From Chrysemys picta bellii (Eukaryota), in contig NC_088802.1 in NCBI RefSeq assembly GCF_011386835.1, positions 9,176,001-9,240,000 of the forward strand: a stretch of 64,000 nucleotides of DNA. The letters are read 5' to 3'. The notes under the pieces are model-generated. The model was given only the letters and a program-made list of their open reading frames with translations, did no database searches and was not told the DNA's origin. The translations under genes and the position numbers were made by a program. This document shows, in pieces, positions 1-64,000 of this stretch; the stretch's first letter is position 1, and the number at the start of each line of letters is the position of its first letter.

Positions 1-130
1 TTGTAACAGCCTTTTATGTATTTGAAAATTGTTATCATACCCCCTCTCAGTCTTCACTTTTCCAGACTAAACAAACCTATTTTTTGTCAATCTTCCCTCA
101 TAGGTCATGTTTTCTAGACCTTTCATCATT
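1..130 (-). mobile_element. CR1 LINE fragment
   Basis: 'tatcatacccctctcagtcttc..ttccagactaaacaaacc..tcataggtcatgttttctagacc' is the reverse complement of typical reptile CR1 ORF2 C-terminal sequence. Confidence 0.65.
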
Positions 131-134
131 TCAT

Positions 135-1125
135 CAATGACCTGGGGCGGATGGGTATGGGGCAATGGAATAAATGGACAATGACCTAGTGTAGAAGGCT
201 ATGAGGCACTGGACTAACTGGACAATGCCTTGGTGTAGAAGGGTATTTAGTACTGGAGAAACTCCACAATGAACTGGTGCAGAAGGGGATGGGGTACTAG
301 AGTAACTGGAGAATGACCTGCTGCAGAAGGTTATGGGGTACTGAAGTATATCCTGGTGCAGAAGCGTGTGGGACACTGGAGTAACTGGAGAATGATCTGA
401 TGCAGAAGGGTATGGAGCTCTGAAGTAACTGGACAATGACCTGGGCACAAAAGGGTATGGGGTACTGGAGTATCTGCACAATAATCTGGTGCAGAAGGGT
501 ATGGGACACTGGAGTAACTGAACAGTGACCTGCTGTAGAAGAGTATGGGGTACTGGAGTAACTGTAGCAGGATCTGGTGCAGAAGGGTATGGGGTAGTGG
601 AATAACTGACATTGACCTGGTGCAGAAGGGTATTGGGGTTTGAAGTAACTGGACAACGGCCTGGTGCAGAAGGGTTTGGGGCACTGGAGTAACTGGAGAA
701 TAACCTGGCGCAGAAGGGTTTGGGGTACTGGAGTAACTGGAGAATAACCTGGCGCAGAAGGGTTTGGGGTACTGGAGTAACTGGACAATGGCCTGGCGCA
801 GAAGGGTCTGGGGCACTGGAGTAACTGGAGAATGACCTGGTGCAGAAGGGTTTGGCGTACTGGAGTAACTGGACAATGGCCTGGCGCAGAAGGGTCTGGG
901 GCACTGGAGTCACTGGAGAATGACCTGGCACAGAAGGGTTTGGGGTACTGGAGTAACTGGACAATGGCCTGGCGCAGAAGGGTTTGGGGCACTGGAGTCA
1001 CCAACCAATGGCCTGGCGCAGAAGGGTCTGGGGCACTGGAGTCACCAGCCAATGGCCTGGCGCAGAAGGGTCTGGGGCACTGGAGTCACCAGCCAATGAC
1101 CTGGCGCAGAAGGGTCTGGGGCACC
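135..1125. repeat. 44-bp minisatellite, about 22 copies
   Basis: Unit GGAGTAACTGGAGAATAACCTGGCGCAGAAGGGTTTGGGGTACT. 'ggagt' recurs at 686, 730, 774 and at 994, 1038, 1082 (44-bp period). More degenerate towards the left. Confidence 0.95.
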
Positions 1126-3626
1126 GGTCTGGGTGGCCTATGATCTGATGCCGAGAGATCCAGCCCCTGCCTGTGACAGAGGAAAGTTTGGGCATGGCTC
1201 AGTGCCAATTGTCCCGTTTAGACTCAGTGCCCCGAGACATCACATCCCAGGGCTCCTCATTAGGCTTTGGGATGCGTCGCGCTGGGCCTTGTTAGCGTCT
1301 CCGCTCCTGCTTCCAGCTGGAGGATCCAGCCATTGGGGCTCTGGGGGTTATTAAAAACACATTATGTTTGTGGTGCAGTCTCTGACGAGGCCCCTGGCGG
1401 GGCCATTAAAAAGTTTCCTGTTCGAGATTCAGAAGGGAATCTAAAAGTGAGTCCAAAGGGAGCCGAACACGAGCGAGTCCCACGTGCAGCAGGAGAGCTT
1501 TTGTGTTAATTTGAGTGGAATACGGGGACCCAGAGACTCACAGGTGTTAGCATGACCCTGCCAGTTGTACAACTCTAAGCAGTCAACCATGGTTCGGGGT
1601 TTTGAGGACGGAGACCTCAATCCCCTGGGCACAGCACTGGAAAATTCATGCCATGGTTGGAAATGTATTGAGTCAGACACACCGGAGGGAAAATAATTTC
1701 AACTCAAGATATGCATCAGTTTGAATCTGCCATTGGCTGGTGAGGCGAAACTAACGTAACCCAAACTTTTCCAAGGGCCTTTTTCAGAGAGGATATTGAT
1801 TAGACGCTTTTATTTTGTCAAACAATCCCTGGTACGGTGGAAGAAAGGGTTGGAGATCAGTTGACGGCCGTGACTGGTGATTCCCTTTCCTGCCTTTAAC
1901 AAAGCAGAAGGATACAAGAGGAGAAGAGAGACCATAGCGGGGCAGTCCAGCTTTTCTTCATCTCAGGTGGCTGGTCAGTCTTACACAGATATGACTCCCA
2001 TGGGGTTGGGCACCTAAATGTCTTTGAGGATCTGACCCAAAGTGTCAAACATCTAAGGGTACAGCTGCGTCTCAGAGCTCAGGTCTATGCACTTGGGCTC
2101 GGACTAAAAATACCTGTGGAAACGTGCGGCCTCGGGTTCTGAGTCTTGCTGCTGTGGGTGTCTACTTGGCATGTAGACATACCCTGATAGCTGTCTAGAT
2201 CCTAATGCTGGGACTTGTCTATCCGCTCAGTCCCCTCCTATTCCACTGGGCTGATCGAGCTCTTTACTTAGCCTTCTGGCCTAGCTAGCTACATTGCAGC
2301 CAATACAGAGAGCGCTGTGAATGAAGTCTAGATGGGGACACATTTATTAACTTAGGAGCTCAGGGTTCGAGTTGGAGAGGCGAGGATGGCAGGGCAAAGT
2401 CAGTGGTGCCAGTTCAGCCCGGCGACATTAGAGCATAAAGGGAAGATTTATCACAGGCGACAATGGGCGGAGAGTCAGGAAATCCAGCGTCCCATTAGCC
2501 TGGTGACCCCGAGACCTGGACGCGGCTCCTCAAAGGCATTGAGGCTCTTAACTTCCATCGAAATCAATGGTTAGCGCCCCGCATGTCCTATGAGTCAGGT
2601 AGGGCTCATAATCTCCGTTTGCTGGCTGAGCTCAACCTGATGGCATTTCCCTGTCCCTGTCCTTTCTGAACACGGCTCCCGGTCGACTCCAAGACGTCAG
2701 GGGATGTTCTGGGCATCGCTGGGCAGAAGCCGATTTGTTTGGGGGAAATTCGGAAAACCAGAAGGGGAGAAACGGGGGATACGTGGAGTCCCTGCCGTGT
2801 GTTTAGCACAGTCACAGCTTCAAGCATCTCTTCAGTTGTCTAGAGAGCAAAGAATTGGTTGGTGACACCCACTAATGCTTCCCGGCCTGACCATGTGGAC
2901 CCCCTGAATGAATTGTCTCCGAGACAGAAAGAACAGAAATAATAATGGTGGAGGAAGTTGGGCACACAGAGCCATGGGGAGGGGGGAATGACAGGCAGTG
3001 CAGAACAGGGGTGTGCAGGGATACAGGGAGAATGGGGGAGCCTGAAATGTGGGGAGGAGGTAACGGGGGAGACACAGAGCCCCTGGCGTGAGTTGCAGGG
3101 AGTCCCTGAAACAGGGGGAGAGGAGAGGGGTACACACAGGGAGCTTGTGGGAGGGAACGGAGGGAGCCCCTGGTGGGAGCAAGGACCTCAGCCTGCACAA
3201 GCCGTGAAGTGTGTCAATGCCTAGGACAGAGGAGGAAACTGAGGTGCAGGGTGGTTAAGTGACTCGCCCAAGGTCAAACAGCAACTCTGTGGCAGGACCA
3301 GGTTTAGCGTCCAGGACGAATATGCTGCTCTAACTCATCAGACCCCACTCCCACCCCCCAGAGCTGGGATAGAACCTGGCTCCCAGCCCACTAGACTCCA
3401 CTCCCCTCCCCTCCCCATTGACTAGCTGCCCCTGCAGGGAGGATAAAAGGGTCTAGCAGCAGGCCAGCTCTTCCATAGGTCAATTGTTCCTGTGTGTTTA
3501 GTGCTGCGGGACAGGGGTTCTAGTCCTAGCTCCCCAGAAGTGGGTGTAGCTGGGATTCCAGTTCCTGACTGATCAGTGGGGATTCCCAGGGCGGCTTTGC
3601 CACTGCCATCCACCCCCTGGTTTGTG

Positions 3627-3900
3627 TAGGGCTACCATATGTCCAGATTTCCCCGGACAGGTCCGGCTTTTCGATCTATAAATAGCCATCCGGGGGGGAT
3701 TTCCTCCGGGTCGGCTATTTATAGATCAAAAAGCGGCGCTTCTCGGCTCCCCCCCCATCCCCTGCAGCCTTAGCACACCCCCGGCCCCGCAGCTGTCTTC
3801 CCCCATCTCCCCTCCCCTGAACGCTCCGTCCCCCTGCTCCTCCCGCTTCCCGCGAAGATCTGGATCAGGCATGGGAGTCCCAGGGGTCTGTCTGGGGGCA
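3627..3900. mobile_element. Partial hAT (Blackjack-like) MITE
   Basis: Starts TAGGGCTACCATATGTCC, a TIR like the next element's. Shares 'gggagtcccaggggtctgtctggggg' with 4923-4947. No right TIR found. Confidence 0.55.
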
Positions 3901-3969
3901 GGTTCTGTGCTCGGGGAGGCAGCTCCTCCTTATCCAAGCGTCCAACCCATTGCGCCCAATCCTCAGTGC

Positions 3970-5184
3970 TAGGGTTACCATTCGTCCGGATTTACCCGGA
4001 CATGTCCTCCTTTTTGTTCTAAAAATAGCGTCCGGGGGGAATTTGTAAAGCACTCAAAATGTCCGGGATTTCCCCCCTCCCCCGGCAGAGCAGAGCGACT
4101 GGCTGGGAGGGCTGCAGGAAAGTCCCGGGCTGGACTCCGGAGCAGCTGTAGAGGAGCCGGATCTGCCCTGCATTCTGAGCTGGCAGCTCTCCCCTGCAGC
4201 CCGGCTCCGGCAGCACTGTGCAGGGCCAGGGACCGGGTTTTGTTGTGCTGGGGAGCGCAGCCACGTGTCCGGCTCGGCTCGCACAGAGCCCAACACCCTG
4301 TTCTGAGCAGCAGGGTAAGGGGGCCAGGGGGCAGGAGAAGGGGCAGGGAGGTTCTGGAGGGGGCAGTCAAGAAACGGGGGGGGGGCTTTTTGGGGGGAGT
4401 GGAGAAAGTTTTGGGCAGTCAGGGTACAGGTAGGGGGTAGGGTCCTGGGGGGCAGTTGGGGGGGGTCTTAGGAGGGGGCAGTCAGGGGACAAGGAACAGG
4501 GAGTCTTAGGTAGGGGGTGGGGTTCTGGAGGGCAGTTAGGAGCAGGGGTCCCAGGAGGGGGCAGTCAGGGGACAAGGAGCGGGGGGGTGGGGGGCTGGGA
4601 ATTCTGGGGGGGAGCTGTCAGGGGGCAGGAGTGGGGAGAGGGATCGGAGCAGTCAGGGGACAGGGAGCAGAGGGGTTTAGATGGGTTGCGAGTTCTGGGG
4701 GGGGGGGCTGTCAGGGGGCAGGAGTGCAGAGAGGGATCGGAGCAGTCAGGGGACAGGGAGCAGAGGGGTTTAGATGGGTTGGGAGTTCTGGGGGGGGCTG
4801 TCAGGGGGCAGGAGTGCGGAGAGGGATCAGAGCAGTCAGGGGACAGGGAGCAGAAGGGTTTAGATGGGTTGGGAGTTCTGGGGGGGGGCTTTCAGGGGGT
4901 GGGGAGTGGTTGGATGGGGCGTGGGAGTCCCAGGGGTCTGTCTGGGGGTGGGGGTGTGGATAAGGGTTGGGGCAGTCAGGGGACAAGAGGCAGGGAGGCT
5001 TAGATAGGGAGTGGAGTCCTGGGGGGCAGTTAGGGGCAGGGGTCCCAGGAGGGGGCAGTCAGGGGACAAGGAACGGGGGGAGGGTTGGGGGTTCTGGGGG
5101 GGCGGGAAGTGGGAGGGGCAGGGGCGGGGCTAGGGCGGGGCTCCTCCCGTCCTCTTTTTTGCTTGCTGAAATATGGTAACCCTA
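3970..5184. mobile_element. Non-autonomous hAT (Blackjack-like) element with 8-bp TSD
   Basis: TIRs TAGGGTTACCAT...ATGGTAACCCTA; perfect TSD CTCAGTGC at 3962-3969 and 5185-5192; G-rich internal tandem repeats. Confidence 0.9.
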
Positions 5185-5185
5185 C

Positions 5186-6340
5186 TCAGTGCAGATCAGA
5201 GAAGACACTCGAGCCCTTCGTCTGAGCCTCGATCTCTTCTCTCGGAAGCACCAGGTCCTTCGTGAGGTCCCTCTGCTCCTCCTCCGAGCTGACCGGCCGG
5301 TACCCAAAGACCTCCATGGCCGGCTTGCAGATCTCCTGCACTTTCTGCACCTGGTGGAAGCTAAGCTGGTGCCCCCAGGCCTGTGAGACCTTGCTGGCAT
5401 CCCTCCGCACTGCGAGGACCTCGGGGTCCTGAGGCCCAGACCAGTGGGTGATGTTGTGCACCCAGGCCTCGAGCCAGGGGGAGGAGGCCAAGCCGGTATA
5501 GTGGTACCACTCGGCCACCTGACCCACTGGATCCCGGACCAGGTCTTTGTAGCGTGTCAGGAGGTAGCGTCCACGCAGGGCAGGAGGTGGGTGGCGCAAG
5601 GCGGCCAGGTACATGCCGGCTTGGCTGTGGCAGACTTTGCGCATGACCAGGCGGGCGTTGGGCGTGGCATTGTGGGCCCGACTGATAAGCAGGTCTTCCA
5701 GGTAGAGCGAGATATGCTGGCGGGAGGCATAGACGGCCCGGGGGTCCCGCACCAGGTGGATGATGCGGAGGTCGAGGGCCGGGTCGGCCAAGAGCGGGTA
5801 AAGTGCCTCCAGCTGGAAGAACCTGACGACCTTCAGCGCCACATGGCTGTAGGTGATGCAGGCCTCTGCCGCCTTCCCGAAGGGGCTGGGGTCGCAGTAG
5901 GCCTGGCACTCCACCGGCCTCACAATGTCCCCGCGCTGGAAGGCCTCGCAGGCGGGCGGAGAGCAGAGGGCCCGACTCATGGGCCACATGAAGATCTGGG
6001 ATGCCCAGTGGGGCTGATGCCCAAAGTCCTGCAGCGCGGCCATCTCACACCGGAAGAGGGTGTGGAGCAGGTTCCGAGCGGGCCCCTGCAGCAGCTCCGG
6101 GCTGCCTCCGGGCAGGTGGTACCAGACATGCTTGGCTGGCTCCATCAGGTAGAAGACGTCGGGGTGCTGGCTGAAGAGTTGGCCGGCAAAGGTGGAGCCC
6201 GAGCGCCAGCTGGAGAGGAGGAGTATGTGGGTCCTGCCGGGAGGAGGTGGCACGGCGCCGTGCCAGCAGCCCAGCCAGAGGAGCAGGAGCGTGGACGAGA
6301 GCAGGAGCAGCAGGCGCTGGGTGGTGACTCTGGTGAACAT
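5186..6340 (-). CDS. Carbohydrate (GlcNAc-6-O) sulfotransferase, CHST4/5/6-like, 384 aa, single coding exon
   Basis: MFTRVTTQRLLLLLSSTLLLLWLG (type II TM anchor); 5'-PSB motif SSWRSGSTF; FYLMEP; 3'-PB motif IIHLVRDPRAV..SR; C-terminal GYRPVSSEEEQRDL..DLVLPR as in CHST6. ATG at 6340 follows a splice acceptor (..ttctgtctgcggtAG, exon start about 6359). The ORF track's 89-aa upstream extension is intronic/CR1 sequence. Confidence 0.93.
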   Translation of the reverse strand: MFTRVTTQRLLLLLSSTLLLLWLGCWHGAVPPPPGRTHILLLSSWRSGSTFAGQLFSQHPDVFYLMEPAKHVWYHLPGGSPELLQGPARNLLHTLFRCEMAALQDFGHQPHWASQIFMWPMSRALCSPPACEAFQRGDIVRPVECQAYCDPSPFGKAAEACITYSHVALKVVRFFQLEALYPLLADPALDLRIIHLVRDPRAVYASRQHISLYLEDLLISRAHNATPNARLVMRKVCHSQAGMYLAALRHPPPALRGRYLLTRYKDLVRDPVGQVAEWYHYTGLASSPWLEAWVHNITHWSGPQDPEVLAVRRDASKVSQAWGHQLSFHQVQKVQEICKPAMEVFGYRPVSSEEEQRDLTKDLVLPREEIEAQTKGSSVFSDLH

Positions 6341-6502
6341 CCTGCCCTGGTGGCGGAACCTACCGCAGACAGAACGAGGCTTAGTAGGGGCACATCCCCT
6401 CATCCCTCTCCTCCCCCAGAAGCCTCTTGGGCAGAGCCCTGTGTTGTCATGTAATGGACACCACCTTGGCCGATGAACAGGGGACTGACTGGGGAACCTC
6501 CG

Positions 6503-6640
6503 TACATAAGAACGGCCATACTGAGTCAAACCAAAGGTCCATCTAGCCTGGTGTCCTGTCTTCTGACAGTGGCCAGTGCCAGGTGCCCCAGAGGGAATGA
6601 ACAGCACGGGCGCCCATCAAGTGATCCATCCCCTGCCGCC
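6503..6640 (-). mobile_element. CR1 3' end fragment
   Basis: acataagaacggccatactgagtcaaaccaaaggtccatctagcc is the reverse complement of the turtle CR1 3' tail (..ttcttatgt). Confidence 0.8.
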
Positions 6641-6777
6641 CAATAGGTCCAATAGGGGCAGGGAGGGGGCAGAGTTGGGGCGGGGACTTTGGGGAAGGGG
6701 TTGGAATGGGGGTGGGACGGGGTCAGGGGCGGCGGGACACGAGCACCCACTGGCACCGGGGAAAGTTGGTGCCTATG

Positions 6778-9130
6778 ACTTCAGCGCCACTGCCAGAGAT
6801 GGTTGCGTCGACTCCTGCCCCTGTGGTCGAGTCCGGACCCTTCTCGCTCGCCCAGGCCGAGCCGACAGCTACACCTCCTGTCGACCCTGGAGGTGTTTGA
6901 GGCCGCACGGGGTCTGTTCCAGCTCACGGCACCGTTCCCCCCACCTAGCCGGGAGAGGTCGCCGGCACCAGTCGCTTCCCCGGCACCGTCAAGGGGAAAG
7001 CCCGCAATGATGCCCTCGCGGTCTCCATCCCCGGTGCACCGCTCCCCTGAGCCAGAACAGGGTCAGTAGCCTCATTGGTCCCCAAGCCCTCGGTGTGGGC
7101 CCTCGGCACCTCGCAGTACCACTCCTCCCTCGTCCTCCTTTTTGGAGACCTTGGAGTCAGACTCCTATCGATCGCATTGGAGCAGAAATAGACGGTCCAG
7201 ATCATCACAAGACTGGCACCGTGGCCCGCGCAGTGGCAGTCCCCAGCATAAATGGCTTTTGGACTCCCTGGGCCTTCACCAAGGCCAAGGGCGGAGCCAC
7301 GGGTCGCATTCCAGGGTGGCAGCGGTAGCCTCGGCCACTTTCGTACCGCTTCCGGCATTGTCGGCATTGGCAGGATCGGGGGTAGCTCCATTGCTCTCTG
7401 TTGCCACCATCGCAACCCCTGTGGCACCGGCGGCAGCTACGCCAGTCCCAGAGGTAACAGCGCTGATGTCCTCGGCACCGACAGCTCCAACACCATTGGT
7501 TCTGGATTGAACAACTTCGCCAGCGGCGGCCTCTGCAACGATGTATACAGCTCCGGCACCGAGGGCCATGGCACCATCCACGTCAGCTCCAGCCCCGGAT
7601 ACCCAAGCGCTGCGGGACCCCTTGGGCATAGAGGGAAGAGAGCAGCCACCCCTTGCGGCGGTCTCTTCCTCCTCCTCTCCAGATGAAGCGCTGGCAGGCA
7701 CTTTGGTAGCCCTGGTCCTGGAGGACAACAGGGTCCTACAGCAATTGCTGAGGAGGGTTTCCCAAGGCCTGGGCATTCAGGCGGAGGAGGTAGTGGAGGA
7801 CGCAGATCCAATGGTGGACATCCTCGCCCGCTCCTGACCGGCACGTATTGCCCTACCCCTCATAAAGACCATTGCCGACACCACAAAAACCTTATGGCAG
7901 ACCCCGGCTTCGTTGCCCCCTACGTCTAAACGCAATGAAAGATGCTATTTTGTGCCATCCAGGGGCTATGAGCACTTGTATACTCATCCTCCACCAGATT
8001 CCTTGGTCATGGATGCTGCTAACCAACGTGAGCGCCAGAGCTACCAAGGCCCCTTCCCCAAAGCAGAGCTGGTGCCGCAGGACTCCTGTGCCGATTCTTG
8101 GCCCTGGTGGAGGAGGGCAAGCTCATTTCCCGAGCTTCTTTGCAGGCCGCTCTGGATGGGGCTGATGCGTCCACTCGGATGATGTCTACTGGGATTGCCA
8201 TGAGAAGGAGCTCCTGGCTCCAGGTATCAGGTCTGCCATACGAGGTCCAGCAGACCATTCCGCATCTCCCCTTTGAGGGTGTGGGACTCGATTTTCTGAA
8301 AAATTGGATAAAAGGCTACATAGCTTAAAAGTCTTGCGAGCCACCCTCAAATCGCTGGGCCTCCACACTCCCGCCACACAGCAGAGGCATGTTAGGCCGC
8401 AACCTCCTCCGTGGTTCTACCAACCACACAACCGGCAGGACGGCTTACGGAGGAGAAACAGGAGCGGCAGGAAGAGGCCGCACCCATCCTCAGGCCAGGG
8501 CTCTGGACTGTCCAAACTTTCATCCGGACAGAAGCAGGCCTTTTGAAGGGGCAAACAAGGACAGTGCACCAGCACTTGGACTGGATCCAACCTGCCTTAC
8601 CTTCTCCTCCCGACTATCCCCTTTCTACCCTGCATGGGCCCGTATCATGTCAGACCGCTGGGTGCTCTGCATGGTAGAGAGGGGATACTCCTTCCAATTC
8701 TCTGCCCTCCCGCCCTTCCACCCCACTTCCTCATCCCTCTTTAGGAACCCTTCTCACGAGCAGCTGCCGCACTCGCTCCTATTGCTTGGGGCAGTGAAAG
8801 ATGTACCTCAGGAGCTGAAGAGCAAGGGGTTCTATTCCTGGTATTTCCTAATAACGAAAGCCAAAGGTGGGCTCAGGCAGAAGTGCCAGCAGTTTTGCTC
8901 CTTCCTGAATCACAACTCAAGCTCCATCGCAGATGCGTTCCTCCTCCCATGGGGAGGCCGCCTTCTCTACGCGTTCCCACCCATCTCTCTCATTCACAAG
9001 GTGCTTCTCAAGATACAGAGGGAACAAGCTTTGGTGATATTGATAGCTCCAGTCTGGCCCTGCCAACACTGATACACATCTCTCCTGGAAATGTCCATGG
9101 AAGCGCCAGTTACCTTGCCGCTTGTTGGTT
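6778..9130 (+). mobile_element. DIRS1-like tyrosine-recombinase retrotransposon remnant, internally deleted
   Basis: Gag/LAP2alpha-like pieces (VLQQLLRRV..LGIQAEEV; LWQTPASLPPT..R.YFVP..GYEHLYTHPPPDSLV), RT start (DRWVL..VERGY; GFYS.YFL..KAKGGLR) joined directly to the downstream methyltransferase-like region (DAFLLPW..LLYAFPP..LIHKVLLKI..EQALVILIAPVWP). Frameshifted. Confidence 0.85.
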
Positions 9131-9554
9131 TGTTTTGTGCCAATTTTCAAGGGTTCAACTTATTGTCCTGCTTCCAGATGGGAGAAAGTTTCAAAATCGA
9201 AAAAAATGTCATGAAATGGGAAAACGGTTTCCTACCCATCTCTGTTCTCCAGTGTGTGCGTGCCCTGCTCGAGGTGGCATTGGTCTGTGTGAGTTATGTG
9301 AGTGGAGTAGACACTGAATTCCTACCCAAATGCCCCTCACTTTACAGCGGTTCTCAGCCTTTCCAGGCTACTGTCCCCCTTTCAGGAGGCTGATTTGTCT
9401 GGCGTACCCCAAGTGTCACCTCACTTAAAAATGACTTGCTCACAAAATCAGAGTTAAAAACACAGAAGTGTCACAGCCACTGTTACTGAAAAAGTGCTGA
9501 CTTTCCTGTTTTTACCATATAATTATTAAGTAAATCAACTGGAATATAAACATT

Positions 9555-9735
9555 CATAGAATATCAGGGTTGGAAGGGACCTCAGGAGATCATCTAGTCC
9601 AACCCCCTGCTCAAAGCAGGACCAATCCCCAGACAGATTTTTACCCCAGATCCCCAAATGGCCCCCTCAAGGATTGAACTCACAACCCTGGGTTTAGCAG
9701 GCCAATGCTCAAACCACTGAGCTATCCCTCCCCCC
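9555..9735 (-). mobile_element. tRNA-derived SINE with CR1-like tail (tortoise Pol III/SINE type)
   Basis: Minus strand GGGGGAGGGATAGCTCAGTGG (A box)..GAGTTCAATCC (B box), followed by a CR1 3' tail ending ..ttctatg. Confidence 0.9.
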
Positions 9736-9791
9736 ATTGTACTATATTTCAGTGTATAGTCTATAGAGCAGTATAAATAAGTCATTGTCTG

Positions 9792-10469
9792 TGTAAGGGG
9801 TCGGACTCACCCCTGCGACGCCTCGTCTGGTCGTCTGGGGAATCAGCTCTGTCCAGCCCGGAGCGCCCTCTGCAGGCTGGTGATTCACCTTGTCCTTTGC
9901 ACTGGCCCCCGTGTCCCTCCCAGGACTCTGGTGCCCCTTGCTCTGGGTGCTGCCCCCTGGCAGTACCCACACTCACTGGGTCTCCCCTCCCAGGGGAACC
10001 CCCACCCACTAACCTCTACTTCGCCTCAGGATAAGGCCACTGCCAGCCACCAACTAGCCCCCACTCTCTGGGGCCGACTGCAGTATCAGCCACTCATCAC
10101 AGGCAAGGAGGGTTTGGACCTGCTGCCTTGGCCTACACCTGGGTTGCCCTCTGCAATCCCCAGTACCCCTTAGCCTTCTCCTAGGCCACAGCCTGGGGCT
10201 TTCCAGGCTGGAGCTCCCCAGCCCTGCTCCATTCAGGTACCCTGTGTCTAGCTCCCTGCAGCCAGGCCCTTCCCTCTCTAAGTGGAGAAAGAGAGTCTGT
10301 CTGACCGCCTGGCTCCCCAGCCTTTATAGGGCCAGCTGGGGCCTGATGGGGCGTGGCCCAGCTGTGGCTGTTTCCCCAATCAGCCCAGTAGTTGCTTCTC
10401 CCTGTAACAGCCTTCTCCCAGGGCTGTTCCAACCCCCTCAGGGCAGGAGCGGGTGTCCACCCCGCTACA
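9792..10469. mobile_element. Solo LTR (678 bp)
   Basis: TGTAAGGGG...CCCCGCTACA ends; perfect 5-bp TSD GTCTG at 9787-9791 and 10470-10474. Confidence 0.88.
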
Positions 10470-10540
10470 GTCTGTATGAGATTTTAGTTTGTACTGAGTT
10501 TGCTAGGGCTTTTTATGTAAATATGGAGATATACCTATCT

Positions 10541-10695
10541 CATAGAACTCTAAGAGACCCTGAAAGGTCATTGAGTCCAGCCCCCTACCTTCATTAGCAG
10601 GACCAAGTACTGATTTTGCCCTAGATTCTTAAATGGCCCCCTCAAGGACCGAACTCACAACCCTGGGTTTAGGAGGCCAATGCTCAAACCACTGA
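10541..10695 (-). mobile_element. Second tortoise-type SINE, 5' truncated
   Basis: aaatggccccctcaaggaccgaactcacaaccctgggtttaggaggccaatgctcaaaccactga, homologous to 9555-9735. Confidence 0.8.
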
Positions 10696-10704
10696 ACACT
10701 CGAA

Positions 10705-23189: not shown

Positions 23190-23390
23190 AAGGACAGAAA
23201 ACTTTTTAATGGCCCTCGTGGGCCCGCCACGGGGCTCATCAGAGGATGTGTCACAAATAGCAAGTGTCTCTGATGAGATGCAGTGTCCCCTGTCGCCACC
23301 CTACCCCCGACCCAGCCGGGAGCAGGAGCCGAGACGCTAACGACGCATTCTGGCACCTAACGAGGAGCGCTGGGATGCCGACGCTCCCCA
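23190..23390. promoter_or_regulatory. Candidate OR enhancer/promoter block upstream of OR 29784
   Basis: AACTTTTTAATGG at 23200-23212 plus TAACGA motifs; homologous to 35050-35250. Confidence 0.5.
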
Positions 23391-23963
23391 CCTTGGCCTT
23401 GTCTCCGCAGGGCAAACTCGGCACCGAGCCACTCCCGATCTCTCCTCTGTCTCAGGCAGGGGCTGGCTCTCTCTAAGCAGAAGCACCCCAGCGTCCTGGG
23501 AGGGGACAGAGTAGCGAGTCCAGTGTCACCCCAGTGGGGCTCACCGGAGGGAGAGAATGCCTGCCCTGGATTGAAACAAGGGGCGTTCAGGGCCAGCGTG
23601 CTGCCCTCCTGCCTGTGGCAAACAGATCGCCGGCCAGTCAGTCCAGTACGTCACACCCCTCTGCTCCAGATCAGTGACCAGCTGGTCCTCCGGCCCATAC
23701 CCTAAAACATCTAGTCCATGTCCCAGATCCCTCCATACTGGCTCAGACCCTGGGCCTATGTACTCCAGCATCCCACCTCCCCCCATTGTCCCCATAAATC
23801 CATAGCCTCACGGACCCTGTCCCCATAATAACGAACAGTCATTTTGCTTCCCCACTGCAGATGTTAGAGCACTTTACAAAGAAGGGGGAATGGCGTCTCC
23901 GAGGGGAGCGGCAGGGCCAGGCACAGAGCCCTGATCTCCAGCCGGACACCCTACCCACGAGAC

Positions 23964-24260
23964 CAGGGGTAGGCAACCTATGGCATGCGTGCCAAAGGCG
24001 GCACGCGAGCTGATTTTCAGTGGCACTCACACTGCCCGGGTCCTGGCCACCGGTCTGGGGAGCTCTGCATTTTAATTTAATTTTAAACATTTTAAAAACC
24101 TTATTTACTTTACATACAACAATAGTTTAGTTCTACATTATAGACTTATAGAAAGAGACCTTCTAAAAATTTTAAAATGTATTACTGGCACACAAAACCT
24201 TAAATTCGAGTGAATAAATGAAGACTCGGCACACCACTTCTGAAAGGTTGCCGACCCCTG
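23964..24260. mobile_element. hAT (Charlie-like) MITE
   Basis: CAGGGGTAGGCAACC...GGTTGCCGACCCCTG; same family as the split element at 31666-33588, in opposite orientation. Confidence 0.85.
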
Positions 24261-25959
24261 ACCTAGACCATGCTGCCTGGCCAGAGGGAGAGGCCTCCTG
24301 AACTCCATTCAGTGGCTCAGTGTTCACAGTTTCTGGGGACCCCGTACACATTCCTCTCCCGCTTTGTCGGGAGGGCTGGTGATTTTCCGACACTCGGAGG
24401 TGGTCCTCATAGTTCCCCTCGGTGGTTAGTGAAGGGAAAGCTGGGAGCGTGGGTACTGCAACAAAGAGATGCCCTGACTTGAAGGACCGATCGGGATCAA
24501 TAGTAGAGTAATGAACACATCCCATGAGTCCCGACACATAGGTCACCTCCTCCCTTGCTCTAACCCCCTGGACCCCTCTCCGCTCCCAGCAATAGGGATA
24601 GAACCCAGGAGTCTGGGCTACCAGCTCCTCCTCCTCTAACCCACTAGACCCAACTCCCCTCCCAGTGACAGGGAGAGAGCCCAGGAGTCCGGGCTCCCAG
24701 CTCTGACTGCCAGACTGCCCCACCGTGCTCTGCTTTCAGCGCATTCTGAGAACTGTCCTGGCTCGACTCACTCCCCCACTTAAAGGGACAATCTCTGCTC
24801 CAGGGTTCTGCGGGCCGCAGGGCCTGGACTGCATTCACACTCCCAGAGACAAGCCCTGGGGCCGAGCGGAGCCGTTGGCGCAGACGGGGCCATGTCCTAA
24901 AGGGAGGGGAGTGATCCTGGTGGCGGGGGGAGGGGGGGATAGTGGTCACTTCCCCAGCACCCGTCTCCCCATGTTGTCTCTCACGGCCCCTTTGGGGCAT
25001 GGGGTCCCTGGGGCTCTACAGACATCGCCAGTCGAGTCCCAGCCCTTTGGGGAGGCTGCAGGGAGGCCTCCCCCCTCCTGATTCCGATGCCCATAAAAGA
25101 CCTAAGTGTCTCCCCCCCTAACGGCCCTAGAGTCGGGGACGGGCTCCTTAGCTGTGCAGGGAGGAGCCTTGACAGGGCTGCGCCAAGGAGCTACGCCAGC
25201 CCAGGCAAATGGAGATATCATCCCCATGAGCCCAGAGCCACCACCATGGCGGGGTTAGGGCAGCGATCAGGGACAGAAGCTGTGGAGCCATCCCTCCTAC
25301 CAGCCTCTCGCCGTCTTATTCCCTCCAGCATTCTGCCACTTTCTCCTGCTCTGTCTCCCTCCGTTCGTCCGTCTCTCCCCCTCCACATCCTTCCACTCCA
25401 CCGTCTCTCTGCATCTCTCTCTGCTTTTCCTGCCGGCTACTTCTCTGCTTATCCACCCTTCTCTGTATCCTTCTATCCATTCTCTTCTCCCTCTCTTTCT
25501 CTATATCCATCTCTCTCTCTCTCTGTCTCTTCCTCTCTTTCCCTGCCCGTCCACATCTAGCATCCATCGCTCCAGCCACAATAAGTGTGTGTGTGTGTGT
25601 GCGTCTCCCTCTCCCCAGGTCTCTCCCCCAGCCCTCTCTGGGGTTTCTCTTGCTCCATCACTGTGATGTCTGGGTTCCTAGGAGCCCCTTCCAGCTGAGA
25701 CAGGCTCAGGGCAGATGTGCTGGGGGAGTCTTTCCTTCCTCCAGGTCCCTCGTTCACACACCAAGTGGCCCTGGCTTCTGGGATGGGGCGGGGGCAGCCC
25801 GTGATCCTGCGACCCCTGCTCTGAGCATCCAGTTTGCCCCATTCCCCTCCTCTTGAGACCCCCCAGGGCCTCAGCAGCATGTGGGGCAACCCCCTGCAGC
25901 CTCTGCACTTCCAGAGCTAGACGCGGACAGTGCTGCCCCATAGCAGGGGGACGGGGTTA

Positions 25960-26153
25960 GCTGGGCCCACTTAGACATTCAGTGCCAAAGCTTAGACCTG
26001 CCTCATATCCCAGGGCCTCACTGGAGTGGGGGCTCAGCGCAGAGGAGCAGGGACTCCAGACTCTGCCCTGGCATCAGAGCACCTGAGCTGCCCGGAGCTG
26101 CCCGGGCAGGAGGGATCTGGGGAGAACCGAGGTAGAGGTGAGTGAAGGTGAGT
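25960..26153 (+). other. Putative 5' exon of OR 29784, ending at a GTGAGT donor
   Basis: Homologous to 36820-36994 and 54830-55003; ends ..TGA GTG AAG|gtgagt (donor at 26148). 5' boundary unknown. Confidence 0.5.
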
Positions 26154-26534
26154 CCAGGGGGAAGGGGGTTTGAAATAGATGGAATACGGGAAGGGGACAG
26201 GAACCGCAGAATGAATGGAGAGAGAGAGAGACGTTATTGATCAGGGTTAATCTATAATGAGGGGGACGGGTTATGGATGGATTTGGGATAACATGGTGCT
26301 ATACAGATAGATTGATCAGATTTAGTGAAGATCCCCCCACAAATCTGGCTTGGTACAAGCAAGGGCTTGATGATGGTACAGAGACTGTGGCCCCAGTCCT
26401 GCATGTAGATCCACTGGTACCAGTGGCTATGGCTACACAGTGTCTTGCTGGAGGCCAGGGGATTTGCAGATCTCATTGGAAGGCCAGGACTGGTTTTAAT
26501 TTGTAACCCATCCTCGCTGCTTTTCTCCTAAAGT

Positions 26535-26717
26535 ATCAGGGGGTAGCCGTGTTAGTCTGTATCTACAAAAACAACAAGGAGTCTGGTGGCACCTTAAAGA
26601 CTAACAGATTTATTTGGGCATAAGCTTTCGCATCCGAAGAAGTGAGGTTTTTACCCACGAAAGCTTATGCCCAAATAAATCTGTTAGTCTTTAAGGTGCC
26701 ACCAGACTCCTTGTTGG
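26535..26717. mobile_element. Miniature Penelope hairpin insertion
   Basis: Inverted arms of about 60 bp (26571-26630 and 26657-26716); 14-bp direct repeat TTTTCTCCTAAAGT at 26521-26534 and 26718-26731. Confidence 0.88.
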
Positions 26718-27060
26718 TTTTCTCCTAAAGTTTCCTTGCTTTCCTGCTGACTTTCTCTGGGGCACATCCCCAGTGAGTGCAAACTGGAGCTATATTATGC
26801 TTGAACAGAGAAGTCCCCATCTTGATCAGGGCACTTTTTGTGGCAGGCGCTGCACAGACCCACAGCGAGAGACAGTCCTTGCCCCAGCTGAGATCAGGGC
26901 CCCGTTGTGCCGGGCGCTGCACAGACTCACAGTCTGTGCCCCTATGTAGGGAGGCAAGAAAATAAAGAGGGGAGAAATGAAGAATTATTATTCACATTTT
27001 AGAGAATGGGTACAGAGATGAAGTGACTTGTCCAGGGTCACCCAGGCAGCATGTGACAGG

Positions 27061-27183
27061 TAGGGGGACCAGATGTCCTGATTTTCTAGGGACATTCCTG
27101 GTATTTGGGGCTTTGTCTTATATAGGCACCTCTTACCTCCCACCCCCAGCCTGATTTTTCACACTTGCTAGCTGGTCACCCTA
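27061..27183. mobile_element. hAT (Blackjack-like) MITE
   Basis: Reverse-oriented relative of 14773-14896; flanks GTGACAGG and GTAACAGA (6/8). Confidence 0.8.
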
Positions 27184-27516
27184 GTAACAGATCTCCTGGG
27201 CCTTCGTCCACAAGGTCAAGTACATGGACTATCTCTCCCCATCCCCTTTCAACTTCTCACCTTTTGCTCTTTAGACTCTTCCCTTGTCATCATGCCACCA
27301 GTTCTCCCGTCCTCCCAAAGCCATCTCCATTGAGTTAGGGCCTGCAGGTAGATTGAGCAGAGAGCATTGGCTGGGTTCAGTCTTGTTCCCTTTCCTGGAA
27401 GAGCAGTCTCGCTTGAGGCTGTTTTCCCATCACTCCTCCAGTCCTTCCCAGCTCATCCTGACTTTTCAGAAACCAGGGAGCCAGTGCATTTATTAACTGA
27501 CTGCTATCAAATGTCC

Positions 27517-27731
27517 GCCTGGTTGTTGTAGCCGTGTTGGTCCCAGGATATGAGCGAGGCAAGGTGCGGGAGGTGATATCTTTGATTGAACCAACTTCTG
27601 TTGGAGGAAGGGACAAGCTTTCAAGCTTTTCTCCAGACCAGAGGAAGAGTTCTGTGTTGCTCAAAAGCCGGTCCCATCCACCAACAAGAATTGGTCCAAA
27701 ACAAGATATTACCTCATCTACTTTGTCTCTC
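27517..27731. mobile_element. Penelope-like short hairpin fragment of a second family
   Basis: ..aggtgatatctttgattgaaccaacttctgttgg.. and its inverse ..ttggtccaaaacaagatattacctc..; relatives at about 33600-33750 and 61300-61370. Confidence 0.6.
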
Positions 27732-28034
27732 TGCTGTCAAATATGCTGATGAGGTCTTTGTCCATTTCAGCTTTCCCCTACTTTATTTTTCTTGCTAAAA
27801 ACAGTTTTAAAAGAACAGAGCAGATGGTGGAGCCATCTGACCACCATCATGGACATCCTTCTGGCCCTGGTCTGTCTCTCTTCAGATTTCTCTTCTCCTC
27901 CTTTTCTCCCTTCCAAGGTTTATCTGGAGGGATGCCATTATTTATTTGGAGGTATAAAAGACTCAGGAGGTACCTATGCTACTGTCTGGAAGTCCAATAT
28001 GTTTGTAAAATTCTTAGCCCTTTTGGATAACACG

Positions 28035-28111
28035 GATAGAGTTGGAGGAGGGAATACTGGGCTAGATGGACCTTTGGTCTGACCCAGTCTGGCCATTCTT
28101 ATGTTCTTATG
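28035..28111 (+). mobile_element. CR1 3' tail
   Basis: actgggctagatggacctttggtctgacccagtctggccattcttatgttcttatgtt. Confidence 0.8.
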
Positions 28112-28280
28112 TTCCAAATCCACTCTCTGTGCAGGTGCCTCCCTCCTATATCCCCAGCTGGCCTGACCATGCAGGACTCCTGGTGGCCACGTTTGTGTAC
28201 AGATTTGGAATATACTGAATTATTCCCTGGTTTTAGTCACTATTTACTTCTTGTCAACACCTCCTGTGGATCCCAATGTT

Positions 28281-28522
28281 AAGAACATAAGAACAGCCAT
28301 ACTGGGTCAGACCAAAGGTCCATCTAGCCCAGTATCCTGTCTTCCGACAGTGACCATTGCCAGATGCTCCAGAGGGAATGAACAGAACAGGTAATCATTA
28401 AGTGATCCATCCCCTGTCGCCCATTCCCAGCTTCTGGCAAACAGAGCTAAGGTCACCATCCTGCCCATCCTGGCTAATAGCCATTGATGGACCTATACGC
28501 CAGCAACTTACCGAGTTCTTTT
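28281..28522 (-). mobile_element. CR1 3' end
   Basis: taagaacataagaacagccatactgggtcagaccaaaggtccatctagcc.. Confidence 0.85.
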
Positions 28523-28664
28523 TTGTGATGCTCATAAATCCACCATTCCAGCCCCTCCAAATCCTTTCTCAATGTGTATCTAGGCACTTCTGAATCTTCA
28601 CTTCCCCTGGCTGCCCAGGATTCATGAGGACCAAACCAAAATACCTCCTGAAGAACCCATCTGT

Positions 28665-28959
28665 GGGCTGGTCTACACTGAGTGGGGGGATCGATCCAAG
28701 ATGCGCAACTTCAGCTACGCGAATAGCGTAGCTGAAGTCGAAGTATCTTGGATCGAATTACCTGGGGTCCAGACGGCGCGGAATCGACGGCCGCGGCTCC
28801 CCCGTCGACTGCGCTACCGCCGCTCGCTCTGGTGGAGTTCCGGAGTCGACGGTGAGCGCGTTCGGGGATCGATATATCGCGTCTTAATGAGACGCGATAT
28901 ATCGATCCCGGATAAATCGATTGCTACCCGCCGATATGGCGGGTAGTGAAGACGTACCC
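28665..28959. mobile_element. Harbinger-type MITE (295 bp)
   Basis: GGGCTGGTCTACACT...AGTGAAGACGTACCC; 3-bp TSD TGT; TCGA/ATCGAT-rich interior. Confidence 0.85.
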
Positions 28960-29447
28960 TGTGGCACCAATTGTTTGAAAAACCACCATCCCAGTCCCTT
29001 CTGAATGCACTTTCCTTTTGTATAGCTGGCCCCCTGAACAATCATCTGTCTCCACCAGCCAGAACTCCTGGCTATCAAACTGTAGATATACAGCATAGCT
29101 AGCCACTCTCTGTTTTGAGCGGATGAACCATTGCTTCTCTAAAATACTTGCTCTGGATACCACCACTGCCTCCAGTGCGACCTGGGAGCCCACTGCTGTT
29201 ACCACTACTCACAAACCCGTCATTCCAGCCTCTCGCCAATCTACTCTCTCCACTAGCCCCAGGATTCATGGTTCCCAAATGAAATTCCCTACTGTTAAAA
29301 CAGATGGTTCCTAATCCACCATCCTCATCTCGCCCCAATCCATTCTCTTAGTATTTGCCGAATCCCCAAATCCTCATTTCCCCCTGACCAGCCTGGAGTC
29401 ATAGAGACAAGTCTCTCTTACAGCTTTGGAACATGCCTAAGTTACGA

Positions 29448-29553
29448 GGCCAGGTCTACACTGCAAACTTTTGCTGGTATAGTAATGTCAGTTACGGGGA
29501 GTGATTTTTAGCGACATTTCTATACTGGCAAAAGCCCTAGTGTAAACACAGTC
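29448..29553. mobile_element. Short Harbinger-type MITE
   Basis: GGCCAGGTCTACACT...AGTGTAAACACAGTC ends. Confidence 0.55.
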
Positions 29554-29783
29554 AGAGCAGCATAAAAGTGTATCACCCTGCTGGCACCAATGCTAACATA
29601 GATCTCACTACTGCTACCAATACTCACAAACCTACCATCCCAGCCCTTCCCATATCTACTCAATCAGTGTAAATAGCTGTCTACCCCTTCCAGGATTCAC
29701 GGTCACCATCCCAAAACACCCACTTCTGTTCCCACTCCTATGATCAATTATTACAAATCTCCTTAATGCAGGTTATTTTCCAG

Positions 29784-30740
29784 ATGGGTTACAGCGAAGT
29801 GGCCTGGGAAGAGGGAAACCAAAGCTCCTTGGGGGAATTCATCCTGCTAGGGGTGTCTGACCGGCCGCAATTGGAGCTGCTGCTTTTTGTGCTCATCTTA
29901 ATCTTCTATGTCATGACACTGCTGGGAAACACCACCATCATCGTGGTCTCATGGCTGGACCCCTGTCTCCACACGCCCATGTATTTCTTCCTCAGCAACC
30001 TCTCTTTCCTGGACCTTTGCTTCACTACCAGTCTTGGCCCCCAGATGCTGGTGAACTTCTGCAGCGCCCGCAAGTCCATCCCTTGGGCCGGCTGCATGGC
30101 CCAGCTCTACATCTCCCTCTCGCTGGGCTCCACCGAGTGCCTCCTGCTGGCCATCATGGCCTACGACCGCTACGTCGCCGTCTGCCAGCCGCTGCGCTAC
30201 ACGGCCATCATGAGCCGCCGCCTCTGCCTGCAGATGATGGTTACCGCCTGGCTGAGCGGCTTCGGCAACGGACTGGTGAAGATAGTGCTGATTCTGCGGC
30301 TGCCCTGGTGTGGGAGGAATCAGATCAACCACTTCTTCTGCGAGGTGCCGGCCCTGCTCAAGCTGGCCTGCACCGACACCTCCACCAACATGGCCGAGCT
30401 CCTCGCCAGCGCTGTGTTTTTATTGCTGCTGCCGCTGGGCCTCATCCTGGTTTCCTACGGCTACATCGGCACCGCCGTGCTGAGGATGCGTTCAGCCGAG
30501 GGCAGGCGCAAGGCCTTCAACACCTGCACCTCCCACCTGGCCGTGGTGTCGCTTTTGTACGGCACGGCCATCTACATGTACCTGCTGCCCTCGTCCCAGG
30601 ACCAGGGCAAGTTCGTCTCACTCTTCTACACCATGGTGACCCCCATGCTCAACCCCTTGATCTACACACTGAGGAACAAGGAGGTGCACGGGGCCCTGCG
30701 GAGAGTGCTGGGGAGGAACCCGACCTCTCAGGGGACCTGA
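29784..30740 (+). CDS. Olfactory receptor, class II, family-2-like, 318 aa, intact
   Basis: NQS glycosylation site; [13 protein letters not shown]; [15 protein letters not shown]; HFFCE; [10 protein letters not shown]; [18 protein letters not shown] directly follows an acceptor (ttattttccAG|ATG); another in-frame ATG at 29766. Confidence 0.95.
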
Positions 30741-30933
30741 TCTGGGGTCGCAGTTGGGCATGGAATCATCTGTGTCTCCCTTGGGTTCTGTAGCATCTTC
30801 CGTGCCCACATGGACCTCTCTGCTCTCTGCCCACTTCCACTTTTCCCAACTCTCCTGCCTTCTCCCACCCCAAAGAAACAACCTGCCCTCCCCAATCCAT
30901 ACAAGTCCTCTGCCCTCCTCCAACCCTGCTCTT

Positions 30934-31203
30934 GGGGCACGTCTACACTTACAACACTGCATCATCACAGCTGTACTGCTTTGATGAAGACTCTCTACGC
31001 CAACAGGAGAGAGCACTCGCATCGGTGTAGTTAACCCACCTCCCTGAGAGTTGGTAGCTATGTTGATAGAAGCTCTCCTCCCGACATAACACTGTCTATG
31101 GGGGGGTTAGGTTGGCATAACTGTGTCACTCAAGGGTGTGGATTTTTTCACCTCCCTGAGTGATGTAGTTATACCGATATAGGTCTGTAGTGTAGACCAG
31201 GCT
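30934..31203. mobile_element. Harbinger-type MITE
   Basis: GGGCACGTCTACACT...AGTGTAGACCAGGC termini. Confidence 0.75.
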
Positions 31204-31792
31204 TTGGAGTTCTGAGGTTACACCGGAATATCAGCTTTCATGAAAAATAAAACATTTCTTACCCCCATGGTTGGGTACTACCCCTGGAAAAGATGACCCC
31301 ATAGCTAGAGAGGAAGACAAGCTAGCCCTTCCTCCGCTCGGGTCTCTGCTCCTCTGGAGGCCTAGAAACTGCGTCAAAGTGGTTACCCAAAATCACCAGT
31401 CACTTTTGTAAATCTTGGTCTGCGCGTCTCGGCTGAGGGAGTTGCTTTTTTGGCTCAATCTTCCCTCTATGCTCTGATGTCTCTGGGTTGAATTGGCCGT
31501 CCCTGACTTTGCTCTGTAGTGGTGGATCTCACCTCTCCCACCTGAAGGCTGACTGCCTGAGTTAATAACTATGCCCCAGCTACCTTTCATTCTCTGGGCT
31601 CTCTGCATTGACTGACATTTAGATAGCTCGACCTGCAGGCTAAGGGGCTAGATATACAGATAGAACAGAGGTCGGCAACCTTTCAGAAGTGGTGTGCCGA
31701 GTCTTCATTTATTCACTCTGATGTAAGGTTTCGCGTGCCAGTAATACATTTTAACGGTTTTAGAAGGTCTCTTTCTATACGTCTATAATATA

Positions 31793-33399
31793 TGAAGGGT
31801 TAAAATCCATGTGCATGTTATATAAGAACCTGGTATATGAATTATGCCAGCCACACATACAGAGGGCATAAACAGGTGGGAGTTGTCTTACCAACTCTGA
31901 GAGGCCAATTAATTAAGAGCAAAAAAAGCATAAACAGGTGGGAGTTGTCTTACCAACTCTGAGAGGCCAATTAATTAAGAGCAAAAAAACTTTTTTTCAT
32001 GAGGTTGATGGATTTCCATTCCATACGGCTAAATGCAGTGCCTTGCATAATGACAGGTTTCAGAGTAGCAGCCGTGTTAGTCTGTATCCGCAAAAAGAAG
32101 AACAGGAGGACTTGTGGCACCTTAGAGACTAACAAATTTATTAGAGCATAAGCTTTCATCAACCTCATGAAAAAACTCGTACAGATACAGACAGACATCA
32201 TCTTCCTTTCCAAATGCAAGCAGATGGACATCATACCAAAAGGACTAAAGGTAAAAAATCCATTACAATACACAAATCTGACATCAGGAATCAAAATACT
32301 CAAAAACCAGTGGGAGAACACTTTAACCTGTCTGGTCATTCAGTGACAGACCTGCGGGTGGCTATATTACAACAGAAAAACTTCAAAAACAGACTCCAAC
32401 GAGAGACTGCTGAGCTAGAATTGATATGCAAACTAGACACAATCAACTCCGGTTTGAATAAGGACTGGGAATGGCGGAGCCATTACAAACATTGAATCTA
32501 TCTCCCCTTGTAAGTATTCTCACAATTCTTAACTGTCTGTACTGGGCTAGCTTGATTATCACTTCAAAAGTTTTTTTTTCTTAATTAATTGGCCTCTCAG
32601 AGTTGGTAAGACAACTCCCACCTGTTTATGCTCTCTGTATGTGTGTATATATATATCTCCTCAATATATGTTCCATTCTATATGCATCCGAAGAAGTGGG
32701 CTGTAGTCCACGAAAGCTTATGCTCTAATAAATTTGTTAGTCTCTAAGGTGCCACAAGTACTCCTGAATAATTATGTTTCATCCAATGTTTCAAATTGAA
32801 CAAAGAATTCCTGTTCCTATTGTGTTTTTCCTGAAGGGAAAACAGTCTTCCCACAGATCCAACCTTGAGTTTATGAAATGTTGGCACATGTCATTATAAT
32901 GATATGGCATCCTTCCACCTCCCTTCCAAGGGACCAAGGCCCTGCCTTAAGACATAAAGGAGACAATCTCTATTTCCATATGCTTTCACTGTTTCTTTGC
33001 TTTAACCCCTAGGAATGTATCTGGTGGACAATCAAAGGAGTTGCTCCATTCCTGTGGACCCCAAAATCAGAATTCAACATATATATTTTATACTAATAAC
33101 ATTTTATCAAAGTATTAATCAAATGTTAATTTGCTAACTTGAGACTATGGGCGGAGACATTGTGTAACCTTTTAACCATTGGCTATTGTGCTATCTTGTC
33201 TTGCTGCAAAACCTATCCCGGGGTGTGGAAACTGCCTACCCCGTCACTTTCCCCCGCCCATGGAAAATCTATATATTTCATTGTAATCAATTGATTGACA
33301 GTGTCTCTGAGCTTAATAAGCCAAGTGACACACCGCCAGCGCTGTGTGTAATAAACCCCTATGCTTTGACCTCTACACGGTGTGGATTTATGTCCTTCA
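31793..33399. mobile_element. Solo LTR
   Basis: TGAAGG...CCTTCA termini; 5-bp TSD ATATA at 31788-31792 and 33400-33404. Confidence 0.8.
31852..32766 (+). mobile_element. Rearranged Penelope-like element
   Basis: ORF N-terminus (INLMKKLVQIQTDIIFLSKCKQMDIIPKGLKVKNPL) joined out of frame to the GIY-YIG C-terminus (HKSDIRN..KPVGEHFNL..RLQRETAELELICKLDT); inverted 5' segment and a 60-bp tandem duplication at 31868-31988. Confidence 0.85.
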
Positions 33400-33931
33400 A
33401 TATATAACTAAACTATTGTTGTATGTAAAGTAAATAAGGTTTTTCAAATGTTTAAGAAGCTTCATTTAAAATTAAATTAAAATGCAGAGCCCCCCGGCCC
33501 GGTGGGCAGGACCTGGGCAGTGTGAGTGCCACTGAAAATCAGCTCACGTGCCGCCTTCGGTACGCGTGCCAGAGGTTGCCTACTCCTGAGATAGAGGTTA
33601 GAGAGGCGGGGCCGGTGAGGCAATAACTTTTATTGGACCAACTTCTGTTGGTGAGAGAGACAAGCTGTCGAACTACATGAAGAAGTTGGTCCCGTAAAAG
33701 ATATTACCTCCCCCACCTTGTGTCTTTAATATCCTGTGACCAACATGGCTACAACAACCCTGCAATAGATAGATAGATAAATAGATGAGGTGTGTGGGGA
33801 TAGATAGATAGATAGATAGCATTAGGATTTAAACAGATAGGTAGTGACTTCATTTATTTTTAAGTTTGGAAAGTGCCCAGTTATCTGCCCAGCACAGACA
33901 CCTAAACGGAACAGAATGCTAAGATATAGAC

Positions 33932-34565
33932 CAGCATTTTTCAAACTGGGGGTCCCGACCCAAAAGGGGGGCACAAGGCTATTGTAGGGGGGTCATGAGA
34001 TCCCCTTTTTCCTTGCTTTAAGACGCGGGCAGCTGGAGAGAGGCAGCTCTGGCCGGCTGCCCAGCTCTGAAGGCAGCACCACCACCAGCAGCAGGTCAGA
34101 AATAAGGGTACGTCTACACTACCTGCCGGATTGGTGGGTAGCGATCGATCTATCGGGGATCGATTTATCGCATGTAGTGTAGACGCGATAAATCGATCTC
34201 CGATTGCTCTCCCGTCGACTGCTGAACTCCAGCTCGGCGAGAGTTGGAAGCAAAGTTGACGGGGGAGCCGCGGCCGTCGATCCCGCGCCACGAGGACGCG
34301 AACTAAGGAATTCTAAGTCGATCTAAGATACGTCGACTTCAGCTACGCTATTCTCGTAGCTAAGTTGCGTATCTTAGATTGATCCCCTGCCCTCCACCCC
34401 CGAGACCAGGCCTAAGAATGGAGTACGGTTACTTAGCTCTGGAGGGATCTGCACTGATGTTGGGAAAGCGATGTCTGGTACCAAGTGTGTATGTGTGTGG
34501 GGGGGTCATCACAGCCTGAAATATTTTCAAAGAGGGGCCCAGCAAAACAAGTTTGAGAATCCCTG
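33932..34565. mobile_element. hAT (Charlie-like) element containing a Harbinger MITE
   Basis: CAGCATTTTTCAAACT...AGTTTGAGAATCCCTG; flanks ATATAGAC and ATATAAAC. Confidence 0.7.
34106..34412. mobile_element. Harbinger-type MITE with TAA TSD
   Basis: GGGTACGTCTACACT start; TAA at 34103-34105 and 34413-34415; empty site with a single TAA at 61688-61690 in the paralogous copy. Confidence 0.88.
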
Positions 34566-35049
34566 ATATAAACACATGTCTCAGCCAGTCCCCTCGACTT
34601 GGGGCTGGGCCGGAGCCCTCTAGAGGAAAAAAGGCCCCATATCCCATCCCTAGATCATGGCTGAGCTCATGGTTTTGAAAACATCTGGGCATGAGGAGAT
34701 TCAGCACTCCTGACTGATGGTTTTATCCCTGATTTACACTGGAGGTGAGGGAGGAAAAGTTCAGTGGCACAGAACAGCGTGACCGTGTTTCTGTAGAGGT
34801 GTCATTCCCTAAGGTGTAAGTGAATCACGGACTGACAGGGGTTAGTAAGACATTTCTCTGCTGTCCATGAGGCGAGTATTGACACGTCCCCTGAAGCTTC
34901 AGCGTTGGAGGGGGGCTGGAAGGACCTGGGTGGGATCCAGCCTGTGGACTGGTATGTTCCTGTTAGATGTCTTTGTGCTGCGCTCCTCCCCAGCATGTGG
35001 AACACACCCTGAGGTTGGGTCTCTCTTGACGCCCTTTGATTGACTTCTC

Positions 35050-35250
35050 AACCTGGCACAGAAAAATATGTTAATGACCTGCCTGGCCCCTCCATGGGCT
35101 TGTCAGCGTCATTGTGCCACAAACAGCAAGTGTCTTTAATGAGACCCAGAGTCCCCTCTCGACGCATCAGCTGCGAGTGGGAGCCGACGTGCTAACAATG
35201 CCCGTTGCGCTGCACCCCGATGCCTAATGAGGTGCCCTGGGGCGACAGCA
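35050..35250. promoter_or_regulatory. Candidate OR enhancer block (three TAATGA homeodomain sites with adjacent O/E-like sites)
   Basis: TAATGA at 35072, TAATGAG-ACCCAGAG at 35137, TAATGAG-GT-GCCCTGGGGC at 35225; near-identical in three copies. Confidence 0.55.
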
Positions 35251-36982
35251 CCCAGCCCCTGGGCTCTAGCTCCTCAGGGGGCGGTTGGCACAAGGCAGCT
35301 CACAGATCTTCCTCTGTTGCAGGAGGTGCTGGGTCTCTCTGCACGGAGCTGCCATGGAACTGATTGAGGTGACACAGTGGAGAGTCCAGGCTCACCAGCT
35401 AAGGGCGGGGACAGAAAGGAGAGAGGCTTGATTGAAATCACAGAAATGACCCATCAGGGTAATTGTCCTGCCCTCTGCCTATGCCAGACAGATCACTGGC
35501 CAGCGAGTCCAGTTACCCCATGTCTCCCTGCCCCAGATCATTGGCCAGCTAGTAAGGGCTTGGGCTGGGGTCACAACGCCAGTGATGGGTCTGAAGGCTG
35601 GGAAATGAGACCTGGGGTTTAGGGGAGCCCTCGGGACAGATGGGGCTGTGACTAGAGCGGGGGTTGTGGCCCCAATCCTGGTGCATTGCTCAGGGGCTGG
35701 GGTCACTCCTCCCCAGGCCACTCTCCCCTAGATGGCGTTGCTGGAGGAGTCTCCTGGCCAATTGGGTGCACGGGGTCCCTGGGGCATCGCAAACCACACC
35801 AGCCAAGTCCCAGCCCCCAGGAGGCTTCAGGGAGTCACATCTCCCGCCCCCTTCCTGGTTCCAACGTCCATAAGAGCCCTGCCTGCACCCTCCCCTTCAC
35901 CCACGGCCCCATGCACGCAGGGACAGATATCATGAGCTGCACAAGCAGGAGCCTCCCACAATCACAGAGACACAGGGCCCTTCTCAGCTGTGCTTCGGAG
36001 CTGGGGCAGCTCAGGCGTTATGTGACACCAGGGCTGGGATAAGTCAAGGAGCAGGGACACAGCCTGGGGATCCTACCTCCTTCCAGCCATCCACTGTACT
36101 TCTCCAGATCTATCCAGCTCTCTGGGTCTCTCCCCAACTCGCTATCCTTCTGCTCGTCCGTCTCTCTTTCTCTCCGTCTCTATCCTTCTATCCATCTACC
36201 TCTCCACCCTCCAGCCTTCTATCCATCCACCTCTCTGCAGATCTCCCTGCTCTTCTATCTGTCTCTTTATTGCTCCTTTTATCCATCCTTCTCTCTGCCT
36301 TTCTTTCTGTCCTAACAATTCACCTCTCTCATCCCCCTGACTCCCATCTATCCTCTCCTCTCTCAGACTGCCCCTCTCTTTTCACATCTGTGCACGTCTG
36401 GCATCCATCAGTCCATCCACACTCTCTCTCCATTCCTCTCCCTCTATCCATCTCTCTCCTCCCCATCTCTGGAATTTCTTTCATTGCATCACTGTGTTCT
36501 CTGGGCTTCTAGGAGACCCTGTCAGCTGAGAGAGGCTCAGGGTATCCCTCCTAGCCTGAGGCAACCTGCCCGCAGGAACTTCACTCACACAGTGACCAGG
36601 CTTGTTTCCTGGGAGGCAGAGGGGGTACCCTGTGACCATGCAACACTGGCTCTGAGCATCCAGTTTGCCACATTCCCTTCCTTTTGAGACCCACCCCAGA
36701 GCCCCAGCAGTGGGTGGGGGGGGGCAAAACCTGCAGCCTCTGGGCTTCCAGAGCTAGATGCGGACGGTGCTGATCCACGGCAGGGGGCGAACTTAGCTGG
36801 TCTCCCTGACCCCGGAGCATCCTTAGACATTCAGCTCCACAGCTCGGGGCTGCCTCGTCCCAGGCACTGGGGGCTCAGTGCAGGGGAGCAGAGACTCCAG
36901 ACTCTGCCCTCGCATCGGAGCATCTGAGCCGCCCGGAGCTGCCCGGACAGGAGGAACCTGGGGAGAGCAGAGCCGGAGGTGA

Positions 36983-36988
36983 ATGGAG
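36983..36988 (+). CDS. Predicted first coding mini-exon segment (ATG GAG) of OR 38949
   Basis: TGA ATG GAG|GTGAGT; a phase-0 join to 38949 gives MEEERGNGSSQWEF. Confidence 0.65.
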
Positions 36989-37387
36989 GTGAGTCTGGGC
37001 TTTTTTCCATCGCTCGTTCCTGCTTATTACTGGGGAGGGGCCAGGAGCTGGGGAGCATGTGGGCTGGTTAGATTTCTTAGCTCTGTGCGATGGGTCTGAT
37101 AAGACTTCCCTGCCTGTCAGGGGTGATGTGAGGAGAAACCCACTAGAGATTGTTAGGTGCTGAGATACTGTTTATATTGTAGTCCCTGTCAGTCGCAGAG
37201 AGAAGTACATAAACATAATAGATTCATGTTAAAGTGGCAGTAGAATCCTAGACATGTAGGGCTTGAGGGTACCTCCAGAGGTCATCTGCGCCATACCCCC
37301 ACACTGAGGCAGGAATAAGTTTACCTAGACCATACTTGACCAGTGTTTGTCCAACCTGTTCTTAAAACCCTCCCTGGACGGCATGGC

Positions 37388-38390
37388 ATTCCGGGGTGCA
37401 GTTCAGACTAATGAGGGGTTGGGTCACCCCTGCCCTGCTACCTTGGCTGCCTCACAATGTTTTGTTGTTGTAGCTTCCAACCTGGATTGCTCACAAGCAG
37501 CCTGACAGCATGCAGGTCACACCCTGCGTGTCTGTGTATAGCCACAGCTCTGGTCCAGCAACTCTGACCCCAGCAGCCTGTCTGCAAACACCAGCCACAC
37601 TCTGGCTTCCTGCAGCCTTGGTTACCACTTGCAGGGTTACAGCAACAAACTCCCAGTTCCAAATTCCCCCCCAAGACTTGGGTTTTGCACTGCCGGCCGC
37701 TTCCTGGACAGCTCAGATATTGTAGGTCCGTTGCCTCTCTAAGGAGATCAATATCCAACAGTTTGCTACTTTAAATGGAGTTACCCCCACAATTAAGTTT
37801 AAATGCAGTTTGGATTATGGACTAAAACATGTTTGTTTAACTACGAAGAGACAGGTTTCATGTGAGTACAAGTATAAGACATTCAAGTCAGAAATGGTTA
37901 CAGGAGAAGTAAAGGGAAAACACTTCCTAGTACTAAAATTAACAAACTAGACTTGGCTCCAGGTGAAATCCCTTCCACATATTCCCAGTAACATTGCTGA
38001 GCCAATTCTTAGACCAGGATCTGCTCCCAAAGTCCAAACGTTGTTTCTTTTGTCTTCTTAGGGGAAAGAGCGAGAGATGGATAGGGAGAGATCCCTTGGG
38101 GTTTTTCTCCCCCTCACTTTTATAGTCCAGTCACCCTTTGATATGCATTTTCTTGAGGGTTTTGCCTAGCTAAAGTTCATTCCTGCTGCAAGGGAGGAGA
38201 CAAAGAGTCTAATGGTGAAGGAGATGCCACGCTGTTGTTTGCTTCAATGCAGATCGGGTTGTCCCTGCCCCGCTTCCTTGCCAAAGACTGGCCACTTGAT
38301 AAGTCATTGCCCATCGCCTTTAATGATACCTGGCTAGACTCCTTTGTGTTTAAGAAACTGATTTACCCAGACTTGTCTTGTAAACATATT
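37388..38390. mobile_element. LTR-like element in the predicted OR intron (paralog at about 55975-56975)
   Basis: ggggtgcagttcagactaatgaggggttgggtcacccctgccctgc.. resembles turtle Gypsy-type LTRs; flanked by CR1 pieces. Confidence 0.5.
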
Positions 38391-38948
38391 TCCGACCTAA
38401 TGGACATGGAGAACAATTGATCACCATCCTCTTCACAACAAATTTTCACATATTTGAAGACTGTTACTAGGTCCCCCTTGAACCTTCTTTCCTCTAGACT
38501 AAACATGCCCAGTTTTTTCACTCATAAGAGGGGCAATTTGGGATCATAGTTAGAAGCCCCAGTCGCGACCAGGATCTGTACAAATACAGAATAAAAGCAA
38601 TGAAACAAAACAGCCTCCATCCCAAAGACCTTATAATCTAAGCATCCATTTATCTATCACATCCTATTGCTCCCACCAACTGCCACAGATCCAGTTTTCT
38701 AGGACACTTTAATTTCCTGTTATATGGATCCTCCTTTGTCACTAACTGCCACAGAACCACTTTTCTGCGACAAAGCCATTCCTGGCAGAAGGATCCTACC
38801 TGCCACCCAACTGTCCCAGATTTTCGATGACAAAGTCACAAGCGGGCGTGGTTCATTCTGAGCAAATGGGGCTGCCCCTGAATGTGTCTGCCTGGTGTAT
38901 GGCTGTTGGGGCTCCTTTCATCCTTATCTTTGTCCCTTCTCCCTGCAG

Positions 38949-39893
38949 GAGGAAAGAGGGAACGGGAGCTCTCAGTGGGAATTCATCCTATTGGGGGTCT
39001 CTGACCAACCACGCCTGGAGATGCTGCTTTTCGTGGTGTTCCTGGTCTTGTACGTCCTGAACCTGGTGGGGAACCTGGCCATCATTGTGGTCTTGTGGCT
39101 GGAACCCTGTCTCCACACCCCTATGTATTTCTTCCTCAGCAACCTCTCTTTCCTGGACCTTTGCTACACCACCAGCACCGTTCCTCAGATGCTGGTGAAC
39201 TTCCGCAGCACCCACAAGTCCATCACCTGGGCTGGCTGCGTGGCCCAGCTCTACATCTTCCTCTCGCTGGGCTGCACCGAGTGCCTCCTGCTGGCCGTCA
39301 TGGCCTACGACCGCTACGTCGCCATCTGCCAGCCACTGCACTACACAATTGTCATGAGCCGCCGCCTCTGTCTGCAAATGGCGGTCACCGTCTGGTTGAG
39401 TGGCTTCAGCAACTCCATGCTGCAGACCGTCCTGACCGTGCGGCTGCCCCGGTGTGGGCGGAACCGGGTCAACCACTTCTTCTGCGAGGTGCCGACCCTG
39501 CTCAAACTGGCCTGTGTTGACACCTCCACTATCGAGGCTGAGCTTTTTGCTGTCAGTGCGATCTTCCTGCTGGTGCCGCTGGGCCTCATCCTGGTCTCCT
39601 ATGGCTACATTGTCGCCGCCGTGCTGAGGATTCGCTCAGCCCAGGGCAGGCTCAAGGCCTTCAACACCTGCGCCTCCCACCTGGCCGTGGTGTCGCTCTT
39701 CTATGGCACGGCCATTTTCATGTATCTACAGCCTCCATCCAGCTACTCCCAGGACCGGGGCAAGATGGTCTCCCTCTTCTATGGCATCATCGCCCCCATG
39801 CTGAACTCACTGATCTACACGCTGAGGAACAAGGATGTGCACGGGGCCCTAAGGAGGGTGCTGGGGAGGCTATTCGGGAGTAAGAGGACATGA
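38949..39893 (+). CDS. Olfactory receptor, class II, family-2-like; main coding exon (316 aa when spliced), intact
   Basis: All OR motifs present (LHTPMY, MAYDRY, HFFCE, KAFNTCASHL, PMLNSLIY). Begins right after the acceptor ..tttgtcccttctccctgcAG. The ORF-track start at 38895 is GTG, not ATG. Confidence 0.93.
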   Translation, partial: EERGNGSSQWEFILLGVSDQPRLEMLLFVVFLVLYVLNLVGNLAIIVVLWLEPCLHTPMYFFLSNLSFLDLCYTTSTVPQMLVNFRSTHKSITWAGCVAQLYIFLSLGCTECLLLAVMAYDRYVAICQPLHYTIVMSRRLCLQMAVTVWLSGFSNSMLQTVLTVRLPRCGRNRVNHFFCEVPTLLKLACVDTSTIEAELFAVSAIFLLVPLGLILVSYGYIVAAVLRIRSAQGRLKAFNTCASHLAVVSLFYGTAIFMYLQPPSSYSQDRGKMVSLFYGIIAPMLNSLIYTLRNKDVHGALRRVLGRLFGSKRT

Positions 39894-41249
39894 GCCAGAG
39901 AAATGAGTCGGGACTGGCTGACTTGGTTTTCTATGGGGCAGCAGCTCCGATCCAGCCTCAGGCCAGGGGGACTGGCTGGCTCAGGGGGCCAGGCAATGGA
40001 CGATGGAGCCTTTCCCATCTAGGAGGCCTGCATTTTAAGGTCTCTGTTCATGTCTGCACATGGCGCTGGGGCTGGGAAACCAGAGGTCACTCACCATGAG
40101 CCCCAGAAGGCAGAAGAGCATGTAAAGGCCTGGTGGGCAGCGTTGGGCACCTGGCTCTGAATGGAAGAGTGGGAGCGACGTGGGCATTTGAGAGTCATCT
40201 CTCTGCACCAGATCCAGCCAGCACAGACCACATCCCTGCCCCCCCAATATAAAATACCTCAGATTCTCTCTTATTGAATATTGATCTAACCCCCCCCACC
40301 ACCACCAATGTTGCCCCTTTTCTATTTAATTCTCTGGTATGGATCGTCTGGGAGCTTCTTCCCCCTTCTCAAGTTAAACTGCAGCTACTTCGGCATTTGG
40401 AGGGAAACAGCTGGCACCGATCATTGCTCCAAATTGTGGATGGGATCAATGAAGAGTTAAACTCATTAGAATCAACTTTCCCCTCAGATTTTGCCTCTGT
40501 TCTCTCTAATGACCAAATATTGATCTAAAATCTCCTCAGATTTTGCCTTTTTTTCTCTAATTACCAAATATTGATCTAAAATCCCCTGAGATTTTCTCTT
40601 TATTGACTATCGATAGAAATGTCCCTCCATTTTGGGACTCCTCAAGTCGGGCACCTTTCCCACTAAATTATGGAATATTGATCTAAAATCCCCCCAGATT
40701 TGACCATTTTCTTCTTTAATTGCTGAATATGGGGAAAAAAACCTCTCTCACTTTGGGGTCTTTTTCCCTCCTCCCATTTTAAATTGCAGCCACATCTGCT
40801 TTTGGAGGGAACCAGCTGGCTTGAGTTCTTGTCCCACATGGTGGATGAAGAAAAGGAGGATGTTAACTCCCCTCTGATGAAATTTCTCCTCAGATTTGAC
40901 CCCTTTATTCATTCATTCTCAAGCAGAGATCTCGCACCTTCTCAAATGTTGTCCCTTTTCTCTCAGCTGTTCAAGGTTCATATGAAATGGCTGCAGTTTT
41001 GGGCATTCCCTCCTCCATTTTATGCTGCAAGAAATTCTTCTGGTCTTGGGAAGAAGTGATTAGATCAAATCATTACCCCATGGGGTGAATGACTGGGGGA
41101 AGGAGGTTAAACATCCCAATGAACAACTTTTCCCTCCTGTACGAGAATCAAATTCTTTTCTCTTGTGTAAATCAAAACCAGTGTGTTTGCTGATTCGAGT
41201 GACTTCCGCAATTCTATATTCAGATATCAAAGAGCTGCGTCTTTATTCA

Positions 41250-41545
41250 GCAAGACAGAGACCAGGGAAGAGATGAGATTAAGGCCTGGTCTATCATGGA
41301 GAATAGGTCCATCAATCGCTATTAGCCAAGATGGCCAGCGATGCAACCCCAATCGTGCTTTGAATGTCCCTAGCCTTTGATTGCCAGAAGCTGGGAATGG
41401 ACAACAGGGAATGGATCACTTGATGATTGCCCTGTTCTGTTCATTCCCTCTGAATCACCTGACATTGGTCACTGATAGAAGACAAGATCCTGGGCTAGGT
41501 GGACCATTGGTCTGACCCAGTGTGGGCGTTGTTATGTTCTTACGT
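41250..41545 (+). mobile_element. CR1 3' end (paralog at about 60070-60365)
   Basis: ..ctgggctaggtggaccattggtctgacccagtgtgggcgttgttatgttctta tail. Confidence 0.75.
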
Positions 41546-41786
41546 ACTAAAAATTAGATTGACCTAGCTACATTGCTCAGGGATGTGAAAATGTTTTTGC
41601 CCTGAGCACTGTAGTTAGCTCAACCTAACTCCCAGTGTAGACATGGCTAGGTCGAAGGAAGAATTCTTCTGTCAACCTAGCGACCGCCTCTCAGAAAGGT
41701 GAATTAATGACATCAATGAAAAAACCCCTTCTATCGATGTAGGAAGAGTCTACAGAGACCAGCTCTGTGCCAGGGATGGCCACTAA

Positions 41787-42220
41787 CAGAGCCGTCCTTA
41801 GGATTTATGGGGCCCTACACAGTACTATTAAACTGGTGACTCTATGCCTGACTGGGTACACAGACACCACCCCTGCCCGCGGACCCCCAGAAGAACGCCC
41901 CCGCCCCATTGCTGACACACACTGAGCTTCGTATGCAACAGACACTGCGGCAGTCCTGGCTCACAACCTTGTGGGGGAGGGATGAGACAGGAAAGCTGAG
42001 AGTCACAGTTACGCACCCAGACCCCCCTACCCTCTCCATCACGTAGAATGCGCCACGCCGGGGCATTCGGCTCTGTGAATACGGCCCCTGCCTAAGGAGA
42101 CTGCAGAACGCGCTGAATGTGCAGGAGCCAACCCGCTCTTCCCTGCTGTCCTGGTAGTGCCCCAAATTTTCGGGTGCCCTACGCTGCCGCGTATGCTGCG
42201 TACCCCTAACGACGGCCCTG
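41787..42220. mobile_element. hAT (Tip100-like) non-autonomous element, 434 bp
   Basis: CAGAGCCGTCCTTAGG...GACGGCCCTG; perfect TSD GCCACTAA at 41779-41786 and 42221-42228; empty site at 60598-60605. Confidence 0.92.
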
Positions 42221-43113
42221 GCCACTAATCTCTGAGGCTTGCAGAGCAGGATCTTAGAGCATGGGAATTTGTGCCTCTTTCTTGTTGTAAAGACTCTTAA
42301 TATTTGCCTGAATAATCTTCTTTAAACAGCGGCTCCGGAGAAAATAAGGTCCCTGCCCAAGAAAGAGCTTCGCAAAGGATGTTCGGCTGATGTGTAACTT
42401 TGTAGAAGAAGGGAATTTGAAGCCAGTGGGAGTCTGGACTCCTGGCTTCTGTTCTCAGCTCTGGGAAGGGAATGGGTCTAGTGGGGCAGGGCAGAGAGGA
42501 GACTGGGAGTCAGGGTTGATCTCTGGCTCTAGGCAAAAAAAAAATATTTTGTTTGTATGTAGTTAATTATAAAGCATTGAATGATAATAAAATAATGACT
42601 GCAATCAAACAGTGATGACCATAAAATAAAATAAAACATCCGTGGGCAGGCAGACTGAGCGAGACAGCGACACGAGGCCCTCGCGGAGCCATAAAGGGGC
42701 AGCTGGGGAGATTGTCAATATCGCTTCAGTTTAACAGGTGTATCACCAGGCTTGGCCGAATTCAAACTTTATGTTTTGATAATTTCGATGTTTATTTTTA
42801 AGCATTTTTTAATGTTATCGATTTACATCGTTGCAGTTGTGGGAATTAAGCAGGATCAGCAACAAGGGGGTTAGACAATAATTATTTCATGAGTTAATAG
42901 GCGTTGAGATTCAAAAAAGTTAAAGCTTTATCAGCGTTAACACACATTGTCCCCATCACATGTCTAAATATACAATGGAAATATCCGTATATCAAACTGG
43001 AAAAAATTCTCAAGCAGCCTTTCTCTTGGGTTGCCTGTCTGTTAATGTTGATTACTACTGATGTGGAAATGTGTTTTGTGAGGCTGTGTGTGCGCACGGT
43101 GAAATCGACATTT

Positions 43114-43558
43114 AGCGCCTCAAGTCCATCGCTTGGGCCGGCTGCGTGGCCCAGCTCTACATCTCCCTCTCGCTGGGCTCCACCGAGTGCCTCCTGCTGG
43201 CTGTCATGTCCTACGACCGCTACGCCGCCATCTGCCAGCCACTGCGCTACACGGCCATCATGAGCCGCCGCCTCTGTCTGCAGATGATGGTTACCGCCTG
43301 GCTGAGCGGCTCTGGCAACGCACTGGTGAAGACGGTGCTGACTCTGCGGCTGCCCCGGTGTGGGAGGAATCGAATCAACCACTTCTTCTGCGAGGTGCCG
43401 GCCCTGCTCAAGCTGGCCTGCGCCGACACCTCCACCAACATGGCCGAGCTCCTCGCCAGCGGTGTGTTTTTACTGCTGCTGCCATTGGGCCTCATCCTGG
43501 TCTCCTACAGCTACATCGGTGCCGCTGTGCTGAGGATGCGTTCGGTCGAGGGCAGGCT
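43114..43558 (+). pseudogene. Olfactory receptor fragment (TM3-TM5), paralog of OR 29784
   Basis: [25 protein letters not shown]...ILVSYSYIGAAVLRMRSVEGR; TM1-2 and TM6-7 missing, repeat-derived sequence on both sides. Confidence 0.92.
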
Positions 43559-43706
43559 GCTGGAGGGTCCCATTGGAAAATGAAAGGGTTTGAGGGGGAA
43601 GGGCAGGCTCAGAGTCAGTCTGCCCTGGCAGTGGATAGGGGGGCACTAGGACCCTGCGGCAGCAGTTGTTGCAGGGAAGCAGAATGGAGGAGACAAAGAC
43701 AGACAG

Positions 43707-44340
43707 TAGGGTTACCATATTTTAAGTGTCCAAAAAGAGGACACTCCACGGGGCCCGGCCCCACCCCAACTCCGCCCCCAGCCCCGCCCCTTCCCGGCCC
43801 CGCCCCAACTCCGCTGCTTCCCACGAACATTTGATTCGCGGGAAGCCTGAAGCAGGCAGGCAGCAGGTAAGCTGGGGCTGGGGCGCGCGAGGAGGCGCGG
43901 CCCAGTCCGGCTCCCCTGGCCGAGCGGCTCCCTCCGGTGGCCACTCAGCCGGCCCAGGCCAAGAGGCTCTGGCCCCAGCATCTCCCACCCGTCTCGGCTC
44001 GGGCTCTGGGGTGCCGGCTCCCGGCCCCCGGCTGAGCACTGCCGGTTCCGGCCCCGGCCCGGCCCCCGGCCGAGCACTGCTGACCCCGGGCTGGCCCCCA
44101 GCCGCTGGCCCCGCACCGCCGTCCCCGTCCCCCAGCCGAGCACTGCTGGCCCTGGCCTGGCCCCGGCCCCCGGCCAAACACTGCCGGCCTCAGCAACTCC
44201 GGCCCCCGGCCAAGCACCACCGGTCCCTCTCTCCCTATTTTCCCGGACACATCCGGCTTTTTGGGATTTCCTCCCGGACGGGGATTTGAGGCCCAAAAAG
44301 CCGGACATGTCCAGGAAAATCCGGACGTATGGTAACCCTA
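43707..44340. mobile_element. hAT (Blackjack-like) element, 634 bp, same family as 3970-5184 in opposite orientation
   Basis: TAGGGTTACCAT...ATGGTAACCCTA; perfect TSD ACAGACAG at 43699-43706 and 44341-44348. Confidence 0.92.
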
Positions 44341-44719
44341 ACAGACAGGCTCTGCTTCCGGACAGAGACTGGGGGGAGGCGTGAAAGGCGAGTGAGGGGG
44401 AGCAAGTCGGGGCCAGGGGACACTTGGGGAAGGCGTGGGGGAGCTGCAGGTGGGGCCGGGGGGACAAACGGCCCAAGTATTGCTGGAGCTGGGTCCTTGG
44501 CTCTGAATATTGCTGGTGCCCGAGCACCACGTTGATCGGCTTTTAGGCGCCCCCCAACCACTAGGCGCCCTAGGCGGCCGCCTAGTTTGCCTAAATGGTT
44601 GCACCGGCCCTGACAGTGAGGGAGGGGCCAGGGCTAGCCTCCCCGGCCGGGAACTCAAGGGCCGGGCAGGACAGGCAGGGCCGTAGTTTGCCCACCCCTG
44701 GTCTAGAGGGATCTGCACT

Positions 44720-44912
44720 CAGGGCCGACTCCAGCATTTCTGCCGCCCCAAGCGAAAAAAAAGCCGCGATCGGCGGCGGCAGTGCAGCAGCAGGTCCTTC
44801 ACTCCTAGAGGACGTGAGGGACCTGCTGCCCCCGAATTGCTGCAGGTGCCGTCCCTCTCCGTTGGCCGCCCCAAGCACCTGCTTGTTAAGCTGGTGCCTG
44901 GAGCCAGCCCTG
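44720..44912. mobile_element. hAT MITE, 193 bp
   Basis: CAGGGCCGACTCCAG...GAGCCAGCCCTG; TSD TCTGCACT at 44712-44719 and 44913-44920; empty sites at 34448 and 61723. Confidence 0.92.
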
Positions 44913-45519
44913 TCTGCACTGATGTTGGGAAAGCGATGTCTGGTACCAAGTGTGTGTGGGAGGAGGGGGGGGAGGGGGTCATCACAGCCTGAAATATTTT
45001 CAAGGGGGGGCCCAGCCAAAAAAGTTTGAGAACCCCTGATATACACACATGTCTCAGCCAGTGCCCTCTACTTGGGGCTGGGCCGGAGCCCCCTAGAGGA
45101 AAAAAGGCCCCATATCCCATCCCTAGATCACGGCTGAGCTCATGGTTTTGAAAACATCTGGGCATGAGGAGATTCAGCACTCCTGACTGATGGTTTTATC
45201 CCTGATTTACACTGGAGGTGAGGGAGGAAAAGTTCAGTGGCACAGAACAGCGTGACCGTGTTTCTGTAGAGGTGTCATTCCCTAAGGTGTAAGTGAATCA
45301 CGCTGACAGGGGTTAGTAAGACATTTCTCAGCTGTCCACGAGGTGTGTGTTGACACGTCCCCTGAAGCTGGGCCAGCATTGGAGGGGGGCTGGAAGGACC
45401 CGGGTGGGATCCAGCCTGGGGACTGGTATGTTCCTGTTAGATGTCTTTGTGCTGCGCTCCTCCCCAGCATGTGGAACACAGCCTGAGGTTGGGTCCCCCT
45501 TGACACCCTTTGATTGACT

Positions 45520-45725
45520 TCTCAACCTGGCACAGAAAAAAATGTTAATGACCTGCCTGGCTCCTCCATGGGCTTGTCAGCGTCATTGTGCCACAAACAG
45601 CAAGTGTCTTTAATGAGACCCAGAGTCCCCTCTCGACGCATCAGCTGCAAGTGGGAGCCGACGTGCTAACAATGCCCGTTGCGCTGCACCCCGATGCCTA
45701 ATGAGGTGCCCTGGGGCATCAGCAC
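45520..45725. promoter_or_regulatory. Candidate OR enhancer block, copy 2
   Basis: TAATGA at 45546, 45611 and 45699. Confidence 0.55.
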
Positions 45726-47084
45726 CCACCCCCTGGGCCCTAGCTCCTCAGTGGGCGGTCGGCACCAGGCAGCTCCCAGACCTTCCTCTCAGGGCCGGCT
45801 CTAGGTTTTTTGCCGCCCCAAGCAAAAAAAAAAATGTGGCTGCCCCCCACCCCAGCCCTGGGCTCTTCCCCCCCCACCAGTGCCCTCCCCCACCCGCACC
45901 CCCTGCTGCCCCAGCCCTCAGCTTCCCCCCGCAAACATGACCTCCTTATTCACCACAGCAAACCCCATTTACACTTGCAGTGGGGATCAAACCATTTCTC
46001 CTATTTTTATTTCACTTTAGTATAAATCTCGCCCCCACAACCCCATCTTTATTGCTCCAAATGCACATGGAAGGCATAGGGACTAACCCTCCAACCTTGT
46101 ACCCAGAAAGGGATGGGGAGCTAGTAAAGAGGGTTCAGGCAGAGGAGCGGGTGTGGGGGTGCTTGGGGGCTCTACACTGGCAGAGAGGCGGGGTGTGATG
46201 TACTCGCGGAGGAGTGTGGAGGAGGAGAGGGGGTATCAGGAGGGTTGTGGGAGAAGAGGTGCAGGGGAAGGGGGAGGTGCGGGAGGAGAGGGCTGGGGGA
46301 GAGTACAAGGGGAGAGGTGCGGGTGAAGGGAGAGGACAAGGGGAAGGGGTGCGGTGAAGGAGCGATGGGGCGAGGTACAAGTGGAGGGGCTGCGAGCAGG
46401 ATGGGGGGTGCAAGGGCTGAGAGGGGCAGACGCTGACAACTGCTTCCCCAGCCCCGTGCAGGCAGAGCCGAGAGGACAGACACTGACCCCCAGGTGCCCG
46501 AGCTGCGGGGGTCCCCCCGGCACGCTCCGGCTCTCCAGCGGCCGGGCAGCCTGAACTGCCGTCCAGCCTGTGCGACTCTGGCTGCCATGAGCGCCATCTA
46601 GCGACTGCAGCCAGAACTGCAGTGTCAGTTCCAGCGCAGCCTGAAAGCCTCAGCTGACAGGAAGAACAGGAGTACTTGTGGCACCTTAGGCCTGGTCTAC
46701 ACTAGGCGTTTATGTCGAAGTTAGCGCCGTTAAATCGAATTAACCCTGCACCCGTCCACACTGCGATGCTATTTAGTTCGACATAGAGGTCTCTTTAATT
46801 CGACTTCTGTACTCCTCCCCGACGAGGGGAGTAGCGCTAAATTCGACATGGCCATGTCGAATTAGGCTAGGTGTGGATGGAAATCGACGCTAATAGCTCC
46901 GGGAGCTATCCCACAGTGCACCACTCTGTTGACGCTCTGGACAGCAGTGCGAGCTCGGATGCTCTGACCAGCCACACAGGAAAAGCCCCGGGAAAATTTG
47001 AATTTGAATTCCTTTTCCTGTCTGGCCAGTTTGAATCTCATTTCCTGTCTGGACATCGTGGCGAGCACAGCAGCACTGGCAACG

Positions 47085-47661
47085 ATGCAGAGCTCTCCAG
47101 CAGTGATGGCCATGCAGTCTGTGAATAGAAAGAGAGCCCCAGCATGGACTGATCGTGAAGTCTTGGATCTCATCGCTGTGTGGGGCGATGAGTCCGTGCT
47201 TTCCGAGCTGCGATCCAAAAGAAGGAATGCAAAGATCTACGAGAAGATCTCTAAAGACATGGCAGAGAGAGGATACAGCCGGGATGCAACGCAGTGCCGC
47301 GTGAAAATCAAGGAGCTGAGACAAGGCTACCAGAAGACCAAAGAGGCAAACGGACGCTCCGGATCCCATCCCCAGACATCCCGTTTCTACGAGGCACTGC
47401 ATTCCATCCTCGGTGCTGCCGCCACCACTACCCCACCAGTGACCGTGGACTCTGAGGATGGGATACTGTCCACGGCCGGTTCCTCAGACATGTTAGGGGA
47501 CGGGGAAGATGAGGAAGGAGATGAGGAGGGCGAGGCAGTTGGCAGCTCTCACAACGCTGATTTCCCCGACAGCCAGGATCTCTTCATCACCCTTACAGAG
47601 ATCCCCTACGAAGCGTCCCCAGCCATTACCCCGGACACAGAATCTGGTGAAGGATCAGCCA
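47085..47661 (+). CDS. Harbinger Myb/SANT-like DNA-binding protein, exon 1
   Basis: MQSS..RKRAPAWTDREVLDLIAVWG..IYEKIS..M.ERGY.RD..QCRVKIKELR; ends at donor A|GTAAGT (phase 1). Confidence 0.9.
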
Positions 47662-48655
47662 GTAAGTGTTGTAAACATCTAAACATTTATTTTTAACAAA
47701 ACAGGAATATTAACAATTAAAAGAATGGGTTGTTCATGATTAGTGTGCCCTAGGCGCTTAACGGTTTAGTAAGGGGCAGTGCAAGTTTTGAAAAGAAATC
47801 TAGCAATGTCCGGTTTTCAGTGATTGTCCTGCACAAGCCGCTCTACTGTGTATTCCCTGCTACTGCAGCTACAGTAAAATGCGGTCTATATGTGCGGGGA
47901 TAGAGCAGTAATCCTCCTGGGACATCTCGATGAAGCTCTCCTGGAGGTAACTTGAAAGCCGTTGCATGAGGTTCTTGGGGAGAGCGGCCTTATTGGGTCC
48001 TCCGAAGTACGACACGTTGCCGCGCCACGAGATTATCAGGTACTCGGGGATCATTGCTCTGCACAGCAGGGCGGCATACGGCCCTGGTCTTTGGAGGCTT
48101 TCCCGGAGCATTCTCTCTTTGTCGCTCTCGGAGATCCTCATCAGGGTGATGTCGGCCATGGTGACCTGCTTTTAATTAGGTAGGGGAATGTTAGTGTTGG
48201 GACTGCTTTCCCGTTCCTTTACAGAACTGTCACCGCTGGTTTGCAGCCACGCGGTGGAGGCGGGAGAGGGGCAGCCGAAAGGGATCGTTCCCGGGGACAG
48301 CCGCGAGGGGGTGGGACAGGGGCAGAGTTCCCGCTTGCCGGATTGCTGGCAGCAGGGACTGACATTGATTTAAATGTGAAATGAGGCCAGTGGTAATATA
48401 AAAGTTTTAAACTGCCACAAGTGTACGGCTTACCATGTCTGCCTGCAACAGAAATTCCGTTGTGCTGCCTCGCTTCTCAAATGTGCTGTTCAAGACCCCA
48501 GGCACAGAATGCGAAGGCCGAGAATTCGACCTTGTGCTGAGTGCGCATGTGAAAGGTGCTGTGCATGGTCTTGTTCACAGAGAAAGACTATGTTCTTTGT
48601 TCACAACTACATTTATCTTTCAGAGGAATTCACTCCCTTTTTCCCATTTCCACAG

Positions 48656-49131
48656 CCCCGTCTGCGACTGTCTCACAACCTAGCCTGGAATCACACTCCC
48701 AGAGGCTAGCGCGGATTAGGCGTAGGAAGAAGAGGACACGGGAGGACATGTTCTCTGAGCTTATGGCCTCTTCCCAAGCCCAGGCAGCACAGCAGACCCA
48801 GTGGCGGGAGAACTTGACCCGAATGCACCAAGCCAACATGGATCGGGAGGAGAGGTGGCGGCAGGAAGACCAGCAGGCGACTCTAACGCTGCTTGGACTA
48901 CTGAGGGAGCAAACGGACACACTCCGGCGCCTTGTGGATGTTCTGCAGGAACGGAGGCAGGAGGACAGAGCCCCGCTGCAGTCCATCTCTAACCGCCCTC
49001 CCCCGCCACCAAGTCCCATACCCACCTCACCCAAAGTGCAAAGAAGGAGAGGCGGCAGAGTCCCTGCTAACTCTCACTCCACCCCTGCAGAGAGCTCTAG
49101 TAGCAGAAGGCTCTCATTTCCCAAAATTTGA
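48656..49131 (+). CDS. Harbinger Myb/SANT-like protein, exon 2 (spliced total 350 aa)
   Basis: Acceptor ctttttcccatttccacAG; phase-1 join is in frame with SQRLARIRRRKKRTREDMFSELM..; AATAAA at 49203. Confidence 0.85.
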
Positions 49132-49880
49132 AAAGTTCTTTCCTTCCCGCCTGACACAAGCCCACGTCCAAGTTTCACCTCCCAATGCCATGTGTAGTTG
49201 ATAATAAAAAATTCGTTTCTGTTAACTACTGTTTCAATCATGTTCTTTTGGAGGAGGAGGGGAAAGGGGGTTGGAAATTGGACAGGACAGTCACCTTTGG
49301 CAGGGTACATAGTCGGGGGCAGGCACAGCAGCAGGGCACATACACAGTGCAGTGATGCAGTGACTAGTTGCCCCGGTTAGTCTGGGAGGTTGTTTTGATG
49401 TAATGTTGGGGGGGGTGGGTTGCTCTGTGACTTTGTGGCGGGGGAGGGCAGTTACAGATCTTAAGCGCCGGTCCTTAGACAGGATCACAGAGCCACACAG
49501 CATGGGATCTGTAACCGTCCTCCCCCTGCCACAAAGTCAAATAGACCTCCCATACACACAGTCCCGATCAGGAGGGGTGACAGGCTCCGTTGAAACAAGC
49601 ATCCCACCGCAGCGGAGCCTGTCAATCCTTGAGTTTAGAAGCTGCATTCGCATCACAACACTAGACCCGCCCCGCACCACAGTCTGCGTCCCAGTTTTAA
49701 AAAATTCCCGCTAAAACAGTATTAAAGAAAACGGTGTGCTTTAACAAAGTAGAACTATTTTTATTTCGACACGTGTGTTGGAGGGGGGGTGAAGGGGGTA
49801 TGTAACTGGATAGGATAGTCAACATTACCTGGGTAAAGAAACGGGGGCAGGTTTAGCTTCTCAGTACACAAACTATAAAA

Positions 49881-51164
49881 TCACAGGTTACCCTGCTCAC
49901 TCAGGAACTTTGCTTTCAAAGCCTCCCGGATGCACAGCGCTTCCCGCTGGTCTCTTCTAATCGCCCGGCTGTCTGGCTGTGAGTAATCACCAGCAAGGCT
50001 ATTTTCCTCAACCTCCCACCCCGCCATAAAGGTCTCCCCCTTGCTCTCACAGAGATTGTGGAGCACACAGCAAGCTGCTATAACAATGGGGATATTGGTT
50101 TCGCTGAGATCACAGCGAGTCAGTAAGCTTCTCCATCTCCCCTTGAGACGGCCAAAAGCACACTCCACCACCATTCTGCACTTGCTCAGCCGGTAGTTGA
50201 AGAGTTCTTTTTCAGTGTCCAGGGCGCCAGTATAGGGCTTCATGAGCCAGGGCATTAGCGGGTAGGCTGGGTCCCCGAGGATGACTATAGGCATCTCCAC
50301 ATCCCCAACAGTTATTTTGTGGTCCGGGAAGTAAATACCTTGTTGCAGCCGTCTAAACAGACCAGAGTTCCTGAAAACACGAGCGTCATGAACCTTGCCC
50401 GGCCATCCCACGTAGATGTTGGTAAAACGTCCCCTGTGGTCCACCAGTGCTTGCAGCACCATGGAAAAGTATCCCTTTCGGTTAATGTACTGGGTGGCCT
50501 GGTGGTCCGGTGCCAGGATAGGGATGTGAGTTCCATCTATGGCCCCACCGCAGTTTGGGAATCCCATCGCTGCGAAGCCATCTATGATCGCCTCCACGTT
50601 TCCCAGGGTCACTACCTTTGGCAGCAGTACATCAACGATTGCCTTCGCTACTTGCATCACAACAACCCCCACGGTAGATTTGCCCACCCCAAACTGGTTC
50701 GCGACTGACCGGTAGCTGTCTGGCGTTGCAAGCTTCCACAGGGCTATGGCCACTCGCTTCTGTACACTCAGTGCAGCTCGCAACCGGGTGTCACTGCGCT
50801 TCAGGGCAGGGGACAGCAACTCACAAAGTTCCAGGAAAGTTCCCTTCCGCATGCGAAAGTTTCGCAGCCACTGGGATTCATCCCAGACCTGCAGCACTAT
50901 GCGGTCCCACCACTCAGTGCTTGTTTCCCGTGCCCAGAATCGCCGTTCCACGGCATCAACATGACCCATTGCCACTGTGATGTCCTCGGCGCTGGGTCGC
51001 CTGCTTTCTGACAGGTCTGTGCTACTCTCAGACTTCAGGACATCACCGCGGTGCCGTAGCCTCCTTGCCTGACTTTTCTGCATCTGCCTCAGGGAAACCT
51101 TTATGATAAGCTGCGAGACGTTGAGAGCGGCCACAACTGCAGCGATGGTCGCAGCGGGCTCCAT
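49881..51164 (-). CDS. Harbinger DDE transposase (HARBI1-family), 427 aa, uninterrupted
   Basis: GAIDGTHI, ILGDPAYPL and RMVVECAFGRLKGRW catalytic motifs; YINRKGYFS; N-terminal FRMRK.TF.ELC; minus-strand AATAAA at 49760-49765. Confidence 0.96.
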   Translation of the reverse strand: MEPAATIAAVVAALNVSQLIIKVSLRQMQKSQARRLRHRGDVLKSESSTDLSESRRPSAEDITVAMGHVDAVERRFWARETSTEWWDRIVLQVWDESQWLRNFRMRKGTFLELCELLSPALKRSDTRLRAALSVQKRVAIALWKLATPDSYRSVANQFGVGKSTVGVVVMQVAKAIVDVLLPKVVTLGNVEAIIDGFAAMGFPNCGGAIDGTHIPILAPDHQATQYINRKGYFSMVLQALVDHRGRFTNIYVGWPGKVHDARVFRNSGLFRRLQQGIYFPDHKITVGDVEMPIVILGDPAYPLMPWLMKPYTGALDTEKELFNYRLSKCRMVVECAFGRLKGRWRSLLTRCDLSETNIPIVIAACCVLHNLCESKGETFMAGWEVEENSLAGDYSQPDSRAIRRDQREALCIREALKAKFLSEQGNL

Positions 51165-54100
51165 GCTCGGAGTACAGTGGCGTCCGCGCTGTCAATGACT
51201 GGAAAAGCGCGCGAACTGTTTTCCCGCCGGCGCTTTCAGGGAGGGAGGGCGGGAGTGATGGACGGATGACGACAGTTTCCCAAAAGCACCCTCGACTCAT
51301 TTTGTTACCCAGAAGGCATTGCCGGCTACACCCAGAATTCCAATGGGCAGAGGGGACTGCGGGAACTGTGGGATAGCTGACCACAGTGCACCGCTTCGAA
51401 TGTCGACGCTATCACCGTTAGTGTGGACGCACAAAGTCGAATTACTGTCCTTAGTGTGGACACACACGTTCGACTTTGCAATATCGATTACAAAAATTCG
51501 ATGCAAGTAAAATCGAACTACTCTCGTAGTGTAGACAAGGCCTTAGAGACTAACAGATTTATTAGAGCATAAGCTTTCGTGGGCTACAGCCCACTTCTTC
51601 GGATGCATACAGACTAACACAGCTGCTACTCTGAAACCTGTCAGCTGACAGGGAACATCTTGGTTCAGGGCCGGCTCCGGCTTTTTGTGCCCCAAGAAAA
51701 AAAAAGTGAGGGGGGGCTGGAGTGCCGCCCCTTGGAAAGTGCTGCCCCAAGCACATGCTTGGAGCGCTGGTGCCTAGAGCCGGCCCTGCTTCCTCTGTTG
51801 CAGGAGGTGCTGGGTCTCTCTGCACGGAGCTGCCACGGAACTGATGGAGGTGACACAGCGGAGAGTCCAGGTTCACCAGCTAAGGGCGGGGACAGAAAGG
51901 AGAGAGGCTTGACTGAGATCAGAGAAATGACCCATCGGGGCAAGTGTCCTGCCCTCTGCCTATGCCAGACAGATCACTGGGCAGCGAGTCCGGTTACCCC
52001 ATGTCTCCCTGCCCTAGGTCACTGGCCAGCTAGTCCAGTGCCCAATACCCACCTGCCCCAGATCACTGGCCAGCTAGTCCAGTGCCCCATGCCCCAGATC
52101 ACTGGCCAGCTAATCCTTTTCCTCTGCAATGAATGAGGCCATTGGCCCTTTTAGCCCCGTAGTCCACTCCCTCCACCCTCCACACAAATTCACAGGTTCA
52201 CAAACTGTTCCCCACAATAAGAGATCAGCTTTCCTCTCCACTTCCTGCTGGAGAACACCTGATGAAGGAATATGCAAATATTCTGCTCTCCCTTGCACAC
52301 ATGGGGAAACTGAGGCTCAGCGCACAGCAGATACTTGCCCAAAGTCAGTGGTGGAAGTAGGAATAGAACTGAGTGCCCCTCATTCCCAATGCAGTAGCCA
52401 AACCAGTAGACCACACTGCCTTGCAGAAGGAAGGAAATGTTTATTGGATTCAGGCCTGGACTAGCCAATGTGCACTAGCTGCACTTGCATGGGGCCCCTG
52501 CAATTCCATGGACCAGGTCGCAACATCACTCACTCAAATTTGGCCCGTCCAACCCACCCCGCGTCGCCTCTGTCACAATGGAGGGTTGGGCGCGGGGTCG
52601 TGCGAGTGAGGGCTGGGTGGTGGGAGGGAGCGGAGTTGGGTGGCCAAGGTCAGGACAAGTTGATTTCTTTCGGGATGGGAGCCGACTGCTGAGCCAGGGG
52701 GTGCGCTGGTGAGTGGCCAGGAAGGGCCCGGTGGAGGTGGGTAAGGTGCTGCTGGTGAGTTTTGGGGTGGGTTGGGGAGGTGCGGGGGCAGGGCTGGGGG
52801 TGACGGGAATTCTGGGAGTTGGGATGAGTTGGGGAGAATGGGGGTGTTGGGGAGAAGGGGTTGGGGGCTGGGATTTTGCAGACTGTGCCCATGGGCACTG
52901 AGGTGTGGGGGGCTGCGGCGAGCCGGGTGTATGTCAGGGCTGCCGGGATATGTGTGGGGAAGGAGGGGAGTTTGGAGGGTATGTCTGAGGGGAGGGATAT
53001 GTGTTGGGTGGGATGGGAGGGACATCCGGGGGTCTGTGTGGGGTGGGGGCCTTTTGCTGTCTAGTTTATGGAAGGTGGGGGGACCCTCAAATTTCACAGT
53101 GCACAGAGCCCCTATAGTCTTTAATCCAGGCCTGCCTGGACTCCAACCCAAACAGCCCTTAGCTGAGGTTCAGCCTATTCTCACTTTCCCCGGACTCCAC
53201 ACACACATTCCTCTTCCACTGCTGGTAGCTTTCACACACCTCTAAATGGTCCTCCAGGTTCCCATACATGTTAGCAAAGGGAATTCTGGGTGCCTGTGGT
53301 GCCTTGACCCCACCCACCCACTTCTGTGCCTGATATTAAGTCACCGAGTATTGCTCAGAACTGAAGAGAACCCAGGAGTCCTGCCTCCCAGCTCCCTGAT
53401 CTAACTCACTCCCCTCCCAGAGGTGGGAAGAGAACCCAGGCATCCGGGGGGTCACAGCTGTGACTTCCAGACGTCACTGCCGTGCACTAACCCCAGCATC
53501 CTGCACTCAGCGCTAACTCGCTCTGAGAACTGTCTCAGCTCGACTCACCCCATGGGAAGGGACAATCCCTTCTCCATGACTGTGAGGCACAGGGCTTGGG
53601 CTGGGGTCACAATGCCAGCGATGGGTCTGAGGGCTGGGAGACGAGACCTGGTGTCTAGGGGAGCCCTGGGGACAGATGGGGCTGTGACTAGAGCGGGGGT
53701 TGTGGCCCCAATTCTGGTGCATTGCTCCGGGGCTGGGGTCACTCCTCCCCAGGCCACTCTACCCTAGATGGCGTGGCTGGAGCAGTCTCCTGGATAATTG
53801 GGCACACGGGGCCCTGGGGCATCACAAACCGCACCAGCCAAGTCCCAGCCCCTTGGGAGGCTTCAGGGAGTCACATCTCCCGCCCCCTTCCCGGCTCCAA
53901 CGTCTATAAGGGCCCTGCCTTCTCCCTCCCCTTCACCCATGGCCCCATGCACTCAGGGACAGCTATCATCAGCTGCACAAGCAGGAGCCTCCCACAATCA
54001 CAGAGACACAGGACCCTTCTCAGCTGTGCTTCGGAGCTGGGGCAGCCCAGGCGTAATGTGACACCAGGGCTGGGGTAGGTGAGGGAGCAGGGACACAGCC

Positions 54101-54991
54101 TGGGGATCCTACCTCCTTCCAGCCATCCACTGTACTTCTCCAGATCTATCCAGCTCTCTGGGTCTCTCCCCAACTCACTGTCCTTCTGCTCATCTCTTTC
54201 TCTCCTTCTCTATCCTTCTATCCATCTACCTCTCCACCCTCCAGCCTTCTATCCATCCATCTCTCTGCAGATCTCTCTGCTCTTCTATCCATCTCTTTAT
54301 TACTCCTTTTATCCATCCTTCTCTGTCTTTCTTTCTGTCCTAACAATTCACCTCTGTCTCCCTCTCTCTCTCATCCATCCACTCCTCTCTCGGACTCTCC
54401 CTCTCTTTTCGCATCTGTGCACATCTGGCATCCATCAGTCCATCCACACTCTCTCTCCATTCCTCTCCCTCTATCCATCTCTCTGTCTCCTCCCCATCTC
54501 TGGGATTTCTTTCGATCTATCACTGTGGTCTCTGGGCTTCTAGGAGACCCTGCCAGCTGAGAGACACTCCCTCCCAGCCTGGGACAACCTGCCTCCAGGA
54601 ACTTCACTCACACACCAAGCGGGCTTGGTTCCTGGGATGGGGGTGTTACCCTGTGATCATGCAACACTGGCTCTGAGCGTCCAGTTTGCCACATTCTCTT
54701 CCTTTTGAGACCCACCCCAGGGCCCCAGCAGTGTGTGTGTGGGGTGCAACACTTGCAGCCTCTGGGCTTCCAGAGCCAGCTGTGGATGGCAGGGGGCAAA
54801 CTTAGCTGGTCTCCCTGACCCCAGAGCATCCTTAGACATTCAGCTCCACAGCTCGGGGCTGCCTCGTCCCAGGGACTGGGGGCTCAGTGCAGGGGAGCAG
54901 GGACTCCAGACTCTGCCCTGGCATCGGAGCATCTGAGCCGCCCGGAGCTGCTCGGGCAGGAGGAACCTGGGGAGAGCAGAGCCGGAGGTGA

Positions 54992-54997
54992 ATGGAG
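54992..54997 (+). CDS. Predicted first coding mini-exon segment (ATG GAG) of OR 57587
   Basis: TGA ATG GAG|GTGAGT, identical to 36980-36994; phase-0 join to 57587. Confidence 0.65.
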
Positions 54998-57586
54998 GTG
55001 AGTCTGGGCTTTTTCCACCACTCGTTCCTGCTTATTACTGGGGAGGGTCCAGGAGCTGGGGAGCATGTGGGCTGGTTAGATTTCTTAGCTCTGTCCGATG
55101 GGTCTGATAAAACTTCCCTGCCTCCCAGGGGTGATGTGAGGAGAAACCCACTAGAGATTGTTAGGTGCTGAGATACTGTGCTGCTGGGGGGCAGACAAGT
55201 GCCATCGATTGGTAGATTTGGTTAGGGTTGGAATCTGTCTTATCCAGGGTCCCCTAGCCCACAAACATGCAGGGAGAACTTTGCACAGGTGAGTAGTTAA
55301 TCACCTGGGCGAGGGTCTGCAGGATGGTGTTTGTAAAGTGCCGTGTAAACCTGTTGTCCCATGAGGGGCCCTGATCCTGCAAAGATCTACGCACGTGCTT
55401 AACATAAGCCCACGGGCAACCCCACTGTAAGTGGTTTGGGTAAAGGAGATTAGGGCCGGTAGGAAGCATGGGCCACATTTACAAAGGGATTTAGGTGCCC
55501 GCAAGTACAGATGGGTGCTAGGTGCCTAACTCCTATTGGGACCAAAGGAGTTAGAAAATCTTTTGCAAAATCCCACTTGTTGCCTATCTGCATATTTAGC
55601 CCTATATGAGTCCATAATCCCCCTGAATAGCAGTGGGTTTGGGTGCATCATTCCTTAAAGTTGCTTTGGAAGCCCCCGCTCTTACTGCTCGTAGGATCAG
55701 GGTCTACCTTATCATTAGTGGTACTGAGATTATTTTATTCTCGCCCTGAGTGTTTAGATCATGGTCCCTGTCAGTCGCAGAGAGAAGTACATAAACATAG
55801 GAAATTCACGTTAAAGTGGCAGTAGAATCCTAGACAAGTAGGGCTTGAGGGTACCTCCAGAGGTCATCTGCGCCATACCCCCACACTGAGGCAGGAATAA
55901 GATTACCTAGACCATACTTGACCAGTATTTGTCCAACCTCTTCTTAAAACCCTCCCTGGACGGCATGGCATTTCGGGCTGCAATCCAGACTAATGAGGGG
56001 TTGGGTCACCCCTGCCCTGCTACCTTGGCTGCCTCACAATCTTTTGTTGTTGTAGCTTCCAACCTGGGTCGCTCACAAGCAGCCTGCCAGGATGCAGGTC
56101 ACACCCTGAGTGTCTGTGTATAGCCACAGCCCTGGTCCAGCAACTCTGACCCCAGCCGCCTATCTGCAAACACCAGCCACACTGTGGCTTCCTGCAGCCT
56201 TGGTTACCACTTGTAGGGTGACTACAAGAAATTCCCAGGTCCAAATTCCCGCCGAAGACTTGGGTTCTGCACTGCCCGGCCCCTTCCTGGACAGCTCAGA
56301 TATTGTAGGTCCGTTGCCTCTCTAAGGAGATCGATATCCAACAGTTTGCTACTTTAAATGGAGTTACCCCCACGATTCAGTTTAACTGCAGTTTGGATTA
56401 TGGAATAAAACATGTTTAACTATGAAGAGACAGGTTTCAAGTGAGTAAAAGTATAAGACATTCAAGTCAGAAATGGTTACAGGAGAAGTAAAGGGAAAAC
56501 ACTTCCTAGTACTAAAATTAACAAACTAGATTTGGCTCAAGGTGAATTCCCTTTCACATTTTCCCAGTAACATTGCTGAGCCAATTCTCAGAACAAGATC
56601 TGCTCCCAAAGTCCAAACGCTGTTTCTTTTGTCTTCTTAGGGGAAAGAGAGCGAGAGATGGATAGGGAGAGTTCTCTTGGGGTTTTTCTCCCCCTCACTT
56701 TTATAGTCCAGTCACCCTTTGATATGCATTTTCTTGAGGGTTCTGCCTAGCTAAAGTTCATTCCTGCTGCAAGGGCGGAGACAAGGAGTCTAATGGTGAA
56801 GGAGATGCCATGCTGTTGTTTGCTTCAATGCAGATCGGGTTGTTCCTGCCCCACTTCCTTGCCAAAGACTGGCCACTTGATAAGTGATTGCCCATCGCCT
56901 TTGATGATACTTGGCCAGACTCCTTTGTGTTTAAGAAACTGATTTACCCAGACTTGTGTTGTAAACTTATTTCCGACCTAATGGACATGTAGAACAGTTG
57001 ATCACCATCCTCTTTACAAACTCTTTACACCAATTGATCACCATCCTCTTTACGACAAATTTTCACATAGTTGAAGACGGTTACCAGGTTCCCCTTCAGC
57101 CTTCTCTCCTCTAGACTAAACATGCCCAGTTCTTTCACCCATAAGAGGGGCAGAGGACAGTTAGCGCTGCAAATTTGGGATCATAGTTAGGAGCCCCAGT
57201 TGCGACCAGGATCTGTACAAATACAGAATAAAATCAATGAAACAAAACAGCCTCTGTCCCAAAGACCTTATAATCTAAGCATCCATTTATCTATCACATC
57301 CTATTGCTCCCACCAACTGCCACAGATCCAGTTTTCTAGGACACTTTAATTCCCTGATGTATGGATCCTCCTTTGTCACTAAGTGCCACAGAACCACTTT
57401 TCTGTGACAAAGCATTTCCCTGGCAGAAGGATCCTACCTGCCACCCAACTGGGTCAGATTTTCGATGACAAAGTCACAAGCGGGCGTGGTTCATTCAGAG
57501 CAAATGGGGCTGCCCTTGAATGTGTCTCCCTGGTGTATGGCTGTTGGGGCTCCTTTCATCCTTATCTTTGTCCCTTCTCGCTGCAG

Positions 57587-58531
57587 GAGGAAAGAGGGAA
57601 CGGGAGCTCTCAGTGGGAGTTCATCCTATTGGGGGTCTCTGACCAACCACGCCTGGAGATGCTGCTTTTCGTGGTGTTCCTGGTCTTGTACGTCCTGAAC
57701 CTGGTGGGGAACCTGGCCATCATTGTGGTATTGTGGCTGGAACCCTGTCTCCACACCCCTATGTATTTCTTCCTCAGCAACCTCTCTTTCCTGGACCTTT
57801 GCTACACCACCAGCATCGTTCCTCAGATGCTGGTGAACTTCCGCAGCACCCACAAGTCCATCACCTGGGCCGGCTGCGTGGCCCAGCTCTACGTCTTCCT
57901 CTCGCTGGGCTGCACCGAGTGCCTCCTCCTGGTCGTCATGGCCTACGACCGCTATGTCGCCATCTGCCAGCCGCTGCGCTACACAATCGTCATGAGCCGC
58001 CGCCTCTGCCTGCAGATGGCGGCCACTGTCTGGTTGAGCGGCTTCAGCAACTCCATGCTGCAGACCATCCTGACCGTGCGGCTGCCCCGGTGTGGGCGGA
58101 ACCGGGTCAACCACTTCTTCTGTGAGGTACCGGCCCTGCTCAAACTGGCCTGTGTTGACACTTCCGCTAACGAGGCCGAGGCTTTTGCTGTCAGTGTGAT
58201 CTTCCTGCTGGTGCCGCTGGGCCTCATCCTAGTCTCCTACAGCTACATCGTCGCCGCCGTGCTTAGGATTCGCTCGGCCCAGGGCAGGCTCAAGGCCTTC
58301 AACACCTGCGCCTCCCACCTGGCCGTGGTGTCGCTCTTCTACGGCACGGGCATTTTCATGTATCTACAACCTCCGTCCAGCTTTTCCCAGGACCGGGGCA
58401 AGATGGTCTCCCTCTTCTATGGCATCATCGCCCCCATGCTGAACTCACTGATCTACACGTTAAGGAACAAGGATGTGCACGGGGCCCTAAGGAAGGTGCT
58501 GGGGAGGCTATTCGGGAGTAAAAGGACATGA
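57587..58531 (+). CDS. Olfactory receptor, class II, family-2-like; main coding exon, paralog of 38949, intact
   Basis: Same motifs and length (945 nt); acceptor ..tttgtcccttctcgctgcAG. The ORF-track start at 57383 is GTG, with no in-frame ATG before TM1. Confidence 0.93.
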   Translation, partial: EERGNGSSQWEFILLGVSDQPRLEMLLFVVFLVLYVLNLVGNLAIIVVLWLEPCLHTPMYFFLSNLSFLDLCYTTSIVPQMLVNFRSTHKSITWAGCVAQLYVFLSLGCTECLLLVVMAYDRYVAICQPLRYTIVMSRRLCLQMAATVWLSGFSNSMLQTILTVRLPRCGRNRVNHFFCEVPALLKLACVDTSANEAEAFAVSVIFLLVPLGLILVSYSYIVAAVLRIRSAQGRLKAFNTCASHLAVVSLFYGTGIFMYLQPPSSFSQDRGKMVSLFYGIIAPMLNSLIYTLRNKDVHGALRKVLGRLFGSKRT

Positions 58532-61371
58532 GCCAGAGAAATGAATTGTGACTGGTTGGCTTGGTTGTCTATGGGGCAGAAGTTCTGATCCAGCCTCAGG
58601 CCAGCGGGACTGGGTGGCTCAGGGGGCCAGACAATGGAGCCTTTCCCATCTAGGAGGTCTGTATTGTAATCTGTCTGTTCATGTCCACACATGGCGCTGG
58701 GACTGGGAAACCAGAGGTCACTCACCATGAGCCCCAGAAGGCAGAAGAGCATTTCAAGGCCTGGTGGACAGTGTTGGGCACCTGGCTCTTAATGGAGGAG
58801 ATGAAGTGATGTGGGCATTTGAGAGTCATCTCTCTGCACCAGATCCAGCCAGCACAGACCATATCCCTGCCCCCCCCTATATAATATACCTCAGATTCTC
58901 TTTTATTCAATATTGATATAAAAAAAACCCTCCAATGTTGCCCCTTCTCTGTTTAATTCTCTGATATGGATAGTCTGGGGGCTTCTTCCCCATTCTCATG
59001 TTAAACTGCAGCTACTTCGGCATTTGGAGGGAAAAAACTGATGCCGATCATTGCTCGAAATTGTGGATGGGGTTAATGAAGGTATTAAACTCATTTGAAT
59101 CAACTTTCCCTTCAGATTTTTCCTCTTTTCTCTCAATTACCAAATAGTGATCTAAAATCCCCTCAGATTTTCTCTTTATTGACTATTGATAGAAATTTCT
59201 CTCAATTTATGGACTCCTCAAGTTGGGCACCTTTCCCACTAAATTATAGAATATTGATCTAAAATCCCCCCAGATTTGGCCATTTTTTCCTTTAATTGCT
59301 GAATATAGGGAAAGAAACTCTCCCATTTTAGGGTCTTTTTCCCGCCTCCCATTTTAAGTTGAAGCCACATCTGCTTTTGGAGGGAACCAGCTGGCTTGAA
59401 TTCTTGACCCACATGGTGGATGAAGAAAAGGAGGATGTTAACCCCCCTCTGATCTACTTTCTTCTCAGATTTGACCCCTTTACTCACTCAGTCTCAAACA
59501 GAGATCTCGCACCCTCTCAAATGTTGTTCCTTTTCTCTCAGCTGTTGAAGGTTCATATGAAATGGCTGCAGATTTGGAGTTCTCCCCTCCATTTTATGCT
59601 GCAAGACATTCTCCTGGCCTGGGGAAGAAGTGATTAGGCCAAATCATTACCGCATGGGGTGAATGACTGGGGGAAGGAGGTTAAACATCTCAATGAACAA
59701 CTTTCCCCTCCTGTAGGAGAATCAAATTCTTTTGTCTTGTGTAAATCAAAACCAGTGTGTTTGCTGATTTGAGTGACTTGTACAATTCTGAATATAAATC
59801 GAGGCTAGAAACATTTCACCCCTCCAGCTGGTAATTGACCTGACAGAGGCTGTCCATTACAGTTGGCCACATGAACGCCATCTCTGAGCTGTCCATCTTC
59901 ACCTTCCGCCCACTCCCAATTGCCATGAAATCTTCATATTCTGGTTCCAACCTCCCCTCCCATCTCTCCTGCTAAAGCAAAAAGCCCAAAGGGACTGTGG
60001 AGTTGTAGCGTGGCCAGCAATGCGTCTTGGGAAAGTGGGCATAGGTATTAAAGAGTGTGTCCTTTCCAGCAAGACAGAGACCAGGGAAGCGATGAGATTA
60101 AGTCCTGGTCTATCATTGAGGATAGGTCCATCAATCACTATTAGCCAAGATGGCCAGCGATGCAACCCCAACCATGCTTTAAATGTCCCTAGCCTTTGAT
60201 TGCCAGAAGCTGTGAATGGACAACAGGGAATGGATCACTTGATGATTGCCCTGTTCTGTTCATTCCCTCTGAACCACCTGACATTGGCCACTTATAAGAG
60301 ACAAGATACTGGGCTAGGTGGACCATTGGTCTGACCCAGTGTGGGCATTGTTATGTTCTTATGTACTAAAAATTAGATTGACCTAGCTACATTGCTCAGG
60401 GATGTGAAAATGTTTTTGCCCTGAGCATTGTAGTTAGCTCAACCTAACCCCCGGTGTAGACACATCTAGGTCGAAGGAAGAATTCTTCTGTCAACCTAGC
60501 TACCGCCTCTCAGAGAAGTGAATTAATGACATCAATGGAAAAACCCCTTCTATCGATGTAGGAAGAGTCTACAGAGACCAGTTCTGTGCCAGGGATGACC
60601 ACTAATCTCTGAGGCTTGCGGAGCACGAACTTAGAGCATGGGAATTTGTGACTCTTTCTTGTTGCGATGACTTTTAATATTTGCCCGAATAATCTTCTTT
60701 AAACAGCAGCTCCGGAGAAAATAAAGTCCCTGCCCAAGAAAGAGCTTCGCAAAGGATGTTCAGCTGATGAGTATCTTTGTACTATTTGTTAAAGGGCTTG
60801 AGGATCATTTGGGCTGAAAGGGGCTGTACGTCATTCTCAGTGGCTCCATTCAAGATGTAGCAGGAAGGCGGCAATGTCCAGTGGTTAGAGAGGGTCTGCT
60901 GATGAAGGGAAGGTAGAAGAAGGGAATTTGAAGCCAGTGGGAGTGTGGACTCCTGGCTTCTGTTCTCAGCTCTGGGAAGGGAATGGGTCTAGTGGGTCAG
61001 CGCAGAGAGGAGACTGGGAGTCTGGGTGGATCCCTGGCTCTAGGCAGGGAGCAGGGCGATTGGATGGGGGGGCAGCAGTCAGGAGACAGGGAGCGGGGGG
61101 CTTGGATGGGTGGGGGGTTCTGAGGGGGACAGTCAGGGGGCAGGAAGTGGGAGGAGGCGGATGGGGACGGGGGCCAGGTTGTGTGGGGAGGCACAGCCTT
61201 CCCTACCCAGACCTCCATACAGTTTCGCCACGCCAGTGTGGCCCTCGGGCCAAAAAGTTTGCTCCCCCCTGGTCTAGATAACGAATAGAGGTTAGAGAGA
61301 TGAGGTCGTTGAGGCAATATCTTTTATTGGACCAATTTCTGTTGGTGAAAGACAAGGTGCCGAACTACAAG

Positions 61372-61579
61372 CAGGGCCAGCTCCAGGCACCAGCGCAGCA
61401 AGCAGGCGCTTCGGACGGCCAACGGAAAGGGGCGGCATGTCCGGGTCTTCGGCGGCAACTCGGTGCGAGTCCCTCGGTAGAGCTGCCGCCGAAGTGCTGC
61501 CGATCGTGGCTTTTCTTTCTTTTTTTTTTTTTTTTTTTGTGTGCAGCTTGGGGCTGCAAAAACGCTGGAGCCGGCCCTG
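61372..61579. mobile_element. hAT MITE without TSD
   Basis: CAGGGCCAGCTCCAG...CTGGAGCCGGCCCTG; flanks ACTACAAG and ATGAGATC do not match. Confidence 0.85.
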
Positions 61580-62319
61580 ATGAGATCCCCATTTTCCTTG
61601 CCTTAAAACGCGGGCAGCTGGAGAGAGGCAGCTCTGGCCGGCTGCCCAGCTCTGAAGGCAGCGCCACCATCAGCAGCAGCGCAGAAGTAAGAGTGGTGTA
61701 CGGTTAGTTAGCTCTATAGGGCTCTGCACTGATGTCGGGAAAGGGATGTCTGGTAGCAAGAGTGGAGGGAGGGTGAGGCGGGGAGTCATCACAGCCTGAA
61801 ATATTTTCAAAGAGGGACCGAGCCAAAAATGTTTATAGACACATGTCTCAGCCAGTCCCCTCGACTTGGGCTGGGCCGGAGCCCCCTAGAGGAAAAAAGG
61901 CCCCATACCCCATCCCTAGATCATCGCTGAGTTCATGGTTTTGAAAACGTCTGGGCATGAGGAGATTCAGCACTCCTGACTGATGGTTTTATCCCTGATT
62001 GACACTGGAGGTGAGGGAGGAAGAGTTCAGTGGCACAGAACAGCGTGACCGTGTTTCTGTAGAGGTGTCATTCCCTAAGGTGTAAGTGAATCACGGACTG
62101 ACAGGGGTTAGTAAGACATTTCTCAGCTGTCCATGAGGTGAGTGTTGACACGTCCCCTGAAGATGGGCCAGTGTTGTAGGGGGGCTGAAAGTACTCGTGT
62201 GGGATCCAGCCTGGGGACTGGTACGTTCCTGTTAGATGTCTTTGTTCTGCGCTCCTGCCCAGCATGTGGAACGCACCCTGAGGTTGGGTCCCCCTTGACA
62301 CCCTTTGATTGACTTCTCA

Positions 62320-62520
62320 ACCTGGCACAGAAAAATATGTTAATGACCTGCCTGGCCCCTCCATGGGCTTGTCAGCGTCATTGTGCCACAAACAGCAAGT
62401 GTCTTTAATGAGACCCAGAGTCCCCTCTCGACGCATCAGCTGCAAGTGGGAGCCAACATGCTAACAATGCCCGTTGCGCTGCACCCCGATGCCTAATGAG
62501 GTGCCCTGGGGCGACAGCAC
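62320..62520. promoter_or_regulatory. Candidate OR enhancer block, copy 3
   Basis: TAATGA at 62341, 62406 and 62494. Confidence 0.55.
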
Positions 62521-64000
62521 CCAGCCCCTGGGCCCTAGCTCCTCAGGGGCGGTCAGCACCAGGCAGCTCCCAGACCTTCGTCTGCTTCAGGGAGGTGCTG
62601 GGTCTCTCTGCACGGAGCTGCCATGGAACTGATTGAGGTGACAAAGCGGAGAGTCCAGGCTCACCAGCTAAGGGCGGGGACAGAAAGGAGAGAGGCTTGA
62701 CTGAGATCAGAGAAATGACCCATTGGGGCAAGTGTCCTGCCCTCTGCCTATGCCAGACAGATCAATGGCCAGCGAGTCCAGTTACCCCATGTCTCCCTGC
62801 CCTAGCTCACTGGCCAGCTAGTCCAGTACACCATACCCCCCTGCCCCAAATTACTGGCCAGCTAATCCTTTTCCTCCGCAAAGAATGAGGCCATTGGCCC
62901 TTTTAGCCCCGTAGTCCACTCCCTCCACCCCCCGCCAAATTCACCAGCTCACAAACCCCTCCCCACAATAACAGATCATATTTCCTCTCCACTCCCTGCT
63001 GGAGAGCACTTGATGAAGGAATATGCAAATATTCTGCTCTCCCTTGCACACATGGGGAAACTGAGGCTCAGCGCACAGATGATACTTCCCAAAGTTAGTG
63101 GCGGAAGTAGGAATAGAACTGAGTGCCCCTCATTGCCAGTCCAGTGGCCAAACCACTAGGCCACGCTGCCTTGCAGAAGGAAGGAAATGTTTGTTGGACT
63201 CAGGCCCGGACTAGCCAATGTGTACTAGGTGCACTTTCATGGGGCCCCTGCAATTCCATGGACCAGGTCGCAACCCACCCCATGTCGCCTCTGTCACAAT
63301 GGAGGGTTTGGCGCGGGGTCGTGCGAGTGAGGGCTGGGTGGTGGGAGGGAGCGGATTTGAGTGGCCAGGGTCTGGACAAGCTGCCTTTCTTCCGGATGGG
63401 AGCCGACTGCTGAGCCAGGGATGTTCCGGTGTGTCCCCAGGAGGGGCCCGGTGGAGGTGGGTAAGGTGCTGAGAGTGAGTTTTGGGGTGAGTTGGGGAGG
63501 AAATGTTTATTGGACTCAGACCTGGACTAGCCAATGTGCACTAGCTGCACTTGCATGGGGCCCCTGCAATTCCATGCACCAGGTCGCAACATCACTCACT
63601 CAAATTTGGCCCGTCCAACCCACCCCGCGTCGCCTCTGTCACAATGGAGGGTTGGGCGCGGGGTCGTGCGAGTGAGGGCTGGGTGGTGGGAGGGAGCGGA
63701 GTCGGGTGGCCAAGGTCAGGACAAGTTGATTTCTTTCGGGATGGGAGCCGACTGCTGAGCCAGGGGGTGCGCTGGTGAGTGGCCAGGAAGGGCCCTGTGG
63801 AGGTGGGTAAGGTGCTGCTGGTGAGTTTTGGGGTGGGTTGGGGAGGTGCGGGGGCAGGGCTGGGGGTGACGGGAATTCTGGGAGTTGGGATGAGTTGGGG
63901 AGAATGGGGGTGTTGGGGAGAAGGGGTTGGGGGCTGGGATTTTGCAGACTGTGCCCAGGGGCACTGAGGTGTGGGGGGCTGCGGCGAGCCGGGTGTATGT

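What the first reader, a model, noticed from the sequence alone, without database searches (positions are those of the whole stretch)
26138..29786. A single A/G difference marks a switch in where the OR start codon lives
Seen: the homologous upstream exon ends TGA GTG AAG|gtgagt for OR 29784 but TGA ATG GAG|gtgagt for ORs 38949 and 57587. Reciprocally, OR 29784 has its ATG as the first bases after its acceptor, while the other two have none. The GTG version also creates a second GTGAGT donor 10 nt upstream. Inference: start-codon turnover between a non-coding and a coding first exon, caught among paralogs, i.e. a route to gaining or losing a coding intron.
Basis: partly seen in the sequence, partly recalled or inferred. 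Interest (0 to 1): 0.7.

Follow-up and report, generated by a model that had tools for sequence, protein, structure and literature searches.

The report
Turtle smell-receptor start codon changes exon
Three neighbouring painted-turtle smell-receptor genes share a small upstream leader exon: in two it supplies the start codon, while in the third that start codon has mutated away and an older one just behind the intron is used, a clear but unsurprising example of how these genes gain or lose an intron inside their coding region.

Summary
The three upstream segments are homologous for about 300 nt. They end TGA GTG AAG|GTGAGT (26139-26153) and TGA ATG GAG|GTGAGT (36980-36994, 54989-55003). OR 29784 has ATG directly after a CAG acceptor; ORs 38949 and 57587 have no usable ATG in the main exon.

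Thirteen related gene copies from six turtles and two alligators, read at DNA level, set the direction of change. ATG GAG|GTGAGTC is the old state of this leader exon: it is intact in nine copies from every clade except the OR 29784 orthologues. An ATG at codon 1 or 2 of the main exon is also old (turtles, alligator, gecko). Four copies still carry both, in frame.

- **38949/57587 lineage:** lost the first 7 codons of the main exon before the turtle-alligator split, so it depends on the upstream ATG.
- **OR 29784 lineage:** lost the upstream ATG by three different lesions: GTG in Chrysemys, AGG in Emys, a 10-nt deletion in Emydura.

The A/G difference is therefore a recent loss of a redundant start codon, not the event that separated the paralogues. 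No RNA evidence could be obtained.

Split receptor genes, including 2-codon stubs and two-isoform genes, are already described in mammals. This scan had already noted the split start on this window and on the adjacent stretch of the same genome.

The parts
25850..26147 (+). Promoter and leader-exon module of OR 29784. It ends GTG AAG with no ATG; the transcription start is not mapped.
   Evidence: About 300 nt homologous to the modules at 36690-36988 and 54700-54997. The same module sits upstream of related genes in other turtles and alligators. There is no ATG in the last 150 nt.
26142..26147 (+). GTG AAG, the position of the ancestral ATG GAG. The A-to-G change is at 26142 and a G-to-A change at 26145.
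   Evidence: The Emys orthologue reads AGG AAG here and the Emydura orthologue lacks these 10 nt.
26148..26153 (+). Consensus splice donor AAG|GTGAGT of the leader exon.
   Evidence: GTGAGTC is kept at the homologous place in 12 of 13 modules; Pelodiscus has GCGAGT.
26138..26143 (+). Second consensus donor GAG|GTGAGT, 10 nt upstream, created by the A-to-G change. Using it would shorten the non-coding leader only.
26148..29783 (+). Intron of OR 29784, 3636 nt. It is now a 5'-UTR intron and was formerly a phase-0 coding intron. An alternative acceptor lies at 29771/29772.
   Evidence: Inferred from splice signals and homology; no RNA data.
29784..30740 (+). OR 29784 coding exon: 318 codons plus stop, with ATG as the first codon after ttttccag.
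   Evidence: It is 99% identical to the NCBI protein P0003 of Chrysemys picta bellii, which carries PF13853/PF00001. The acceptor-adjacent ATG is shared with Emys, Emydura, Eretmochelys c2 and the gecko.
36690..36988 (+). Leader module of OR 38949, ending ATG GAG (36983-36988) before the donor at 36989.
38949..39893 (+). OR 38949 main exon. It starts GAG GAA AGA GGG AAC GGG AGC and has no ATG before TM1.
54700..54997 (+). Leader module of OR 57587, ending ATG GAG (54992-54997) before the donor at 54998.
57587..58531 (+). OR 57587 main exon, with the same layout as OR 38949.

Best explanation
Each receptor gene of this OR2-like family carries its own copy of a roughly 300-nt promoter and leader-exon module, 2 to 9 kb upstream. 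[quoted passage not shown] It joined in phase 0 to a main exon that had its own ATG at codon 1 or 2. Two in-frame start codons therefore straddled the leader intron, differing by only 2-3 residues of extracellular N-terminus. Either one could be lost without harm, and lineages resolved differently. The 38949/57587 lineage lost the first 7 codons of the main exon, including that ATG, before turtles and crocodilians split, and has depended on the upstream ATG since (an obligate split gene). The OR 29784 orthologue group kept the ATG next to the acceptor and lost the upstream one. In Chrysemys the loss was ATG to GTG, so its first exon is now non-coding and its intron is a 5'-UTR intron. Shown here: the sequences, their homology, the frames, and the distribution of states on the tree. 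Inferred: that the modules are transcribed and spliced as proposed, and which ATG ribosomes use in genes that carry both.
For: - **Observation and homology:**
- **Protein trees:** searches place OR 29784 with the Emys, Gopherus, Pelusios and Emydura orthologues (clade c1). They place 38949/57587 with alligator members (clade b). There is also a turtle sister clade (c2) and an alligator clade (a).
- **Upstream ATG intact:** ATG GAG|GTGAGTC is intact in Chrysemys b (two genes), Emys b, alligator b, two alligator a genes, and Emys, Gopherus and Eretmochelys c2.
- **Upstream ATG lost in c1:** the three lesions differ: GTG AAG in Chrysemys, AGG AAG in Emys, a 10-nt deletion in Emydura. It is also lost in Pelodiscus c2.
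- **Main-exon starts:** ATG at codon 1 in c1, Eretmochelys c2 and the gecko. GTG ATG in Emys, Gopherus, Pelodiscus and Macrochelys c2 and in A. sinensis a. GTG TTG in A. mississippiensis a. All b genes are 7 codons shorter.
- **Age of the main-exon ATG:** annotated squamate N-termini such as MKYSDASWE have the same length as MGYSEVAWE.
- **Conservation of the module:** a profile built from turtle modules only finds one hit per gene in the alligator loci, each ending at AATGGAG|GTGAGTC (E from 9e-19 to 2e-7). Blastn of the Chrysemys OR 29784 stretch (window 22000-29960) against the one alligator locus tried (L007) aligned only the coding exon and two short pieces, nothing in the intron.
- **Leader signature:** the 150 nt before the donor hold no ATG other than the terminal one in 12 of 13 modules, against 2-3 per 150 nt in the introns.
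- **Existing models:** annotations in Eretmochelys (ME+MILGKG) and alligator (ME+VLHSK) already use this split.
Against: - There is no transcript evidence.
- Within turtles the leader module is no better conserved than the intron: 95-98% everywhere between Chrysemys and Emys, and 69% against 76-82% between Chrysemys and Emydura. Constraint therefore shows only at turtle-alligator distance.
- The upstream ATG has a weak context (T at -3 in turtles), and one alligator copy has an out-of-frame ATG 5 nt before it.
- No leader homologue was found in the gecko, so the state before the turtle-alligator ancestor is unknown.
- Loci were fetched through annotated intact proteins, so genes lacking both ATGs would not have been sampled.
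- The inference that the emydid ancestor still had ATG is favoured by one parsimony step only.
Confidence: 0.7

Rival explanations
1. The upstream modules are promoters or other regulatory DNA that is not spliced to the receptor exon as proposed. ORs 38949/57587 would then start elsewhere, for example at the ATG at 38866 with an 83-nt mini-intron, as the current NCBI model (MGLGNGSS...) implies. On that reading no start codon has changed exon.
For: There is no RNA evidence. The NCBI protein P0046 begins MGL and not ME. Within turtles the module is no better conserved than the intron.
Against: The MGL model needs a CT|GCCCCT donor and an acceptor inside the conserved exon, and that ATG is absent from the alligator b locus. 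By contrast, AATGGAG|GTGAGTC is identical in 9 gene copies across turtles and alligators, is in frame every time, and is the first ATG of an ATG-free leader. Independent annotations in Eretmochelys and alligator use it.
Confidence: 0.1
2. The direction is the reverse. A non-coding first exon like that of OR 29784 is ancestral, and the ATG GAG was gained in the other lineages, so this is gain of a coding intron.
For: The gecko and other squamates have the start codon in the main exon next to the acceptor, like OR 29784. At some deeper node the upstream ATG must have been gained.
Against: This reading would need the identical ATG GAG to arise independently in clades a, b and c2, or OR 29784's clade to branch outside all of them, which the trees contradict. 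The three c1 orthologues carry three different lesions at the site, which is the signature of decay rather than of an ancestral state.
Confidence: 0.1
3. The G at 26142 is an assembly error or a rare allele, and OR 29784 in most painted turtles still has the upstream ATG.
For: It is a single base in one assembly, and it sits in the most substitution-dense 19 nt of the locus.
Against: The neighbouring changes (CCG to GTA, GAG to AAG) are several and would not all be errors. The Emys and Emydura orthologues also lack the ATG, so the ATG-less state is tolerated.
Confidence: 0.05

Closest known systems
Mammalian split olfactory receptor genes (Barnes et al. 2020, PMC7055050): 13 human and 41 mouse genes
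   Same: The initiator ATG and a few codons lie in the exon upstream of the main receptor exon, across a 0.5-22 kb intron in the extracellular N-terminus. The supplementary list shows introns after residue 1, 2 or 3, for example Olfr94/OR2I1P after residue 2. ORs 38949/57587 have exactly this layout, a 2-codon stub with introns of 1960 and 2589 nt.
   Different: These are reptile genes, and here the layout is backed by conservation only, not by RNA-seq or single-cell expression. Orthology to any mammalian split gene was not tested.
Mammalian receptor genes with both a split and a single-exon isoform (Barnes et al. 2020, second class, e.g. Olfr1331 and Olfr1333), and in-frame upstream ATGs (13.6% of human and 21.5% of mouse receptor genes)
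   Same: The relatives with both ATGs in frame (Emys, Gopherus and Eretmochelys c2, A. sinensis a) match this class at sequence level. This is the redundant intermediate that allows turnover.
   Different: In mammals the two isoforms come from alternative splicing or alternative exons seen in RNA. Here one transcript would carry both ATGs 2-3 codons apart, and which is used is unknown.
Conventional vertebrate olfactory receptor gene: non-coding leader exon(s) plus an intronless coding exon
   Same: OR 29784 as it stands: a full 318-codon ORF in one exon, a CAG acceptor directly before the ATG, and an ATG-free leader with a consensus donor 3.6 kb upstream.
   Different: Its leader exon is a decayed copy of a formerly coding first exon, so its 5'-UTR intron is homologous to the coding intron of its neighbours.

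Membership tests
Split olfactory receptor genes (Barnes et al. 2020) | The main exon lacks the conserved initiator ATG or N-terminus. | tested here: met
   Met for ORs 38949 and 57587: there is no in-frame ATG between the acceptor and TM1. Not met for OR 29784, which has ATG at 29784 and so is not filed here.
Split olfactory receptor genes (Barnes et al. 2020) | An in-frame ATG in the adjoining upstream exon, joined through a canonical GT-AG intron. | tested here: met
   ATG GAG|GTGAGT joined to ctgcag|GAG GAA is in phase 0 for both b genes. For OR 29784 the codon is GTG, so the feature is not met there.
Split olfactory receptor genes (Barnes et al. 2020) | The initiator Met and the splice junction are conserved in orthologues. 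| tested here: met
   Emys b (L001) and alligator b (L008) have the same ATG GAG|GTGAGTC and the same cag|GAR GAA AGA GGN AAY start of exon 2.
Split olfactory receptor genes (Barnes et al. 2020) | Transcripts showing the splice. | not testable with these tools
   No run is on record as RNA.
Conventional receptor gene with a non-coding leader exon (applies to OR 29784) | A complete receptor ORF with its own ATG in one exon. | tested here: met
   29784-30740 holds 318 codons and is 99% identical to the annotated Chrysemys protein P0003, which carries PF13853 and PF00001.
Conventional receptor gene with a non-coding leader exon (applies to OR 29784) | An upstream exon without ATG, spliced to an acceptor just before the start codon. 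| tested here: inconclusive
   Consensus donors lie at 26148 and 26138, CAG acceptors at 29783/4 and 29771/2, and the leader is ATG-free. There is no RNA evidence.
Receptor genes with two N-terminal isoforms or an in-frame upstream ATG (Barnes et al. 2020) | Both an upstream-exon ATG and a main-exon ATG, in frame. | tested here: not met
   None of the three window genes has both. Four relatives do: Emys, Gopherus and Eretmochelys c2, and A. sinensis a.

The most novel reading that the evidence does not exclude
This reptile receptor family has kept two redundant in-frame start codons on either side of its leader intron for more than about 250 million years. Lineages have repeatedly and independently lost one or the other. 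The upstream ATG was lost at least four times, three of them by different lesions within one orthologue group. The downstream ATG was lost at least twice. The family would then be a natural series showing that coding introns in receptor genes arise and vanish by start-codon drift across a pre-existing 5'-UTR intron, not by intron insertion. The excess of substitutions in the last 19 nt of the Chrysemys leader would hint that removal of the upstream ATG was not merely neutral.
Probability: 0.5. Interest if true: 0.45.

Novelty: new member of a known kind. Interest (0 to 1): 0.33.

Why it matters
- **Annotation and gene counts:** pipelines that mine receptor genes as single-exon ORFs, as large vertebrate surveys do, will call the 38949/57587 type truncated or give it invented starts. 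The current NCBI model begins MGL via a non-canonical mini-intron. This affects gene counts in turtles, which have among the largest repertoires.
[quoted passage not shown] The intron was already there and only the start codon moved.
- **Size of the effect:** the functional consequence for the protein is two or three N-terminal residues, so the interest is in gene-structure evolution rather than physiology.

Tried and rejected
- **RNA evidence:** Alignments of the window stopped at 29960. The full coding exon was used only inside local tree-building scripts and through database protein ids.
- **Spliced models:** Exons were handled separately, by reference.
- **Acceptor alignment:** the MAFFT alignment A2 paired aatgcag|G of OR 29784 with ctgcag|G of the others and implied a 33-nt gap. 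Comparison with c2, Emydura and alligator shows the true homologue is the acceptor next to the ATG, and the length difference is 7 codons.
- **Exon against intron conservation within turtles** was uninformative because introns align too.
- **Leader exon in the gecko:** not found by profile or motif, so the tree could not be rooted for this character.
- **More c1 orthologues:** the Gopherus evgoodei c1 orthologue P0009 is not on record. The Macrochelys c2 leader was not found within 10 kb.
- **Gene-conversion donor** for the substitution cluster at 26125-26150: none in the window.
- **ATG at 29766**, in frame upstream of 29784, was rejected as the start. In Emydura the homologous ATG runs into TAA, and in Chrysemys it lies in the acceptor region.
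Full report
**What is in the sequence**

- The segment upstream of OR 29784 ends TGA GTG AAG followed by GTGAGT (26139-26153). The donor G is at 26148, and a second GTGAGT lies at 26138-26143.
- The segments upstream of ORs 38949 and 57587 end TGA ATG GAG followed by GTGAGT (36980-36994 and 54989-55003).
- The degenerate 15-mer occurs three times, against 0.04 expected.
- About 300 nt before each donor are homologous: 72-75% identity between the 29784 copy and the other two, 90% between those two.
- OR 29784 has ttttccag|ATG at 29783/29784, opening a 318-codon receptor ORF.
- ORs 38949 and 57587 have ctgcag|GAG GAA AGA GGG AAC GGG AGC. They have no in-frame ATG before TM1, and ATG GAG joins them in phase 0.
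- The window holds these three intact receptors and one fragment.
- The genome is Chrysemys picta bellii.

**Relatives and tree**

It returned annotated reptile relatives, and their N-termini already show several start types. A tree of 86 proteins, trimmed from the FILLG motif, gave the following groups:
- a squamate clade;
- an archelosaur clade made of an alligator group (a);
- a group (b) holding 38949/57587 with alligator members;
- a turtle group made of c1 (OR 29784 with its Emys, Gopherus and Pelusios orthologues) and c2.

A second tree of the genes read at DNA level puts the Emydura gene in c1, with support 98/95.

**DNA of twelve loci from other species**

State of the leader end:
- ATG GAG|GTGAGTC is intact in Chrysemys b (two genes), Emys b, alligator b, A. 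mississippiensis a, A. sinensis a, and Emys, Gopherus and Eretmochelys c2.
- In c1 it is destroyed three different ways. Chrysemys has GTG AAG, Emys has AGG AAG, and Emydura lacks the 10 nt.
- Pelodiscus c2 has lost it too.

Start of the main exon, all behind a positionally conserved YAG acceptor:
- ATG at codon 1 in c1, Eretmochelys c2 and the gecko;
- GTG ATG in Emys, Gopherus, Pelodiscus and Macrochelys c2 and in A. sinensis a;
- GTG TTG in A. mississippiensis a;
- 7 codons fewer in all b genes.

Four genes therefore carry both ATGs in frame, five only the upstream one, four only the downstream one, and none lacks both. Sampling went through annotated intact proteins, so genes lacking both would have been missed.

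**Direction of change**

The upstream ATG occurs in clades a, b and c2, so it predates the turtle-alligator split. An ATG at the start of the main exon is at least as old. Squamate N-termini such as MKYSDASWE match MGYSEVAWE in length, and the gecko has the acceptor directly before its ATG.

The b lineage lost the downstream ATG before that split, because alligator b shares the short exon 2. OR 29784's GTG is derived. The two emydids share GAG-to-AAG but hit different bases of the ATG. An ATG-bearing emydid ancestor is therefore the most parsimonious reading, by one step.

The A/G difference is thus a late loss of a redundant start codon in one species lineage. It is not the mutation that set the paralogues apart.

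**Is the module really a leader exon?**

There are no transcripts to show it. Indirect support is as follows:
- A profile built only from turtle modules finds exactly one hit per gene in the alligator loci. Each ends at AATGGAG|GTGAGTC, with E from 9e-19 to 2e-7.
- Blastn of the Chrysemys OR 29784 stretch against the one alligator locus tried (L007) aligned only the coding exon and two short pieces, nothing in the intron.
- The 150 nt before the donor contain no ATG except the terminal one in 12 of 13 modules, against 2-3 per 150 nt in the introns.
- The donor stays consensus even where the ATG is gone.
- Existing models in Eretmochelys and alligator use this split.

Against this, within turtles the module is not better conserved than the intron.

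**Known biology**

Barnes et al. 2020 (PMC7055050) described 13 human and 41 mouse split receptor genes.
- They counted 23 independent events in mouse.
- They found a class with both split and single-exon isoforms.
- Introns fall after residue 1-3 in many, for example Olfr94/OR2I1P after residue 2.
- No paper on reptile split receptors was found.
- A large vertebrate survey mined receptor genes as single-exon genes.

Earlier notes of this scan (s1-312469, s1-314122) had already reached the split-start reading for the b genes here and on the adjacent stretch of the same genome. What this finding adds is the comparison with OR 29784, the direction of change, and the both-ATG intermediates.

**Limits and rules followed**

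- After, no letters of 29970-30008 were sent to any search tool.

Noticed in passing
window 26124-26151: Chrysemys and Emys differ at 2.45% over 5424 aligned nt of this locus. The only 19-nt windows with 4 or more mismatches are the last 19 nt of the OR 29784 leader exon, with 5 mismatches: CCG to GTA and A to G on the Chrysemys side, T to G on the Emys side. This is about ten times the background rate, so it is not simple relaxation. No conversion donor was found in the window.
   Followed up: partly
window 29760-29784; L004 9830-9872: Emydid OR 29784 orthologues lack 24 nt that Emydura has between tttttcag and gacag|ATG. This brings an upstream CAG next to the ATG and leaves two CAG acceptors 12 nt apart (29771/2 and 29783/4).
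   Followed up: partly
window 38866-38956 and 57470-57594: The current NCBI protein for these genes (P0046, MGLGNGSS...) appears to use ATG GGG CT at 38866. It then needs a non-canonical CT|GC donor and an acceptor 8 nt inside the conserved exon, an 83-nt mini-intron. This is probably a model artefact.
   Followed up: partly
L008 10001 versus 3399-3698: The NCBI alligator model P0114 (MEGSNGSS) starts at a G-rich repeat, ATGGAGGGGA|GTGAGA, and splices 10 nt inside exon 2. The conserved leader module, ending AATGGAG|GTGAGTC, lies 8.8 kb upstream and would give MEEERGNGSS, like the turtles.
   Followed up: partly
window 43122-43556: A receptor fragment 88% identical to residues 97-241 of OR 29784. 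It has neither N- nor C-terminus and is probably a pseudogene remnant.
   Followed up: no
L011 1900-2864: A b-type receptor in Gopherus flavomarginatus has ...ctcctttgaatGAGGAAAGA where the others have ...ctccctgcag|GAGGAAAGA. The acceptor AG is gone, so the gene may be dead or may use another acceptor.
   Followed up: no
L012 10001-11150: The Macrochelys c2 reading frame stops after 224 codons, and the annotated model bridges the break with an intron. No leader module lies within 10 kb upstream.
   Followed up: no
L010 19703-19740: The next A. sinensis receptor model begins with a different 10-codon first coding exon, ATG GAC AAC AGC ... CTG|GTAAGT. This may be another kind of split receptor or a chimeric model.
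   Followed up: no

Follow-up and report, generated by a model that had tools for sequence, protein, structure and literature searches.

In the stretch of DNA analysed here, 64,000 nt of the painted turtle Chrysemys picta bellii (the window), two B-type olfactory receptor (OR) genes, B1 and B2, have a main coding exon without an initiator ATG, which raises the question of where translation of these receptors begins. The original prediction was that the start is supplied by an upstream exon, and cross-species comparison of the sequences favours this reading. We consider it likely, with a probability of roughly 0.8, that B1 and B2 are intact, selected OR2B/OR2G-like genes in which one phase-0 intron splits the coding sequence and the start comes from a two-codon upstream exon.

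Proposed gene structure of B1 and B2

The features of the two genes are as follows, with a slash marking splice sites.

36880..36988, + strand: B1 5' exon, with its 3' end defined; a conserved block in turtles and alligator
36989..38948, + strand: B1 coding-region intron, 1960 nt, phase 0, donor GAG/GTGAGT
38949..39893, + strand: B1 exon 2, 314 codons plus stop; OR family-2-like seven-transmembrane receptor beginning EERGNGSS
54889..54997, + strand: B2 5' exon, with its 3' end defined, ending TGA-ATG-GAG (54992-54997)
54998..57586, + strand: B2 coding-region intron, 2589 nt, phase 0
57587..58531, + strand: B2 exon 2, 314 codons plus stop; protein 95% identical to B1

We found that exon 2 of both genes opens cag/GAGGAAAGAGGGAAC, at 38949 and 57587, with a pyrimidine tract in front, in agreement with the prediction that the B-type exons directly follow a polypyrimidine-CAG. 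The translations begin EERGNGSSQWEF and continue for 314 codons until the stop. The first in-frame ATG of B1 exon 2 stands at 39021 (codon 25), the TM1 Met, and past the glycosylation site (Asn7), as predicted; the Pfam 7tm_4 match starts 6 residues further on, and exon 2 of B2 has no ATG ahead of 57659. On the 5' side of the B1 acceptor, an in-frame stop is found at 38859-38861.

Upon examining the upstream exons, we found the expected TGA-ATG-GAG/GTGAGT in front of both copies, at 36983 and 54992, and the 25-mer around the start and donor occurs exactly twice in the window versus 0 expected occurrences. The B1 leader is without ATG up to its final 6 nt, ATGGAG (36983-36988), which provide a start codon and Glu; this ATG is directly preceded by an in-frame TGA, and the nearest ATG further upstream is at -225. 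A candidate branch point, ccttAtc, lies ~23 nt 5' of the B1 acceptor, with no AG before ...ccctgcag/. The B1 intron is the shorter one, with ~570-630 nt absent compared with B2 and other turtles. Joining ATGGAG to exon 2 in phase 0 gives 2 + 314 = 316 aa, and recomputation returned the same phase, protein length and intron lengths (1960 and 2589 nt) as first proposed. A full-length OR ORF is obtained only via this joining, and the junction falls between codons 2 and 3, in the N-terminal part, ahead of both Asn7 and the 7tm_4 match.

The 7tm_4 matches of B1 and B2 (E = 1.9e-51 and 7.9e-52, respectively) cover profile positions 1-277 of 280, and the best named relatives are OR2B/OR2G-like. Turtle B-type receptors contain the OR hallmarks N-terminal NxS/T, PMYFFL, MAYDRY and KAFxTC, whereas TM7 differs, with NSLIY in all turtle B-type genes in place of NPxIY, and with NPLIY in the A type and in alligator.

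In the proposed mechanism, transcription would begin upstream of a short ATG-less leader exon that ends in AUG-GAG, this AUG being the first in the leader. The strong donor GAG/GUGAGU would then be joined to the first AG past a conserved branch point and pyrimidine tract (ccuuAuc...cccugCAG/), so that an intron of 1960 nt in B1 or 2589 nt in B2 is spliced out, and the mRNA would encode a receptor of 316 aa, M-E-EERGNGSS..., whose N-glycosylation site is Asn7. We infer the in vivo use of the junction, the transcription start site and translation from the exon-1 AUG, and an extra unseen exon may lie between exon 1 and exon 2. Neither the cluster members nor a search restricted to the N-terminus, with the 316-aa model of Emys as query, contained an assembled-run (Logan) protein with the ME-EER N-terminus; both gave only genome-derived models.

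Purifying selection on exon 2

B1 and B2 differ by 15 amino acids; of the codon differences, 27 are synonymous and 16 non-synonymous. The original prediction, counting by hand, had come close with approximately 15 amino acids and 25 synonymous changes. The dN/dS of 0.18 (Fisher p = 8e-8) and the undisrupted ORFs bear out the purifying selection that had been proposed for the pair. Across all B-type pairs, dN/dS ranges from 0.15 to 0.45 over the whole exon, and the 314 codons are free of frameshifts, stops and indels in 9 genes. In the 24 codons ahead of the internal Met, pN/pS is 0.08-0.27 between turtles and alligator, again with no indels, and the N-glycosylation sequon NxS/T is retained in 9/9 B-type genes. 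Judged by these substitution patterns, the first 24 codons of exon 2 evolve as coding sequence under purifying selection, and the selection on the exon argues that B-type receptor function has been kept despite NSLIY.

These figures bear on the possibility that the start codon was lost, with translation, if any, from the codon-25 Met (290 aa), or with both genes being young pseudogenes whose ORFs have yet to decay. The missing ATG before 39021 and 57659 is consistent with such a loss, as are the 290-aa products that NCBI gives for B2 and several orthologues; furthermore, the weak Kozak context of the exon-1 start (-3 is T in most turtles) might permit leaky scanning to the codon-25 Met. We nevertheless regard start loss as very unlikely, given the constraint and absence of indels ahead of the internal Met, the sequon present in all nine genes, and the low dN/dS across lineages that split more than 200 My ago. 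A true pseudogene looks different, as can be seen in the hawksbill orthologue with its two in-frame stops.

Conservation of the proposed start exon and competing gene models

We compared B-type loci from Chrysemys (two), Malaclemys (two), Emys, Gopherus, Eretmochelys, Carettochelys, Emydura and one Alligator paralogue. All B-type loci share an unchanged AATGGAGGTGAGT. In five turtle species from both suborders no other invariant run within ±300 nt is as long (13 nt versus 8 for the next best), and the same holds when alligator is added (13 versus 5). Conservation of ATGGAG/GT in other turtles had been put forward as a check, and the exon end is kept in every B-type locus fetched; ATGGAG/GTGAGT does not vary among 10 loci from turtles and alligator, and the eleventh, an alligator paralogue, has a GC-donor variant. 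General conservation was rejected as evidence for exon 1, because turtle introns align throughout (65-90% over the whole intron in turtle-turtle alignments, with the exon-1 region not above background), so that the informative part is confined to the invariant 13-mer and the comparison with alligator.

Within 10 kb upstream there are 182 (B1) and 197 (B2) phase-0 ATG...GT start exons, among which the ATGGAG exon has the best donor by ~3 bits, and its donor ranks 1/490 (B1) and 2/537 (B2) among GT sites in that interval; these scores are approximate, as the donor position weight matrix (PWM) is based on general knowledge. The nearest upstream ATG is >130 nt from the start in 9 of the 11 leader sequences; in Gopherus flavomarginatus an ATG that is out of frame stands 4 nt before the start, and Carettochelys has an in-frame ATG at -57. 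Within 400 nt upstream of exon 1 we found no convincing conserved O/E (EBF) TCCCNNGGGA or homeodomain TAATTA site, and an apparent TCCCAGGGA was discarded for its wrong spacing; we therefore make no promoter claim.

On the acceptor side, cag/ was confirmed in 11 loci, and the block TTTGTC..TTCT...CAG/ is kept across turtles and both alligator paralogues. Indels of 1 nt occur 5' of this block, versus 0 indels in the 314 codons 3' of the acceptor, and no in-exon ATG before TM1 is conserved across the 9 B-type genes. Non-AUG starts are rare. A GTG or CTG start in an unspliced exon 2 that extends 5' of the CAG would fit the program-made ORF list, which begins the B-type ORFs at GTG, and the 140 nt before the acceptor, which are alignable even to alligator. 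The same stretch, however, contains in-frame stops at varying positions besides the 1-nt indels between species, and has the form of a pyrimidine tract ending at the first AG past a branch-point-like motif, which leaves a non-AUG start barely credible.

The leader could also be used with another or an alternative first exon, in which case the N-terminus would not be ME, or the AUG of exon 1 would do no more than open a short upstream ORF. It is common for OR genes to have upstream ATGs and several 5' exons that are alternatively spliced (PMC7055050), and Gnomon proposes other first exons in Carettochelys (MSPKSQ/GTAAGT, where the donor is good) and in an alligator paralogue (MWTQ/GTATGT). These exons are species-specific, whereas all B-type loci retain ATG-GAG together with its phase and that of the acceptor, which would be unexpected were the AUG out of frame in the mRNA. 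Additionally, the Emys, hawksbill and alligator models splice the leader straight to exon 2, and we consider this alternative unlikely.

Models with the upstream start are already present in public annotation. Emys orbicularis XP_065271952.1 (2024-nt intron), Eretmochelys CAM5158791.1 and Alligator mississippiensis XP_059570076.1, whose loci we checked, are independent models that use the same exon and acceptor, with ATGGAG/GTGAGT, an intron of 2.0-5.0 kb, cag/ followed by (G/A)A(G/T)GAAAGA, and an N-terminus of ME plus EER or NER, as in B1 and B2. Gopherus evgoodei XP_030399426.1 (MEEKRG) and Pangshura tecta KAM9119102.1 (MEEERG) are 316 aa long and were compared at the N-terminus only, and the Lepidochelys (Kemp's ridley) model, likewise compared at the N-terminus only, has the matching ME start. 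The models from Emys, Eretmochelys, Alligator, Gopherus evgoodei and Pangshura are predictions in other genomes, whereas B1 and B2 are modelled differently by NCBI, and the Gnomon models of other species may be homology-driven rather than RNA-supported. We found no publication in the searchable literature that discusses the split models of the orthologues. The original statement that no such gene had been described for turtles thus holds for that literature and fails for gene models, as public turtle and Alligator models already contain the split.

In Chrysemys itself, the NCBI product of B2 is 290 aa from the TM1 internal Met (P0147), and B1 is given the following first coding exon.

35640..35647, + strand: NCBI first coding exon for B1, 8 nt, ATGGGGCT/GTGACT; XP_005312387.2 (P0003, 'MGL...')

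This RefSeq model joins ATGGGGCT at 35640 to an AG located 9 nt into exon 2 (gaaag/A, from 38958), producing 314 aa that start MGLGNGSS. The original prediction had named use of a different upstream exon as the outcome that would speak against it; the NCBI model does use one, although that exon is non-conserved and has weak signals. The mini-exon sequence is also found upstream of B2 and in Malaclemys, and models from several species have 'MGL' N-termini. Its donor, GCT/GTGACT, is without G-1 and G+5 and scores ~1.4 bits versus 11.3 (a hand calculation with the approximate PWM), Gopherus has GG for GT, and Emydura, Carettochelys and alligator yielded no homologue. Moreover, the 'MGL' mini-exons are non-homologous between species, lying 3.3 kb upstream in Chrysemys and followed by an 83-nt intron in Malaclemys, the acceptor is preceded by three other AGs and lies apart from the pyrimidine tract, and the model drops the conserved EER codons. 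We judge the 8-nt exon to be an annotation artefact and the correctness of this model to be highly improbable; both NCBI models, of B1 and of B2, look wrong.

Known split receptors and the A-type paralogues

The remark that two-exon ORs are a known minority in human and mouse agrees with Barnes et al. 2020, who describe split ORs in both species, including a class 1 once called pseudogenes with the initiator ATG in the adjacent upstream exon; the mouse split-OR introns span 550-22628 bp (PMC7055050). B-type genes resemble this class 1 in having an OR coding exon without a start and the ATG in the preceding exon, and resemble mammalian split ORs in having the intron in the extracellular N-terminus and, at 2.0-2.6 kb, inside the mouse range. 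A start and junction conserved in orthologues, a criterion of Barnes et al. 2020, are likewise found in the B-type. Unlike the mammalian genes, the B-type clade is reptilian (turtles and crocodilians) and exon 1 contributes only two codons; mammalian split ORs are also backed by RNA-seq and single-cell expression, whereas the B-type junction is predicted from genomic sequence. The nearest mammalian relatives in our search (OR2B2-like, 67-70% identity) have the ATG just before NxS, like ORs with a single coding exon. Cichlid ORs with more than one coding exon (PMC4122780) are another documented exception to the intronless-OR rule, from a different vertebrate class and different OR groups.

As split receptor genes are known in mammals and the split is modelled in related reptiles, our finding mainly corrects the Chrysemys annotation, in which one painted-turtle reference model rests on an unsupported mini-exon (B1) and another is cut to 290 aa (B2). 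The 'MGL' annotation start has been carried through several reptile genomes on non-homologous exons, and surveys of single-exon ORFs would count the B-type clade as truncated or pseudogenic. Turtles and crocodilians would join mammals in the published split-OR class, and their start exon appears very old. The effect on receptor biology is small, since exon 1 adds only Met-Glu.

An ordinary vertebrate OR, with one or more non-coding 5' exons and a single coding exon, has the same exon-intron layout as the B-type, which differs in having its start codon within the leader, ahead of the intron. The A-type neighbour in the window follows the ordinary pattern and served as the contrast.

26039..26147, + strand: A-type OR 5' exon homologous to that of the B-type, donor AAG/GTGAGT, with GTG-AAG in place of ATG-GAG; presumably a non-coding leader
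29784..30740, + strand: A-type OR coding exon, single, with its own ATG right after the acceptor ttccag/ATGGGT

In both this gene (donor at 26147, ATG at 29784) and Pelodiscus A, the leader is presumably used without coding: the Chrysemys leader ends GTGAAG/GT and the Pelodiscus leader is without ATG. In a free tree, the alligator ERGNGSS group falls outside turtle B, with a support of 88 for this alternative, and a single clade is not rejected (p-AU 0.47). One alligator paralogue (P0119) has ATGGAG/GTGAGT together with an in-frame acag/GTG-ATG, i.e. both starts. In the favoured explanation, the leader exon predates the A/B paralogue split. B-type genes keep the start codon in the leader and the A genes of Chrysemys and Pelodiscus keep it in the main exon, while one alligator gene has it at both places in frame; this distribution suggests reciprocal loss of redundant start codons. 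We give even odds to a history in which the ATG-GAG start exon has been kept beside its donor since before the turtle/crocodilian divergence and OR2B/2G-like paralogues reciprocally lost one of two in-frame starts.

Probable two-exon structure of the B-type receptor genes

The window, which contains zero N, carries a small olfactory receptor (OR) array on its plus strand:

29784-30740, plus strand, A-type OR
38949-39893, plus strand, exon 2 of B-type gene B1
43122-43559, plus strand, A-like OR fragment, residues 90-235 only
57587-58531, plus strand, exon 2 of B-type gene B2

The NCBI protein XP_005312387.2 (P0003) is 100% identical and maps to GCA_011386835.2, record CM062329.1; position 1 of the fetched locus L001 is window 25640. 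We found that the B-type genes are probably split into two coding exons, a reading to which we give a probability of roughly 0.8 on the genomic sequence. Upstream of both genes lies TGA-ATG-GAG|GTGAGT (36983 in B1, 54992 in B2), and the 25-mer around this donor has two exact occurrences against zero expected. Both OR exons open cag|GAGGAAAGAGGGAAC, preceded by ttatctttgtcccttctc(c/g)ctgcag, and the acceptor is the first AG past a branch-point-like ccttAtc and an unbroken pyrimidine run. Exon 2 translates in both genes into 314 codons beginning EERGNGSSQWEF, and joining in phase 0 across introns of 1960 nt (B1) and 2589 nt (B2) yields 316 aa. The first in-frame ATG of B1 exon 2, at 39021, is codon 25, six residues ahead of the start of the Pfam 7tm_4 match. 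The original prediction had proposed this donor, acceptor, intron pair and product length; all are where it placed them, and the observation is confirmed. Its hand counts of the differences between B1 and B2 were accurate (15 residues; 27 synonymous and 16 non-synonymous changes), as was the purifying selection read from them (dN/dS 0.18, Fisher p = 8e-8).

When every ATG up to 10 kb upstream that reaches a phase-0 GT within 40 codons without a stop was taken as a candidate, there were 182 for B1 and 197 for B2, and the predicted ATG-GAG|GTGAGT outscored the donors of all other candidates by about 3 bits. Among all GT sites it ranked 1 of 490 (B1) and 2 of 537 (B2), with scores that are approximate because the donor matrix was typed from general knowledge.

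The introns differ in length because B1 has lost about 570-630 nt (window 37170 versus 55180-55750) that B2, Malaclemys, Gopherus, Emydura and Carettochelys retain.

Conservation across turtles and alligator

Homologous loci were fetched via the annotated proteins of the closest relatives, from the turtles Malaclemys (two genes), Gopherus flavomarginatus, Carettochelys, Emydura (a pleurodire), Emys orbicularis and Eretmochelys, and from Alligator mississippiensis (two paralogues). The turtle suborders split more than 200 My ago, and the turtle-crocodilian divergence is older. A homologue of the exon-1 region was found 5' of each fetched gene, and AATGGAG|GTGAGT shows no variation across every turtle B-type locus and the alligator gene of protein P0057; conservation of its ATGGAG|GT part in other turtles had been proposed as a check. 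These 13 nt form the longest stretch without variation when ±300 nt are aligned across five turtle species, where the runner-up has 8 nt; once alligator joins the alignment, the runner-up has 5. The acceptor block is also conserved, with 1-nt indels just 5' of it and none in the 314 downstream codons. All B-type pairs show dN/dS of 0.15-0.45.

The NCBI model of B2 (P0147) is a 290-aa product starting at codon 25. The 24 codons ahead of this internal Met have pN/pS of 0.08-0.27 and the NxS/T sequon is retained in nine of nine genes, so these codons are translated and the start must be upstream of exon 2. Among the B-type genes compared, no in-exon ATG before TM1 is conserved; lineage-specific ones occur only in Gopherus and one Malaclemys copy, far upstream. 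ATGs are scarce in the leader: in 9 of 11 sequences the closest one upstream of the start lies more than 130 nt away.

Two lineage-specific blemishes were observed. Gopherus flavomarginatus has an out-of-frame ATG 4 nt 5' of the start codon (L003:5300-5309), and one alligator paralogue has a GC donor instead of GT, ATGGAG|GCGAGT, in an exon present twice in its locus (L007:4417-4428, 19340-19351). Additionally, about 140 nt of intron before the acceptor (window 38807-38948; L006:14904-15039) is alignable between turtle and alligator, a longer stretch than a branch point with its pyrimidine tract would require. This stretch is not coding, because it holds frame-breaking indels, and may be a splicing or promoter element.

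Competing gene models

The NCBI model of B1 places the start in an 8-nt exon, ATGGGGCT|GTGACT at 35640, joined to an AG that lies 9 nt into exon 2, to give MGLGNGSS. The donor of this mini-exon lacks G-1 and G+5, the GT is GG in Gopherus, and the mini-exon has no detectable homologue in more distant species. The 'MGL' models of other species use non-homologous mini-exons, with an intron of only 83 nt in the Malaclemys case; the start seems to have been carried over through protein homology. The ATG-GAG leader model is already public for orthologues. Emys orbicularis XP_065271952.1 has 316 aa, a MEEERGNGSS start, ATGGAG|GTGAGT and a 2024-nt intron, and Alligator XP_059570076.1 reads ME|NERGNGSS across a 5.0-kb intron. 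At the level of protein models, 316-aa products begin MEEKRG in Gopherus evgoodei and MEEERG in Pangshura tecta. The Eretmochelys and Lepidochelys models have the same N-terminus as the prediction.

OR models from at least eight reptile species, in RefSeq and in Ensembl, share the 'MGL' N-terminus, which suggests, given the non-homologous mini-exons where checked, that this start spread between annotations via protein homology:

Window 35640-35647 and L002:10001, 'MGL' models P0003, P0005, P0006, P0122, P0127, P0129, P0130, P0133, P0136, P0150, P0154

In the hawksbill Eretmochelys imbricata, a marine turtle, the ATGGAG|GTGAGT exon and acceptor are retained (L009:5579-6523), and a pair of in-frame stops in exon 2 (FF*E, LF*G) makes the gene a pseudogene. 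The 180-aa Lepidochelys model resembles this case.

Possible origin of the split form, and neighbouring features

The homologous leader exon of the A-type gene ends GTG-AAG|GTGAGT, with the donor kept and the ATG absent, and the gene's own ATG comes immediately after its acceptor; the Pelodiscus A-type locus likewise has the exon without ATG. Judged by these homologues, the leader exon is older than the A/B split. In P0119, an A-like paralogue of alligator, the corresponding leader exon reads ATGGAG|GTGAGT (L012:4287-4298), and the gene's best acceptor, acag|GTG-ATG (L012:10680-10685), puts an in-exon ATG one codon past the junction. Its two ATGs would share one frame, and it may be an intermediate between split and unsplit forms; the pattern fits a history in which the paralogues reciprocally lost one or the other of two redundant start codons. 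The tree strongly supports a turtle B clade that spans both suborders (SH-aLRT 100); the alligator ERGNGSS genes may be its sister, a single clade with them not being rejected (p-AU 0.47).

Barnes et al. 2020 (PMC7055050) described 13 split ORs in human and 41 in mouse; the introns, 550-22628 bp long in mouse, fall mostly in the N-terminus and are conserved across mammals, and in one class a missing initiator ATG is recovered in an adjacent upstream exon. B1 and B2 share the sequence features of split ORs and would belong to this known kind, not to a new phenomenon. A study of cichlids (PMC4122780) reports OR genes with multiple coding exons; the literature searched gave no description of split ORs for turtles or other reptiles. 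The practical value lies in a corrected annotation and in a warning to those who count OR repertoires in reptiles.

In TM7, where NPxIY is near-universal, every turtle B-type receptor reads NSLIY (window 39786-39800, 58424-58438; L002-L005), with Pro7.50 replaced by Ser; NPLIY is retained in the A-type neighbour and in the relatives from alligator. This substitution appears conserved under purifying selection.

Along 300 nt, the 43122-43559 fragment and the A-type gene are 94% identical in DNA, suggesting that an A+B pair was duplicated and the second A copy later degraded. Between this fragment and B2 lie an intact 427-aa ORF (49884-51164, minus strand) matching DDE_Tnp_4, a PIF/Harbinger-type transposase (E = 3e-37), and a 232-aa ORF (46998-47693, plus strand) with a Myb/SANT-like DNA-binding domain (E = 1e-21), where the NCBI product is 350 aa; together they resemble a Harbinger-like element with two ORFs, or else a pair that has been domesticated. 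A GC-rich 473-aa ORF (5189-6607, minus strand) matching Sulfotransfer_1 (E = 1.6e-13) is probably a single-exon sulfotransferase gene bordering the array.
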